From assembly GCA_039588295.1 (NCBI GenBank), contig JBDHAB010000001.1, positions 320,001 through 384,000 of the forward strand: a stretch of 64,000 bases of DNA, given 5' to 3'. The notes beneath the pieces were generated by a model. The model worked only from the letters and a program-made list of their open reading frames with translations. It made no database searches and was not told where the DNA came from. A program made the translations under genes and the position numbers. The DNA comes from Gemmatimonadota bacterium. GTDB lineage: Bacteria; Gemmatimonadota; Gemmatimonadetes; Gemmatimonadales; GWC2-71-9. Below, one piece after another: positions 1-64,000 of this stretch; within the stretch, counting starts at the first letter, position 1; each line of letters starts with the position of its first letter.

Positions 1-263
1 CGATCGGTATCCTGGAGCGCCTGCCAGGCGGCCTCGTCGCGCGCGACCTCCGGGAAATCCAGCGCGGGAATGCCATCGGGACCGGGCCCGCCGTCGTAGA
101 AGTCGGACTGTGGGATGGTGCATTCGAGCCGTGGAGGTGGCTCGCTGGGGCTTCGTGGAGCCGTCAGGTTGTCCGAACAACCCCACGATCCCGCGAGCAT
201 GCATGCGAACAGGAGGAACAGCAGCTGGTTCCAGCTTCTCGAGGGGGTGCCGCGCGCCGACAT
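1..263 (-). CDS. DUF3179-family lipoprotein, 5' part only (runs off window start)
   Basis: Not in ORF track. Manual translation from ATG 263: MSARGTPSRSWNQLLFLLFACMLAGSWGCSDN...FYDGGPGPDGIPALDFP. Lipobox-like Cys, and GGPxxDGIPAxDxP matches the paralogue at 2476-3591. Confidence 0.75.
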   Translation of the reverse strand, partial: MSARGTPSRSWNQLLFLLFACMLAGSWGCSDNLTAPRSPSEPPPRLECTIPQSDFYDGGPGPDGIPALDFPEVARDEAAWQALQDTD

Positions 264-471
264 AGTGCCTTTGAGAACGCTTGTGACCCTGCAGAGGTTC
301 CCGGGAACCGCCCGGCTAGCCCGCCTGTTCTGTCTATCGCGACCGCAGCCGAGCGATCGGCCGGTTGCGCACGGGCGATCTGGGTATGACCGCGGTGGCC
401 GCCCAACTGGGATTGGCGCATGCCCAGACCCCGTAGTGCAATCACTCATTACCTCTAGAGGAGGAAAGGGC

Positions 472-870
472 ATGTTGAAACGGATCCTCACTGGACTTGG
501 CGTTGCCGCCTGTTTGGCGATCGCACTCCCGGCGGTGGCCCAGGCACAGGAGATGAAGATGGGCCATGCGCCGGAGGGTAAGGAAGCCACGGTGTCCGGC
601 ACGGTGATCGACGTCTCCTGCAAGTTTCGTCACGGTCTTTCCGGCGCCGAGCATCGTATGTGCGCCCAGGTCTGTGCAGACAAGGGTGTACCGCTCGCTA
701 TTCTCACGGACGATGGGAAGCTAGTTGTTCCCGTGAGCGCGGGCATGCCGGGTGGCAATGAGAGCATGCGGCTCAAGGAGTTCGCCGAGCAGCAGGTGAC
801 GGTGACGGGAACGGTTTTCAAAGCCGGTGGCGCTATGGCCATCGAGATCGCCAGCATCAAGAAGTCGTGA
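472..870 (+). CDS. Exported small Cys/His protein (DxxC...HxxCAxxC), unknown function
   Basis: GAGGAAAGG SD-like sequence before ATG 472; signal peptide ending AQA; motif DVSC-x10-HRMCAQVC. Confidence 0.8.
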   Translation: MLKRILTGLGVAACLAIALPAVAQAQEMKMGHAPEGKEATVSGTVIDVSCKFRHGLSGAEHRMCAQVCADKGVPLAILTDDGKLVVPVSAGMPGGNESMRLKEFAEQQVTVTGTVFKAGGAMAIEIASIKKS

Positions 871-2450
871 TCGCCTTCCGCTTGCGCACGGGCCGGGGGA
901 TGCTCCGGCTCGTGTTGCTTCTCGTTGGCGTGCTCGGGGTGGGCGCCCTCATCGTGACGCAAACTGGCGCCGAGGACGCCGGCCGAGGGCCGATCGCGGT
1001 CGCCAACCCCAGTGCTGCAAGTCCCCTGGAATCGGTTGTGGGCACGGTGCGGCATATCCGTCAGGCAGAAGGCCGCGAACTCGTACTGCCCGATACACTT
1101 TGGCCGGAGCGGGCCGCGCAAATGCTGTGGTTCGAAGGTCGCGCGGTGTCGCGGCTGCCCGATGGGGGAGTGGTGACGATGGACGGCAGCGGTGGTGTGA
1201 TCCGGTTCGACGAGCGACTTGGCCCCCACCGACTGCGGCTGGCACTCGAGGGCCGCGTGCCGCTCAGTGTGGCTGCAGCGGCCGATGGCAGCTTGTGGCT
1301 GGTCGACGCCGTCGGAGAAGTCTCGCACGTTGGTGTGGATGGAGATGTCACCCTTGCCGGACACTCACCGTTTGACTACACGTCGATCACGTCGGATCCC
1401 GATGTTGGCGTCTGGCTTGCCCGTTCCACGCAGGCCTTTTCTTATCGTCTGGCGAGCCAACAGGATCCGTTGCTGGTACGGTTGGGCGGGCCCGGTGCCG
1501 ACGTTGACAGCCTTGGGAGCATCCTCCTTCCCGAGCACGTCTTGCTCGCTGAGCTGGCCAACGCCGGCCACGTAGTCGCGGCAGAGGACGCAGTCTACTT
1601 CGCGCCCTTCATTCGCGATGAAGTGCTTGCCCTCTCGCGAGCGGGGGACACACTGTGGATTGCCAGCAGGGGACTTCCGCAAAGCACGCCCGATCCCCGC
1701 TTCGAAATTGGCGACGATGGTCCGCAGATCGATTACGCGCCGGTCAACCTCGGACTCGCCCTCGGCGTGGACGGTGGGTTGTATGTCCTGAGCGTGCCAG
1801 GGTTCACGACGGCGGAGAGTCGAGTCGATGTGTACGATCCGAAAACTGGAGCGCTCGTGCGGACAGCCCGTTTGGATACACCGCTCCCGACGCTGGCGGT
1901 CGACGCCGACGGCCGCGTGTATGAGCTCGACCCGCTCCTGCTGTTGACCGGCATTGCCCCGGAGGAACGAGAGCCCTTCGCACCGTTCGAGCTCGAAAGG
2001 ATCGACGGTGGGCAAATGTCCCTCGAGGAGCTGCACGGGAAGGTGACACTCATCAACTTCTGGGCGAGCTGGTGTGCACCGTGCCGTGTGGAGATGCCAG
2101 CGCTGGATAGCGTGCGACGCTCCATTGCCAATCCCGCGTTCACCTTCATTACGATGAACGAGGACGTGAGGGTCGATGACGCTGCGGCGTTTCTGGAGGA
2201 GCACGGCTTCGATTTTCCGGTATTATTAGGGCGTGGGAAGCTCCGCCAGCAGTATCACTACCTCGGATTGCCGCTCACACTCCTGTTAGATCGGGAGGGT
2301 CGCATCGTGCGGCGCTGGATCGGATTCGCTGGCGAGGAGCAAGTTGCCGAGATCAGGGCGATCGTCGAAGCAGAGTTGGCCCGAGGCGGTGAGATGTCAC
2401 ATGTAGGTCACGAGAGCGGCGAGATGTCTGACGCACCCACGATGCACTAG
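867..2450 (+). CDS. Membrane-anchored beta-propeller-like protein fused to C-terminal TlpA/ResA thioredoxin domain
   Basis: N-terminal TM helix, beta-rich repeats, C-terminal INFWASWCAPC and GLPLTLLLDREG. GTGA overlap with upstream gene. Confidence 0.8.
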   Translation: MIAFRLRTGRGMLRLVLLLVGVLGVGALIVTQTGAEDAGRGPIAVANPSAASPLESVVGTVRHIRQAEGRELVLPDTLWPERAAQMLWFEGRAVSRLPDGGVVTMDGSGGVIRFDERLGPHRLRLALEGRVPLSVAAAADGSLWLVDAVGEVSHVGVDGDVTLAGHSPFDYTSITSDPDVGVWLARSTQAFSYRLASQQDPLLVRLGGPGADVDSLGSILLPEHVLLAELANAGHVVAAEDAVYFAPFIRDEVLALSRAGDTLWIASRGLPQSTPDPRFEIGDDGPQIDYAPVNLGLALGVDGGLYVLSVPGFTTAESRVDVYDPKTGALVRTARLDTPLPTLAVDADGRVYELDPLLLLTGIAPEEREPFAPFELERIDGGQMSLEELHGKVTLINFWASWCAPCRVEMPALDSVRRSIANPAFTFITMNEDVRVDDAAAFLEEHGFDFPVLLGRGKLRQQYHYLGLPLTLLLDREGRIVRRWIGFAGEEQVAEIRAIVEAELARGGEMSHVGHESGEMSDAPTMH

Positions 2451-2475
2451 CGTTGTGTGGCCGTCGCGCGCGCTC

Positions 2476-3591
2476 TCATCGCACGATCCTCGTTTCCGGC
2501 ATGAACACCGCCCAGGCAAACCAGAAGTGGTTGCCGTGCGGGATGGCGTCGAGTTGTGTCCCCAATAGATCACCGTCGATGGCTCTGCCGAGCGCATCCC
2601 AGGTCGATCCCGTTTGGTGGTCCCGGAATCGGCCGTCTCCTACCGACTCGAAACTGAGCACACGAGATCCGACACGGCGATCGAACACCGCGCTGGAACC
2701 GACGTCCCGCCCGTCGGCGATCCGGCTCGCGTCGAGTGCGCTGGCAGTGCCGGGAGCCCACCATACAACCACGGGCACTCCTCCGAGTTGGTCGTTCGTA
2801 ACTCGTGCGCGCGCGAGTGCGCTGAAGGGGTAGGCGGCCGTCTCCCCTCCGACGGTAACAGCCACTACCCGCTCCATAGCCGGTAGCCGCTCGTCGACCT
2901 CGGCCTGAAAGAAGAGCGACATCGGTCGTCCGGTAGGCGAGTCGTACCCTGCGTAGGGATTCCGCCCGTAGCTGCGGCGATGCCCGGTCTTGCGCGACAG
3001 CACCCTGCCTGCGGGGAATCGACGTTTGAAGGTTTCCCAGTTGACGAGCGGGGAGGCAATGAACGTGAGCTGACGGCCCGCGTACTCCCCCACAATTCCC
3101 TCTCCGGTCGCCTGCTGCCACCAGCTCTCGGTTTGACGGTCATACATGACGAGATCGGAATGGCGCAATCGGCCGGTCGTCCCGAAATCCAAGAGGTGGC
3201 CGTCTAGCCGCCGATCGAACGAGAGCGTTGTGTTACAGAGGGGGCAGAAGGTGACGGCTACGGGGACACCGTCGACGACGTCATTGACGATCTCATGCCA
3301 AATGAGGATCTGGAGTGGGTAGGCCTTGACCTCGGCGCCGATGCTGACCACAGCCACGGGCTCCCGGTCGTCCAGCCAACCATCGGCCTGCTGCACCGTC
3401 ACGAAGTCCGGCCGGTCGATGGCCGGGATACCGTCCTTGGGCGGTCCGCCGGAGACGATCTCGTCCAGGGGTACCGTGTGTTTCGAGAAATCCGTACGCC
3501 ATCGACCGTCGAACTGCGCGGCGGCGGGATTGGCCGTGCCAGCCACGAACGCAACGAAGGCGGGGAGGAGCAGACATCTCTCGATACGCAT
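2476..3591 (-). CDS. DUF3179 domain-containing exported protein
   Basis: Signal peptide; SGGPPKDGIPAID, WHEIVND, VTFCPLC, LVMYDRQTESWW and FWFAW motifs. Start could be 3621. Confidence 0.85.
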   Translation of the reverse strand: MRIERCLLLPAFVAFVAGTANPAAAQFDGRWRTDFSKHTVPLDEIVSGGPPKDGIPAIDRPDFVTVQQADGWLDDREPVAVVSIGAEVKAYPLQILIWHEIVNDVVDGVPVAVTFCPLCNTTLSFDRRLDGHLLDFGTTGRLRHSDLVMYDRQTESWWQQATGEGIVGEYAGRQLTFIASPLVNWETFKRRFPAGRVLSRKTGHRRSYGRNPYAGYDSPTGRPMSLFFQAEVDERLPAMERVVAVTVGGETAAYPFSALARARVTNDQLGGVPVVVWWAPGTASALDASRIADGRDVGSSAVFDRRVGSRVLSFESVGDGRFRDHQTGSTWDALGRAIDGDLLGTQLDAIPHGNHFWFAWAVFMPETRIVR

Positions 3592-3678
3592 GGGCGAAGC
3601 TCCGGTCGAGACGAGCGGCATCTCCTAGAGAAACGGTGACGCCGCGTGTGGAGTTCCGAACCGGCGGATCCGAATGTG

Positions 3679-5487
3679 CTAGGGCGCCTGGTCGACGGGT
3701 TTCACCATGGAGATCAGCGTGAAGCCTGGCTTGGGGCTCGGAGGATTGAGTACTGTAAACGGCACGACCTCACCCGATTCCTTGATGGCGAACATCGGGA
3801 CCGCGGTTTCGCCGTAGCGATGCTTGAAGGCGTCGAAATCGAACTCGGCGGTCAGTAAATTCCGCTTGATTACTGCTCCGGCCTGGAATCTCGTGCTCAG
3901 CACGCTGTGAGTGACACCGCGGCTGAAGAGGAAGCGACCACGAAGGTGCTGGGGGATGCCCCGTTGTCGCTGCTCGCGCTCCGTCGCGTGGGGCGGCAGT
4001 TGGTAAATGTGTGAGCGGTCAAACAGATCGCCGAAGTGCAGGCTGGAAAGCGCATTTACTTCGTCGTTGGGGGTGAGGGCGAGAAGACGGCCAACGCCGT
4101 CGAGCTCGAGCTCGATCTCATCCAGTGCACCCTCGGTCAAGACGTTGGTGTAGAACGCCCGAAGGCCCCGGCGACGGGCGGCAGTCACGTTGAGCCAGCT
4201 CGAGTCCGCGATGATGACCTTGATGTTGCGGTCTTTGAGCAGTGCTGCGACGTCCTGCACCCAGGGTGCCCCGCCGATCAGCAGCATCCCTTGGGGGTTC
4301 GGAGTGGCCACGCTGAGCCAGCGGGCGAGGAGTGGTGAGAAGATCCCGTACGCGGCGACCGTCCCCACGATCACGAGGAACATCAGCGGCACGAGCCGTT
4401 CGGCGCCCGCATAGCCGCTGTCCGCCAGCTCGAGTGCGAAGAGTGAGGCAACGGCGGCTGCCACGATACCCCGTGGGGCTATTCCTGCGAGAAACAGCCG
4501 TTCATTCCAATCGAGCTTCGTTCGGGCGGTCGCGACACCAACGGAGACCGGGCGGACCACGAAGATGAGTACCGCAAGAAAGGCGAGGCTTCCGGCGCTC
4601 CAGTAGTCAGGGTCGCGCAGCGGGAGGCGCGCGGCGAGCACGATGAACAACGCCGAGATGAGCAGCACCCGGAGGTTCTCCTTGAACTCCACGATGTGCC
4701 GTATGCTCACCCATTTCTGGCTGGCCAGCGCCGCTCCCATCACGGTCACGGCGAGCAGACCGGACTCCGCTTGGATCTGGTTTGAGAGCGCGAAGGCCAG
4801 GATCACCAATCCAACGGCCATCGGGTTCTGCAGGTAATCGGGAATCCAATAGCGCTTGAGCAGCATCACGATGGACCCGGCGGCGAGGAGGCCGAGCCCA
4901 CCCCCCACGAAGGTTGCTTTGAGCATGCCCATGAGTGCGACCGTGAGCCCCGCCTCGAATCCACCGGCCACGATGGCCTCGAACACGAGCACGGCCAGGA
5001 TGGCTCCGATGGGATCGTTGACGATGCCTTCCCACTTGACCGCCGATCCGACACGGGCATTGGGTCGAATGTGTCGCAGAAGTGGCACGATCACTGTGGG
5101 GCCGGTTACGACGAGGATGGCGCCGAACAGGACTGAAAGGGCGAGGTCGAGATCGAGGAGCACGTAGGCGAAGGTCGTGGTGAGCAGCCAGGTTACGACG
5201 ACGCCAACCGTCATCAGGTTCCGTACGACGCGCCCGATGACCCGCAGCTCGGCGATGTCGAGCGAGAGCCCCCCCTCGAACAAGATGATTGCGACCGACA
5301 ACGAGACGATCGGAAACAGCAAGTCTCCGAGCAGCGCATCTGGCTCGAGAAACCCGACGACCGGACCTGCCAAGAACCCGACGAGAAGCAGGAACAAGAT
5401 CGAGGGAAGCTTGATGCGCCACGAGAGCCATTGAGCGGCAATCCCTAGGACAATGATGGATGCGAGTCCGACCAGAATGTGTTCCAA
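3679..5487 (-). CDS. CPA1/NhaP-type cation:proton antiporter with C-terminal RCK/TrkA-N-like domain
   Basis: About 12 TM helices, ILFEGGL, TGPTVI, WEGIVNDP, APRGIVAAA. TTG start preceded by GAGGT. Confidence 0.9.
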   Translation of the reverse strand: MEHILVGLASIIVLGIAAQWLSWRIKLPSILFLLLVGFLAGPVVGFLEPDALLGDLLFPIVSLSVAIILFEGGLSLDIAELRVIGRVVRNLMTVGVVVTWLLTTTFAYVLLDLDLALSVLFGAILVVTGPTVIVPLLRHIRPNARVGSAVKWEGIVNDPIGAILAVLVFEAIVAGGFEAGLTVALMGMLKATFVGGGLGLLAAGSIVMLLKRYWIPDYLQNPMAVGLVILAFALSNQIQAESGLLAVTVMGAALASQKWVSIRHIVEFKENLRVLLISALFIVLAARLPLRDPDYWSAGSLAFLAVLIFVVRPVSVGVATARTKLDWNERLFLAGIAPRGIVAAAVASLFALELADSGYAGAERLVPLMFLVIVGTVAAYGIFSPLLARWLSVATPNPQGMLLIGGAPWVQDVAALLKDRNIKVIIADSSWLNVTAARRRGLRAFYTNVLTEGALDEIELELDGVGRLLALTPNDEVNALSSLHFGDLFDRSHIYQLPPHATEREQRQRGIPQHLRGRFLFSRGVTHSVLSTRFQAGAVIKRNLLTAEFDFDAFKHRYGETAVPMFAIKESGEVVPFTVLNPPSPKPGFTLISMVKPVDQAP

Positions 5488-5706
5488 GGTCTACCTCAGT
5501 GATCACGCAGGCGCGAACGGCGACTCGTCGCCGACGGCGCGACACGATTGACTCAGCGAGCTGGCTTCGACGCTCAGGAATCCGATTCCAGAGAGTACGA
5601 CGGCAGGATCACTCGGGGAGTGCCCAGCGGGACCCGAGGTAGCTGCCCCGGCCTTGAGGCCCGCGCGATGCTCCCGTCGGAGGTTGACGGCAATGGTCGC
5701 CATGTT

Positions 5707-6174
5707 TCAGAACGCGGGTCCGGCGCCCACGTCTCCTCCCGCGACCGCCACGATGCCATCACAGCGGGCACACACGATCCCCCGCTCATCTTTGAGCTCG
5801 GCTGCGGAGAACACGAGGGTCTTGCCGGTCCGCACCGGCCAGCCTAGGACCTCGAACCATTGGCCTTCGACCGGTCGCAGAAACTGAATGCTCAGTTGTG
5901 CGACCCCCGCTCGGCGGCCGGCGGTCTGGAGATAGCCCGACAGGCCGATGACGAGATCGAAGAGCCCGGCGATTACCGCCCCGTTGACCGCCTCGGTGCC
6001 CAACCCGCCGCGGTGTTCCGGCTGAATCGGATCGACCATGGTCCGAACCACGCCTGGGTTGGAGAGATCCAGCTGCGCACCCATGTGCCGCATACCCGGG
6101 TGCTCGTTCCACTCGGCCTGGAATGCCTCGAGCCGCTCCGCGTCCAGTTTTGGCAGTATGCGGGGTGTCGACAT
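5707..6174 (-). CDS. PaaI-family hotdog thioesterase
   Basis: NGAVIAGLFD, LSIQFLRP and RTGKTLVF patterns; ATG 6174 lies downstream of the SDR stop. Confidence 0.8.
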   Translation of the reverse strand: MSTPRILPKLDAERLEAFQAEWNEHPGMRHMGAQLDLSNPGVVRTMVDPIQPEHRGGLGTEAVNGAVIAGLFDLVIGLSGYLQTAGRRAGVAQLSIQFLRPVEGQWFEVLGWPVRTGKTLVFSAAELKDERGIVCARCDGIVAVAGGDVGAGPAF

Positions 6175-6191
6175 GTGCGCTCGTCCGGTGA

Positions 6192-7001
6192 CTACGTGTT
6201 GGCCAGTGAACTGCCCCCGTCCACCACCATAATGGCGCCGGTGATCCATGAACCGGCGGGGCTACTCAGGTACACTACCAAGTTGCCGATGTCTTCGGGG
6301 GTTCCCCAACGGCCGAGGGGGATTCTTCTCCGCATCAACTCGTCGATCGCCTGCGTGTCTTGGCCGCCGACGGCGAATGCCTGCTGCGCACCTTCCGTCG
6401 GAACCGGGCCCGGTGCGATGGCGTTCACGGTGATGTTGGCCGGGGCCCACTCGAGCGCCAGCGTTCGCGTAAGAGCGTCCACGCCGGCCTTCGCGGCCGT
6501 CGCGTGCGCCATCTGCGGCCAGCCGCGATAATGCAACGTCATCGAGATCGATATGATGCGGCCGCCGCCCTGCTTCACCATGGTGGGGTAGACCGCCTGC
6601 GAGCAGAAGAACGTGCCGTATAGATCGGTCTCTACGACGGCACGCCAGCCATTCGGTGAGAGCTCTGCGGAGGGAGCGTAGAAGTTGCCGGCGGCATTAT
6701 TGACCAGGACATCGAGTCGCCCCAGTTGGTCAGCGGCACGAGACACCATGGTGTCTACGGATTCCGGATCTCGCACATTTACCGTGAAGGAATGAACTGC
6801 CGTTCCGAAAGCGCGGAGCCGCTGGACCGCCGGCACAAGATGCTCGGGCTTTCGGCTTGCGATCACCACCGCGGCACCGGCGCGTGCGAGACACTCGGCG
6901 ATGCCGAGACCGATACCGGTACCCCCTCCCGTCACGAGCGCCACACGGCCAGTCAGCATGTCGCTCGGAAAGACGGCTTCTGGTTCAGGACTCGTGCTCA
7001 T
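6192..7001 (-). CDS. SDR oxidoreductase, 2,4-dienoyl-CoA reductase-like
   Basis: TGGGTGIG, NNAAGNF, ELSPNGWRAVV, HATAAKAG, NAIAPGP. Confidence 0.85.
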   Translation of the reverse strand: MSTSPEPEAVFPSDMLTGRVALVTGGGTGIGLGIAECLARAGAAVVIASRKPEHLVPAVQRLRAFGTAVHSFTVNVRDPESVDTMVSRAADQLGRLDVLVNNAAGNFYAPSAELSPNGWRAVVETDLYGTFFCSQAVYPTMVKQGGGRIISISMTLHYRGWPQMAHATAAKAGVDALTRTLALEWAPANITVNAIAPGPVPTEGAQQAFAVGGQDTQAIDELMRRRIPLGRWGTPEDIGNLVVYLSSPAGSWITGAIMVVDGGSSLANT

Positions 7002-7177
7002 GTCGCGCCTTGGCGCCGCAGTTGTAGGAAGGATGCGGGAATGCTCGTGAGTCTCAATGTGCCACCGAGGCTGGGGTTGCGAGGTTGGTCATGGCGGCCG
7101 AGTATGTTGTCTTGGGACTCCGGACGCAAGCGGGGTGCGGCCAACGACACCAGGACTCTCTTCGAGAGGAGCGCGGT

Positions 7178-7393
7178 ATGCAGTTCATCAACGAGGCCAC
7201 GTGGGACCGGGTACTGCGTGTCATCGCCGGCATCGTGTTGCTGTACCTTGGCTGGGCTGGGGTGGTAACTGGAACGCTGGGCACCGTATTCAAATTCGTG
7301 GGATTCCTCCCGCTCGTCACTGGGCTTGTAGGGTGGTGCCCTGCGTACGCCGTGTGCCGCACGCGCACGAATAAGACACCATCGGCGCCGTGA
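7178..7393 (+). CDS. DUF2892/YgaP-like small membrane protein
   Basis: AGAGGAG SD; NExxxDRxxR, two TM helices, TGLVGWCPAY. Confidence 0.85.
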   Translation: MQFINEATWDRVLRVIAGIVLLYLGWAGVVTGTLGTVFKFVGFLPLVTGLVGWCPAYAVCRTRTNKTPSAP

Positions 7394-7605
7394 CGGCGGA
7401 GGAGTTTCGCCAGCGGCTGCACACGTCCCGGCGCCAATCCTCGACCCGCTGGGCAGGGAGTTCTCCGGCCGCGTCGCCCTCCTCAGGGGGTTCCACAACC
7501 TGCTCGTCTCTTCCCGCCTCCGCTCCCCGCGATAGCTTATCTCGCATCCGGTGATGCGGTGGCCGCTCATGCGCGCCGTGGGGGAACGCGAGGAGAGCAG
7601 AAGCT

Positions 7606-8973
7606 ATGGCGATCGAAACGATCAACCCGGTAACCGGCGAGACACTCGCGACCTATCGTGAGACCTCCCGCGCGGAGCTGAAACTGATCCTCGAAAGCTC
7701 GGACCAGGCGTTCGAGTCTTGGCGGGGGACCGACTTCCACCATCGAGGGGAGCGAATGAGTCGAGCGGCTGCGCTGCTCCGCGAGCGGCGGGAGGAGTAT
7801 GCCGCACTGATGGCGACCGAGATGGGAAAGCCGGTGTTGCAGGGAAGCGCCGAGGTGGAGAAGTGCGCATGGGTGTGTGACTACTATGCTGAGCACGCGG
7901 AGCGCTTTTTGGCTGCGGAAGCGGTGGACAGTGATGCCTCGAGGAGTTACGTGGCGTATCAGCCGCTCGGCGTAATCTTGGCCGTCATGCCGTGGAACTT
8001 CCCATTCTGGCAGGTATTCAGGTTTGCCGCGCCCAGTCTGATGGCAGGCAATACGGCCGTGCTCAAGCACGCGTCGAACGTGATGGGCTGCGCGCTGGCG
8101 ATCGAGTCGGTGTTTCAAGAATCGGGATTCCCTGAAGACGTGTTTCGAACGCTGGTAATCGAATCGAACCGGGTGCGTGAGGTGATTCACTCGCCGCTCG
8201 TCAGGGCCGTAACACTCACCGGCAGCGGTCCGGCAGGGCGGGCCGTGGGAGCGGCGGCGGGTGCGGAGCTCAAGAAGACGGTCCTGGAATTGGGTGGTAG
8301 CGACCCGTACATCGTGCTGGAGGACGCAGACCTGGACGTGGCCGTGCCCGCGTGTGTGGACTCTCGTCTCATCAACAGTGGCCAGAGCTGTATTGCCGCA
8401 AAGCGGTTCGTCGTTGTCGACCCGGTGCGTGACGAGTTCGAGGATCGATACGTCACCCACATGATGACCAAGAAGATGGGCGATCCGCTCGACGAAGCAG
8501 TCGACGTGGGTCCGCAGGCCCGGGCCGACCTGCGAGACGAGCTCCACCAACAGGTCATGCGATCGATTCGGCAGGGTGCGCGAGCGGTTCTGGGGGCCTC
8601 GATGCCGGAAGGCCCGGGAGCGTTCTACCCGCCGACGGTGCTCACCGACGTCCGCCCCGGCATGCCGGCGTACGAGGAGGAGCTCTTCGGTCCGGTCGCC
8701 GCAATCATCGCTGCTCGTGACGAGGCTGAAGCGATTCGGGTAGCGAACGATACGCCGTTCGGCCTGGGTGCCGCGGTCTTCACGCGAGATGTGGAGCGTG
8801 GAGAGCGCATCGCCGTCCAGGAGCTGGCGGCGGGATCGTGCTTCGTGAACGCCGTTGTGAAGTCCGACCCACGCCTGCCGTTTGGTGGCATCAAGGAGTC
8901 AGGCTATGGGCGGGAACTCGCAGTCTTCGGCATTCGCGAATTCGTGAACGTCAAGACCGTCTACGTAGGCTGA
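7606..8973 (+). CDS. NAD(P)-dependent succinate-semialdehyde dehydrogenase (Sad/GabD1-like ALDH)
   Basis: MPWNFPFWQ, LELGGSDP, NSGQSCIAAKR, EELFGP, PFGGIKESGYGREL. Confidence 0.9.
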   Translation: MAIETINPVTGETLATYRETSRAELKLILESSDQAFESWRGTDFHHRGERMSRAAALLRERREEYAALMATEMGKPVLQGSAEVEKCAWVCDYYAEHAERFLAAEAVDSDASRSYVAYQPLGVILAVMPWNFPFWQVFRFAAPSLMAGNTAVLKHASNVMGCALAIESVFQESGFPEDVFRTLVIESNRVREVIHSPLVRAVTLTGSGPAGRAVGAAAGAELKKTVLELGGSDPYIVLEDADLDVAVPACVDSRLINSGQSCIAAKRFVVVDPVRDEFEDRYVTHMMTKKMGDPLDEAVDVGPQARADLRDELHQQVMRSIRQGARAVLGASMPEGPGAFYPPTVLTDVRPGMPAYEEELFGPVAAIIAARDEAEAIRVANDTPFGLGAAVFTRDVERGERIAVQELAAGSCFVNAVVKSDPRLPFGGIKESGYGRELAVFGIREFVNVKTVYVG

Positions 8974-8987
8974 GGGTCCAAGGACAA

Positions 8988-9701
8988 TCACGGATTCGTC
9001 GGACGGATGTCCAGCTCCGAGAGCAGCGCTCGCTCCGGCAGGGTCAGTGCCGCCAACACAGTGTCCGCGACGTCCTCAGCCTGCAGCTTGTGCTCCGGGT
9101 GCTCGATGGCGGTGCCTGCCTTTTCAAAGAACGGTGTGACGACCGATCCAGGGCAGATCGTGGTCACCCGAATTCCGTGTTTGCGGACCTCTCCGAAGAG
9201 CGACTTGGAGAACCCGAGGACCGCATGTTTCGCCGCCGCATACGCAGCAGCACCCGGCACGGGGTTTCGTCCGGCGAGACTGGAGACGTTGATGATGTGG
9301 CCGCGACCGCGTTCCTTCATATGGGGCAGGAAGGCGCGGGTCATGAGAAACACGCCTCGGACGTTCACCGCCATGGTCTCATCGAATGCCGCGACCGATG
9401 TCTCATCGACCGGGGCGAAGTGCGCGAGGCCTGCGTTGTTGACCAGCACGTCGACCGCCTCGAACGTCTCCAGCGCGAAGCCGCAGAACGCCGCAACGTC
9501 CGGCTCACTGGAGACGTCACATGGCCGGCCCGCGGCCGACACGCCATCTGCGGTGAGCTGCGCCACGAGATGCTCCACGCGCTCCGGCGTTCGGGCGCAC
9601 ACCGCGAGCTTTGCGCCCCGACTCGCCAGGCGCCGGGTGATGGCGTGACCGATGCCCTCGGTCGCACCCGTGACGACACACACGCGATCCCGCAAATCCA
9701 T
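8988..9701 (-). CDS. SDR family oxidoreductase
   Basis: TGATEGIG, NNAG, YAAAK catalytic motif; start trimmed to ATG 9701. Confidence 0.9.
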   Translation of the reverse strand: MDLRDRVCVVTGATEGIGHAITRRLASRGAKLAVCARTPERVEHLVAQLTADGVSAAGRPCDVSSEPDVAAFCGFALETFEAVDVLVNNAGLAHFAPVDETSVAAFDETMAVNVRGVFLMTRAFLPHMKERGRGHIINVSSLAGRNPVPGAAAYAAAKHAVLGFSKSLFGEVRKHGIRVTTICPGSVVTPFFEKAGTAIEHPEHKLQAEDVADTVLAALTLPERALLSELDIRPTNP

Positions 9702-9998
9702 CGAAACCAAAAGTAATCCGGAACGCCTCGGCTTGAAGGAACGACGGGTGGAGGCGGGCGGTGCGCGGAGGAGTCGACGAGGCTCAAATCCAAGTGCGGC
9801 AGCGGGATAGCCCATCGCGATCGCCGATCCCGAGGTCTTCTGACATGCCAGCTGAGCCGGCACGGTTGGCCCGCCACTGGCTGCGGCAGCGGTCCATCCA
9901 CTACGAGCCGCAGAGACACCCGAAGGTGGGTCGGAACGGGGTTGCGGGTGGGGTTCTCCCGCGACATGTTCCGGGTCCCGCAAGAGGGAGGTGTGACC

Positions 9999-12098
9999 GT
10001 GAAGGTCTATACAGGAGATAAGATCCGAAACGTGGCGGTCGTCGGCCACGGCGCGAGCGGCAAAACCAGTCTAGTAGATGCGCTTGCGTTCGTGGCCGGC
10101 AGCAGTTCGCGACATGGGTCGGTACAGCAGGGAACCGCTCTCACCGATTACACCCCCGACGAAATCGAGCGACAGTACTCCATCAACCTCGCTCTCGCAT
10201 ACGCCGAGTGGAACGGCGTCAAGATCAATCTGATCGACACCCCTGGCTACCTCGACTTCATTGGCGATACGATGGCCGGCGTTTCGGCGTCGGACACGAC
10301 GCTCGTCGTGGTAAGCGCCACCGCCGGGGTCGAGGTGGGGACGGAGAAGGCTTGGGAGTACGCGTCGGAGCGTGGTGTGCCGCGGATGTTCTTCCTGTCC
10401 CTGTTGGACAAGGAGAACGCCAACTTCGAGAAGGTCTATCAGGATATCCGGGAGCATCTGACGCCGAAGGTGGTGCCCATTGAGATCCCGGTCGGGGAGG
10501 GCCCGAGCTTCCACGGGATCATCAATCTGTTTTCGAAGAAGTGCCACATGTACAAGAAGGGCACCAAGACCGGCGAGTACGACGAGGCCGAGATCCCCGA
10601 CGAGTATCAAGAGCGGTTCGCGAGGTACTCACAGGAGCTGATCGAGACGATCGCGACTACCGACGACACCCTGCTCGAGCGGTATCTGGGGGGTGAGGAG
10701 ATCAGCCGCGAAGAGGCGATCACGGCGATGAAGGTAGGCGTGGCTCGAGGTGAGATCTGCCCCCTGCTCTGCGGTTCGGCGCATCTCACCTATGGGACGC
10801 GAGCGCTACTCTCGAAACTGAGCGAGTTGGTGCCGGCACCCACGGAGCGTCCGGCGCCTGTTGCCGAAACTTGGGGCGACCCGACCCCGGTCGAACTCAA
10901 GGGGTCGGACGAAGCGCCCTTCGTCGCGCAGATCTTCAAGACCGTCTCCGAGCCGCACGTCGGTGACGTGACGTTCTTCCGCATCTACTCCGGCAGCGTG
11001 AGAAACGGCGCGGAGGTCTACAACGCACCGCGGTCGTCCGTGGAAAAACTCAACCACTTATCGACCGCCCAGGGGAAGGACCGCACCGAGGTCCCGATGC
11101 TGCATGTCGGCGACATCGGAGCCGTGGCAAAGCTGAAGGACACGCATACCAACGATACACTCTCCACCCAAGCGTGCCCGGTCGTCCTGCCGAAGATACC
11201 GTTCCCCGAGCCGCTCACGGTCCTCTCGGTCGAGGTCAAGCAGCGGGGCGAGGAGGACAAGCTCTCAACCGGGTTACAGAGGCTGCACGAGGAAGATCCC
11301 ACGTTCCATCATGAGTACAATGCCGAACTGCGCCAAACACTCCTCGGGGGCCGCGGTGAGCGGCATCTCGAGATCGTGATCGGTCGGCTGGAACGGAAGT
11401 TCGGTGTCCATGCGGAGCTTGGGCGTCCTCGGGTTGCGTATCGCGAGACGTTCAAGGGGAAGGCAGAGGGCCAAGGACGACACAGGAAGCAGACCGGCGG
11501 TCGCGGGCAGTTTGGAGACTGCTGGATCCGTATCCAGAGCCTGCCTCGTGGGAGTGGATACGAGTTCGTGGATCGGATCAAGGGTGGGGTGATTCCGAGC
11601 AAGTACATCCCAGCCGTGGACAAGGGTATCCGGGAAGCGGCGGCGCGCGGCGTCACCGCCGGATATCCGGTCGTCGATTTCAAGGTGGAGTGCTATGACG
11701 GGTCGTACCACGACGTCGACAGCAGCGAGCAAGCGTTCAAGATGGCCGGCATTCTGGCGTTCCGAAATGTCGCGACGAAAGCCAAGCCGATCCTCTTGGA
11801 GCCGATTCTCGAGGTCGACATCTGGACCCCGGAAGACAACCTTGGTGAGGTGATGGGCGATCTTTCCGCCCATCGCGGTCAGATTTTGGGTAGTGAGCCC
11901 GACGGTCGACTAACCAAGGTGCGGGCGCAGGTGCCGGAGGCGGAGATGTATCGCTACTCGACGCAGCTCCACTCGATGACCCATGGGCGGGGGACCTTCC
12001 GGTGGGCCTTTTCGAGCTATCAGCAGGTGCCACCGGAAATCGCGGAGAAGCTTCGCGAGGAACGAGCGAAAGAGCTCGAAAAGGAGAACGCGCGGTAG
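9999..12098 (+). CDS. fusA: Elongation factor G paralogue (EF-G II type)
   Basis: Full five-domain EF-G layout (AYRET, KQTGGRGQFG, DGSYHDVDSS) with divergent G motifs. GGGAGG SD before GTG 9999; not in an rpsL-rpsG context. Confidence 0.9.
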   Translation: MKVYTGDKIRNVAVVGHGASGKTSLVDALAFVAGSSSRHGSVQQGTALTDYTPDEIERQYSINLALAYAEWNGVKINLIDTPGYLDFIGDTMAGVSASDTTLVVVSATAGVEVGTEKAWEYASERGVPRMFFLSLLDKENANFEKVYQDIREHLTPKVVPIEIPVGEGPSFHGIINLFSKKCHMYKKGTKTGEYDEAEIPDEYQERFARYSQELIETIATTDDTLLERYLGGEEISREEAITAMKVGVARGEICPLLCGSAHLTYGTRALLSKLSELVPAPTERPAPVAETWGDPTPVELKGSDEAPFVAQIFKTVSEPHVGDVTFFRIYSGSVRNGAEVYNAPRSSVEKLNHLSTAQGKDRTEVPMLHVGDIGAVAKLKDTHTNDTLSTQACPVVLPKIPFPEPLTVLSVEVKQRGEEDKLSTGLQRLHEEDPTFHHEYNAELRQTLLGGRGERHLEIVIGRLERKFGVHAELGRPRVAYRETFKGKAEGQGRHRKQTGGRGQFGDCWIRIQSLPRGSGYEFVDRIKGGVIPSKYIPAVDKGIREAAARGVTAGYPVVDFKVECYDGSYHDVDSSEQAFKMAGILAFRNVATKAKPILLEPILEVDIWTPEDNLGEVMGDLSAHRGQILGSEPDGRLTKVRAQVPEAEMYRYSTQLHSMTHGRGTFRWAFSSYQQVPPEIAEKLREERAKELEKENAR

Positions 12099-12130
12099 CC
12101 GGATGCGGGGCCGGCCGGTCGTCGTCGGCC

Positions 12131-13327
12131 CTAGGTCCGCTTCTTCTTCGTCTTGCGCCCGCCGTTTCGCAAAGAGGGACGAGCGCTCTTCGCACTCACG
12201 GTTCGGCCTTGATCGAACAGCGGGAGCACCGCGTACTCGGGTTCGGCGATTCCCGCTGCCACCATCACCTCCTGCGGCGTCTGTGGGTAGACGAATCGGC
12301 CACCGCGGTAGTTGCGGAGCACGACCTCCGTGTCCGAGATGCTTTCGACGTACTCCGGCAGCAGGGGGATCTTGCCGCCACCGCCCGGTGCATCAATCAC
12401 GAAGTGCGGTACTGCGAGGCCGCTCGTCCATCCGCGTAGCTCGCCCAGGATCTCCAGGCCCTTCTCTACGGTCGCCTTGAAGTGCTCAATCCCGGCGACA
12501 TTGTCGCACATGAAGATGTAGTAGGGGCGAACCCGTGCAACGAGCAGCCCCTGCAAGAGTTCCTTCATCACTGTGGTGTCGTCGTTCACGCCCTTCAGAA
12601 GGACAGTCTGACAACCCAGCGGAATCCCGGCATCGGCGAGCATTCCGAGTCGCTTGACCGCTTCGGGGGTGAGTTCCGCTGGATGATTGAAGTGCGTATT
12701 GATGTAGAGCGGGTGATGTTTCTTCAGCACCTTGCACAGCTCTGGAGTGATCCGTTCCGGCAGGTGGCACGGAATGCGACTTCCAATCCGGATGATGTCC
12801 AGGTGTTTGATTTTCCGCAGTCGCCCGAGGATCAAATCGAGGCGACGATCGGAGAGCAAGAGGGGATCGCCGCCCGACAGGATCACATCACGGATTTCCC
12901 GGTGCTCCTCCAGGTATTGGAACCCACTCTCCAACTGAGCGATAGGGATCTTTTCGGGATCTCCGACCTTGCGCCGGCGTGTGCAGAAGCGGCAGTAGGC
13001 GGCGCAGACGGGGCTCACGAGGAAGAGCGCACGGTCGGGATACCGGTGCGTGATGTTGGGAACCGGGCTGTCACCTTCTTCGTTGAGGCTGTCAAGCACG
13101 CCGTCGACGACCTCTAGCTCTTGGAGGTCGGGAATGTACTGCCTCCAGATCGGGTCGTCGGGTTCCTGGATCAGGTCGACCATGGCCGGGGAAATACGGA
13201 ATTCGAAGGTGTCTGCGGCCTCCTGCAGTCGATCGAGCTCCGGGAAGTGCTCGGCACCGAACTTGTCAACAAGCTGTTGCAGAGTTCGGATGCTGCGCTT
13301 GTGGAGGAGCTTCTGCCAATCAGCCAT
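12131..13327 (-). CDS. kamA: KamA-family radical SAM lysine 2,3-aminomutase
   Basis: THRYPDR, CAAYCRFCTRRR, LSGGDPL, THFNHP, QTVLLKGVND, DAPGGGGKIP (PLP lysine). Confidence 0.9.
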   Translation of the reverse strand: MADWQKLLHKRSIRTLQQLVDKFGAEHFPELDRLQEAADTFEFRISPAMVDLIQEPDDPIWRQYIPDLQELEVVDGVLDSLNEEGDSPVPNITHRYPDRALFLVSPVCAAYCRFCTRRRKVGDPEKIPIAQLESGFQYLEEHREIRDVILSGGDPLLLSDRRLDLILGRLRKIKHLDIIRIGSRIPCHLPERITPELCKVLKKHHPLYINTHFNHPAELTPEAVKRLGMLADAGIPLGCQTVLLKGVNDDTTVMKELLQGLLVARVRPYYIFMCDNVAGIEHFKATVEKGLEILGELRGWTSGLAVPHFVIDAPGGGGKIPLLPEYVESISDTEVVLRNYRGGRFVYPQTPQEVMVAAGIAEPEYAVLPLFDQGRTVSAKSARPSLRNGGRKTKKKRT

Positions 13328-13841
13328 AGTGTGCCGTCTCGGTTGCGGGAGGACTGAGATGCTTGGTGTAGACGATCAGATCGTCACCCGGCGCGTAGTA
13401 TCCGGAAATCCGCGCCGCCTGATCGTAGCTGAGTGACTCGTAGAACCGACGGGTTGGCGTGTAGTCGTCACGCGACGATGTCTGAACCACGATGAGTTGC
13501 CCGTTCCGCTCCTGCATGCTCTCTTCCGCAGCGGCCATGAGATGTCGGCCTACGCCCTGCCGGTGCGCGGAAGGATCGACGATAATCCAGTACAGGTCCC
13601 ACGTGGCCGTCGTGCACGGCGTCGGGCCGTACAACGTGAATCCGATTAGTGTCTCATCGTCGAATGCGCAGAGCCCGTGGTAGTCGCCCCCTGGTTGGGC
13701 AACGGCTTCATCGAAGACCTCCAAGGCCACGGTCACCTCGTCAGATCGGAACACACCGGTCGCCTCGACCATCTCGGCAACACGGTCGTGGTCCGACGCA
13801 CGCGGCGGGCCGAGCGTGACCAGGGTGTTCGACATACTCAT
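13320..13841 (-). CDS. GNAT N-acetyltransferase
   Basis: WDLYWIIV, HRQGVGRHL acetyl-CoA motif, FYESLSY. ATGA overlap with upstream ATP-grasp gene. Confidence 0.85.
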   Translation of the reverse strand: MSMSNTLVTLGPPRASDHDRVAEMVEATGVFRSDEVTVALEVFDEAVAQPGGDYHGLCAFDDETLIGFTLYGPTPCTTATWDLYWIIVDPSAHRQGVGRHLMAAAEESMQERNGQLIVVQTSSRDDYTPTRRFYESLSYDQAARISGYYAPGDDLIVYTKHLSPPATETAHYG

Positions 13842-14863
13842 GCGACCGAGGAGGGTTCGGGGGTCGCATCCCACTGCCCGGCGGGCGGCCTCGTACCGGG
13901 TGGCAGTGTTCTCGGATAGTCGACCGCCGCCTGCATGACCTGAAGCACCAGATGCTCGTAGGACCAGCCGAACGCCCCGGCCATGCGAGCGAGTCCCGCG
14001 TCGGTCGACAAGTCAGGGTTGGGGTTGACCTCGAGCACCCACGGCTGGCCGTCGGCATCGACCCTGACATCCACGCGGCCGTACCCCCGCCCTTCCACCG
14101 CGCGCCACGCGTGGGTGGCGACGTCGATCACGCGTGCGGCCAGATCACCATCCAGGGCGGCCGGGCACACCGGCTCGGTCCCGACGTACTCCGGACTCTC
14201 ATCGTGCCACTTCGCGGCGAATGACACGATCGGCCAGGCGTCCTCCGGCATACGCGAGAAGTCGATCTCGGAGAGTGGCAGCGTGTACTCGCCCACGAAC
14301 CCCACGGCGATTTCTCGGCCTGCGACGTATTGCTGGACCAGGACCGGCCCGTGGAGTTCCCGGACCTGCCCCACCCGCTGCCGGAGGGCGTCTTCAGTGG
14401 TCACGACCGAACCTTGGTCGATTCCAATACTGGCGTCCTCGGCTGCGGGCTTCACGATGGCGGGCAAGGCGACGGCCAACTTCGACCCATCTCGCGGCAC
14501 GAGCCAGCGAGGGACCGGGAGTCCCGCCGCTTGAAGCACTGCGTTCAACAGCGGCTTTCGATGGCAGACCGTCATCGTCCACGCCGAACACCCCGTGTAC
14601 GGGATTCCGGCAAGTTCGATTGCCGACGCGACCTTGTACTCCAACTGGCTGACACCCTCGATGCCTTCGCACAGGTTGAACACGAGATCGACGTCGCGCA
14701 CGGCGTCGAACCAGGCCAAGTCCGAGCACACCGCAACCCGCGTGACATCGTGGCCCGCCTGCCGCAGGACCTCGTGCACTCCGCGCACGGATTCCAGCAC
14801 CGCCTGAATGTCCTCGGGACTCCAGGTCTCAGCGCCGCCGTCGTACAACACCGCGACCTTCAG
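13838..14863 (-). CDS. D-Ala-D-Ala ligase-like ATP-grasp enzyme (second copy), probable CTG start
   Basis: VFNLCE, IVKPAAEDASIGI, YGRVDVR, LEVNPNPD. CTG at 14863 overlaps the upstream TGA with GGAG 7 nt before it; alternative GTG start at 14920. Confidence 0.85.
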   Translation of the reverse strand: MKVAVLYDGGAETWSPEDIQAVLESVRGVHEVLRQAGHDVTRVAVCSDLAWFDAVRDVDLVFNLCEGIEGVSQLEYKVASAIELAGIPYTGCSAWTMTVCHRKPLLNAVLQAAGLPVPRWLVPRDGSKLAVALPAIVKPAAEDASIGIDQGSVVTTEDALRQRVGQVRELHGPVLVQQYVAGREIAVGFVGEYTLPLSEIDFSRMPEDAWPIVSFAAKWHDESPEYVGTEPVCPAALDGDLAARVIDVATHAWRAVEGRGYGRVDVRVDADGQPWVLEVNPNPDLSTDAGLARMAGAFGWSYEHLVLQVMQAAVDYPRTLPPGTRPPAGQWDATPEPSSVA

Positions 14864-15942
14864 GGTGTCGCTCCCGCCGTCGGGCTCGGCATCAGCTCCC
14901 TCCGGGTGATGCGTCGCCACGCGATCCGCGTAGCGGTCTGGATCAGCTCGTCGTAGGTCATGCCGACGGCCGCCGCCGCCCGCGGGAAGCAGCTGTTGGC
15001 CATCGGATCCGGAATGATCCCCGGCAAGGGGTTGATTTCGAGGACGTGCGGCGTGCCGTTCCCGTCCAGCCGGAGATCGACCCGAGCCCAGTCACGGCAG
15101 CCGAGCGCGCCGTACGCCGCGAGCGCCGTGCGCCGAACCGCGGCGGCGGTCGCTTCGGTCACGTTCGCGGGACACTCCAGAATGTCGAGTTCGTTGTCGG
15201 GCACGTCCCACTTCCACTTGGCCTCATAGCCCATGATGGGCAATGCGCCGTCCGGGAGTTCGTCGAACCGATATCGGATAATCGGGAGCGCCGCGGCATC
15301 GTCACCGTTGCCGAGGACTGCCACCGTGAACTCCTCGCCCGGCAAGTAGGCTTCGGCGAGGACTGGCTGTCGATAGGTCGCCAGCAGCTGCCGTGCCCGA
15401 TCGATCGCCTCGTCGGGCGTTCGGACGTAGTTGGCCTCCGCTATTCCTTTAGAGGAGCCTTCCCAAGCCGGCTTGAGGAACACCGGATACGGATGGCCGT
15501 TCCGCAGGGCATGCAGGTCAGCCGGCGTCTCGATCCAGAGAAACGGTGGTGTGGGGACGCCGCGCTGCCGGAACACTTCCTTGGCTCGGACCTTGTGCAG
15601 TGCGATCCCGAGCGTGAGCGGGTCGCTCCCGAGGTAGGGGACTCCGACAAACTCGGCAATGGCGGGAACGTGCCCTTCTCGATTTGGACCAGCCAGGCCT
15701 TCAGCCATGTTGAAGAGGAAGTCGACCTTCGCCTCGCGGAGGCGCGTGGGAAAGTCGTCGACCGCCTCGAGGAGGGTTACCTCGCCAAACAGCTGCAACG
15801 CATTGCGGACGGCGTTGACGGTGTCTCGGTCATCCCACTCGACGTATGCGTCAGTAAGCGGCTCGAAGGTGGTGCGACGTTCGCCGTCGTGGTCCACGAC
15901 GACGTCGTCCGGCCGTTGATTGAAAGCGAGTCCGATGCGCAT
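14860..15942 (-). CDS. D-Ala-D-Ala ligase-like ATP-grasp enzyme (first copy)
   Basis: FNMAEG, FLKPAWEGSSKGI, WARVDLR, LEINPLPG; lacks the Ddl GGxSxEH motif. Confidence 0.9.
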   Translation of the reverse strand: MRIGLAFNQRPDDVVVDHDGERRTTFEPLTDAYVEWDDRDTVNAVRNALQLFGEVTLLEAVDDFPTRLREAKVDFLFNMAEGLAGPNREGHVPAIAEFVGVPYLGSDPLTLGIALHKVRAKEVFRQRGVPTPPFLWIETPADLHALRNGHPYPVFLKPAWEGSSKGIAEANYVRTPDEAIDRARQLLATYRQPVLAEAYLPGEEFTVAVLGNGDDAAALPIIRYRFDELPDGALPIMGYEAKWKWDVPDNELDILECPANVTEATAAAVRRTALAAYGALGCRDWARVDLRLDGNGTPHVLEINPLPGIIPDPMANSCFPRAAAAVGMTYDELIQTATRIAWRRITRRELMPSPTAGATP

Positions 15943-15959
15943 TCAACTCCAAGTACTTC

Positions 15960-16025
15960 ATTGTGTTGCGCAACACGATAAGGAATGCTTGGAAGATTCG
16001 CAATAGTTTTTTGGCGACTTTTTTT
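15960..16025 (-). promoter_or_regulatory. sigma70-type promoter with upstream A-tracts and palindromic operator for the ATP-grasp/GNAT/KamA operon
   Basis: Minus strand TTGCGA (16003-15998), 17 nt, TATCGT (15980-15975); two A6-7 tracts upstream; perfect palindrome GTGTTGCGCAACAC at 15963-15976. Confidence 0.7.
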
Positions 16026-16112
16026 CGAGGCGGCCGCGCCGCGCGGCTCGGGCGTGCCGCGTGAGTGCGTTTGAAAGGTCGAGCGGAAGGCGATGACGGA
16101 GTTCGGGGGAGC

Positions 16113-16610
16113 CTACTCGAGTCGTGCGCGCCTGAGGTAGAGGCGGAAGCTGTACGCAAACCCGTGGCGCTTGTCAGCCGAGTGCCATGCGTCCTCTTCC
16201 AGGTGCCACTCCTCTGTGTCGAACTCGGGAAAGAAGGTGTCTCCGTCCACGACGGCGTGTACGACCGTGAGGTATATCCGGTGGGCACGGTCGAGTGCCG
16301 CGCGGTAGATCTCTTCCCCACCGACCACGAACACCTCCCGATCCCCTTCAGCACGGCCGAGAGCTTCATCGAGGCTGTGGACGATTTCGATGCCGGGCCT
16401 GCGGTACGTCTGGTCACGCGTGAGCACGATGTTCAGCCGTTGGGGGAGCGGCCTCTCCAAGGTCTCGAAGGTGCGGCGACCCATGATCACGGCGTGGCCG
16501 ATCGTGAGCGCCTTGAAGCGGCGCATATCTCTAGGCAGCCGCCACGGGAGCGCACCTTGGCGACCGATCACTCGGTTCTCCGCCATGGCGGCGATCAGCG
16601 AGATGATCAG
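16113..16610 (-). CDS. folA: Dihydrofolate reductase, probable CTG start
   Basis: (L)[51 protein letters not shown] 16610 overlaps the thyA TGA. Confidence 0.95.
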
Positions 16611-17401
16611 ACGGCCACCGGAGCTGCGATCCGTGGATGGGGGTCGTAGCCTTCGAGTGTGAAGTCCCGATAGGCGAAATCGAACAGAGACCCGATCTCG
16701 GGGTTGAGCTTCATTCGGGGGAGGTCGCGCGGCTCTCGGCCCAGCTGGAGGCGCGCCTGCGCGAGGTGGTTGGTGTACAAATGGGCGTCTCCCAAGGTGA
16801 GAACGAACTCACCTGAGTGGAGTCCGCAGACCTGTGCCACCATCAGCGTGAGGAGGGCATAGGACGCAATGTTGAACGGCACGCCGAGGAAGACATCAGC
16901 ACTTCGTTGGTAGAGTTGACATGAGAGCCGGCCGTCCGCGACGTAGAACTGAAACAGCACGTGGCACGGCGGGAGGGCCATCGCCGGTAACTCGGCGACA
17001 TTCCAGGCGCTGACCATGAGCCGCCTCGAATCAGGGTCCGTGCGTATCGACTCGATGACCCGTGCCAGCTGATCCACTCGCTTACCATTCGGCGTGGGCC
17101 ACGACCGCCACTGCGCGCCGTAGATGGGTCCGAGGTCCCCGTTCTGGTCGGCCCACTCGTCCCAGATGGTCACACCGTGGTCACGCAGGTAGCGCACATT
17201 GGTGTCGCCGTGGATGAACCAGAGCAGCTCATGAATGATGGATTTGAGATGGACCTTCTTCGTGGTGACCAGCGGGAACCCGGCCGCCAAGTCGAACCGC
17301 ATCTGATACCCGAAGATGCTGAGGGTACCCGTACCCGTGCGGTCCTGTTTCGGACGGCCATGCTCGAGAAGGTGCTCTAACAGATCGAGATACTGTCTCA
17401 T
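16607..17401 (-). CDS. thyA: Thymidylate synthase
   Basis: [45 protein letters not shown]. Confidence 0.97.
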
Positions 17402-17525
17402 TGCGAAGCGAGGAAGCCCGGTTGCGAAGGAGGGCCGTTGGCGGTCGAGATGCTCACCCAAGGGAATTAGTGCATGGGCTGGTGCCTGGCAACTCCCGTT
17501 CGCCGGTTGCGGGCCTCCCGTGGGT

Positions 17526-18611
17526 TCACATGCTGACCGGTGTCGGCGATTCGAGGGCCGGCTTGGACCACTGGCCTCCGGCCAGCCGCCGGAAGTACCA
17601 CCGGACCAGCTGATTGCTCGGTGCCACGAGCCGTGTGGTGAGGAGCGTCCGTGCGACTTCCCCCCGAGTGATCTTGACCTTGTGTGTCGGGTCGAGCAGG
17701 CGGTCGTCTCGCTCGGCTAGCCGGAGGGTTCGTGCGGCGAAGTAGAGTGAGGTCAAGCAGAACAGCCGCACTCGGTACTGGGAATGTCCCAACGTCGTTG
17801 AGTATTCGAGCGCGTCCAGCAGGTAACCCTTGGCCTTCTCGATCAACAGGTGCATGACCTGCCGTGCAGACTCGTGGTGCCGAGCGTCGTGGAGGGTCTC
17901 GGGTGTCACGCCGGCCAGTTGACAGAGTTCCTGCGGCACGAAGCTCCACCCCCGGCTCCGATCGTCCGCGACGTCCTTGATGATGTTCGTGAGTTGAAGC
18001 CCCAACCCGAAGCTCGTCGCCAGCGATTTGAGCTTGACGTGCCGTGCCCGATTGCCGGCTCCGGCGTGCAAGTGGAACAACTCGGTCAACAGGTGTCCCA
18101 CGGTGCCCGCCACGAAGTAGCAATAGCGATCGAGTTCCGCGACGGTCGCAAGTGCCTCGAGGTGCTCGCCGTCCGACGCCTTTGTGCGGAGAGCGAACTC
18201 GGCCATCCCCGCGCACATCTCTTGGACGTGTGGACGGACTGCGCCCTGCTGCGACTCCGAAAGGCGGCGGAACTCTCGCAGCACCGCGTCGGCGTCGCGT
18301 GCCAAGATCTCCTCATCGGTCGCCGCCTCCGCGAAGGCCGCACGGAGACGATCTGCTCGGAGATCACCCGGGCCGAGACAGCGGCTGAAGGCTTCCAGCA
18401 GGCGCGACTTCTCCAGGGGGTCGAGGCGGATGCTGTCCTCGATCGTATCAGCAACTCGACAAAGGAGGTACGCGACCAAGACAGCGTGGTCCAGCCGAGA
18501 CGGCAGCAAACGGATGCAGATCGCAAAGGTGCGGGAGACCTTTGGCAGCATGTCGATGCAGAAGGCGCGGTCGTCCGCCTCCGAGCCGAGCTGGCCGGGT
18601 GGCTGCATCAC
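17526..18611 (-). CDS. Squalene/phytoene synthase family (head-to-head isoprenyl synthase)
   Basis: [44 protein letters not shown]. Confidence 0.85.
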
Positions 18612-19090
18612 GGCAGGCGCCCCGCAACCCTGCCCGAAACGGCAGAGCGGATCCGTTGGAGCAGCGTATCGCCGGGATGTCCTGGTGGGACCATCATCTC
18701 GTTTTCACGACGTGGCAACGACGGATCGAGTGCTCTGACGACGACCGCTTCTGACACCAACCGGGTTTCCCCACGTCCGAGAGGATCCGCGAAGAACCGC
18801 AATAGCACGACCCTCTGAATGTCGCCCGCACTGGGGCTCACGGTCTGGCGCGAGTCCACGTTATACCATTCCGTTTCGAGATACCCCTCGCTCGGGCTCA
18901 CCAAGCGAATGCCCAATCCTTCTGCCGTCACCAAAGCTGCGAGTTCGCCGATGAGGTCCTGAGCCTCAGTGTCCACGGTGTCGACCGGCGCCTCGGGAAG
19001 CGGTGTGAGGTAGGGCCGAGCGTTGACGGCACCGCAGCCGATCGCAACCAGAGTCAGCGCTGCCGCAGCAAGGGTGAGATGTCCTCTCAT
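18608..19090 (-). CDS. Hypothetical lipoprotein
   Basis: Signal peptide with AIGC lipobox; GYLETEW motif; GTGA overlap with the next gene. Start 19090 or 19096. Confidence 0.65.
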   Translation of the reverse strand: MRGHLTLAAAALTLVAIGCGAVNARPYLTPLPEAPVDTVDTEAQDLIGELAALVTAEGLGIRLVSPSEGYLETEWYNVDSRQTVSPSAGDIQRVVLLRFFADPLGRGETRLVSEAVVVRALDPSLPRRENEMMVPPGHPGDTLLQRIRSAVSGRVAGRLP

Positions 19091-19105
19091 GCTCACCGAC
19101 GGACC

Positions 19106-19693
19106 TCACTCGTGCTCGTGCGCTGGGGTTCCTGGAGGGTCGACGTGGCTCGTACTCTCAGCGGGAGCGGTCGCCTCGTCGGCGCCGGTGGCATCTCCCT
19201 CTCCCGGAGCAGGGGTGTGACTCGCTGAGCGTTCGGCCAGGGCGCCTTCCAGCACCTGCGTGGGTATCCCGCCCCCATAGCCGTAGACAATGACTCCTCC
19301 CACGTGCGCGGTCCAGAGTAGCCCGAGGGCGCCAACGGTGGCGATCGCGAGAAACGCGGGACGCTCCCGCCGACCCATGCGCTCGCGCCGTCCCACGCGC
19401 CACGCCGCTAGGAGCACGAACAATACTGTGAACGAGATCGCCAAGGTTTCGTGACGCGTCATTACGAGGTGGACGCTGTCGCCGTGCTCGATCGTCTCTT
19501 CGGCGAGAAGTCCGGAGCCAACAGCGAGGATTGCACCGACCGCCCCAGTCGCGATAGTCAAGAACCCAGCTGCCTTCAGTGAGTCCCGCTTCGTGACCTC
19601 ACCGGCCAGCTCGAATCCCAGTCCCAGCAAGAAGAGTATGGATGGGAAATCGTTCAGGGTAGCGTGCCACTGAGCGGCGGTGTCTGGAAGCAT
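19106..19693 (-). CDS. DUF2231-like four-TM membrane protein
   Basis: WHxxxNDFP, SGLLA, conserved-looking His in TRHE and TAHVGG. Confidence 0.7.
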   Translation of the reverse strand: MLPDTAAQWHATLNDFPSILFLLGLGFELAGEVTKRDSLKAAGFLTIATGAVGAILAVGSGLLAEETIEHGDSVHLVMTRHETLAISFTVLFVLLAAWRVGRRERMGRRERPAFLAIATVGALGLLWTAHVGGVIVYGYGGGIPTQVLEGALAERSASHTPAPGEGDATGADEATAPAESTSHVDPPGTPAHEHE

Positions 19694-19746
19694 GGCTGAT
19701 TGTCAGATCCGTTTCGGATTTGGGTGTTGAAGAAGCGGCCGTCGAG

Positions 19747-20577
19747 TCAGATACCCAGACTCTTCTTTATTTCATCGGCGATGCGTCCGAACGCGCTCGA
19801 CCGTGGTCCGCGAGGGCCTTCGGGCGCCCGGACTTCGCCGTGCTCCAGCCGGTCGATTACCTGTTCGAGCGCCACCTGCACGCGCTCGACCTGCCCCATC
19901 CGGCGGCGAGCGACCATCGTACCCAGGACCGCTCCCAAGCCCACCGGAATGAGAGCGACGGGGAGCGCAACACTGAGCACGAGCCCAATCGCCGATGCGA
20001 CGGCACCTACTCCGGCAAGCGTCGTCGCCGCGGCCAGGTGGGACTGCCGCGTATTGGACAGGTCGGCGAGCAAGCGAACGTGGGCCCGTCCCTCCTCGAG
20101 GCGGGTCACCTGTCCCACTACCTCCTTGGCGCGCGCCAGCCGATAAGGCCGACCCCCGACCTTGAACTCCCGTCTGATCGAGGAGAAGACATCCTGTCGG
20201 GCCTCCCACGATGTTCGATCGGGAAACCGGCGTTTCACGGTCAGCAACTCCCCATCGGTCATCCAGTGGTTCAATGCCGACTGCAAGCCGTCTGCCATCC
20301 CGGCGATGGTCCGTTGTGCCGCCACGCGTTTGGGTCCCGTCAGTTGGCGGACCAGCCCCCGCTCGATGGGGACAACCGCTCGGGTTCGCTCCTCCTGCAA
20401 GGCCTGCTGGAGATAGGTGGTGGGAATCCCGACTTCATGCCCCAGTTCCATGAGTTGGTGTTCCGTGAGACCGTCACCGATGTCCCGTTCGCCGGTTTGA
20501 AGTTCTGCCGCGCGTCGAACAATCCGCTCGAGTGCCGACCGGTCAATACGCGATCTGTCGGGAACGAGCTGATTCAT
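19747..20577 (-). CDS. Hypothetical membrane-associated protein
   Basis: N-terminal IVRRAAELQ...LGHEVGI...ALQEE helical motif and two C-terminal TM helices; ATG 20577. Confidence 0.7.
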
Positions 20578-20614
20578 CTGCCCCTCCCCCGTCCTTCCGG
20601 GCCACAGGGCCCGG

Positions 20615-20864
20615 CTAAAAGGCCTCGACGACCACGGCGGCACCTTGGCCGCCACCGATACACGCTGAGCCTATACCATACCGCTGCTTCGCCCGCCGCA
20701 GGGCGTGCAATAGATGAATAGTGATGCGTGCGCCGCTCGCTGCCAACGGGCGCCCAATGGCGATCGCCCCCGCGGACATTTGTGCGCTCCCGGTCGAGGC
20801 CGAGCTCCCGTTGGACCGGAACATGTTGTGTGGCGAAAGCCTCGTTGACCTCCACTTGGTCCAT
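20615..20864 (-). pseudogene. Thiolase (acetyl-CoA C-acyltransferase) C-terminal relic with frameshift
   Basis: EVNEAFA...RTNV in one frame continues as [15 protein letters not shown]...SACIGGGQG in another. Frameshift near 20767-20771; roughly 300 N-terminal residues absent. Confidence 0.85.
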
Positions 20865-20879
20865 GTCCTCCGATGCAGG

Positions 20880-21971
20880 CTATGACCGGGCGATGCAATC
20901 AGCGATCCATGCACTGACTTCGACCGTCGACGCGGTCCCGCCAAGGTCGGGTGTCGTCCTGCGCACTGCGATGGCGGATTCGACCGCGTTGACGAGCCGG
21001 TCTGCCGCTGCCGGACACCCAAGCTGCTCGAGCATGAGTCCGCCGGTCAGGATCGCCGCCATGGGGTTGGCGATTCCCTTGCCCGCCATCGGCGGAGCGG
21101 AACCGTGGACCGGCTCGAACAGTCCGGTCTGCCCTGGGTGGAGATTGGCGCTGGCGGCGAGTCCCAGTCCGCCCACAAGCTCGGCGCCGAGGTCGGAGAG
21201 AATGTCGCCAAACAAGTTGTTCGTCACGATCACCTGAAACCGCTCGGGGGCTCGCACCAGCTCCATTGCGAGGGCATCTACATATCGGTGCTCGCGCTCG
21301 ATCTCGGCATACTCCTCTCCGATCTCGGCAAAGAGGCGCTGCCAGAGGCGGTGAGCGGGTACGGCGTTTGCCTTGTCGCACAAGGTCACCCGGTGTCTGC
21401 CGTGCGCCCGCGCCCATTCGAAGGCCGCGCGGACGATGCGGCTCACCCGGGGGGCGGTGTTGATCTCTTCCGCGATCTGTACTTCAGCCGGTGAGCCGAC
21501 GTTCGACGCACTGCCGCGCGCCAGATAGATACCTTCGGTGTTCTCACGAAAGATGACAAAGTCGATGTGCGGTTCGGCATCCGGGTCCGCACAACCCGGC
21601 CGTTGAGACGGTGGCTTCAACGGGCAGAGCTGTGGATGGAGCAGCCGGCAGGGCCGGAAGTTCACGTAGAGATCGAGCCCGACTCGCATCCCCAGCAGGA
21701 TGTCTCGCGCATGCTCGTTTTCAGGAATGCGTGGGTCTCCGAGTGCACCGAGCAAGATTGCGTCGAATTCGTCGCGCAGCCGGTCCAGCGTCCCGCTGGG
21801 CAGCGTTTCGCCAGTTGCGAGGTAGTGGTCCGCACCGTAGGGCAAGCGGTCCCAGGTGAAAGTGATGTCGTGCGCTGCTCCGGCCGTCTCGATGACGGGC
21901 AGCGCGGCCTCAACTACCTCCGCCCCGATGCCGTCACCTCCAATGACCGCTACCCTGAAGTGATCGGCCAC
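20880..21971 (-). CDS. leuB: 3-isopropylmalate/tartrate dehydrogenase family
   Basis: [47 protein letters not shown] start 21971; exact substrate not certain. Confidence 0.75.
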
Positions 21972-21975
21972 CGCT

Positions 21976-22647
21976 CTATCCGCGGGTGGGGTGACCGCAA
22001 GCGAGGCAATAGCTCCATTCCGTTTCGAGGGACTCACCGCACTGGCGACACTGCGTCGTGCCGAGGCGGTGCCCACACCACGGACAGAACTCCGCCTGGC
22101 GCCGCGCGGGAAGCTCGCTGGCGCATTGGGAACAGCGAGCCACGGGCTCGACGGGCTCGAAGACGAGCGTGTTCGCCGCGGGTTCTTCGGGAGGGTTCGG
22201 GGGTGGTGGCGAGGTCCGGCTCTCGCCTGCACTCATGGGAACCTGGACAACCGATTCGGCGACGGCGGGTGGAGCATAGGCCTCGTCCTGATTGAGAATG
22301 CCGCGCACCGCGTCACGGTTCAGCATGACTGTCGCAGCCGCGTACTCGCGGAAGGCTCCCGGTGTGGGGTTCGGCAATTGGATTTCTTCAGCCAAGACGG
22401 TCTGCACGTCGACGGGCTCGAGCGATGCGTAGTCGTGTTCGCCTGCAAGGAGGCGTAACACGGCCATCTCGTAGTCCTCGATCGAGTCGAAGGCGAGCTG
22501 TCGCTTGTGAGTCCGGTAGGGGATGATCCGCTGATAGAGCTCCGAGACCTGAAACGGCTTGGTCAGATGGTCTGGTGCAGCAGTCGCCAGGTGACTCACG
22601 AGATGACGAAACAAGCGGTCAACAGCGTCCATTGGTGCCAATCTCAC
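21976..22647 (-). CDS. Double zinc-ribbon domain protein
   Basis: C-terminal CSQC, FCPWCG, CRQCG and YCLACG after a Pro-rich linker. Start GTG 22647 or ATG 22632. Confidence 0.8.
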   Translation of the reverse strand: MRLAPMDAVDRLFRHLVSHLATAAPDHLTKPFQVSELYQRIIPYRTHKRQLAFDSIEDYEMAVLRLLAGEHDYASLEPVDVQTVLAEEIQLPNPTPGAFREYAAATVMLNRDAVRGILNQDEAYAPPAVAESVVQVPMSAGESRTSPPPPNPPEEPAANTLVFEPVEPVARCSQCASELPARRQAEFCPWCGHRLGTTQCRQCGESLETEWSYCLACGHPTRG

Positions 22648-23144
22648 TTCCAGGCGTCAGCCCATCGGTCGTACAGGACGGGGGTGACTCCGGCTGACGA
22701 GAGCAGTTCGACCCCGCTGGGATCACGGTACAGTCGCCGATAGAACATGTGAGTGACACCGGAGTTGATCATGAGTTTAGCGCACATCACGCACGGGCTG
22801 TCGGTGAGGAAGACCACCTTGTCGCGCACGCTCCCCGGCGCTTTCACGAGTGCATTGACCTCTGAGTGAATGCAGCCACAGCTTCCCGGAACCGTTGAAT
22901 CACACTTGTTGGGAAGCCCTCTGGCGTTTCCGTTGTACCCGATCGCCAAGACGTTTTCCAGGCTCGCGTCCGTGACGACGGTGCCAACCTGGAGTCGTAT
23001 GCACGTCGAGCGTTTCGCGAGTTCCTCGGCCATCCGCATGTACACTTCGTAGAGCGGAATTCTCTCGAGCTGGGGCTCCGCGCCATTCGGGAGCAGGTTG
23101 AGCGGGTGAGTGTTCGCCTGAATGCCGTCCTTGTAGGCGGTCAT
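22644..23144 (-). CDS. dCMP deaminase family
   Basis: RSTC-x3-VG, GYNG, HSEVNA, PCVMCAK. ATGA overlap with rnhA. Confidence 0.85.
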   Translation of the reverse strand: MTAYKDGIQANTHPLNLLPNGAEPQLERIPLYEVYMRMAEELAKRSTCIRLQVGTVVTDASLENVLAIGYNGNARGLPNKCDSTVPGSCGCIHSEVNALVKAPGSVRDKVVFLTDSPCVMCAKLMINSGVTHMFYRRLYRDPSGVELLSSAGVTPVLYDRWADAWK

Positions 23145-23755
23145 GCGGGTGTGCTCAGGGTTGCCTCGAGGTCGACGAAGTCGGCTTCGGGGTCGTATTG
23201 GACGAACTGCCCGCGAGCTTGCCGCTCTGCCAGCCATTCTTCGAAGCGAGACGGGATCGCTCCAGCAGAGTGGACTTGCTCGCCAGCCGCCCACATGGCG
23301 AGGTCGTTGGTGTACTCGTTCTTTGGGTGTCCCGCGTGGCCCCGGACCCACCGGAAGACCGGGTCATGTTGGGCCGTCGCTTGCACGAGCTTCTGCCACA
23401 GCTCGAGGTTTTCGATTTTCCCTCCCTTGCGACGCCACCCACGTGCCTGCCAATCGGGGATCCACTCGGTCATGCCTTTGACTAGATACTCCGAATCTGA
23501 TACGTAGGCCGCGCGAAATCGATTGCCCTTGGAAGCGAGGAGGGCGAATGTGGCGATCGCACCCGCCAGCGCCATGCGGTTGTTCGTCGTGTCCGGAGCA
23601 GAAATGTACACGTCACGCCGCACGAGTCCGTCGGGCGTCCGGACCTCGATCAGCGATGCCGCGCCTCCCGGATTCGGCCCCTCCTGGCCGTTGCGAAGAC
23701 AGCTCTCATCCGCGTGGACGAGCGTGAACCGGAACCGCGGTCTACGCGCGGGCAC
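23141..23755 (-). CDS. rnhA: Ribonuclease HI with atypical active site
   Basis: ADESCL..NPGG, TTNNRMAL, SDSEYL, WQARGW, ENLELW, WVRGHAGHPKNE. Confidence 0.85.
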   Translation of the reverse strand: MPARRPRFRFTLVHADESCLRNGQEGPNPGGAASLIEVRTPDGLVRRDVYISAPDTTNNRMALAGAIATFALLASKGNRFRAAYVSDSEYLVKGMTEWIPDWQARGWRRKGGKIENLELWQKLVQATAQHDPVFRWVRGHAGHPKNEYTNDLAMWAAGEQVHSAGAIPSRFEEWLAERQARGQFVQYDPEADFVDLEATLSTPA

Positions 23756-24824
23756 CGACGACCTCGATGGTTCCCGCCCGGCCGCTCACGACGTCGCCCA
23801 CCAGAGCAGCCGCGGGTATCCCCTCCTCTCGGAGCGCTGCGAGGAGTCGATCCACGGACTCTGATGCCACGGCGACCAGGAGCCCACCCGATGTCTGTGC
23901 ATCACAAAACGTCGTTCGGATGGAGACGTCGATGCTGGGCTGCCAATCGGTGTAGTCGGAAGCGTCGTCGAGGTTTCGGGTGGTGCCACCTGGAACAGCT
24001 CCTTGGCCGATCAACTCAGCGGTGCGCTCGAACACCGGCACCTCGGGTGCGTATAGCCGGGCGGCGACCCCACTTGCAGAGAGCATGGTGTGGAGGTGAC
24101 CGAGCAGCCCGAATCCGGTGATGTCCGTGGCGGCGTGAACCGCCGTACCCAACCGGCCATTGGCCGCCATAGCGCCGGCGTTCAGGGTCGTCATGGAACG
24201 AATGGCCGCCGCCATCTCGCCCTCGGTGATCAGCTCACGCTTGAGGCCAGTGCTGAGGATGCCCGTGCCGATGGGCTTTGTCAGCACCAATCGGTCACCG
24301 GGCCGGGCCCCCGCGTTGGTCGTCAGGCGATCAGGATGGATCTCGCCGATCGCCACCATGCCGAACTTGGGCTCTCGATCCTCGATGGAATGCCCGCCGA
24401 GCACGAACGCGCCAGCTTCCCGGATCTTGTCGACCCCGCCTCGCACCGTTGTACCGAGCAGCTCCAGCAGCTCCGGGTCGCGAGGCCACGCCACGATGTT
24501 GAGCGCGAACAGCGGTGTTGCCCCCATCGCATACAGGTCACTCAGCGCGTTTGCCGCCGCGATCGCGCCGAAGGTGTAGGCGTCGTCCACAATCGGCGTA
24601 AAGAAATCCACGGTTGCTGCAAGTGCACGGTCCTCCGTCACACGATACACCGCCGCGTCGTCGCGACTGAGCGCGGCGACGAGGACCTGTGGATCGTCCA
24701 CAGTCGGTAGGTGACGCAGGACCTGCGTCAGTTCGGCAGAGCCGAGTTTACAGGCTCAACCGGCGCCGTGAGACAGCGCGGTGAGCCGGATGCGCGGCCG
24801 CTGGTCGCGGGGGCCGTCCGACAT
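23742..24824 (-). CDS. selD: Selenophosphate synthetase, selenoprotein (Sec at codon 23)
   Basis: GGAGAGG SD and ATG 24824 give RLTALSHGAG-TGA-ACKL in frame with DDAAVY, TVDFFTPIVDD, ANALSDLYAMG, GGHS, DITGFGL, DAQTSGGLL. Confidence 0.95.
24712..24730 (-). promoter_or_regulatory. Putative bacterial SECIS hairpin in selD
   Basis: mRNA UGACGCAG-GUC-CUGCGUCA, a perfect 8-bp stem starting 25 nt after the UGA at 24758-24756. Confidence 0.7.
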
Positions 24825-25183
24825 TACCTCTCCTTCATCGAGAGTGAGGTCCAGAGAACTCGAGCCCGGACAGTACGGAGCTCGGATAGCTAAAGGTAGC
24901 ACCGCACACTCCGGTTCAGGGCGCGTGAGCGAGCAGCAGGGTTCGGAGCGCGGTCAGTGCTTGCTCCTCGTTGGCCGGCGGGTTGACGGTACCACTGGCT
25001 CGCACATCTTGCGCCCACCGACCGACGATGCGCGCAGCTGCGGCTCGCACGGACGGAGCGGAAGGGGTAAGCAGCAGCTCCAGGGCATGAGGGTGGTGGC
25101 GCAAGGAGGCCAGCCTAACATCTGGCCCATTGATCGCCCCGAACGGTCATCGGACGACCGGATCCTGGCGGCCCCGGGGCGAG

Positions 25184-26251
25184 TCAATCGTCGGCCGTCA
25201 AGAGCCCTCGCGCCACAGCGAGCTCAGCGAGGAGAATCGCGCCACCGGCGGCACCGCGGATGGTGTTGTGAGACAGGACGACGAACTTGTAGTCGAACAG
25301 CGGGCACGGCCGCAGCCGGCCGATCGATGCCGCCATCCCGCCGTCGATGTCGCGGTGCAAACGGGGTTGAGGTGCCGATTCATCGGACAGATAGCGTACC
25401 GGCTGCGTCGGCGCAGTGGGGAGTCCGAGGGATTGTGGCTCGGAGACGAACTCGTTCCAGACCGAGATGAGCTCATTCGGCGCGGCACGCGTCTCCAGGG
25501 CGACGGAGACGCATTCTGTATGACCGTCGACCACAGGCACCCGATTGCAATGCGCACTCACCACGACGTCGGCGTCGCGAACGTGATCACCCGAAAGCTC
25601 GCCGAGGATCTTGCGGGTCTCGCGCTCCATCTTCTCTTCCTCGCCCCCAATGAACGGAACGACGTTGTCCATGATCTCCATACTCGCAACCCCCGGCAGG
25701 CCGGCCCCCGAGATGGCTTGCATGGTCACCACGTTCACCCGGCGTACGCCGAAGACGCGGTGCAGCGGACCGAGTGCCAACACGAGTCCGATGGTCGAGC
25801 AATTGGGGTTGGTGACGATGGCGCCGGGGCCAAAGGACTGCGATCGAACGAGATCGAGATGATCCGGATTGACTTCGGGTATGATGAGAGGCACGCTCCG
25901 GTCCATGCGATGATTTCGGGCGTTAGACACCACGAAGTGTCCGGCGCCCGCGAAGGCTCGTTCGACCGGCCCGGCTACCGAAGCATCCAGCGCAGAGAAC
26001 ACGAGCCGGCACCGGGATTCGGGCTCCGTCGGCTCGACTGTCATGTGCGCCACGGACGCGGGAATCGCGGTCGGCTGAACCCACGTTGCCGCCTCGCGGT
26101 ACGGTCTTCCCGCCGACCGCTCGGACGCCATGAGGGCCGCAGTCTCGAACCACGGGTGCCCGTCGAGCAACGCGACCATTCGCTGGCCCACGCTTCCGGT
26201 TGCCCCGAGCACCGCCACGGGAATCCGCGCTCGGGGTTCTGATTGGGTCAT
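25184..26251 (-). CDS. asd: Aspartate-semialdehyde dehydrogenase (archaeal/fungal-like subtype)
   Basis: LGATGSVGQR, PEVNPDH, NPNCST, QAISGAG, EEEKMERE, CNRVPVVDGH, HNTIRGAAGG. Confidence 0.93.
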   Translation of the reverse strand: MTQSEPRARIPVAVLGATGSVGQRMVALLDGHPWFETAALMASERSAGRPYREAATWVQPTAIPASVAHMTVEPTEPESRCRLVFSALDASVAGPVERAFAGAGHFVVSNARNHRMDRSVPLIIPEVNPDHLDLVRSQSFGPGAIVTNPNCSTIGLVLALGPLHRVFGVRRVNVVTMQAISGAGLPGVASMEIMDNVVPFIGGEEEKMERETRKILGELSGDHVRDADVVVSAHCNRVPVVDGHTECVSVALETRAAPNELISVWNEFVSEPQSLGLPTAPTQPVRYLSDESAPQPRLHRDIDGGMAASIGRLRPCPLFDYKFVVLSHNTIRGAAGGAILLAELAVARGLLTADD

Positions 26252-26270
26252 AGGAGGTTCCTCCCCACCA

Positions 26271-28781
26271 TTATCGCGCCCCGTTCTTGGTCGACCGGGC
26301 GTGGCGGATTCGAGCGGCGGGGAACGGGGCACGTTCGTTCCGGGTCACCGCCAAGGCCTGGAGCACGTCCGAGAAGACACCAGCCGCAGTCACCGTCGGG
26401 CCCGCCCCGGGGCCGCGGATGACCAGGGGGCCGTCTCGATAACGCTCGCTGTGGATGACGAAGACGTTGTCCGTTCCGCCGAGCGTGGCGCGAACGTCTT
26501 GCGGATCCAGGTCCAGGAACCCGACGGAGGCCCGTTCGCCATCCCAGGTCGCCACGTAACCCAACACGCGGCCGATGTGGGCGGCGTGGTGTTGTCTATC
26601 CCTGTATAGGGGGTCGAGCTCGGCTGTCCGATCCCAGAACTCCTCGATCGACGTCGTCGCCAACGAGGAGTCGAGCAGCATGGGCTCAACGACGACCTGC
26701 TCGGGCTCGAGGGACGCGCCGGCCACCCGGGCGAGAATGACAAGTTTCCTCATGACGTCGGCACCCGAGAGATCCTCGCGCGGGTCGGGCTCCGTGTAGC
26801 CTCGCTCATGGGCTTCACGGAGCGCGTCACTGAAACGCGTTCCCATGCGCAGCTGATCGAGGAGGAAGGCAATCGTGCCGGAGAAGACCCCGCTCACCGT
26901 CCGGATACGATCGCCCGTCTCACGCAGGCTCCGAATCGCTCCGAGGACCGGCAACCCCGCGCCCACCGTCGTCTCATAGAGCAGGGGCGCGCCCCGTCGG
27001 CGGCTGGCCAGCTCCAGGTCCTGAAAGCGACGGAACGACCCCGCCAACGGTTTCTTGTTCGCGGTAACCACTGGTACCCCGGCCTCGAGCAGGGGCTCGT
27101 AATGCTCGGCAACCGTCTCGCTGGCCGTACAGTCTACCAGGACGCGCCGGTCCGGGTGCGCGATCACGTGCGCGACGAACGCGGCCAGGTCCGACCGCTG
27201 ACGCCGGAGCTGACCGGGCGGCCTGTCGGCCGGGGGGGGACCGGTGGTGTCATCGTCGCGCAGGGTCATTTCCCGCGTGTTGCACCGGCCTCCGATCGCC
27301 ACTCCCCCGTTCCCTGCGTCCAGGCTGCGGCCGCACTCCTCGATTTGTTCCTGAAGGGCGGCCCCGACCCGACCCGTCCCCACGAGATACACCAGCGCCT
27401 CACTCCCCTTCGATCCGAAGAACGCATCGTGCACGGCATTCAATACCGTGGCCTCGTCGCGCCGATCGATCACGAACGAGATGTTGAGTTCAGACGAACC
27501 CTGGGCGATGGCGTGCACGTTGATCCCGCGGCTCCCCAGCACATCGAACACGCGCCCGGCTACCCCCGGCTGATCGCGCATCCCCTCACCCACGGCGGCA
27601 ATGACCGAGTGGTCGGCTTCGACGACCAGGTCGTCGATCAATCCGACCTCCCGTTCGAGCGCGAACTCTTCATGAATGGCCGCGCGCGCCTTGGGCACGG
27701 CGCTGGGAATCACCGCAAAACAAATCGAGTGTTCACTCGAGCCTTGGCTGATCAGGATCACACTGATGTGTTGAGCGGCGAGCGCACCGAAGAGCCGGCC
27801 GGCGATGCCCGGGACGCCGACCATCCCGTCACCCTCGAGGCGCAGCAGCGCCACGTCATGAATCGACGAGATCCCACGCACCGGATTGGCGCCCGTCTCC
27901 AGTCGATCAACGATAGTTGTGCCCTCGAACTCGGGAGCCAGGGTGTTGCGAATCACCAGCGGTATGCCGCGAGCGCGGGCGGGATGGACCGTGAAAGGAA
28001 AGACGACCTTCGCACCGAAGTGTGACAGCTCCATCAACTCGTCGTAGCTCAACGTCTTCAACGAGAAGGCATCGGCGACGAGCCGTGGGTCGGCGCTCAT
28101 GACGCCGGGGACGTCGGTCCAGATCTCGATGGAGTCCGCCCCCAGCGCGGCACCGAGCAGCGCTGCTGTGTAATCCGACCCGCCGCGCCCCAGGGTCGTG
28201 GTCTCGCCGTCGGCCGTTGCCGCGATGAACCCGGTGACGACCTGCAACGCGTCGTGGCCCGCAAAGTGATCGCAAATGCGGCGTTCAGTTTCTTTCGATT
28301 GCACGTGCGCACCCCCGAACGTCCCGTCGGTGACGATGACCTGACGGGCATCGAGGACGCGCGCCGCGACACCGTCGCGCCGCAACGCCGCGGCGACGAC
28401 GAGCGCGGACAGCCGCTCGCCATGGCTGAGGATGACATCTCGCGTTCGGAGACTGCACTCTCGGATCAACGACACGCCGTGCAACAGATCGTTCAGCGCC
28501 ACGAGGGTGGTTTCGGCGTGTTCTCGCAACGGGCCGCGCTCCGGCTCCGTGGCCAGTTGGTCGATGGCTTCGAGATGCCGTCGGGCGACAGACTCGTCGA
28601 GCACCTGGCGGCCCCGGGCGCTCTCGTCGGCCGCGTGTGACAAAGCGTCGGTTACTCCACCGAACGCTGACACTACCACCGCCGCCGGCCCCGCCTCGCA
28701 CGCCGCGTGTACGATGTCCACCACCCGCGTGATTCGTTCCGGCGTTTCCAGCGACGATCCACCGAATTTGAGGATCTTCAT
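26271..28781 (-). CDS. thrA: Bifunctional aspartokinase/homoserine dehydrogenase
   Basis: KFGGSS, TTLGRGGSDY, WTDVPG, two ACT domains (QGSSE), TANKK, ETTVGAGLP, TEPDPREDL, GPGAG. Confidence 0.93.
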   Translation of the reverse strand: MKILKFGGSSLETPERITRVVDIVHAACEAGPAAVVVSAFGGVTDALSHAADESARGRQVLDESVARRHLEAIDQLATEPERGPLREHAETTLVALNDLLHGVSLIRECSLRTRDVILSHGERLSALVVAAALRRDGVAARVLDARQVIVTDGTFGGAHVQSKETERRICDHFAGHDALQVVTGFIAATADGETTTLGRGGSDYTAALLGAALGADSIEIWTDVPGVMSADPRLVADAFSLKTLSYDELMELSHFGAKVVFPFTVHPARARGIPLVIRNTLAPEFEGTTIVDRLETGANPVRGISSIHDVALLRLEGDGMVGVPGIAGRLFGALAAQHISVILISQGSSEHSICFAVIPSAVPKARAAIHEEFALEREVGLIDDLVVEADHSVIAAVGEGMRDQPGVAGRVFDVLGSRGINVHAIAQGSSELNISFVIDRRDEATVLNAVHDAFFGSKGSEALVYLVGTGRVGAALQEQIEECGRSLDAGNGGVAIGGRCNTREMTLRDDDTTGPPPADRPPGQLRRQRSDLAAFVAHVIAHPDRRVLVDCTASETVAEHYEPLLEAGVPVVTANKKPLAGSFRRFQDLELASRRRGAPLLYETTVGAGLPVLGAIRSLRETGDRIRTVSGVFSGTIAFLLDQLRMGTRFSDALREAHERGYTEPDPREDLSGADVMRKLVILARVAGASLEPEQVVVEPMLLDSSLATTSIEEFWDRTAELDPLYRDRQHHAAHIGRVLGYVATWDGERASVGFLDLDPQDVRATLGGTDNVFVIHSERYRDGPLVIRGPGAGPTVTAAGVFSDVLQALAVTRNERAPFPAARIRHARSTKNGAR

Positions 28782-28944
28782 CAACGTCGAGAACTGGACC
28801 GGTGGGTGCCGGGGCCCACAGGGAATGGTGGGCTGCCGGTTCTATCCACGATCCAGTCGCCCTCCAGAACGGCCTCGAATCGATCGCTGGGAGCACATGC
28901 CAGGAAGAGCAGACGGGCCGCTGTCATGAGCACTTGCAGCATGG

Positions 28945-30402
28945 CTATCGCGTCTCCAGGAGTTCGCTCGGCCGGTGCATCACGCCGCGGAGTACGACCT
29001 GATCGATCTCGCGGACGTGCTCGATGTTCTCGATCGGGTTGGCGTTGAGAATCACGAAATCCGCGGCACTCCCCTCGCGCAAGACTCCAACCGAATCGAC
29101 CCCGATCAGTCGAGCGGCGTTGCGGGTCGCAGTGAGGATCGCGTCTTGCGGCGTGAGGCCCGCACGGACCAGCAGCGCCATCTCGTCGTGGAGGCTCGCG
29201 CCGGGTGGGAGCAGCTGGTTGGGGGCGTCGGTGCCCGCAGCGACGAGGCCGCCGAGTCGGTGGTACATACGGACAAAACGGTCCTGGTAGGGTCTGGCGC
29301 GCCGCAAGTCCCGGAAGTCTGTCACGGTCAGGCCGGCGCGCCGCACGAGATCGGGCACGTTCCACGCATCGAGTACGCTGTCCGGAACCCCGGCGAGGTC
29401 GAGCCGGTCGACGTATGAGGCGTCCGTGAGGCGGCTATACGCTTCATGGAGAGCAAGCGTGGGCACGATTGTCACACCGTGCTCGATCAGCGTACGGGCG
29501 GTGTGGTCGAGGTTGGCGGAATCCAACCGCGTCCACGTTCGCTCGGTGAGATTCCAGCCGGGAAAGAAGCGATCGTGGGCGTAGAGATACCGGCCCGGGT
29601 TGGCGGCGGTCGCCTCGACAATGCCGGTGAGGTGCTCGATTGCGTGGATCCCCATCCGCGCGGCTGTTACCGCGCTCACTCTGCCGAGGTGGCCGGTTAC
29701 CGGCACATTGAGCGTCGTCGCCTCCTCCAGCAACGCCTGGAGCAGTCGTGCATCGATCTTCGTGTACACTTTCGCGTGGGTCACGTCGAGCAGCGTGAGA
29801 CGATCGATGGCCTCTCTCGCCTCGGCAGGAGTGGTCACCTCTATGGCATTCGGATACGTGGCAGGACTGCCGTCGATCATGGCGCCTGCGACGTACATCC
29901 TCGGTCCGAGAATCGAGCCCAGGGTGGCTGCGTCGCGCAGGGTGATGATGCTGTCAAGGGTACCGCCCACGTCCCGGATGCTCGTCACCCCGTAGGCAAG
30001 GAATCGAGTCAGTGTCCAGCGTTCGGCATGTGTGTGGGAATCAATCAAGCCGGGGATGATCCACTTGCCGTCGAGCCGTACCTCGGTGGCGCCCCAAGGA
30101 ATCGACACGTCGCGCATCGGCCCGATCGCCTCGATCCGTCCGCGGCGCACAACGATCGCGGCGTCCGCTAAGAGCGGCTCGCCGGTTCCGTCGAATACCG
30201 TGGCGCCAACGAAGGCGGTTGCCTTGCCACCGGGGCTGCAGGAGACGACCCAGGAGACTACCAGTGGAAGGAGGGCGAACGCGCAAACAGTACGGGTGAG
30301 GAGCGAGGGAAGACCGGGACCGCGCTCGCCAGAACAACCCCACTTCGCTGGTCCCGCTGCCCCATGCCTCTTGCTAGTCGGGGTCCCTCGATGTGTGGTC
30401 AT
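28945..30402 (-). CDS. Amidohydrolase family protein, possibly a lipoprotein; start uncertain
   Basis: IPGLIDSHTH, GVTSIRD, IEH, AGTDA, ATRNAA, ADFVIL. Nearest in-frame ATG is 30402. Confidence 0.85.
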   Translation of the reverse strand: MTTHRGTPTSKRHGAAGPAKWGCSGERGPGLPSLLTRTVCAFALLPLVVSWVVSCSPGGKATAFVGATVFDGTGEPLLADAAIVVRRGRIEAIGPMRDVSIPWGATEVRLDGKWIIPGLIDSHTHAERWTLTRFLAYGVTSIRDVGGTLDSIITLRDAATLGSILGPRMYVAGAMIDGSPATYPNAIEVTTPAEAREAIDRLTLLDVTHAKVYTKIDARLLQALLEEATTLNVPVTGHLGRVSAVTAARMGIHAIEHLTGIVEATAANPGRYLYAHDRFFPGWNLTERTWTRLDSANLDHTARTLIEHGVTIVPTLALHEAYSRLTDASYVDRLDLAGVPDSVLDAWNVPDLVRRAGLTVTDFRDLRRARPYQDRFVRMYHRLGGLVAAGTDAPNQLLPPGASLHDEMALLVRAGLTPQDAILTATRNAARLIGVDSVGVLREGSAADFVILNANPIENIEHVREIDQVVLRGVMHRPSELLETR

Positions 30403-30856
30403 GCATGATCTTCCAGTCACCCTCCACCTCCCGCAGTACCAGCGTGAATGGCCCACTAGCGGTGACGGAATCCCCTCGGAACAGCACGAAGCGGGCGGTT
30501 GCGAGAACGTGCTCGGGCCCCAGCCAACGTGCGGCAACCGATTGAAACTGGAGCGAATCGCGCGCGGCACCCCGCTCGAAAGCTGGGGCGTAGTTGCCGC
30601 GGATCCACGTGAAGCCCGAGCGGACCCGCCCCCCAGAAACAAATGTCGTTGTCGAATCCCGGGCGTAGTCGGACACGAACCTCTCGAGATCACCGGCGTT
30701 CCATGCGGCTGCCGACTCGGTGAGTAGGGCCGTTACGACAGCTGTCGGATCGGTCTCCTCGGGGTCCGACTCCCTCTGTGGTACAGGGGTGCACCCGATG
30801 ATGAAGGCCAGGACTGCACAAGCGAATGCGCGCGCTCCTGACGGGAGCGCGCGCAC
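30374..30856 (-). CDS. NTF2-like (YybH/DUF4440) lipoprotein
   Basis: IIGC lipobox, AWNAGDLERFV, FTLVL, WKIMHDHTS. Start uncertain. Confidence 0.8.
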   Translation of the reverse strand: MRALPSGARAFACAVLAFIIGCTPVPQRESDPEETDPTAVVTALLTESAAAWNAGDLERFVSDYARDSTTTFVSGGRVRSGFTWIRGNYAPAFERGAARDSLQFQSVAARWLGPEHVLATARFVLFRGDSVTASGPFTLVLREVEGDWKIMHDHTSRDPD

Positions 30857-30907
30857 TCCCCACGTCCGATGTGCTCGATGGACCGGCAAGGTCGCCCGTG
30901 TGGTTCC

Positions 30908-31336
30908 CTACCGCCGCTTCTTGGCTCGGCGTGCGGTCTTCTTCTTGCGACGCGTGGTCTTCTTCTTCGCGGGGCGTCGCGCCTTCTTCCTCACCGTCTT
31001 CTTCTTGGCTTTCTTCTTGACGGTCTTCTTCTTGGCCTTCTTCCTCGTCGTCTTCTTCTTAGCCTTCTTCCTGGTGGCCTTCTTCGTGGCTTTCTTCTTG
31101 ACGGTCTTCTTCTTCGCGGGCTTCTTGCGCGCCTTCACTTGCTTCGGCTGCACCGCTGGCGTTGGCTGGGCCGCCGCCGCCGGTTCTTCTTCCGGGGGCG
31201 TGTCGGACTCCGGCCTCGACCAGATGAACTGTTCTTCCGGTTTTGATGGCGGCTTGACCGGAGGGGTGAGAGGCATCGGATCCCACATGCCGGGACCGCC
31301 CAGTCCGGAGTCGTTGTGGTCGAAGGACGTGGTCAT
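30908..31336 (-). CDS. Histone H1-like lysine-rich protein
   Basis: GGAGGG SD; acidic/Pro-rich N-half and a C-half of repeated KKAKKKT(V/T)(K/R). Confidence 0.75.
   Translation of the reverse strand: MTTSFDHNDSGLGGPGMWDPMPLTPPVKPPSKPEEQFIWSRPESDTPPEEEPAAAAQPTPAVQPKQVKARKKPAKKKTVKKKATKKATRKKAKKKTTRKKAKKKTVKKKAKKKTVRKKARRPAKKKTTRRKKKTARRAKKRR
30917..31135 (-). repeat. Low-complexity tandem repeats (about 27-nt units) encoding KKAKKKTVK
   Basis: Repeated CTTCTTCTT(G/A)GC and ACGGTCTTCTTCTT on the plus strand. Confidence 0.8.
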
Positions 31337-31457
31337 TGGAGCCCTCCATCTGAGTGGTTCGTCGTGCCCCTTATAGTTTTTCTATGCGAACCGAGGATGG
31401 CAAGTCATGCGGGGGTCGACCGGGGTTCGCGATGCCGCATTTTGTGACCCATCCGGC

Positions 31458-31487
31458 TTGACACCGTTCCACCGTAACTCCTAGGTT
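31458..31487 (+). promoter_or_regulatory. Candidate sigma70 promoter
   Basis: TTGACA, 18 nt, TAGGTT upstream of the Ig/TolB gene. Confidence 0.45.
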
Positions 31488-31546
31488 CGCTCCATATCTT
31501 TCGTTAGATTATAGACTTACGCCAATCAGCGGGGTTGGTGGCGCTT

Positions 31547-33763
31547 ATGCATCGACAGATCGCGGCAGTCAGCACCACCGTGGTGTTCCTGCTTGGGATA
31601 GCCGTCCAGTCGGCCGTCGCCCAGCGGGTGAGCGAGCTCGACGTCATTCCTGCGTCCGTGTCGCTTGCGTCTGGCGAGCGGAAGGAAGTCCTGGCGGTGG
31701 CGTACGGGAGCCGCGGGGACGTGCTGACCGAAGTGGCGTTCAACTGGTCCGAGTCCGATCCGGCTGTCGTGCGCGTCGATATCGACCCACGTGCGCCACC
31801 GGGAGTGGCATACTTGGTTGGCATCGGGCCAGGGCGAGCCACCGTGACCATCCGGGTGGGGAACCAGCGTAAGGCTGTGTCGGTGCAGGTCACCGGGGCC
31901 CCGGTAGCGGGGGCGGGTGGGACCGGCGTTGCGACCATTCTGCGGATCGAGCCGTCGGAGGTGTACCTGTTCCCGCTCGAAGATCTGCAGCTCCGACCGG
32001 TTCTGCTAAAGGACGACGGTTCACCCGCGGCCTTCTCCCCGGTTACCTGGCGATCGTTCCGTGCGGACGTGGCGGAGGTGGATCGGAACGGGAAGCTCGT
32101 CGGTCTCTCGGCGGGAATGGGTGTGATCGAGGCCACGAGTGCGGGTGGTCTGCAAGCACGCATTCAAATCCAGGTAGCCATCCAGGAGTGGGCGTTTGCA
32201 CTCCCTGTGGTTTCGCTGTCCCCACTCGAATCCGACACCGTGCGAATCCTCGTTCCCAGCCAATTGGGCCGCCGGGTTGAGGCTCGGTGGTTCAGCTGGC
32301 GATCCACGAACCCGGACGTGGCCACGGTCTCGCCAATCGGGGTCGTGACAGCGATTTCCGCTGGGCGCGCTGAAATCATCGCGAACGGGTTCGGCCAGGA
32401 GAGTCGGCTGCCGGCCACGGTGCATCGCGAAGTCACCGAGCTCGGTGTGGTTCCCCGGGCCGACACCGTGGTAGTCCCGCTCGGTGGGGAGTTCACGTTT
32501 CGGGCGACGGCCTATGCCGCTGACGGCTCGGAGGTAACCGAGGCCCCCATCATCTGGAGCGTGGGTGATAGCACGCTGCTCGGCTTCGACCCCGAATCGG
32601 CAAAGGCGACGGGCGAGGCCATCGGCACGACGACCGTGACGGTGCAGGCACACGGTGGCCTGAAGAAGACGTGGAGGGTCGACGTCGTTGCGGCCGGACT
32701 CGCGCTGGACCGTCGCCGTCTTGGCATCAGCGTGGGCGAGTCGGCCACGTTGCACGCTTCGTTCGCGGACGCCTCGGGAACGCCGCTCGCTCCTGCGCGG
32801 GAGGTGGCGTGGTCATCCTCCAACGCCAGTGTGGTGCAGGTGGCTTCGGATGGGACCCTCACCCCGGTGCGCCGGGGGCGAGCCCAAGTCGTGGCCGGCA
32901 CGCCATGGGGTGTCGCCGACACCGCCCTCGTGTTCGTGCAGGGTGAACTGCTCGTCACGTCGACCCGCTCGGGCTCGGCCGATCTGTTTGCCTTGGACCG
33001 CGACGACCCCGGCAGTTTCAGCCAGATCACCGATGCGCCGTCGGACGAGTTATCAGCGGCCTATTCCGCCGACGGCTCTCGTATCGTCTTTGCCACAAAC
33101 CGCGACGGTAACTTCGAACTCTATGTGGTCGACGCGGATGGGGGGAATCCGCAGCGTCTGACCTCGACGGCCGTCAACGAATCCGAGCCCGTGTGGGCTC
33201 CGGATGGTTCCCAGATCGTGTACCAATCGGACTCGGGCGGAACTGTGCAGATCTGGCGGATGAATGCCGACGGGTCGGGCCAGCGACAGCTCACCGACGG
33301 TGCGGCCAACCTCGAGCCCGCGGTTTCTCCCAATGGCGCTACGATCGCGTTTACGTCGATTCGTGACGGCAACTACGAGGTCTACCTCATGGATCCCGAC
33401 GGTGCGAATCAACGAAACGCGACCAATTCGGACGCCCCGTTGCACGAACGAGCGCCGGCGTGGCGTGGCGACAGTACTCTGGTATACGTTCGCGAGGAAC
33501 GGGTTGGGCGCACGGCCACGTGGACGGTGGCGCAACAGCCGTTGTTGGGGCCGGTGGAGCCGCTGACGGGGCCGGACTTGGTCATCACGGACTTCGCTAT
33601 CTCCTCGACCGGCGATGTGTTGGCCGTGTCGGTCGAGACACCCGGGTCGCGCGGTGGAACGTCCCGTGGACTCGTGCTGATACCCCTCACCGGTGGGGGC
33701 CCAGTCGAAGTCCCTCGGGAAAGCGAGCGTGACCAGCTCGTGCGTCCGGCGTTTCGCCCGTAG
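31547..33763 (+). CDS. Exported protein with tandem bacterial Ig-like (Big_2) domains and C-terminal TolB-like PD40 propeller
   Basis: Signal peptide; repeated W-S-S-x-P-x-V-A-x-V-x-x-x-G; SADGSRIVF, WAPDGSQIV, SPNGATIAF, RDGNYEVY. Confidence 0.85.
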   Translation: MHRQIAAVSTTVVFLLGIAVQSAVAQRVSELDVIPASVSLASGERKEVLAVAYGSRGDVLTEVAFNWSESDPAVVRVDIDPRAPPGVAYLVGIGPGRATVTIRVGNQRKAVSVQVTGAPVAGAGGTGVATILRIEPSEVYLFPLEDLQLRPVLLKDDGSPAAFSPVTWRSFRADVAEVDRNGKLVGLSAGMGVIEATSAGGLQARIQIQVAIQEWAFALPVVSLSPLESDTVRILVPSQLGRRVEARWFSWRSTNPDVATVSPIGVVTAISAGRAEIIANGFGQESRLPATVHREVTELGVVPRADTVVVPLGGEFTFRATAYAADGSEVTEAPIIWSVGDSTLLGFDPESAKATGEAIGTTTVTVQAHGGLKKTWRVDVVAAGLALDRRRLGISVGESATLHASFADASGTPLAPAREVAWSSSNASVVQVASDGTLTPVRRGRAQVVAGTPWGVADTALVFVQGELLVTSTRSGSADLFALDRDDPGSFSQITDAPSDELSAAYSADGSRIVFATNRDGNFELYVVDADGGNPQRLTSTAVNESEPVWAPDGSQIVYQSDSGGTVQIWRMNADGSGQRQLTDGAANLEPAVSPNGATIAFTSIRDGNYEVYLMDPDGANQRNATNSDAPLHERAPAWRGDSTLVYVREERVGRTATWTVAQQPLLGPVEPLTGPDLVITDFAISSTGDVLAVSVETPGSRGGTSRGLVLIPLTGGGPVEVPRESERDQLVRPAFRP

Positions 33764-33817
33764 CGTAACGGTTCGCATTCGTCGCAAGACATCGAACGTC
33801 AACAACGCTCGCTCGTC

Positions 33818-34870
33818 ATGAAAGCACTCGTCATGCGGCGGCACGGGGATCTCTCGGAGCTTGAGGTGACGGACGTCCCCCAGCCGGCGCTCACCCAACC
33901 CGATGGGATCTTGGTGCGTCTCAAAGCGGCGGCCCTGAACCACCTCGATCTCTGGACTCTGCGGGGACTGCCCGGTCTCTCTCCCTCCTATCCCCATATC
34001 TTGGGCGGTGACGGCGCGGGGATCGTGGAAGAAGTCGGCGGCACCGTAACGGCCGTCGAGCCGGGTGACCACGTCCTGATCAACCCGGGCGTGTCATGCT
34101 ATCGCTGCGCATACTGTCTTGCTGGCGAGCACTCGCTCTGTGAAGGGTACCGGCTGCTTGGAGAGCACCTTCCGGGAACGTTGGCCGAGTACGTGGTGGT
34201 GCCGGAGCCGAACGTGCTGCCGGTTCCCACGCCGCCGCCTCCGCACGCCGAGCTGACCTGGCCCGAGGCGGCCGCGTTCTCGCTGGCGACGATCACCGCG
34301 TGGCGGATGTTGGTCACCCGTGCCCGACTGCGGCCCGGAGAGCGCGTGTTGATCTGGGGCGTGGGTGGCGGGGTCTCGAGCACGGCGCTGCGCATTGCCA
34401 AGCTACATGGCGCCTTCGTGATCGTTACGTCCTCGAGTGACGAAAAGCTCGCAGCGGCCCAACGACTCGGGGCCGACGTCACGCTGAATCACGTGACCCA
34501 GGATGTGGTGCGGGAGGTGCGTGTGCTGACGGGAAAGCTCGGCGTGGATGTCGTGGTCGAGAACGTCGGTGAAGCGACATGGGATCAGTCCCTGAAGCTC
34601 CTCCGCAGGGGTGGAAGGCTCGTCACGTGTGGCGCGACGACGGGCCCCAGCGTGAACGTCGACGTGCGACGTCTCTTCTGGTATCAGTGGACGATCATGG
34701 GATCGACCATGGGTAGTGCAGCGGAGTACCGGGAGATCGTGCGGCTCCTGGGACAGGGCCACTTGCGCCCGATTGTCGATTCGACATTCCCCTTGGACCG
34801 TGGAATTGAGGCGCTTCGGCGGCTACAACAAGGGGAGCAGTTGGGGAAGATCACGGTGGAGATTGGGTGA
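33818..34870 (+). CDS. Zinc-binding MDR alcohol dehydrogenase/quinone oxidoreductase
   Basis: ALNHLD, CYRCAYC-x7-C structural Zn, WGVGGGV, CGATTG, GSTMG. Confidence 0.9.
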   Translation: MKALVMRRHGDLSELEVTDVPQPALTQPDGILVRLKAAALNHLDLWTLRGLPGLSPSYPHILGGDGAGIVEEVGGTVTAVEPGDHVLINPGVSCYRCAYCLAGEHSLCEGYRLLGEHLPGTLAEYVVVPEPNVLPVPTPPPPHAELTWPEAAAFSLATITAWRMLVTRARLRPGERVLIWGVGGGVSSTALRIAKLHGAFVIVTSSSDEKLAAAQRLGADVTLNHVTQDVVREVRVLTGKLGVDVVVENVGEATWDQSLKLLRRGGRLVTCGATTGPSVNVDVRRLFWYQWTIMGSTMGSAAEYREIVRLLGQGHLRPIVDSTFPLDRGIEALRRLQQGEQLGKITVEIG

Positions 34871-34907
34871 GAGCCGGGCGGCACGGAGAGGGCGGTCGCG
34901 GGTGGGA

Positions 34908-35231
34908 TCAGGGTTGCAGGTCATCCCCGCGCTTCAAGAGGACTGTGTCCGCGCCTCGTCCGAATACGAGCTGCCCAATCGGTGCCGTGACCACGCCCAC
35001 GTAGTGCCCCAAGTCATCGAACAGAGCAACTCCTAGCCGAGTCTTCACCGCGCGCGCGCCCGATGGCCGAGTCGAGCGCGACGCGCGTGGCGGCGCCACG
35101 GCGCGCGCGCCCGTGGTGGCCCACGGCGACGCTGCTGCTGGATGTGCCATCGCAAGTACTCCTCCCACCCACTCTACGCTTTCGCCGGTTCCGAGATTCA
35201 CGTGGCTGCCTCCCGCCACCATCGTACTCAT
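34908..35231 (-). CDS. Possible small hypothetical ORF or gene remnant
   Basis: Fills the gap between the MDR gene and gyrA. C-terminal FDDLGHYVGVVTAP resembles a propeller blade; the middle is low complexity. Confidence 0.25.
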   Translation of the reverse strand: MSTMVAGGSHVNLGTGESVEWVGGVLAMAHPAAASPWATTGARAVAPPRASRSTRPSGARAVKTRLGVALFDDLGHYVGVVTAPIGQLVFGRGADTVLLKRGDDLQP

Positions 35232-35396
35232 CCGGTTAGATGCGTTTGCGAGAGGGATGGTTGCACGCGGCCGGGGCGTGGGGCTCGTCCGCGGTGAGAA
35301 TCCGGCCGCTCACGGCCGCGTTCAGCGCCGCGTTTGCCGTGAGCACGACCCGTGCTAATTCGTTGACTGTAAGGAAGTTACGAGTTCTCACAAGGA

Positions 35397-35425
35397 TTGA
35401 TTTCGGGTCTGCGACACGCTATTAT
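35397..35425 (+). promoter_or_regulatory. sigma70 promoter of gyrA operon
   Basis: TTGATT (35397-35402), 17 nt, TATTAT (35420-35425). Confidence 0.65.
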
Positions 35426-35439
35426 TATCGGACCGCATC

Positions 35440-35469
35440 AGGGGTCGGTCACGGCCCCTTTTTTGTTTT
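35440..35469 (+). terminator. Intrinsic terminator-like hairpin in gyrA leader
   Basis: AGGGGTCG-GTCA-CGGCCCCT followed by TTTTTGTTTT. Confidence 0.55.
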
Positions 35470-35486
35470 CTCGGACCAGGATCGTC

Positions 35487-38003
35487 ATGACCGCACCCAA
35501 CCAGCGCGAGCGCATCGTCTCCCGCCTCATCGAAGATGAGATGAAGGAATCGTTCATCGATTATTCGATGAGCGTCATCGTGCAGCGTGCTCTCCCCGAT
35601 GTCCGAGACGGGCTCAAACCGGTACACCGCCGCATCCTCTACGCGATGAACGAGCTTGGGCTCCAACCTGGCCGGCCCCACAAGAAGAGCGCCACGGTCG
35701 TCGGTGACGTGCTCGGCAAGTATCACCCGCATGGGGACATGGCGGTGTACGATTCGCTGGTGCGGATGGTGCAGAACTTCTCGCTGCGCTATCCCCTGGT
35801 CGACGGGCAAGGGAACTTCGGTTCGGTCGATGGTGACAGTGCAGCCGCGTATCGGTACACGGAGGCCCGACTCACGCCGCTCGCGGTGGCCATGCTCGAG
35901 GACATCGACAAGAACACGGTCCCGTTCGTGCCGAATTTCGATGATCGGCTCGAAGAGCCGACCGTCCTTCCTGCGAAGCTCCCCAGTCTCTTGGTCAACG
36001 GGTCGTCGGGTATTGCGGTCGGAATGGCAACAAACATTCCACCGCACAACCTGAGTGAGGTTGCCACTGCGCTCAAGCATCTCGTTGACCATCCTGATTG
36101 CGAGATTGCCGACCTGAGGCGGCACGTGCTCGGTCCTGATTTTCCCACGGGTGGGTACATCTACGGTCGCGACGGCATCAGGGAGTGCTACGAGACCGGG
36201 CGTGGTCGTATCGTGATGCGCGCGCGCGCCCAGGTGGAAGAGCGGGAATCCTCCGGCAAGGTGCAGATCGTAGTCACCGAGATCCCGTTCATGGTCAACA
36301 AGTCGCGCCTGATCGAGCAGATCGCCGATCTCGTGCGGCAGAAGAAGGTGACGGACATCGCCGATCTCCGCGATGAGTCCGATCGTGACGGGATGCGGAT
36401 CGTGATCGTGCTCAAGCGGGACGCGAATCCGACGGTTGTTCTGAATCAGTTCTACAAGCACACACAGATGCAGACGACCTTCGGCGCGATCATGCTGGCC
36501 CTGGTCGACGGGCAGCCTCGGATCATGAATCTCAAGGAGCTGCTCCAGAACTTCGTCGACCATCGGCATGAAGTCATCACGGCTCGCACGGAGTTCGACC
36601 TGCAGCAGGCGCAGGCGCGGGAGCACATCCTGGAAGGCCTCAAGATCGCGGTCGACAACATCGATGAGGTTGTCCAGATCATTCGCAAGTCCAAGGACGT
36701 TCCCACGGCGGACGCCGCGCTGCGGCAGCAGTTTGGGCTCAGTGAGAAACAGAGCGAGGCGATACTCAATATGCGCCTCGCTCGCCTCACGGGGCTCGAG
36801 ATCGACAAGCTCGAGGCGGAGCTCAAAGAGGTTCTGGCGCTCATCAAGCAGCTCAAGAGTATCCTCGCTTCCCGACCGAAGCGCATGGAGATACTCAAGG
36901 ACGAGCTCGATCAACTCGTGAAGAAGTTCGGTGACGATCGACGCACGGAGATCGTGGCCGACGTCGGTGATTTCTCGGTCGAAGATCTGATTGCCGAGGA
37001 GGACATGGTCGTCACGATCTCACATTCCGGGTACATCAAGCGTATTCCCGTAACCACCTACCGCCGTCAACGGCGGGGTGGGCGGGGCCTAAACGGAATG
37101 GGCACCAAGGCGGACGACTGGGTCGAGCACCTGTTCATTGCATCGACCCATGATTATGTCCTGTTCTTCACCCACAACGGTCAGGTGTATTGGCTGAAGG
37201 TGTACGACATTCCACAGGGCGGCAGAGCGGCACGTGGTAGGCCGATCGTGAACCTGATTCAAGTCAAGCCCGATGAACGGATCGCGGCGTTTGTCAGCGT
37301 GCGGGAGTTCAGCGAGGACCAGTATCTGATGTTTGCGACGGCGCAAGGAGTGGTGAAGAAGACATCACTTGCCGCCTATGGAAACCCACGCGCGAGTGGT
37401 ATCAACGCGATCAATATCGAGCCCGACGATGAGTTGATCGAAGTGCAGTTGACTGATGGTACCAGTGACGTTGTGCTCGCCACTCGTGCTGGTATGAGTA
37501 TTCGGTTCTCTGAGAAAGACGCTCGGGAGCTGGGACGTGCAACGAGCGGCGTCCGCGGCATCCAGCTCGAGTCTGGTGACCGCGTCATCGGCATGGTGGT
37601 CATTCGTCGTGAAGCGACGCTGCTGGTCGTCAGCGAGCGCGGGCTCGGCAAGCGCTCGCCGCTTTCGGATTACCGGATTCAGAAGCGGGGCGGGAAGGGC
37701 ATCATCACACTGAGACGCACCGACAAGACCGGCTCGGTCGTGGCGCTCAAGGAAGTGCTGCCCGAAGACGAGTTGATGCTCGTAACACGGCACGGGGTCA
37801 TCATTCGCCTACCGGTCGAGGGCATCCGCGTCATCGGTCGCAACACCCAGGGCGTAAAGGTGATGAATCTCGACGCGGGCGATTTGGTGGTGGACGTCGC
37901 TCGAGTCGTGCGGGAGGACGAGGCGGAGACCGAAGTCGAGAATCTATCGGCCAGTGCACAGATGGTTGCAGAGGGCCGCGATCAGCGTGAAATGACACTG
38001 TAG
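35487..38003 (+). CDS. gyrA: DNA gyrase subunit A
   Basis: [30 protein letters not shown], GyrA-box QRRGGRG and C-terminal pinwheel repeats. Confidence 0.98.
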
Positions 38004-38968
38004 TGGGCGCTACGAGCCGCCGCGTCACGCTTCAGGATATCCGCGAGGCAGCCGACGGGATTGCGGGAGTTGCGGTACGCACGCCGCTCCGCGAACTCGC
38101 AGCGTTGTCCGACGTCGCGGGGTTTCCCGTCTATCTCAAGCTCGAGAATCTCCAGCCCACCGGGGCATTCAAGCTCCGCGGTGCCTGGACGTTTGCGCGC
38201 CGCCTTCCACCGGAGACGCGCGGGCACGGTTTCATCACGTATTCCAGTGGCAACCACGGGCAGGCGGTCGCGTTCGTGGCGCAGCGCCTGGGAACGCGTG
38301 CGGTCGTGGTGATGCCTGAGACGGTGCCGGCTCTCAAGATCGACGGTGTGCGCAGGTGGGGGGGTGAAGTACGTTTCGCAGGGACCACATCAGAAGATCG
38401 CTTGGAGCGCGCGATGGAGATGGCAACGGCGGAAGGGCTCACGGTGATCCCGCCCTACGACCATCCGGATATCATCGCCGGGCAGGGTACGGTTGGACTG
38501 GAGATCATGGAGGACCTTCCGGAAGTCGCACACGTCGTGGTTCCGGTCGGAGGAGGCGGCCTGATTGCGGGCATTACCACGGCGCTCAAGACGCTGAGGG
38601 CCAAGACGAGAGTCACCGGTGTCGAGCCCGAGGGGGGCGCGGCGCTGCAAGCGGCGCTTCAGGCAGGCGTGCCCGTTCGGCTCGAGCGCACCGCGAGCAT
38701 CGCTGACGGTTTGCTTCCGCTTTCGGTCGGCACGGTTACTTTCTCTCATCTAAAGGATCGTGTCGATGCTGTCACGGTGTCAGACCGGGCAATTGCGAAC
38801 GCGACGGTGTGGCTCCATCAGGAGGGTGGCATCCTCGCCGAACCGTCTGGAGCTGCGACGACGGCCGCGCTGCGGGAAGGAACGATCGATCCCGAGGGGC
38901 CGATCGCCCTCGTGGTGAGTGGGGGCAATGTGGATCCAGACAGTTTGCAGACGCTGGCGAAAGGGTAG
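38003..38968 (+). CDS. PLP-dependent threonine/serine dehydratase (serine racemase-like, no ACT domain)
   Basis: KLENLQPTGAFKLRGA, SSGNHGQ, PVGGGGL, EPSGA, SGGN. Confidence 0.88.
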   Translation: MGATSRRVTLQDIREAADGIAGVAVRTPLRELAALSDVAGFPVYLKLENLQPTGAFKLRGAWTFARRLPPETRGHGFITYSSGNHGQAVAFVAQRLGTRAVVVMPETVPALKIDGVRRWGGEVRFAGTTSEDRLERAMEMATAEGLTVIPPYDHPDIIAGQGTVGLEIMEDLPEVAHVVVPVGGGGLIAGITTALKTLRAKTRVTGVEPEGGAALQAALQAGVPVRLERTASIADGLLPLSVGTVTFSHLKDRVDAVTVSDRAIANATVWLHQEGGILAEPSGAATTAALREGTIDPEGPIALVVSGGNVDPDSLQTLAKG

Positions 38969-38980
38969 TAGTCGAGGCCG

Positions 38981-40431
38981 ATGACGTCGAAACCTGCCAA
39001 GATCCTCGTCGTCGACGACGATCGGGTCCAACTCACGGAGTTTCAGGCGCTGCTGGAGGCGAACGGCTATGTCGTCGCCGCGCTGCAGGACGGCGACGAA
39101 GTGCTCCCCGCGCTCGACAAAGAGCGTCCCGATCTCCTGCTCCTCGATATACTCATGCCCAAGATCGACGGGCTGAACGTCTTGAAGCTGGTCAAGCGTC
39201 ACGGGCAGTGGCGGGACATCCCGGTGCTCATGATTTCCTGTCTGTCGCCGGAAGAAGCGACCGTGGAGGCGCTCGAGTTGGGGGCATCGGACTTCATTGC
39301 GAAGCCGTTTCGACCCCAGGAGCTCGTTGCCCGCATCGAGGCGCAGTTGCGGGCCGGTCGCGCGTTGCGGGAGGCACGGCTCGAGGCGCGTCAGCGGGCG
39401 GGCGAAGCAGCGATTCAGGCGGAGATGCTGGACATACTGCACGAGGTCACCGCCGCCTTTGCGCCCGTGGAGATCTACCGCGTGCTGGCGCGGCGCGTCG
39501 CGAATGCGCTCAGCTTGGCCCGGTGCTCCGTCGTGCTCGCGAAGCACGGCGACCCGTTTGGCCGAGTGGTTGTTGCGGCCGAAGAGCCGTCGGTTCGAGA
39601 TCTCGAGGTGCGCCTAGATCGCTATCCAGAGATCGTGCGGGCGCTGGAGACCAACCGCGCCGTCCTGGTTCACGACGTGCACAGCGACCCGTTGTATGCG
39701 GAGATCCGAAAGGAGTGGGACCGCACCGGCACCGCGGTTTCGACCCGCTCGGTCATTGCGATCCCGTTCAGCGTGCGTGGTGTGCAATCGGGAGTATTCT
39801 TCCTGCGGACCATCGAGAACGAAGCCGCGCTCACCGGGGAAGATGTCGTGTTCGCCGAGCGTGTGGTGCATACAGCGGTGAGCGTGGTTGAGAAGGCCTA
39901 CGCGCTGGAGGCTGCTCGGTCCGCGAAAGAGCGCTATGAAATCCTCGCTTCCACGGATCCGCTCACGGGTTGTCTCAACCGGCGGGCGCTGAGCGATCGT
40001 CTCGAAGATGAGCTGGAGCGCGCGCAGCGCTATGCCTTGGCACTGAGCGTGCTGATGGTCGACATCGACGACTTCAAGCAGGTCAATGATGCCCATGGCC
40101 ACCGGGCGGGCGATGAGGTGCTGCGGGATTTCGGAGATCTGCTCCGTCGCGAGGTCCGGGGGGTGGACGTCGTCGCGCGCTACGGCGGTGACGAGTTCGT
40201 GGTCATCCTTCCGGAGACCAGCCTCCCGGGAGCGGTATCCTCGGCCGAGCGCATTAGAAAGCGCATCGCCGAGCACGTGTTCACCGCGGGTGAGGCAACG
40301 CAGCCCATTACGGTGTCGATCGGCTTGGCCACGGCTGCGGTCGGTGAAGCGGCGGCTCCCCACGACCTGTTGGCCCGGGCCGATTCCGCTCTGTTCAGCG
40401 CCAAGGAAACGGGCCGCAACTCGGTACGATC

Positions 40432-40435
<4 letters not shown>
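38981..40435 (+). CDS. Diguanylate cyclase, REC-GAF-GGDEF
   Basis: LVVDDD, LLLDILMP and KPF in REC; DPLTG, DIDDFKQVND, RGVD I-site and RYGGDEF. Confidence 0.92.
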
Positions 40436-41499
<1,064 letters not shown>

Positions 41500-41539
41500 G
41501 CGCTCAGCGGTACGTCCCGCCCCATGGGAGGGGCATGCT

Positions 41540-42382
41540 TCATGGAGTTTCGAAGCGGCGAAAATCGATGTCAGGATTGACCACGACATCGGAGATCACG
41601 AGCGCCTTGGTGCGCTTGCCGGACATGGTTATCCAGTCTCGTCGGACGACGTAGGGATACTGAAGCGATCCGGCACGCTGCGTCTCGCCCCAGAGCAGTC
41701 GATTCAGCGATGTGCTTCCTTCCTCAACATATGTCACTTCGTGTGGAAACGGGTGCCCAGGTGCGAAGTAGTAGGTGAAGACATCTTGATGCTCGCCGAC
41801 TCCGACCCCGAACGAGACGCCGACGGCGTGGTAGCGATCGTCGGCGGCCCGAGACGGTTCCGCCTCCCCATCCCACGCCGCTCCCGGCCGTTCGCGTACG
41901 CCGAGGTACGTGAGGTACACGCCGGGGTCTCGGAGCTTGAACGGCAATCCCATCCAATAGAACACGTCTCGAGCGACGTAGAGCGCCTCCCGGGCGTCCT
42001 TGACAGTATCCGGTAGTAGCACGCCGGCCATCGCGGCCCATGCAGGACCACTGCCGTTGAATCCCTGCTGGATGAAATCGGCGCCTTCCCAGCGCTCGAT
42101 TCGCGATGCTTCCCCGTGCGATCCGCGTTGGATCCAAACGTAGCGTGGGCGGGCTCGCTTCACCCGTCCGCTGACGGTGTCATGCAGGACCGTCGTCACT
42201 GTGAACGACGCTGAGCTGAACTGGTCGTACGTTTCCATGCCCCCGACGGCATCGATCCATGCTCCGACGAGCGAATCCGCGATCTGATCCCGGGCCGGGG
42301 TGTCTTGTTGTGCCGCTGCGCCCGTAGTGCCGGCGCTCGTCAGGAGGGTTGCCACCGCAAGGAACCGGATGCTCGGAGACAT
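41540..42382 (-). CDS. Hypothetical exported protein
   Basis: Signal peptide (AAA-QQ); IDAVGG and YWMGLPFKLRDPGV. Confidence 0.7.
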   Translation of the reverse strand: MSPSIRFLAVATLLTSAGTTGAAAQQDTPARDQIADSLVGAWIDAVGGMETYDQFSSASFTVTTVLHDTVSGRVKRARPRYVWIQRGSHGEASRIERWEGADFIQQGFNGSGPAWAAMAGVLLPDTVKDAREALYVARDVFYWMGLPFKLRDPGVYLTYLGVRERPGAAWDGEAEPSRAADDRYHAVGVSFGVGVGEHQDVFTYYFAPGHPFPHEVTYVEEGSTSLNRLLWGETQRAGSLQYPYVVRRDWITMSGKRTKALVISDVVVNPDIDFRRFETP

Positions 42383-42491
42383 AGGACTCAACACCAGTGT
42401 GGATGAATGAGAGGAGATGCGACCGTCTTGCCCCTTCGGGTTCGGTCACGGATATTAGGCCCTGCCTCTTTGTGGAGCAACACGCCTCTCC

Positions 42492-43577
42492 ATGAGACGG
42501 TTTCCGACCTATGACCCTCCGGAATACGCTGAGTGGCTTCCGGATCCTAAGCTCGTTGCGGCGTTCGGCGCGACGCTGGAGCGTGAGCCGGAGCGCAAGG
42601 CTATTCTCGAAGGGTTGGATCGTGACGCCCTGCTTCGCGTTTACGCCGCGATGGTGCGGACCCGTCTGCACGATGTGATGCTGAAACGGTGGGTGCATCA
42701 AGGCATCATATCGAAGGCATGGCTCGGAACGGGCGAGGAGGCGGCAACCATTGGGCCCGTTCACGCCGTCGATCGGTCGGTAGACGTCGTTGCCCCGATG
42801 ATTCGCAACGCGGGGGCATGCTGCGAGATGGGGATGTCGGTCGCCGACATGCTGCGCGGGTATCTCGGCACGTACGATTCGCCGTCGAAGGGACGTGACG
42901 GTCACGTCGGGGGCCTGGCACACCGGGTGCTGCAGCCGATTTCCAACATCGGGAATATGCCTGCCGTCACGATTGGGATCGCACTGGCGCTCAAGATGCA
43001 GCGCAACCCCGGCGTAGCGTTGACCTGGGTCGGCGACGGTTCGGTCAAATCGGGTCCGACACACGAGGCATTCAACTTCGCCGCCGTGCAGCGGCTACCC
43101 GTCGTCTTCGTGATTCAAAACAACCAAATTGCACTAGGCACCTTGCTGCGCCTGTATCATCGGGCGGCCGACTTCAGCGAGATCCACAAGGCATATGGAT
43201 GTGCCGGGTGGTCATTCGACGGCAACAATGTGCTGGATGCGTATGCGGCTACGAAGCTGGCGGTGGACCGCTGCCGGGCGGGAGACGGGCCGGTGATTCT
43301 CTCCGGGAACACGTTCAGGATGGGAGGGCACGCAACGCATGACGAGCACGATGCCCGTCGCCTCATTCCCTCGGAGGTGTACGCGTATTGGGGAAAGCGG
43401 GATCCAATCGGATTGTTTGAGGAGTATCTGATCCATCAGGGGGTGCCGGCGGCGGAGCTGCACCGCGTCGAGACAGATGTGACGGCGGAGATCGATGATG
43501 CGGCGGCGGAGGCGCTCGCGAGTCGAGAGAGCAATATGCCGCCCCCCGAATCAGCGCTTGACGATATCTACGCATGA
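42492..43577 (+). CDS. TPP-dependent 2-oxoacid dehydrogenase E1 alpha subunit
   Basis: GDG...NN TPP motif (GDGSVK...IQNNQ), DGNNV, RMGGHATHD, DPI. Confidence 0.88.
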   Translation: MRRFPTYDPPEYAEWLPDPKLVAAFGATLEREPERKAILEGLDRDALLRVYAAMVRTRLHDVMLKRWVHQGIISKAWLGTGEEAATIGPVHAVDRSVDVVAPMIRNAGACCEMGMSVADMLRGYLGTYDSPSKGRDGHVGGLAHRVLQPISNIGNMPAVTIGIALALKMQRNPGVALTWVGDGSVKSGPTHEAFNFAAVQRLPVVFVIQNNQIALGTLLRLYHRAADFSEIHKAYGCAGWSFDGNNVLDAYAATKLAVDRCRAGDGPVILSGNTFRMGGHATHDEHDARRLIPSEVYAYWGKRDPIGLFEEYLIHQGVPAAELHRVETDVTAEIDDAAAEALASRESNMPPPESALDDIYA

Positions 43578-43626
43578 CAACAGGCCGTGGGCCCGGACAG
43601 GTCGTCCACGGTCAGAGGAGGTATCC

Positions 43627-44433
43627 GTGACCAATCGAACCCGCCTGGTGATTCTCGGTGTGGTCGCAGTCGTTGGTTCCGTCTCGCTACTGGGCAGATC
43701 CCAGAACTGGCTCGCGGCACAGCAGAGGGATTATCGGGCCCGGCTGGAAGCGGCGACGACGCATGGAGAGTGGGTGAAGTACGTTGGTGACGGGGGGGAT
43801 ACGGTGCGGGCATACCTCGCCTATCCGGAGCGTCCGGATGTCGCGCCGGCGATGATTGTGATCCATGAAATCTTCGGGCTCTCCGACTGGATTCGCACTG
43901 TCGTGGACGACTTCGCCGCACGGGGGTACGTGACCATCGCACCCGATCTCCTCACTCGTCGCGGCGGCACGACAGGAGCCGATGCGGCGCGGCGCATCAT
44001 CGCGGATCTCCCGCGCGATTCACTCACGGTCGACCTCGATGCGACGCTCGCATACGTCGGGTCGCTGAAGGCAGTGGACCCGGAGGCTGTCGGTGTTATC
44101 GGCTTCTGCTGGGGTGGGCGCCGCGCCTTTGACTACGCGACCAACAACCAGACCATCCAGGCCGCAGTCGTGTGTTATGGGTCGGCTCCCAGTCCCGAGT
44201 CCATGGGTCGTATTGCTGCGCCGATTCTCGGCGTCTATGCGGAGAACGATGCGCGCATCAATCGGGAGATTCCCGCCGTCGAGCAGGCGATGGCCGAAGC
44301 GGCAAAGGACTATCGGTATCGCATCTACCCGGGGACCGGGCATGGCTTCCTTCGCCGTGGGACGCCCGCGGATGAAGTTGAGCGGGCGTGGGAAGACATC
44401 TATCGATTCCTGGATGCGCAGCTAGCCCGGTAA
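43627..44433 (+). CDS. Dienelactone hydrolase family protein, exported
   Basis: IHEIFGL, APDL, GFCWGG, GHGF; GAGGAGG SD before GTG 43627. Confidence 0.9.
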   Translation: MTNRTRLVILGVVAVVGSVSLLGRSQNWLAAQQRDYRARLEAATTHGEWVKYVGDGGDTVRAYLAYPERPDVAPAMIVIHEIFGLSDWIRTVVDDFAARGYVTIAPDLLTRRGGTTGADAARRIIADLPRDSLTVDLDATLAYVGSLKAVDPEAVGVIGFCWGGRRAFDYATNNQTIQAAVVCYGSAPSPESMGRIAAPILGVYAENDARINREIPAVEQAMAEAAKDYRYRIYPGTGHGFLRRGTPADEVERAWEDIYRFLDAQLAR

Positions 44434-44472
44434 GCCGCAAGACCAACGTCTTGGTGGGGCGACGTTGTCGGT

Positions 44473-44507
44473 CGATGGAGGTGGATGCGCAGTATCCACC
44501 TCCATCG
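44473..44507. terminator. Long hairpin between convergent genes (probable bidirectional terminator)
   Basis: CGATGGAGGTGGATGC-GCA-GTATCCACCTCCATCG, 16-bp stem with one G-T pair. Confidence 0.6.
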
Positions 44508-44521
44508 TGTCACCGGGCCCA

Positions 44522-45901
44522 TCAGAAGTAATTACCCGTCCACACGATGTAGATGATGATGATCGCCACCGCAACGGGACAGAGAAATCGGATGAGGAAC
44601 GCCCACGCCGGTTTGAGTCCGAAAATCACCCCCTCCGTCTCGATTTCCGCCGCCGCACCACTCACGCCCCATCGGTACCCGACAAACAGCGCAAGCGCCA
44701 GGGAGCCGATCGACAACGAGTAGTTCCCGAAGATGATGTTCATGAGTGAGAGAAAATCGACTCCCACACCAGGCAACCGAGTGAAGAACCCCACGGCGCC
44801 CGACGCAAGCGCGGACGGAATGCCGAGCACTAGTGTGGCGAGAGTCGTTACGAGTACGGCCTTGCCACGGGACCAGCGGCGCTCGTCGATCAAGTACGAG
44901 ACTGGGACCTCGAGCAGCGAAATCGTGGAGGTGAGAGCGGCGATGGCAAGTAAGAGGAAGAAGGCGGCGCCAAACAGCTGTCCCGCCGGGAGGGTGGCAA
45001 ACAGTGTGGGCAGCACTTGGAAAACGAGCCCGGGTCCACCCGCCGGGTCGAGTCCGGCATGGAACAGGGCGGGGAAGATGATGAGTCCTGCGAGCAGCGC
45101 GATGAGCGTGTCGGCCAGACACACGATTCCGGCGGAGGAGACCAGATTGTCCCTTTTCCGGATGTAACTCCCGAACGTGATCATCGCCCCCATACCCAAG
45201 CTGAGGGAGAAGAAGGCCTGGCCGAGCGCGGTCGGCACAGTCTGCGCGCTGATTCTCGAGAAATCGGGGCGCAGGTAGAAACTGAGGCCCTCGCCGGCGC
45301 CCGACAGCGTGACCGAACGGATGGCCAGTGCCACGAGTAGGAACAGTAGAGCAGGCATCAGGATCTTGGCCATCAATTCGATGCCCCTCGCGACTCCTCG
45401 CCACACGATCAAGGCGGTCAGCACGAGGAATAACAGAAGCAGTCCACTGCCGATACGCCAATCGCCCGCGAAACTACTGAAGAGGGCGGTCGACTCCTCC
45501 GCAGTCATCTGTTGCGAGAAGCTCCCGCTGACCGTTTGGAAGAAGTATCCGAGCGTCCATCCAGCGATCACACCGTAGAACGAGAGGATCGCCACGCCGG
45601 TGATCACGCCAAGCATCCCAATGAGTGGCCACCAGCTACCCCGCGCGATCGCTGTAAACGCGCCGACGGGATTCCTCGATGTGTGTCTCCCGAGTGAGAG
45701 CTCGCCGATCATGACCGGAGCTCCGATGAGGAACACGAAGCCGAGGTAGATCAACACGAAGGCAGCTCCGCCGTTCTGGCCTGCTATGTATGGGAATCGC
45801 CAGATATTGCCGAGACCTATTGCCGAGCCTGTGGCGGCGAGAATGAACCCGACACGTGAAGTCCACTGGCCGCGCGCGGGGGACGCTACCGGAGCGGGCA
45901 T
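44522..45901 (-). CDS. Sodium-dependent transporter, NSS/SNF family
   Basis: GSAIGLGNIWRFPY, GGAAF, QAFFSLSLG, GPGLVF, AALTS. Confidence 0.95.
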   Translation of the reverse strand: MPAPVASPARGQWTSRVGFILAATGSAIGLGNIWRFPYIAGQNGGAAFVLIYLGFVFLIGAPVMIGELSLGRHTSRNPVGAFTAIARGSWWPLIGMLGVITGVAILSFYGVIAGWTLGYFFQTVSGSFSQQMTAEESTALFSSFAGDWRIGSGLLLLFLVLTALIVWRGVARGIELMAKILMPALLFLLVALAIRSVTLSGAGEGLSFYLRPDFSRISAQTVPTALGQAFFSLSLGMGAMITFGSYIRKRDNLVSSAGIVCLADTLIALLAGLIIFPALFHAGLDPAGGPGLVFQVLPTLFATLPAGQLFGAAFFLLLAIAALTSTISLLEVPVSYLIDERRWSRGKAVLVTTLATLVLGIPSALASGAVGFFTRLPGVGVDFLSLMNIIFGNYSLSIGSLALALFVGYRWGVSGAAAEIETEGVIFGLKPAWAFLIRFLCPVAVAIIIIYIVWTGNYF

Positions 45902-46027
45902 CGGCTATGTCTCCTACGAGGCGAGAAGTGTGGGAAGCTGGCCTGATCCATGGTTCTTGTCTAGATGCTATCGGGGAACGATTGACCTGAGGCGGCAGTT
46001 CCTGATGAGAGCGACGCTCGGATTCGG

Positions 46028-46654
46028 TCAACGGTACGCAGCATCGCCTCCCGCGCCCGCGCGGATCGCTTCCCACGCTGCTTCGAGGACCAGATCAGTG
46101 CGTTGGTCGCGCGCGCCCCATTCCTTCGAAATGATCCGTTGTACGCCAAGCAGTAGCAGCGTGAGCCAGACCTCGGACCATACTTCGACGGCGCCTGGCC
46201 TCAGTTCCCCTCGCGCCTTACCCGAGACGATTACGTCCTTCAAGCCCTGCTTCATGCCGGCGAACAGATCCCGGCTCTTCGGGTCCAGCAGCCCCTCGAG
46301 GTGCATGAAGAAGACGAGCTTCACTGCACCCGGGTCCCGGCCAGCTAGATCACACCAAGATCGCGCAACGAAGGCTAGATGGTCGCGGCAGCGCTCCGGT
46401 CGGTCGGTGGTCTTGATGGGAGTCGTGAGCGCACGCACCCCGGCACGATAGAGTTCGTTGAGAAGTTGGTGCTTGCTGGTGAAGTGCCGATAAATCGTTC
46501 CTTCGGCCACCCCGGCATGCTGCGCGATCATGGGGGTGGTAGTGGCGTGGTAGCCCTGCGTCGTGAAGAGTTCGATGGCGGCTCGTGCCACACGATCACG
46601 CGTGGCCCGGGGGTCCCGGCGCCGCTTCGGCGCGACTGGTCCAGGGTGGATCAT
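46028..46654 (-). CDS. TetR/AcrR family transcriptional regulator
   Basis: AAIELFTTQGYHATT..IAQHAGVAEGTIYRHFTSK. Confidence 0.92.
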   Translation of the reverse strand: MIHPGPVAPKRRRDPRATRDRVARAAIELFTTQGYHATTTPMIAQHAGVAEGTIYRHFTSKHQLLNELYRAGVRALTTPIKTTDRPERCRDHLAFVARSWCDLAGRDPGAVKLVFFMHLEGLLDPKSRDLFAGMKQGLKDVIVSGKARGELRPGAVEVWSEVWLTLLLLGVQRIISKEWGARDQRTDLVLEAAWEAIRAGAGGDAAYR

Positions 46655-46791
46655 GACCCTCTAGGGTAGCGCCGAGACGCGGCCCTGCCAAGCGGCGGCG
46701 GGGACGGCGTCGAGCCGTCGGTCACGTCGGTAGCTTCAAGCCCGACGGTTGGCGAGATTGTACCGGAAGCAGTGTCATAGGAGATCTCTGG

Positions 46792-47325
46792 GTGACGGAA
46801 CCAGGCGGGCTGCATTTCGAGAGGTTATGGGAGGAGGCGACCCCATACGATCGTTTCGTGGCGGCGGCGCAAGACCTTCGTGGACTGTGGGATGGTGTGT
46901 ATCGGACGGCTCGGATCCCGGCATGGGCGGTCGAGCGGGCGCGCGCAGGTGGACCTGCTCACTTGTTGATCATTACGGAAGACTGGTGTTGGGATGCCGC
47001 GAACACGCTACCCGTTATTGCGAAGCTCGCCGACGCCACGGGAGATATTGACCTGAAGGTGCTCGAGCGCGACGAATACCCCGAGGTAATGGATCAGTAC
47101 CTGACAAACGGGGCGCGCTCGATACCAATCGTGATCGCGCTCGACACCACCTTCCGCGAACTCTGCCACTGGGGGCCGCGTCCAACCGAACTCCAAGCGT
47201 GGGCGATGGAGAACAAGTCACGCCTCCCGCAGAAGGAGTTCTACGCGGAAATGCGTCGCTGGCTCGTCAGGGACAAAGGTGAATCGACGCTGCGGGAGGT
47301 TGTGGAGCTGCTTCAAAGGAGATGA
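46792..47325 (+). CDS. Thioredoxin-like protein (Thioredoxin_9 type)
   Basis: TEDWCWDA, RD, YLTNGARSIP, WGPRP. Confidence 0.85.
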   Translation: MTEPGGLHFERLWEEATPYDRFVAAAQDLRGLWDGVYRTARIPAWAVERARAGGPAHLLIITEDWCWDAANTLPVIAKLADATGDIDLKVLERDEYPEVMDQYLTNGARSIPIVIALDTTFRELCHWGPRPTELQAWAMENKSRLPQKEFYAEMRRWLVRDKGESTLREVVELLQRR

Positions 47326-47374
47326 ACCGAGGGGCAGGCCAGCGGATGGCCCTGCCCCTCGGGCACGGGGGAGG

Positions 47375-48688
47375 TCAGCATTGCTTCTGTAACACGCTCC
47401 GGAGCGTGGTCATCGCCCTCTCCACATCCTGGGCACTGAAGACCAGCGTAGGGCGAAACCGGATCGACCGAGGTCCACACGGAAGCGTGGCCAGGCCGGC
47501 ATCCCAACAGCGCTGGCGCAATGCATCGCGGGACTCCCCGTCCGAGAGATCGAACGCCAGCAGCAGCCCACGTCCACGTGCGTTGCTGATCTGATCGAAA
47601 TCTCCCTCCAGTCGCTGGAGTTCTGCCAGGAACAGCCGACCGACCGTTGCGGCGTTCTCGACCAGGTTGTCCTCCCGTATGATTTCTAGATAACGTGCAC
47701 AGCGCACCATGTCGACCAGGTTCCCTCCCCACGTCGAGTTGATGCGCGACGAGACATGAAACACGTTCTGCTCGATCTCGTCGATACGCCTGGTGCTCAT
47801 GATCCCGCAAACCTGTGTCTTCTTTCCGAACGCCACGATGTCCGGGGTGACACCGAGCTGCTGGAACGCCCACATGCTTCCGGTCACCCCCATACCCGTC
47901 TGCACCTCATCGAAGATGAGCATTGCGTCCCGTTCGTCCGCGATCCGACGGAGCTGCTGCAAGAACGCCGGACGGAAGTGGTGGTCGCCGCCCTCGCACT
48001 GGATCGGCTCGATGAGAATGGCGGCGATGCCGTGGGGGTCTTTCTCGAAGGCCTGATCGATCTCTGCGAGGGACTGAGCTTCTGCAGCTCCAACGGCCGC
48101 TTCGTCCACCGGAAATGCAAGCTTGGGATTGGAGACGCGCGGCCAGTCGAACTTGGGGAAGTCTGCGGTCTTGACAGGCTCAGTGTTGGTCACAGAGAGC
48201 GTGTAGCCGCTTCGCCCGTGGAACGCCTCACGGAAATGCAGGATCTTGTCAGCCCCGCCCGTGACGCCTCGTGCCCGGTTCTTGTGCGCCTTCCAGTCGA
48301 AGGCTGCCTTCATCGCGTTCTCGACCGCAAGAGCGCCGCCGGCGATGAAGAACAGGTAGCGAAACTCCTCCGGTACGGCGAGCGCCCGAAACGTCTGAAC
48401 GAAGCCCGCGAATTCCCGGGTGTATATGTCGCTGTTCGCGGGGTTGCTGAGCGCCGCGGAGAACAGCGCGTCGCGGAACCGTTGGTCGTCCATCTTTGGA
48501 TGGTTGTGTCCAATCGGTAGTGTGGCGAAGTACGAGTAGCAGTCGAGGTATTCCTTGCCCTCAAGCGCGTCGACGATGACCGACCCGTGCGACTTCCGCA
48601 GATCGATCACGATGTGGAACCCGTCGACCAAGATGTTGCCACGGAGCACGCCAAAGACCTGATCCGCGGACACGGTGATGTGCGTCAT
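47375..48688 (-). CDS. lat: L-lysine 6-aminotransferase (class III)
   Basis: PANSDIY, GALAVENAMKAAFDWK, AFHGRSGY, EPIQCEGGD, DEVQTG, FGKKTQVCG, SRINSTWGG. GGAGGAGG SD. Confidence 0.9.
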   Translation of the reverse strand: MTHITVSADQVFGVLRGNILVDGFHIVIDLRKSHGSVIVDALEGKEYLDCYSYFATLPIGHNHPKMDDQRFRDALFSAALSNPANSDIYTREFAGFVQTFRALAVPEEFRYLFFIAGGALAVENAMKAAFDWKAHKNRARGVTGGADKILHFREAFHGRSGYTLSVTNTEPVKTADFPKFDWPRVSNPKLAFPVDEAAVGAAEAQSLAEIDQAFEKDPHGIAAILIEPIQCEGGDHHFRPAFLQQLRRIADERDAMLIFDEVQTGMGVTGSMWAFQQLGVTPDIVAFGKKTQVCGIMSTRRIDEIEQNVFHVSSRINSTWGGNLVDMVRCARYLEIIREDNLVENAATVGRLFLAELQRLEGDFDQISNARGRGLLLAFDLSDGESRDALRQRCWDAGLATLPCGPRSIRFRPTLVFSAQDVERAMTTLRSVLQKQC

Positions 48689-48957
48689 GAGACCCTCCTC
48701 CAACGGAATCGCCTGGGACACCAGTGGTGGTCCCGCGAAACACCAAGCGTCCGGCCTGGCCGGGGCCTTGCCGTCGGCCCTAAGTCGTCGAGGGGTCTGG
48801 GGGTGCGAAGATGCCCGGGCGGGCCTTCCGCGGAAGGAGTCGGATCAACGGCCGCTTTAGGTGCATGTCGTAATCTAACCGATGCCGACTGCCAGCCGAG
48901 CTGGCCGACGGAGGCGGAGATACTCGGAGCCGCAGGGAAAGGCGTCTGCCTCCCCGC

Positions 48958-50142
48958 TCAAAAAGGCCATCTCGTGTGGACGTTCCAGATCACACCATCC
49001 GGGCCCAGGCCGGCGGTAAACCCGAGGATGCCACTCCGAAAGAACTGGGCGAAGAAACCCAGGCCGCCGCCGACCTTGACGTCTTCGGCCGTGAGCTTGA
49101 ACTCCCCTTGAGGGAACACGCGCCCGGCGTCCAGAAACGCAACGGCCGTGAACCGAAACAGAGTTGGCTGAGCCAGGAGGTCGTACCGCACATCGAGGTT
49201 CGCAAACAGCTTGTCTGCGTCCAGGAACCGTTCGTCCGGCAGAGCTCGGTGCGACTCTCCTCCTCCCACCCCGAGAAACGGCCGATCGCTGGCTTCGACG
49301 AGGTAGTACGACCCGAGCCGTGGGGCACCCCCCATCGACTGGCCGGCGATGCGTGCAGCGATGGTCAGATGGTGCCGCAGCGGGACGTACGCAGTTGCCG
49401 ACACCGTCGCCCTGGTATAACTCAGCGCTCCGGCAATCGTGGAGTCGGCGAACCCGAGAATGGCCTCGAGCAGTACTCCTCGCGTGGGAGCCGGCTCATC
49501 ATTGCGGGTATCGAAGACCAGCCCCACCCGGCCGGTGACGTCGCCGGTGTTGCGGCCGATGGTCGGATCCATGCCGGATGACGCGTCGGCCGCCAGTTGG
49601 CTCGCGCCGGAAAGGGTGTCGATGCGCCAACGCTCCGCGTGGATGCCGGCCAACACTCGGAGCCCCCCGACGATTCGACGTTGGATCTCACTCCGCGCAA
49701 TGAGCCGCTGGTTGTCCGAGCGGTAGAAGTGTGGTTGGGCGTCGCTGACGTTGGCGTCGTCGAACGCCGAAGTAATGCCAATGCCGAAGTACCCCTGTCG
49801 CGCGTCCCGCCTGGCCTCCAGACTCACCACGAAGCGCCACCCATCAATGAGCTGCGGCATGCGTGCCTCGAGACGCAGCCGCTTGCTCCCCGAAGTGGAG
49901 ATGTTGCCGTCGAGCGACAAGATGGCCCGGTATGGCGGCGGAGCATCCCAGTCGTCGTAGCCGAGTTGCTTGATTTGGGCGTAGTACAGACCCGTCCCGA
50001 GGCCTTCAGTCGGCGAGTAATACACCTTCGGAAACGCAAGGTCGACCCAGTCCGGCCCCAGCGTGGGCAGGTCGGGAATCTGGGCGGCACTCGGGCTCGC
50101 CAGTGTGATAGCCGCCGAGAGTACGACGACGGAACGCTTCAC
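48958..50142 (-). CDS. Omp85/BamA-TamA-type outer membrane beta-barrel without POTRA domains
   Basis: Signal peptide, amphipathic strands, FDTRN, FLDAGRV, C-terminal WPF. Confidence 0.75.
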   Translation of the reverse strand: MKRSVVVLSAAITLASPSAAQIPDLPTLGPDWVDLAFPKVYYSPTEGLGTGLYYAQIKQLGYDDWDAPPPYRAILSLDGNISTSGSKRLRLEARMPQLIDGWRFVVSLEARRDARQGYFGIGITSAFDDANVSDAQPHFYRSDNQRLIARSEIQRRIVGGLRVLAGIHAERWRIDTLSGASQLAADASSGMDPTIGRNTGDVTGRVGLVFDTRNDEPAPTRGVLLEAILGFADSTIAGALSYTRATVSATAYVPLRHHLTIAARIAGQSMGGAPRLGSYYLVEASDRPFLGVGGGESHRALPDERFLDADKLFANLDVRYDLLAQPTLFRFTAVAFLDAGRVFPQGEFKLTAEDVKVGGGLGFFAQFFRSGILGFTAGLGPDGVIWNVHTRWPF

Positions 50143-51188
50143 CGATTACGCTCGAACAGGTACGCAGCGTCGTAGTGGCTCGCCGTCTCGCCAACAAACG
50201 CCGCGTAGCGCGCGCCCTCTCGCAGCGATGCGGCGCCGAACTCCCCCTTCTTGTTCACCGCGTAGAAATTGAGTCCGAACGTCGGACGCCCTTGCTCGTC
50301 CAGCAAGCGGGCCTCCGTCGTGGCGATGACACGACGAAGGGTCTCCAGCGCCGCATCCGTCGGGCTCATGCCCCGACGCATGAACTCTACGGTGAGAAAC
50401 GCACCGCAGGCCTTGATGCAGGCTTCGCCGCGCCCGGTCGAGCCGGCGGCCCCGACGTCGTTGTCCGTGTATTGTCCTGCACCGATGATCGGCGAATCGC
50501 CGACGCGACCCGGGATCTTCCATGAGAGGCCGCTCGTCGTAGTGACGGACGAGACATCGCCGGCGGTATTCACCGCGTTCATATTGATCGTGCCGTGCTC
50601 TTCGCGTGAGAGCATCTCGTCGTCGGGGACTTCGAGCCAGTTGTCCCTTGGTCCGCGGCGGGCACGCCAGCGGATCCATGCCTGGCGCGCTCGGTCGGTG
50701 AGGAGGTCTTCCTCTTCGAACCCGTAAGAAAGGGCGAACTCCTTTGCCCCAGGGCCCACGAGCAACACGTGGTCGGTGTACAGAAGCACGTATTTGGCGA
50801 CGACGCTGGGTGTCTTGATCCCCTCGAGCGAGGCGACGGCACCAGCGCGACGGGTCGGGCCGTGCATACACGACGCGTCGAGTTGGACAACCCCGTCCTC
50901 GTTTGGCAGCCCACCGTATCCCACGGATGCGTCGTTCGGGTCGAGCTCCTGGATCTTCACGCCCTCGATTGCGGCATCGAGCGTGTCCATCCCGTTGGTC
51001 ATCAGCTCTCCGGCGCGCTGTACGCCTCGAATGCCGTTGCCGGAGGCCACGACGACGCTTCTCGCGGCGGGGCGAACGTGAACCGCTGGTGCGCCAAGCT
51101 GGGCGCCCACCCCGGGGCCCACCATAGTGCCGGCGGCGAGACCGGAGGCGGCACCGAGGAACTCACGACGGGTGATTGTGTCGGACAC
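50139..51188 (-). CDS. Tat-exported N(4)-(beta-N-acetylglucosaminyl)-L-asparaginase-like Ntn hydrolase
   Basis: TRREFL Tat motif, SVGYGGLP, LDASCM, HGTI, TTTSG, GRVGDSPIIGAG, TGRGE. AGGAGG SD, GTG 51188. Confidence 0.88.
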   Translation of the reverse strand: MSDTITRREFLGAASGLAAGTMVGPGVGAQLGAPAVHVRPAARSVVVASGNGIRGVQRAGELMTNGMDTLDAAIEGVKIQELDPNDASVGYGGLPNEDGVVQLDASCMHGPTRRAGAVASLEGIKTPSVVAKYVLLYTDHVLLVGPGAKEFALSYGFEEEDLLTDRARQAWIRWRARRGPRDNWLEVPDDEMLSREEHGTINMNAVNTAGDVSSVTTTSGLSWKIPGRVGDSPIIGAGQYTDNDVGAAGSTGRGEACIKACGAFLTVEFMRRGMSPTDAALETLRRVIATTEARLLDEQGRPTFGLNFYAVNKKGEFGAASLREGARYAAFVGETASHYDAAYLFERNR

Positions 51189-51360
51189 GGGTGACCTCCT
51201 GTGAAGTTGTGAGGAAGCACCGCGAATAAACGATCGGAGACGAGCCGCTGTCAACTTGCCTCTGCGAATGGAGCGCCGTACGTTCCCGCTCTGGCGGACG
51301 TTTCGCGTCATTCGACGTGGTGATCGTATCCAGGTTAGTCTCGAGAAGGTAGCCCGAGCC

Positions 51361-52086
51361 GTGATTTCGGTAGTCTTGCCCGTGTACAACGAACGGGAAA
51401 ACCTCGCCCCACTTCTGGAGGAAATGGCACCCAACTTGCGCACGATCGCTCACGAAATTATCGCCGTGGACGATGGCTCGACCGACGGGTCACTCGACGA
51501 GCTGCGTGCCCTGCAAAGGGTGTATCCCGCCCTCCATGTCATCGGGTTCCGAGCCAACGCCGGGCAGAGTGCGGCAGTGGCGGCAGGCTTCGATGCTGCC
51601 CGTGGGGACGTCGTGGTGACGCTCGACGCCGACGGGCAGAATAACCCGGCAGACATTCCGCGGCTGCTGCAGCTGCTCAGCGCACGGCCCAACTCGGCGG
51701 CCGTTGTGGGGTACCGTGTCCGCCGCGCCGATTCCCGCTGGAAGCGCATTCAGAGCTGGCTCGCGAATTCGATCCGGAACTGGATCACGCGAGATGCCGT
51801 ACGTGATACGGGCTGCGCGCTCAAGGTGATCCGTCGGTCGGCTGCGGCCGGACTGCCGCGATTCGACGGTATGCACCGCTTCCTGCCGACCCTGCTCAGG
51901 GCGCAGGGGGGCGATGTGCTGGAGGTTCCCGTTGAGCATCGGGCGCGGGTGTTCGGCCGTAGCAAGTACGGGATGTGGGATCGCGCATGGAGGGGGTTGG
52001 TGGACGCGTTCGGGGTTCGGTGGTTTCGCCGACGCGCGCTGCGCTACGCTATCAAGGAGGACGGAGACGCACATGCCACGTCGTAA
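51361..52086 (+). CDS. Glycosyltransferase family 2 (DPM1-like polyprenol-phosphate GT)
   Basis: SVVLPVYNE, VDDGSTD, TLDADGQN, DTGCALK, HRFLP, GRSKYG. Confidence 0.9.
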   Translation: MISVVLPVYNERENLAPLLEEMAPNLRTIAHEIIAVDDGSTDGSLDELRALQRVYPALHVIGFRANAGQSAAVAAGFDAARGDVVVTLDADGQNNPADIPRLLQLLSARPNSAAVVGYRVRRADSRWKRIQSWLANSIRNWITRDAVRDTGCALKVIRRSAAAGLPRFDGMHRFLPTLLRAQGGDVLEVPVEHRARVFGRSKYGMWDRAWRGLVDAFGVRWFRRRALRYAIKEDGDAHATS

Positions 52087-53137
52087 ACGACTCGACCCTT
52101 CGATTTTCCACCTACCGGTCGAGAAGATGCAAGCTGGGTACTACACCGACAAATACTTCGTGCGCGCTCGCGAAGTACTTCTTGCTGACGATCACCACCC
52201 CCAGGTGCTGATGCAGGTGTTTTGCAAGACACATGCGTACCTGGGCGGCATCGACGAGGCGATCGCCATCCTCAAGCTGTGCTCACACTCCTGGGAGGAC
52301 CTGACGGTCCGGGCCCTGTACGACGGTGACGAAATCAGCCCATGGGAAACCGTGTTGACAATTGAAGGCCCTTACGACGCGTTCGCGCATCTCGAGACGC
52401 TCTATGTGGGGGTGCTGGCCCGTCGGACGCGAGTCGGGACAAATACGAGACTCGTCGTGGAAGCCGCCCGGCCGAAAGATGTGATGTTCTTCCCAGCGCG
52501 GCACGACCACTGGGTCGTGCAGACCGGTGACGGGTATGCGGCTCATATCGCGGGTGCCATTGGCGTGTCAACTGACGCGCAGGCATCGTGGTGGGGCAGT
52601 GAGGGGATCGGGACGGTGCCGCATGCCATGATCGCGGCATACGGGGGCGACACCGTGCTCGCTGCTGAAAAGTTCGCGGCGTACATGCCCGAGACGGTGA
52701 AGCTCATCAGCCTCGTCGATTTCGAGAACGACAGTGTACGGACCGCGGTCGAGGTTGCTCGAGCGCTGGGACCACGACTGTACGGAGTCCGACTGGACAC
52801 GGCTGACAGCCTGGTTGATCGATCGGTGATTCCTCAGATGGGCGCGTTCGACCCGCGGGGGGTGAATCCGCAGTTGGTTTGGAATGTGCGGAGCGCGCTC
52901 GATGCCGCGGGATTCAAGGACGTCAAGATCGTGGTATCCGGTGGGTTCACGGTCGGGAAGATTCGGGCGTTCGAGGAGCAGAACGTCCCGGTGGACACCT
53001 ATGGCGTCGGTTCCTCCTTGTTTCGCGGCGGTGGCAACTACGACTTCACCGCTGATGTCGTGACCATGAACGGCAAACCGTGCGCCAAGGTCGGTCGCGC
53101 CCATCGCCCCAGTGCGCGGCTCGAGCCGGTGGATTAG
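52073..53137 (+). CDS. pncB: Nicotinate phosphoribosyltransferase (QPRTase-like subtype)
   Basis: YYTDKYF, ARHDH, GTVPHA, GVRLDT, VVSGGF, YGVGS, DFTADVV, KVGR. Confidence 0.75.
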   Translation: MPRRKRLDPSIFHLPVEKMQAGYYTDKYFVRAREVLLADDHHPQVLMQVFCKTHAYLGGIDEAIAILKLCSHSWEDLTVRALYDGDEISPWETVLTIEGPYDAFAHLETLYVGVLARRTRVGTNTRLVVEAARPKDVMFFPARHDHWVVQTGDGYAAHIAGAIGVSTDAQASWWGSEGIGTVPHAMIAAYGGDTVLAAEKFAAYMPETVKLISLVDFENDSVRTAVEVARALGPRLYGVRLDTADSLVDRSVIPQMGAFDPRGVNPQLVWNVRSALDAAGFKDVKIVVSGGFTVGKIRAFEEQNVPVDTYGVGSSLFRGGGNYDFTADVVTMNGKPCAKVGRAHRPSARLEPVD

Positions 53138-53301
53138 CGTTTTCCAAGGTCGGAACATCCCGTGTGGTCGGAGACCGAACGGGAAACCTCCGCAGGCCGT
53201 AGGACGATCACGGCTCGCAAGCGTCTTATCCGCATCGTGCATCTCGAGGCGGGGCCGTTAACTTTCGGCCGAGTGGATGTCATTCAGTAGGGGACGGAGC
53301 A

Positions 53302-54333
53302 GTGCCTCAACTTCCAATTCCACCGCACTTCGATCCCCGGATCGTGGGCGAGATCTGGAAGGTCGATTACCAGCGCCGTGCGGAGGAAGCCTCGGCCTGG
53401 GCCGACCGGTACGACATCCCACCAGCTGCGGCCGACCAAACCCGCGTCGCCCTCCTGGTCGTGGACTGCCAAAACACGTTTTGCATTCCGGGTCACGAGC
53501 TGTTTGTCGCAGGACGGTCGGGTACCGGGGCCGTCGAGGACAACGTGCGGCTGTGCGAGTTCATCTATCGGAATCTCGATGTCATTACCGGGATTGCCCC
53601 GACGCTGGACACCCACACAGCCCTGCAGATCTTCCACCCGATCTTCTGGGTGGATGCTGCCGGTGGCCATCCGACAGGCGGGCAGACAGTCATCACACCC
53701 GACGACGTCGAGCGAGGGGTGTGGCAACCCAATCCCGCGGTGGCGGACAGCGTGACGAACGGCGATCGGGAACTCCTGGCGGCACATGCGCTTCATTACG
53801 TTCGGAAGCTGGCCAACGGGCGCTACCCGCTTATGATCTGGCCCTACCACGCGATGCTCGGCGGCATCGGGCACGCACTCGTTTCAGCAGTGGAAGAAGC
53901 GATCTTCTATCACAGCGTTGCGCGCCAGACGGCTGCCCGATTCGAGATCAAGGGGGACAACCCGCTGACGGAGAACTACTCGGCCCTCAGTCCGGAAGTC
54001 GTGGATGGCCCCAGTGGAGCGTCGATCGCGGAAGAGAATGTTGCGTTCAGCCAGCGCCTGCTTGAGTACGATGCGGTCATCATCACCGGACAGGCCAAGA
54101 GTCACTGCGTAGCATGGACGATTCATGACTTGCTCGCGGAGCTCGAAGCCAAGAATCCTCGACTCATCGACAACGTGTATCTGTTGGAGGATTGCACTTC
54201 TCCCGTCGTGGTACCCGGTGTTGTCGATTTCACCGACGCCGCCGATGAGGCGTTTTGCCGGTTCGCCGACGCCGGCATGCATGTCGTACAGTCCACGGAA
54301 CCGATCCACGAGTGGGCTGGCCTCCAGGCATGA
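53302..54333 (+). CDS. Isochorismatase-family cysteine hydrolase, probable nicotinamidase
   Basis: VVDCQNTF, LDTH, WPYH, KG, TENYS, GQAKSHCV, DCTS; adjacent to pncB. Confidence 0.8.
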   Translation: MPQLPIPPHFDPRIVGEIWKVDYQRRAEEASAWADRYDIPPAAADQTRVALLVVDCQNTFCIPGHELFVAGRSGTGAVEDNVRLCEFIYRNLDVITGIAPTLDTHTALQIFHPIFWVDAAGGHPTGGQTVITPDDVERGVWQPNPAVADSVTNGDRELLAAHALHYVRKLANGRYPLMIWPYHAMLGGIGHALVSAVEEAIFYHSVARQTAARFEIKGDNPLTENYSALSPEVVDGPSGASIAEENVAFSQRLLEYDAVIITGQAKSHCVAWTIHDLLAELEAKNPRLIDNVYLLEDCTSPVVVPGVVDFTDAADEAFCRFADAGMHVVQSTEPIHEWAGLQA

Positions 54334-54449
54334 TCCCCGTGGCTGACGTCACCGCTCCCAATGAAGGCTGCCAACAGCCTCGCGCCTGCCGACGGTGACG
54401 GAGGCCCATTGAACAGGCACTTCGCTACCAATGGCATCCGGCTGGTCGT

Positions 54450-55541
54450 ATGAATCCGGACGAGTTCGGTCAGTTCTTCCTGCCGGGCCCAACCGAGGTC
54501 CATCCGGACATCCTGGCGTCGATGACCCGCTCGATGATTCCCCATCGCGGGGCCGACATGGTCGACCTGTTCAAGGCGATTGAGCCGCCCCTACAGCGAA
54601 TCTGGCGCACACGGCGACATGTGTTCATCGGGACTTGCTCGGCCACGGGGTTCATGGAGATGGCGGTGCGATCCGGTGTGCGCCGGAGGGCGCTGTCGCT
54701 CGTGGGGGGGGCCTTCGGTGAGCGCTTTGCCGGAATCGTGGCGGCGACCGGTCGCGACGTGGTACGCCTGGACGTTCCGCTCGGTCGCACCGTGGAGCCG
54801 GAAATGCTGTGGGACGCGCTGAAACGCTCCGACGTGGATGCGGTGACCCTCGTCCACTCCGAGACGTCGACCGGTGCCTTGGCTCCCATCGATAAGCTCG
54901 CGGCCGTCGTTCAGGAGTTCGACGATGTGCTGCTGCTGGTCGACGCAGTAACCTCACTCGGTGGATCGCCGGTCGAGATGGACGCGTGGGAGCTCGATTT
55001 CGCATTCACTGGATCACAAAAAGCTCTGGGCCTCCCTCCGGGACTTGCGTTGGCGGTCGCGTCTGACCGGATGATTCGACGAGCCAAGCAGGTCCCGGAG
55101 CGAGGCGCGTACCTCGACGTCTTGGCGTTTGAGAATGCGGCCAACGACTTTCAGCCGACGAACACGCCGGCGATCTCCTTGCTGTACGCCTTGCAGGTGC
55201 AGCTCGAGCGAATCGAAGCGAGTGGAGGCATCGAAGCGCGGTGGGAACGGCATGATCGTATGCGCGGCACGGTGGAAAAATGGATCGAGAGGCGGGGGGG
55301 CGAGCTTGGGTTCTCGTACCTCCCTGTTCAGGGCCGGCGGTCCTGGACGATTTCATGTCTCAATGTCCCAGAGGGCACCCGAGGACGGTCGGTCGCTCAC
55401 GCGATGAAGGGCAAGGGATGGGTGATCGGTTCGGGGTATGGGCCGCTCAAGCAATCGACCGTTCGGATCGGTCACATGGGTGACCACACGCCCGAGCGGG
55501 TCGAGGAACTACTGGCCGTGATGGAGACGGTGCTGGGATGA
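54450..55541 (+). CDS. Class V aminotransferase (alanine-glyoxylate/phosphoserine type)
   Basis: LPGPT, HSETSTG, VDAVTSLG, GSQKALGLPPGL, RIGHMG. ATGA overlap with serA. Confidence 0.9.
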   Translation: MNPDEFGQFFLPGPTEVHPDILASMTRSMIPHRGADMVDLFKAIEPPLQRIWRTRRHVFIGTCSATGFMEMAVRSGVRRRALSLVGGAFGERFAGIVAATGRDVVRLDVPLGRTVEPEMLWDALKRSDVDAVTLVHSETSTGALAPIDKLAAVVQEFDDVLLLVDAVTSLGGSPVEMDAWELDFAFTGSQKALGLPPGLALAVASDRMIRRAKQVPERGAYLDVLAFENAANDFQPTNTPAISLLYALQVQLERIEASGGIEARWERHDRMRGTVEKWIERRGGELGFSYLPVQGRRSWTISCLNVPEGTRGRSVAHAMKGKGWVIGSGYGPLKQSTVRIGHMGDHTPERVEELLAVMETVLG

Positions 55542-57145
55542 GATACGTGGTGGCTGTCGCCGACCGCGTGGCGGATGCCGGTCTCGCACTGCTCCGGGCG
55601 GAGCCGAACCTGGAGGTCGTGGTGGTGGTGGGGCAGCCCGAGCGTCTCCGGGAAGAGCTGCGGCGTGCGCATGCCTTGATCGTTCGGTCCGATACCACCG
55701 TTACCCGGGAACACATCACGGCGGCACCGAACCTCATGGTGGTGGCGCGCGCGGGAGCCGGAGTCGACAACATCGACGTCGAAGCCGCAACGCGGCGAGG
55801 CATCGCGGTCCTCAACGCAGCTGGTGCGAATACGGTGAGTGCCGCCGAGCACGCCGTGGCGCTGCTGTTCGCCTTGGTGCGTCGAATCCCGGCCGCGGCC
55901 GTGAGCATGCGTGAGGGCCAATGGGACCGCAGGCAATTCGCTGGCAGTGAACTTAATGGGAAGCGGATGGGGATCGTGGGGCTTGGACGCGTGGGAGTGC
56001 GTGTTGCGACCATCGGTCGTGCGCTTGGCATGCAGGTCATCGCCCATGACCCGTATCTCCCGGAGGAGCGCGCCCGGGGTCTCGGCATCGAGTTGCTGTC
56101 GCTGGACGATCTCCTGGCCCAGGCGGACGTCATCTCACTCCACCTCCCGCTGACCGACGAGACCCGACACCTGCTCGACAGAAAGCGCCTGGCCCAGATG
56201 AAGCCGAGCGCGGTGGTCATCAACACGGCGCGAGGTGGTTTGATCGACAACAAGGCGTTGCTCGAAGCATTGGAGGCAAGACGCCTCGGCGGGGCGGCGC
56301 TCGACGTGTTCGATCCGGAGCCGCTGCCGGCCGAGTCGCCACTGCGGCAGGCTGACGGTCTGCTCCTGACCCCGCATCTCGCCGCGTCTACGCCCGAGGC
56401 CCAGGACCGAGTCGCCACGGAGATCTGTCGATCAGTGCGGGACGCCTTGTTGAGGGGAGCATTGCGAGGGGCGGTCAATCTTCCCGGGGTTTCGAGCGAC
56501 GCGCTGTCGCGGGTCGCCAGCGTACTGGAGCTCGCTCGGCGGCTTGGACGCCTTGCAGCGGGAATTGCCGCAGGCCCGGTGAACGCGATCGAGGTGGTCT
56601 ATGGAGGCAGCGACGAAGCTGCTCCGCGCCCCGCCATGCTCGCGGCCGTCGAGGGGGTTCTTACCGCGACTGGTGTGGCGCAGGTGAGCCTCGTCAATGC
56701 CGCGGAACGGGCGGCGCAGCGCGGGATCGAGATCAGTCGTCGGGCCGGTGGGCCGTTGTCCGGGTTCGAGACTACGGTGGGTGTCGTCTTGCAGAGCGGG
56801 GGCCGCTCGATAGCAGTTGAGGGCGCGCTCATCGGGGACCGTGTGGGCCGCATCGTCCGGATCGACAGGTACCACGTGGATGTGCCGGCTGAGGGCTTTG
56901 TGGTGGTCCTCCGCAACCGGGACGTCCCTGGGGTCATCGGACGTGTTGGGAGCGTTCTCGGAGAGGCTGAGATCAACATAGGGTCCTACCACCAGTCCCG
57001 GAGCCGTGATGAGTCGGGCACCACCGCCCTCGCCGCGATCGTCGTCGATCACGCCCCCGATGCCGCGGCGGTCGCGTCCCTGCGGAATCTCGCCGATGTG
57101 CTGGAGGTCCGCGTGGCTTCGCTCAACGGCGTCGCGGCCGGCTGA
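55538..57145 (+). CDS. serA: D-3-phosphoglycerate dehydrogenase with ASB and ACT domains
   Basis: RAGAGVDNID, GLGRVG, INTARGG, DVF, TPHLAAST, NRDVPGVIG. Confidence 0.93.
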   Translation: MRYVVAVADRVADAGLALLRAEPNLEVVVVVGQPERLREELRRAHALIVRSDTTVTREHITAAPNLMVVARAGAGVDNIDVEAATRRGIAVLNAAGANTVSAAEHAVALLFALVRRIPAAAVSMREGQWDRRQFAGSELNGKRMGIVGLGRVGVRVATIGRALGMQVIAHDPYLPEERARGLGIELLSLDDLLAQADVISLHLPLTDETRHLLDRKRLAQMKPSAVVINTARGGLIDNKALLEALEARRLGGAALDVFDPEPLPAESPLRQADGLLLTPHLAASTPEAQDRVATEICRSVRDALLRGALRGAVNLPGVSSDALSRVASVLELARRLGRLAAGIAAGPVNAIEVVYGGSDEAAPRPAMLAAVEGVLTATGVAQVSLVNAAERAAQRGIEISRRAGGPLSGFETTVGVVLQSGGRSIAVEGALIGDRVGRIVRIDRYHVDVPAEGFVVVLRNRDVPGVIGRVGSVLGEAEINIGSYHQSRSRDESGTTALAAIVVDHAPDAAAVASLRNLADVLEVRVASLNGVAAG

Positions 57146-57168
57146 GAGACGCTTACATTACCATTGAT

Positions 57169-59610
57169 ATGCCTGGCACCTCAACGCAGAACGATCGTTA
57201 CGATCCACAGGCCGTCGAAGCAAAGTGGCACCGCCTGTGGCACGAGCGCCGGACGAATGCGGCCGACGTTCACGGCGCCCGGCGTCCGTATTTCAACCTG
57301 ATGATGTATCCCTATCCCTCGGCGGAGGGTCTCCACGTGGGCAACGTGTTCGCCTTCGTGGGAAGTGACGTCCACGGGAGGTTCCGGCGGCTGCAGGGGT
57401 GGGATGTGTTCGAGCCAATCGGCTTTGACGCGTTCGGCATCCACTCGGAGAACTACGCACTGAAGGTCAACACGCACCCGGCGGTTCTGATCCCGCAGAA
57501 CATCGCCCGGTTCCGCGAGCAGCTCCGGCGTGTCGGATTGATGCTGGACTGGGATCACGAGGTATCCACCACCGACCCGCGGTACTATCGCTGGACCCAG
57601 TGGATCTTTCTCCAACTCTACGGGGCTGGCTTGGCCGTGAAGAAGAAGGCCCCGGTCAATTGGTGTCCCGAGTGCAAGACAGTCCTGGCGAACGAGCAGG
57701 TGATCGACGGACGGTGTGAACGCCATCCCGAAACGCTCGTGCATCAGCGACTTCTCGAGCAGTGGTTCTTCCGAATCACCGCGTACACGGAACGGCTCCT
57801 CGAGAACCTCAAGACGTTGGATTGGTCGGAATCCACCCGACTCATGCAAACGAATTGGATTGGGCAGTCGGAGGGTGCGGAGCTGGTGTTTGCAGCCGAG
57901 TCTGGCAGATCGATCAGCGTGTTCACAACCAGACCCGACACGGTGTTCGGCGCCACCTACATGGTGCTCGCGCCTGAGCATCCGCTTGTCGTGGAGCTCA
58001 CGACCGACGCGCAGCTGAGGGAGGTCGAGGGGTATCGTCACCGTGCCGCGGCGATGGATATCGTGTCACGCCGAATCGGCGACAAGGAGAAGACCGGAGT
58101 GTTCACCGGCGCCTACTGCACGAATCCGGCGACAGGTGAATCGGTGCCGATCTGGATCGCCGACTACGTCCTCATGGAGTATGGCACGGGAGCCATCATG
58201 GCCGTGCCGGCGCATGACGCGCGCGACTACGAGTTCGCGCAGCGATTCGGGCTGGAGATCCGTCGAGTCGTGCAGCCGGAGGACGAGGCCCAGGCCCAGC
58301 TGCCGTACTCCGGCTGGGATGGCACCATGGTCAATTCCGGGCAGTTCGACGGCATGGGGTGCCGCGAAGCGGTTGGCGCGATCACGAAGTGGCTGGAGCA
58401 GCAGAACGCGGGCGAGCGGCAGGTGCAATACCGACTCCACGACTGGTGCATCTCGCGCCAGCGGTATTGGGGACCACCAATTCCGATTATCTACTGCGAC
58501 GCGTGTGGGACCGTGCCGGTACCCGAGGAGGATCTTCCCGTGATTCTCCCGCCGCTCGAAGACTTCCGTCCTGACGAGAGTGGTATCTCACCGCTTGCAC
58601 GGCATGAGGAGTGGCACCGGGTACCGTGTCCTCAGTGTGGCGCTGCGGCACGGCGTGAGACCGACGTGTCGGATACATTTCTCGATTCCTCGTGGTACTT
58701 CATCCGCTACCCGTCAACGGAATACGACGACCGCCCGTTCGATCGGGAGCTGACGCACAAGTGGCTGCCGGTGAAATCGTACATTGGGGGCAACGAACAC
58801 GCGGTGTTGCACCTCATGTATTCTCGGTTCATTACGATGGCGCTGTACGATCTGGGTCATCTGGACTTCGAGGAACCGTTCGCACGGTTTCGGGCGCATG
58901 GGACGATTGTCAAGGACGGCGCGAAGATGTCGAAGTCGCGCGGCAACGTCGTGGTGCCCGATGAGCACATCGCCAAGTGGGGTGCAGACACATTCCGGAT
59001 GTACCTCATGTTCTTGGGGCCGTATCAGGAAGGCGGCGATTTCCGAGACGAGGGGATCTCGGGCATTCGGCGGTTCCTCGACAAGGTGTGGGGGCTCGTC
59101 AAGTCCGTGCGGCTCGGGGATGCTGAGACCATGCCGCCGACCGCCGTGCGGAAGCTTCATCAGACCATCCGCGGCGTCAGCGTCGATATCGACGAGCTGC
59201 GATACAATACGGCGATCTCCAAGCTCATGGAGTACGTCAACGTGCTGCGTGCGGAGGGCGAGGCGGACCAGGCGGTAGCGGCACCGCTGCTTGAGCCGCT
59301 GGCAGTCATGCTCGCACCGCTGGCGCCGCACATGGCCGAGGAATGCTGGGAGCGTCTCGGGCACGACACGAGCGTGTTCCAAGCCACCTGGCCGTCCTTC
59401 GATGCCGCTCTCGCGAAAGAGGAGCAGGTCGAGCTCGTGATACAGGTGAACGGCAAGGTTCGCGGCCGGATGTGGGTATCGGCCGGGCTGACGGAGCAGG
59501 AGGCGGTAGAACGCGCGCTCGCCGAAGAAAGCATCCGGCGGTATGCCGACGGAAGTGCAATCAGAAAGACGGTTTACGTACCGAACCGGCTCGTGAATCT
59601 GGTGTTGTAG
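57169..59610 (+). CDS. leuS: Leucine-tRNA ligase
   Basis: YPYPS, LHVGN, FTTRPDT, YGTGAIMAVPAHD, WCISRQRYWG, KMSKS, QVNGK. Confidence 0.97.
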   Translation: MPGTSTQNDRYDPQAVEAKWHRLWHERRTNAADVHGARRPYFNLMMYPYPSAEGLHVGNVFAFVGSDVHGRFRRLQGWDVFEPIGFDAFGIHSENYALKVNTHPAVLIPQNIARFREQLRRVGLMLDWDHEVSTTDPRYYRWTQWIFLQLYGAGLAVKKKAPVNWCPECKTVLANEQVIDGRCERHPETLVHQRLLEQWFFRITAYTERLLENLKTLDWSESTRLMQTNWIGQSEGAELVFAAESGRSISVFTTRPDTVFGATYMVLAPEHPLVVELTTDAQLREVEGYRHRAAAMDIVSRRIGDKEKTGVFTGAYCTNPATGESVPIWIADYVLMEYGTGAIMAVPAHDARDYEFAQRFGLEIRRVVQPEDEAQAQLPYSGWDGTMVNSGQFDGMGCREAVGAITKWLEQQNAGERQVQYRLHDWCISRQRYWGPPIPIIYCDACGTVPVPEEDLPVILPPLEDFRPDESGISPLARHEEWHRVPCPQCGAAARRETDVSDTFLDSSWYFIRYPSTEYDDRPFDRELTHKWLPVKSYIGGNEHAVLHLMYSRFITMALYDLGHLDFEEPFARFRAHGTIVKDGAKMSKSRGNVVVPDEHIAKWGADTFRMYLMFLGPYQEGGDFRDEGISGIRRFLDKVWGLVKSVRLGDAETMPPTAVRKLHQTIRGVSVDIDELRYNTAISKLMEYVNVLRAEGEADQAVAAPLLEPLAVMLAPLAPHMAEECWERLGHDTSVFQATWPSFDAALAKEEQVELVIQVNGKVRGRMWVSAGLTEQEAVERALAEESIRRYADGSAIRKTVYVPNRLVNLVL

Positions 59611-59729
59611 GGAGCCCGAGAGCGAGCGGGACCGGTACCGACCGGTAACGGATCGTTCTCCTTCGCTCGCGCTTCCCGGCACCCGTCGCTGCGACCCCTT
59701 TCCACCCGGATGCATCTATTCAATCGGGC

Positions 59730-60281
59730 ATGGCAGAGATCACCCTGACAGCGGTAGACGAGCTCGCGATCCAGCGGGCAAAGACTGGCGATCTCGAGGC
59801 GCTCGAGCGGGTCTACCGCGCCTACGAGGGAACGGTCTACACCCTCGCTCGGCGGATCTGCCGTGCACCGGAGGAGGCCGAGGAGGTGCTCCAGGAGACG
59901 TTCCTGGAGGTCTGCCGCAGCCTCAAGCGGTTCCGCGGGACAGCGCCGGGAAGTCTCACGGCGTGGATCAAGCGCGTGGCGGCAAGCAAGGCGTTGATTC
60001 GTCTCAGGCACGAGAAGTACCGGGACACCGAGGAGTTGGAAGAGGATGGGAGTTGGGCTGGTCGGCGGGACGGCGATGTGGGGTTGCGGATGGATCTCGA
60101 GGCCGCGCTGCAGCAGTTGTCGGAGACGTCACGCGCGGTGGTGTGGCTGCACGATGTCGAGGGATACACGCACGAGGAGATTGCCGAGCTGATGGGCAAG
60201 ACCGCGAGTTTCTCCAAGTCCCAGCTGTCGCGTGCGCACGCACGGCTGCGAAGGTTGCTCGGCGAGGAGGCGCAATGCTGA
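59730..60281 (+). CDS. ECF RNA polymerase sigma factor
   Basis: Region 2 (AEEVLQETF, WIKRVA) and region 4 (LHDVEGYTHEEIAELMG..SKSQLSRA). Confidence 0.93.
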   Translation: MAEITLTAVDELAIQRAKTGDLEALERVYRAYEGTVYTLARRICRAPEEAEEVLQETFLEVCRSLKRFRGTAPGSLTAWIKRVAASKALIRLRHEKYRDTEELEEDGSWAGRRDGDVGLRMDLEAALQQLSETSRAVVWLHDVEGYTHEEIAELMGKTASFSKSQLSRAHARLRRLLGEEAQC

Positions 60282-60868
60282 GACACTGCATGATTACGGA
60301 ACTCTTGGAAGTGCGAGACGGTGAGGGTTCTGCCGCGGCGCGGACGCATTTGGAGAGCTGCGAAGCGTGTCGGGCGGAACTCGACGGTCTGCACCAGCGG
60401 GTGGCTGCTCTCAAGGCGCTGCGTGCGTTCGCGGCGCCGCACGATCGGTGGCCGGTGGTTCGAGAGGCGCTTGCAGCCTCGCGACGGCGAGCGCGTGTTC
60501 AGCGCTTCGGGTGGGGGGGCCTGGCGGCGGCTGCAGCGTTGGTGCTCTTCGTCGGTGGTCGCGCCATGGTGGGCGGAGGTGCCGACACACTCGCGGCAGA
60601 GGAAGTCGCGGCCCTCGTAGAGGAATCACAGCAGTTGGAGGGCGTCCTCCAGCGCCTTCCCGTGCAGGGGCGGGTGGTCAACGGTGTGACCGCCGCGACC
60701 ATTGCAGATCTCGAGGATCGGATCGCAGTCGTCGATCTGGGCATCGAGCGCGCGCGCGCCGCCGCGGTATCCCGGGACGGGATGGCCGATCTGTGGCGCG
60801 AACGTGTGACCCTGATGGATCAATTGGTGCAAACCCATGTACAGCAGGCGACGTACGTTGGGTTTTGA
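60275..60868 (+). CDS. Zinc-binding anti-sigma factor with TM helix
   Basis: HLESCEAC (HxxxCxxC), TM segment; GAGGAGG SD before ATG 60275, overlapping the sigma gene. Confidence 0.8.
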   Translation: MLRHCMITELLEVRDGEGSAAARTHLESCEACRAELDGLHQRVAALKALRAFAAPHDRWPVVREALAASRRRARVQRFGWGGLAAAAALVLFVGGRAMVGGGADTLAAEEVAALVEESQQLEGVLQRLPVQGRVVNGVTAATIADLEDRIAVVDLGIERARAAAVSRDGMADLWRERVTLMDQLVQTHVQQATYVGF

Positions 60869-60913
60869 CACGTGCTCTCGTGTGTGGTTGAGCTTTCAAG
60901 GAGTGATGCAGTC

Positions 60914-61975
60914 ATGAGAATTCGGAATTTTCTTACTCTGCTTCTCGCGCTGGCGGTTGCCGTACCGAGTGTCGCGGCGGCCCAGGAGAAGGAGCGCGAG
61001 CGCGAGATGCAAGAAGCGCAGCGCCGGGTCGAGCAGGCGCAGAAACAGTTAGAGCATGCTTTACAGGAGCTGCGAGCGGCTGACGGAGAGCAGGCAAACC
61101 GCTCCCTGCGCGAGGCGCTCGATGCGTTACGCGCGGCCCAACGCGAGCTGCGGAGTGACGATTACCGTGGGTTGCTGTCTCGTCTCTACGTGAGCCCTGA
61201 AGGCGATCGTCGAGTGAACATCCTCGTCTCCGGGCGACCGAAGATGGGTGTCATCCTGAGCGCGGACAGTGACGACTTACGAGGCGCCGTCGTCGAAGCG
61301 GTCACGCCAGGCGGGCCCGCCGAAGCAGCCGGCGTCAAGGTCGGCGACGTGATTCTCCGGGCGAACGGCCAGTCACTCCGTCAGGTCGACAAACAGGATG
61401 ACACGCCCAATGAGAAGCTCGTCGACGTCATTGGAGAGCTCGAAGACGGCGATGTGCTCCGGGTCGAGTTTGAGCGTGATGGCGCGACACAGACGGCCGA
61501 CGTCATCGTGCGAGAGCTTGAGGCTTCGAACTTCGCCTTCGCGTATGGCGGCGACTCCGGGAACGTCTTCATCCGGGCCATGCCAGAGATGAAGATCGAT
61601 GTGCCGCGGTTCGAGCCGTCGGAGTACGCGTTCAACGCCCCTATGATCGCCAGGGCCTTCCTACCGTTCGGCTGGCTCGATATGGAGCTGGTGACGCTCG
61701 ATGAGGAACTGGGTCAGTATTTTGGCACGACAGAAGGCGTGCTGGTCGTTCGCGCACCGAAAGAGGAGGACATCGGTCTCCAGAGTGGAGATGTGATCCT
61801 CGATATCGATGGCCGCAAGCCGACGAGCCCATCCCATGCTTTGCGGATCATGCGCTCCTACGAGGAAGGTGAGAGCATGAACGTCGAGGTGATGCGCAAC
61901 CAGCGCCGGCAGACGGTAACGGTCACGATCCCGGAGCGGGATCGGGGCTTCTTCTGGCGCGACGAGAATCGGTAA
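60914..61975 (+). CDS. Exported protein with coiled coil and two PDZ domains
   Basis: Signal peptide, helical repeat, VTPGGPAEAAGVKVGDVI and GLQSGDVILDIDG; no protease domain. Confidence 0.85.
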   Translation: MRIRNFLTLLLALAVAVPSVAAAQEKEREREMQEAQRRVEQAQKQLEHALQELRAADGEQANRSLREALDALRAAQRELRSDDYRGLLSRLYVSPEGDRRVNILVSGRPKMGVILSADSDDLRGAVVEAVTPGGPAEAAGVKVGDVILRANGQSLRQVDKQDDTPNEKLVDVIGELEDGDVLRVEFERDGATQTADVIVRELEASNFAFAYGGDSGNVFIRAMPEMKIDVPRFEPSEYAFNAPMIARAFLPFGWLDMELVTLDEELGQYFGTTEGVLVVRAPKEEDIGLQSGDVILDIDGRKPTSPSHALRIMRSYEEGESMNVEVMRNQRRQTVTVTIPERDRGFFWRDENR

Positions 61976-61999
61976 CTCGCGGTAGCGCGGCGGCAGAGG

Positions 62000-62032
62000 A
62001 CGGGGCGGATCGTTGGGCGATCCGCCCCGTTT
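62000..62032. terminator. Hairpin terminator between convergent genes
   Basis: ACGGGGCGGATCG-TTGGG-CGATCCGCCCCGT followed by TT. Confidence 0.7.
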
Positions 62033-62072
62033 GCTCTTCATAGGGTCGTCGGGTCGCAGGGCCGTGCCCAGC

Positions 62073-64000
62073 TCACCTGCCTGGCCCGAACAACATGGCA
62101 TTCGTGAGCAGTCGGGCCGGACCGCGCCAGAAGCCCCGGTACAATGGGTCGTCTGCAAACAGCACGACTTGCCCGCGACCCAGCGACTCGGCGGTGGCCC
62201 ACACCGTTTCGTTCAGCAGACGCTCTGTGTTATCGGGCCAGGCGAAGCCTGCGAGCAGCAGAGAGTCGCCCACGAACACCACGGGGTTGTCACCACGCTT
62301 CGACGGCGCGAGCATCGTGCTGCCCCGGAGCATCACCGGCAACGTGTTGCTCCGAAAACCCATCGTCAGCCAGTGACTCGCGTCGAGAGTGGCACGGAAG
62401 ATGGACCCGGGTACCGGGCCCGGTCGATCGGTGTCGGCTTCCGGTGACGCGAGCGGGGGTGTGAGTTCCGCACCACTCTGCAGACTGTCTGCAGCCGCCT
62501 TCTTCTCATCCTCGTCCTCGGGTTCAAGTGCCTCCACAGTGCTCAAGCCAACATCTTCGTGTCCCGGGAACAAGGCGGCGTTGTCGTAGGCGATCAACAC
62601 CCCTCCGTCCCGAACCCATTGCTTGAGCCTGGCGATTCCGCCTGCACCCAATTCCCTGCGGATCGTGCTCGGGCTGCCGCTTGGGATGATGAACACGTTG
62701 TAATCGGATAACGTGTGCATCCGCCCAACGCTCGAGAGTGAGACCGGCACGAACGGGTGGTGCAGCTCGCGTTCTAGAAAGTACCAGAGTCCGCCGTAGC
62801 TCGTCGTGCTGATGCCTGCACCTGCGGTGACGGCCACGCGGGGGCGATACACGGGATCCACATTTCGGGAGCCGACACCCACGGCACCGGAATCGGGGAA
62901 CGCGGATTGGACGGCGGTCACCTGGGCGCCGATCTCGTGCGCCAGGGTAGCGATCCGCTGGTGTACGGCCTCCGGATTCCGCTCCGTCCGAACGACGAAG
63001 GTGCCGCGAGGGTAGCTCTGGCCGTCGGCGCGCAGTGGCTCGCGACTCACGTTCAGGACGAAGCCTTCCCGGAGCAAGGCGAGCGCGAGCTCGACTGCAG
63101 CTTGTCGGTCGTTGGCGAAGAGATATGCCGAGTTCGCTCGACCGGATGCTCGTCCCGCCGGCGCCAAGGCTCGAATTGGATCACCGTCCGACGGAATCAC
63201 GAGGCGCACACCTTCCACTGGCCGTGTGTCCTCGGTCCAGTATGCCTCGAGCCCCAGGGTGAGCGGTAACGACCAGGCCGTGACGTCGTAGAACTCGTAC
63301 CGCTCGGTGGTGGCACCAGGTCCGCGACGCTGATTCCGTTCGAACTTCGCCACCTGGCGCTCGAAGAAATCACGGTCTAGCTCGGCGCGCGGCTCGAGCA
63401 ACGCTCGGGCGATTCGCCCCTGTGGTTGCTCCAGGTCGATCACGAGCGCGCCGACCGGAAAGGTCCGGCGAGACGCATCTGCGGATGGTCCGGCGTGGTA
63501 GCCATAGGCGGTTGACGCTGAATGCGGGGCGGTGAGCCGTTGCACCTCGATGTCGTGTTGCAGGAGCAGCCATGCCAGTCGCGCGGCGTTCGTGGCGTCG
63601 TTGTCCGGCAGCACGACGATACGCTTCATCGGCCCCGACCGGCCCTCGTCCATCGCCGTGCGGAAGAAATCGTGGTAATCGCGTAGGAGTGCTTCCCGAT
63701 GGGTTGCCGCGGTTTCGACGGTAGCCAGTGCCGCGACGTAGTGATGCGCGATCCCTTCGGCGAACGTGATGACTGTCCCGTCGTCGCGGCGACGCCTGAA
63801 CGCCTTCCCGCCGTCCGTCTCGTAGGTCATTCCGGTCGCGCCATGGAGCGAGGGGCCGGCGTCGAAGTAGCCGACGTAGAACAGATCGAAGACGTCCCGG
63901 GTGAAGTACTGCCACCCGTAACGGTCGAATGCCGCCGCGTTCGCGCGACCGAATGCCTCGAGCCAGCGCGCTGTCTGCGGCGGCAGATTCGCGTTGACGG
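62073..64000 (-). CDS. M14-family zinc carboxypeptidase-like protein, 3' part (starts beyond window)
   Basis: Frame stays open to 64000: YFTRDVFDLFYVGYFD...GMTYE, YDVTAWSLPL, C-terminal GATase-like domain, DPLYRGFW. Confidence 0.8.
   Translation of the reverse strand, partial: VNANLPPQTARWLEAFGRANAAAFDRYGWQYFTRDVFDLFYVGYFDAGPSLHGATGMTYETDGGKAFRRRRDDGTVITFAEGIAHHYVAALATVETAATHREALLRDYHDFFRTAMDEGRSGPMKRIVVLPDNDATNAARLAWLLLQHDIEVQRLTAPHSASTAYGYHAGPSADASRRTFPVGALVIDLEQPQGRIARALLEPRAELDRDFFERQVAKFERNQRRGPGATTERYEFYDVTAWSLPLTLGLEAYWTEDTRPVEGVRLVIPSDGDPIRALAPAGRASGRANSAYLFANDRQAAVELALALLREGFVLNVSREPLRADGQSYPRGTFVVRTERNPEAVHQRIATLAHEIGAQVTAVQSAFPDSGAVGVGSRNVDPVYRPRVAVTAGAGISTTSYGGLWYFLERELHHPFVPVSLSSVGRMHTLSDYNVFIIPSGSPSTIRRELGAGGIARLKQWVRDGGVLIAYDNAALFPGHEDVGLSTVEALEPEDEDEKKAAADSLQSGAELTPPLASPEADTDRPGPVPGSIFRATLDASHWLTMGFRSNTLPVMLRGSTMLAPSKRGDNPVVFVGDSLLLAGFAWPDNTERLLNETVWATAESLGRGQVVLFADDPLYRGFWRGPARLLTNAMLFGPGR

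Follow-up and report, generated by a model that had tools for sequence, protein, structure and literature searches.

What might a bacterium make with a radical SAM aminomutase, an acetyltransferase and two ATP-grasp ligases encoded side by side? The window analysed here, a 64,000-nt stretch of Gemmatimonadota DNA, contains such a minus-strand operon of four open reading frames, in the order ligase A, ligase B, GNAT and KamA-type aminomutase. The features of the locus are as follows.

15975 to 16003, minus strand: predicted sigma70-like promoter, with a −35 box TTGCGA at 15998-16003, a 17-nt spacer and a −10 box TATCGT at 15975-15980
15963 to 15976, no strand assigned: 14-nt palindrome overlapping the −10 box, once proposed as an operator
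14860 to 15942, minus strand: ligase A, Ddl-fold ATP-grasp protein of 360 aa (Pfam PF07478), below all Ddl cut-offs
13838 to 14863, minus strand: ligase B, second Ddl-fold ATP-grasp protein, 341 aa, starting at a CTG that overlaps ligase A's stop
13320 to 13841, minus strand: GNAT, small acetyltransferase of 173 aa in the family of PDB 2R7H (Dde_3044), not AblB
12131 to 13327, minus strand: KamA, radical SAM/PLP 2,3-aminomutase of 398 aa with a lysine-type active site

A preliminary description of this DNA had claimed four overlapping genes behind a dedicated promoter and operator. The open reading frames bear out the overlaps, which are 4, 4 and 8 nt long at the A/B (CTGA), B/GNAT (ATGA) and GNAT/KamA (ATGGCTGA) junctions. 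The 3′ end of ligase A reads xTGA in 31/31 related loci (16 CTGA, 8 GTGA, 4 ATGA and 3 TTGA) and the overlapping frame opens ligase B directly in 29 of them, which supports the CTG start. Scanning the operon region for consensus promoters and terminators gave no match, the promoter lying under the threshold with 8/12 consensus matches. A TTGYRN-17-TANNNT pattern with a spacer of exactly 17 nt, fitted after inspecting the related loci, is present in 28/31 of them, and the promoter therefore holds up as a conserved, predicted sigma70-like element; A-tracts lie 5′ of its −35 box and reach to about 16025. The palindrome is present, but it is perfect in just 4/28 promoter-bearing relatives, and no more than one pair is broken in 6/28. 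Given this poor conservation, it is probably not an operator.

KamA matches clostridial lysine 2,3-aminomutase (LAM, 2A5H) with an E value of 5.8e-106 and keeps CxxxCxxC, R134, D293, D330 and K337, without the C-terminal Zn cysteines of the clostridial enzyme. D293 and D330, to which we assign their presumed roles in LAM, are found in 62/62 and 61/62 operon-linked KamA homologs, respectively; glutamate 2,3-aminomutase has lost both. KamA passes the TIGR00238 subfamily cut-off (277 vs 199.2) and falls under the AblA equivalog (437.6 vs 525.4) and EpmB (224.9 vs 369) cut-offs. A glutamate 2,3-aminomutase was rejected on its score against TIGR04368 (390.9 vs 650) and on the retention of both Asp residues. 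Specificity for lysine over glutamate, previously read from the two Asp residues, is thus supported by the kept residues, and the comparative evidence agrees.

Of 98 ligase-A-positive Gemmatimonadota genomes, KamA is missing in 14, and 11 of these carry a second aminomutase, K2, which occurs in 0/84 A-positive genomes with KamA and in 1/103 genomes without A. K2 keeps the equivalents of D293, D330 and K337 and is 60-61% identical to aminomutases of actinomycete clusters, including, at 61%, the lysine 2,3-aminomutase from a Streptomyces cluster that also encodes capreomycidine synthase. In one genome (G143) it lies ~0.6 kb behind GNAT, in KamA's place. The K2 carriers fall within one subclade and two changes suffice on the ligase-A tree, so the replacement represents 2-3 events rather than 11. 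No KamA-family gene was found in two A-positive draft genomes, G033 and G127. This displacement of KamA by K2 in A-positive genomes is new here and, because it happened at least twice within one subclade, supply of beta-lysine looks like the conserved need.

The GNAT finds 2R7H at E 1.2e-49, with the next match at 9e-8, and fold comparison gives a TM score of 0.85-0.87, which by sequence and fold places it in the functionally uncharacterised 2R7H family. AblB was ruled out: its model (TIGR03827) had no match in 36/36 scanned members of this family, nor was there an AblB match anywhere in this genome, which is 96% complete. An ESM Atlas search with the GNAT returned generic GNAT clusters only, one auto-named after D-Ala-D-Ala ligase. 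A close homolog is present in the cultured Desulfuromonas/Trichloromonas acetexigens.

A and B share 31% identity. The structure model of ligase A has a pLDDT of 94, and its nearest folds are all Ddl or Van ligases at 20-27% identity, with a TM score of ~0.7 by query length. Among 73 A and 47 B sequences, 93% or more keep the equivalents of K97, K144, E187, R255, D257, E270 and N272, where we presume the Ddl numbering (E15, H63, K97 etc.) and mapped its columns via this genome's own ddl. Judged from these alignments, both ligases keep the ATP-grasp fold and catalytic residues of Ddl. However, neither lies within Ddl by any NCBIfam Ddl cut-off; A and B score 160.8 and 142.4 bits against the NCBIfam Ddl model (cut-off 243), and 137 and 124 against TIGR01205 (cut-off 245.65). 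Ligase A has an acidic N-terminal DxxxEWD and NxAEG where Ddl has LHG, and the motif differences already reported were found as described, with EGSSKGI and EINPLPG in A and EDASIGI and EVNPNPD (EDAS, NPNPD) in B. Neither ligase carries the full D-Ala pocket set of Ddl (E15, H63, S150 and Y216). The H63 column is Glu in 70/73 A and 47/47 B sequences, and the Y216 column is Trp in both window ligases and mostly Trp across their homologues. The D-Ala-binding GGxSxEH motif is missing, as claimed earlier, but the loss is incomplete in ligase A, which has Glu in the E15 column in 63/73 sequences and also keeps S150. Ligase B, with S150A in 43/47, G276D in 45/47 and no stable E15, appears to have lost the amine-binding features of Ddl.

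It had also been suggested that two such dissimilar ligases form a heterodimer or carry out two sequential ligations. Complex prediction for A and B gave a score of 0.57, whereas the best of three controls scored 0.00; the runs share at least 92% of contacts, with partner pLDDT at least 86. We rate this prediction as weak because just 18/157 solved complexes, yet both passing mismatches, scored at or below 0.60, and the pass could mirror resemblance to solved Ddl homodimers. A and B may therefore work as a Ddl-like heterodimer, on a weak prediction.

The order A-B-GNAT-KamA is found in 30/31 Gemmatimonadota loci, the remaining one being cut by a contig end. A and GNAT are each present in 98 of 201 Gemmatimonadota genomes, and 97 have both. 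All four genes are present in 26/80 distant metagenome loci, and in 22/36 of those with at least 3.2 kb downstream, with cluster names indicating Desulfuromonadales and Ignavibacteria. The anticipated co-conservation is thus observed, and the four-gene set recurs across several bacterial phyla. Gene fusions in other genomes join A-B, KamA-A, A-KamA and B-GNAT, the last in 13 proteins that also bear PF07478 and in locus L101. In some genomes ligase A is fused to KamA or stands alone with it; A and KamA occur with neither B nor GNAT nearby in 10/80 metagenome loci. Moreover, A is found alone in 6/36 well-flanked loci, and Omnitrophota have an A′-A-KamA arrangement. Since the four-gene module is not fixed, products may differ among lineages. 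Ligase A had no match on plasmids at E 1e-40, whilst viral contigs hold four ligase-A loci, with KamA in one and B or GNAT in none. Of the recurring accessory genes, a GNAT-deacetylase fusion in four loci alone is suggestive; the others reflect local synteny.

The comparative evidence bears out co-conservation, fusions and lysine specificity. A non-ribosomal route to an acylated beta-lysyl di- or tripeptide, as first put forward, is still the most likely reading. On balance we favour an NRPS-independent route to a small N-acetylated beta-lysine amide (di- or tripeptide-like), probably a protective solute of the cytoplasm or a metabolite resembling polyamines. KamA would convert L-lysine to beta-lysine, a step strongly suggested by its active-site residues and by its replacement by another lysine aminomutase. 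Ligase A would activate the carboxylate of beta-lysine by turning it into an acyl phosphate, from which the first amide would form, and the GNAT would acetylate a free amine. In the weakest step, ligase B would make a second amide bond, for which the acetylated intermediate is the probable donor. We infer both the product and the order of steps. NAGGN, an acetylated dipeptide osmolyte made by a GNAT, is a precedent (PMC8070244). More tentatively, and at somewhat less than even chances, the operon may make an undescribed, widespread beta-lysine solute or polyamine-like compound in many phyla and possibly archaea, through a heterodimeric Ddl-paralog pair that would form a new ligase class now annotated as cell-wall Ddl, with its acetyl group perhaps reversibly removed by the GNAT-deacetylase fusion.

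The enzymes could instead attach beta-lysine, with an acetyl cap, to a macromolecule such as a non-EF-P protein, a lipid or an envelope polymer, which we consider unlikely, though the most probable of the rival readings. Protein modification is known for ATP-grasp ligases such as RimK, and RimI is the best-scoring named GNAT model in 36/36 family members, though far under its cut-off. The promoter is housekeeping-like in appearance, and the genes recurring beside the operon include neither transporters nor peptidases nor osmotic regulators, a lack of exporter or degrading enzyme that would suit a bound product. Yet both ligases are of the Ddl-fold, small-molecule type rather than RimK-like, and no candidate target gene recurs near the operon across lineages.

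It is improbable that the ligases make a bioactive beta-lysyl pseudopeptide, an antimetabolite, with the GNAT as self-protection acetyltransferase. KamA-made beta-lysine does enter negamycin (10.1101/2025.07.31.667836); relatives of K2 are encoded alongside ATP-grasp and GNAT genes in Streptomyces clusters, and lone, distant GNAT homologs (29-33%) are borne on plasmids from which the operon is absent. However, in much of an order the operon occupies a fixed chromosomal site behind thyA-folA or thyX, without transporter or regulator, and the B-GNAT fusions suggest that the GNAT is a biosynthetic step rather than a resistance determinant.

Very improbable is that KamA and GNAT make N-epsilon-acetyl-beta-lysine like AblA/AblB, the ligases being unrelated passengers or acting elsewhere. 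KamA with an acetyltransferase is a known osmolyte route in which ynaI lies 5′ of kamA-ablB (PMC11337218), and an MscS-type membrane gene is likewise found 5′ of A′-A-KamA in L091 and L099. Against this, the GNAT is not AblB and remains with A and B where KamA is lost, fusions pair GNAT with B and KamA with A, and in the phylum genuine ablA-ablB loci occur separately (L188). If the ligases instead supplied a beta-lysine-containing stem dipeptide for peptidoglycan, that would suit the closest solved folds, all Ddl and Van ligases. This cell-wall variant, raised at the outset, is slightly less probable still: a canonical ddl with Ddl motifs is retained in the genome, mur genes do not recur nearby, and two KamA-A loci (L067 and L089) are flanked by archaeal-looking genes (FEN1, PF01984), a tentative taxonomic hint. 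Beta-lysylation of EF-P by an EpmA-independent route, one form of the protein modification first entertained, is hardly credible and EF-P an unlikely target, for although the EF-P loop of this genome reads PGKG and no EpmA scores over cut-off, in a non-random comparison of 51 of ~200 EF-P genes, covering one EF-P in some genomes that have two, the loop was PGNL, with no lysine, in 12/12 operon-positive genomes chosen for low-scoring EF-P and PGKG in many operon-negative ones.

The favoured small acetylated beta-lysine amide would widen what is, to our knowledge, a short list of beta-lysine fates: fermentation, an acetylated osmolyte, EF-P and actinomycete antibiotics. The operon points to a further, common fate, being present in about half of the sampled Gemmatimonadota genomes and in several anaerobic lineages. 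A literature search covering abstracts and main-text passages found no description of the four-gene operon, although the amidoligase survey of Iyer et al. 2009 may mention the neighbourhood and supplementary tables (comparative genomics, Desulfovibrio fitness) could bear on it; none of the papers found describes such a compound. Its identification would reveal a further metabolite of sediment and soil microbes and give a function to the orphan crystal structure 2R7H. Moreover, the ligases, labelled D-Ala-D-Ala ligases in databases, may accept beta-amino acids.

Among known systems, AblA/AblB of methanogens, ANME and some bacteria likewise combines a lysine 2,3-aminomutase and an acetyltransferase in one operon, whereas here the GNAT is a 173-aa protein of the 2R7H family, the aminomutase scores under the AblA cut-off and has no Zn cysteines at its C terminus, and two ATP-grasp ligases join the set through coupling or fusion. 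EpmA/EpmB also draws beta-lysine from a short aminomutase lacking a Zn site at its C terminus, but KamA scores 225 bits against an EpmB cut-off of 369 and the EF-P loop does not follow the operon. A and B share with Ddl/Van ligases the fold and the ATP/Mg/acyl-phosphate residues, and differ in lying under all cut-offs, in H63 to Glu and mostly Trp for Y216, in extra acidic motifs and in being a paralog pair rather than one homodimer, with the canonical ddl elsewhere in the genome. NAGGN synthesis (Ngg/AsnO; PMC8070244) yields a non-ribosomal acetylated dipeptide by acetylation and peptide bond formation, a works-like analogy for ligase B and GNAT, but uses glutamine and an asparagine-synthase-like amidotransferase, with neither aminomutase nor Ddl-type pair; no asparagine-synthase-like gene was found in the operon or among its recurring neighbours. 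Lastly, in negamycin/streptothricin-type actinomycete clusters a lysine 2,3-aminomutase feeds beta-lysine to amide-forming enzymes, but those clusters have NRPS, N-N-bond or sugar enzymes, transporters and other ligase families, whereas this four-gene operon keeps a conserved place in the chromosome.

The operon is real, widespread and testable. It comprises four coupled genes, which are listed here with their flanks in window coordinates.

14860-15942, minus strand: ligase A, first gene
13838-14863, minus strand: ligase B, second gene, CTG start
13320-13841, minus strand: GNAT acetyltransferase, third gene
12131-13327, minus strand: KamA-type aminomutase, fourth gene
9942-12098, convergent, downstream of the operon: EF-G gene, ending 32 nt from the kamA stop
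16113-17461, upstream of the operon: thyA and folA
17526-18611, upstream of thyA: squalene/phytoene synthase-like gene

The genes overlap as the preliminary description stated, by CTGA, ATGA and ATGGCTGA in order. All 31 related loci carry an xTGA at the end of A, which supports translation of B from its CTG start. No terminator was called between kamA and the EF-G gene, and a consensus scan found no promoter upstream of A. In this region an A-tract is nevertheless followed by TTGCGA, a 17-nt spacer and TATCGT; 28/31 relatives share the layout, spacer length included, the pattern having been fitted only after their upstream regions were inspected. This is in line with the dedicated promoter proposed earlier. 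The operator is not supported, since just 4 of the 28 promoter-bearing relatives have an unbroken palindrome across the -10 box. The gene preceding the operon varies at one chromosomal site (window 16113-17461; L023, L024, L027, L029-L031, L175-L185), being thyA-folA in some Gemmatimonadota and, in others, a gene whose motifs suggest a ThyX-like flavin-dependent thymidylate synthase.

Close relatives are Gemmatimonadota, where 30/31 loci keep the order A-B-GNAT-KamA. A diverse A alignment retrieved 590 metagenome loci. In the 80 best of these the complete four-gene set occurs 26 times, 22 of them within the 36 loci that have 3.2 kb or more of downstream sequence. Other layouts also occur: KamA-A loci in which B is encoded on the other strand, loci with A and KamA only, A'-A-KamA, and A alone. 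Matching cluster names include Desulfuromonadales, Ignavibacteria, Omnitrophota and Pseudoclostridium thermosuccinogenes, and GNAT homologues also come from Aminicenantes, Lentisphaerae and Eisenbacteria. Fused proteins were found for A-B (>10), KamA-A (4), A-KamA (1) and ligase-GNAT (13). This pattern of fusions and variants suggests two sub-modules, KamA+A and B+GNAT.

Both ligases match PF07478 and fall below every Ddl and Van cut-off. They differ from each other as first noted (31% identity), and the Ddl fold holds for A, whose model (pLDDT 94) matches only Ddl/Van structures among those listed (20-27% identity). Ddl columns were mapped onto 73 A and 47 B sequences through the genome's own canonical ddl. 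At least 93% of the sequences keep the residues that handle ATP, metal and acyl phosphate, and so neither ligase looks inactive. The substrate pocket departs from Ddl. Both families have Glu in place of H63; A retains the Glu of the E15 column and has an additional DxxxExD motif, and B carries G149D, S150A and G276D. We infer that these more acidic pockets would fit diamino substrates. A-B fusions make a partnership of the two ligases plausible independently of complex prediction. The heterodimer suggested earlier was predicted with a score of 0.57 (best control 0.00, contact agreement at least 92%, partner pLDDT at least 86); in calibration, 18/157 solved complexes and both mismatches that passed scored 0.60 or less. 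The prediction is therefore weak, and likeness to Ddl homodimers could account for it.

Among proteins P0051-P0085, P0029-P0050 and P0009-P0028, related ligases are joined to a methyltransferase (Methanolobus and Methanococcoides among the sources) or an L-amino-acid-ligase-type domain, or form A'-A tandems (Haliangiales), placing the family in several further pathways. Two viral contigs (L034:6001-9879, L035:703-4414) each have an isolated A-type ligase; behind it lie genes of ~240 aa and ~680 aa with no Pfam matches, the larger of them a possible terminase with a Walker A-like motif. The source genome has two further B-like ligases (G000:C2:130874-131920, G000:C15:12372-13778), one adjoining an HHExxH-type peptidase-like gene. 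At L032:1961-4010 a Peptidase_Mx gene precedes a B-like ligase, and these peptidase-adjacent ligases look like a separate system.

Aligned with clostridial lysine 2,3-aminomutase (2A5H), KamA retains CxxxCxxC, R134, D293, D330 and K337, bearing out the motif, PLP lysine and two Asp residues read from the sequence. The lysine model scored best (437.6), against 390.9 for glutamate, 318.9 for arginine and 224.9 for EpmB; the subfamily cut-off was the only one passed. Operon-linked homologues keep D293 in 62/62 and D330 in 61/62, in line with the predicted preference for lysine over glutamate, and 0/62 have the C-terminal Zn cysteines. Two further KamA-like genes occur in the source genome (G000:C30:15492-16679, G000:C55:4894-7131); the C30 protein has no counterpart of either D293 or D330 and may therefore act on a different substrate.

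Across 201 Gemmatimonadota genomes, A and GNAT each occur in 98 (97 in common) and the operon's KamA in 87. The three KamA matches without A are a clear ablA-ablB locus, an AblA-type gene and a gene at a contig start. KamA accompanies A in 84 genomes and is missing from 14, with A-B-GNAT intact in 12/14 of these loci (those read). A second aminomutase, K2 (~465 aa, 28% identity to KamA), is present in 12/201 genomes: 11/14 with A but no KamA, 0/84 with both and 1/103 without A. Of the other three in the set of 14, G136 still has KamA at the usual position, with a frameshift, and no KamA-family gene was found in G033 or G127. In K2 the counterparts of D293, D330 and K337 are retained. Its identity to Streptomyces enzymes with a lysine 2,3-aminomutase annotation is 60-61%; one of these enzymes lies with capreomycidine synthase in what looks like a streptothricin-like cluster. 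On a ligase-A tree (45 rows) the nine included K2 carriers fall in one supported subclade and two changes are needed; replacement by K2 is thus, on this tree, a matter of 2-3 events. The presence of K2 where KamA is missing indicates that the operon needs beta-lysine and not one particular partner protein. In G143, K2 lies ~0.6 kb behind GNAT; elsewhere it sits beside GntR, CoA-transferase and aminotransferase genes. This conserved cluster (L190-L197; GntR regulator, CoA-transferase, class III aminotransferase) may serve beta-lysine breakdown in Gemmatimonadales.

We strongly infer that KamA supplies beta-lysine. Ligase A would likely activate its carboxylate and form a first amide, GNAT would likely acetylate an amine, and B would likely form a second amide, perhaps with the acetylated species as donor. 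A small-molecule product is the outcome we moderately favour. Modification of a macromolecule is improbable, and the remaining readings are less probable still. The source genome encodes EF-P with a PGKG loop, and no EpmA exceeded the cut-off there. EF-P is an unlikely target, because loop type does not follow operon presence: a lysine-free PGNL loop occurs in 12/12 operon-positive genomes, picked for low-scoring EF-P, and PGKG in many operon-negative ones. Many Gemmatimonadales have PGNL instead of PGKG (L155-L173 versus L124-L154), and some genomes have two EF-P genes. Returning to a small-molecule product, its acceptor chemistry or role is weakly hinted at, as amines or osmotic stress, by neighbouring genes. 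In four loci (L062:4932-6689, L077, L093, L111) the operon is flanked by a gene for a ~580-aa protein that joins a GNAT-like N-terminus to a histone-deacetylase domain; only distant deacetylase homologues occur in the source genome. L052 has an arginine decarboxylase immediately upstream, and an MscS-type gene precedes L091 and L099.

A literature search of titles and abstracts turned up no account of the operon. Its parts come from known families, and both their combination and the product appear to be undescribed. The GNAT profile matches PDB 2R7H (Dde_3044, Desulfovibrio; E 1.2e-49, next match 9e-8) and the folds agree. The sole relevant paper found (PMC4942678) cites 2R7H only as a structural homologue. 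Model searches of the GNAT family and of the genome gave no AblB match; the GNAT is not AblB, and the operon differs from the AblA/AblB system in its acetyltransferase. The proposed acetylated donor of B would resemble that of Ngg in NAGGN synthesis, as described in PMC8070244.
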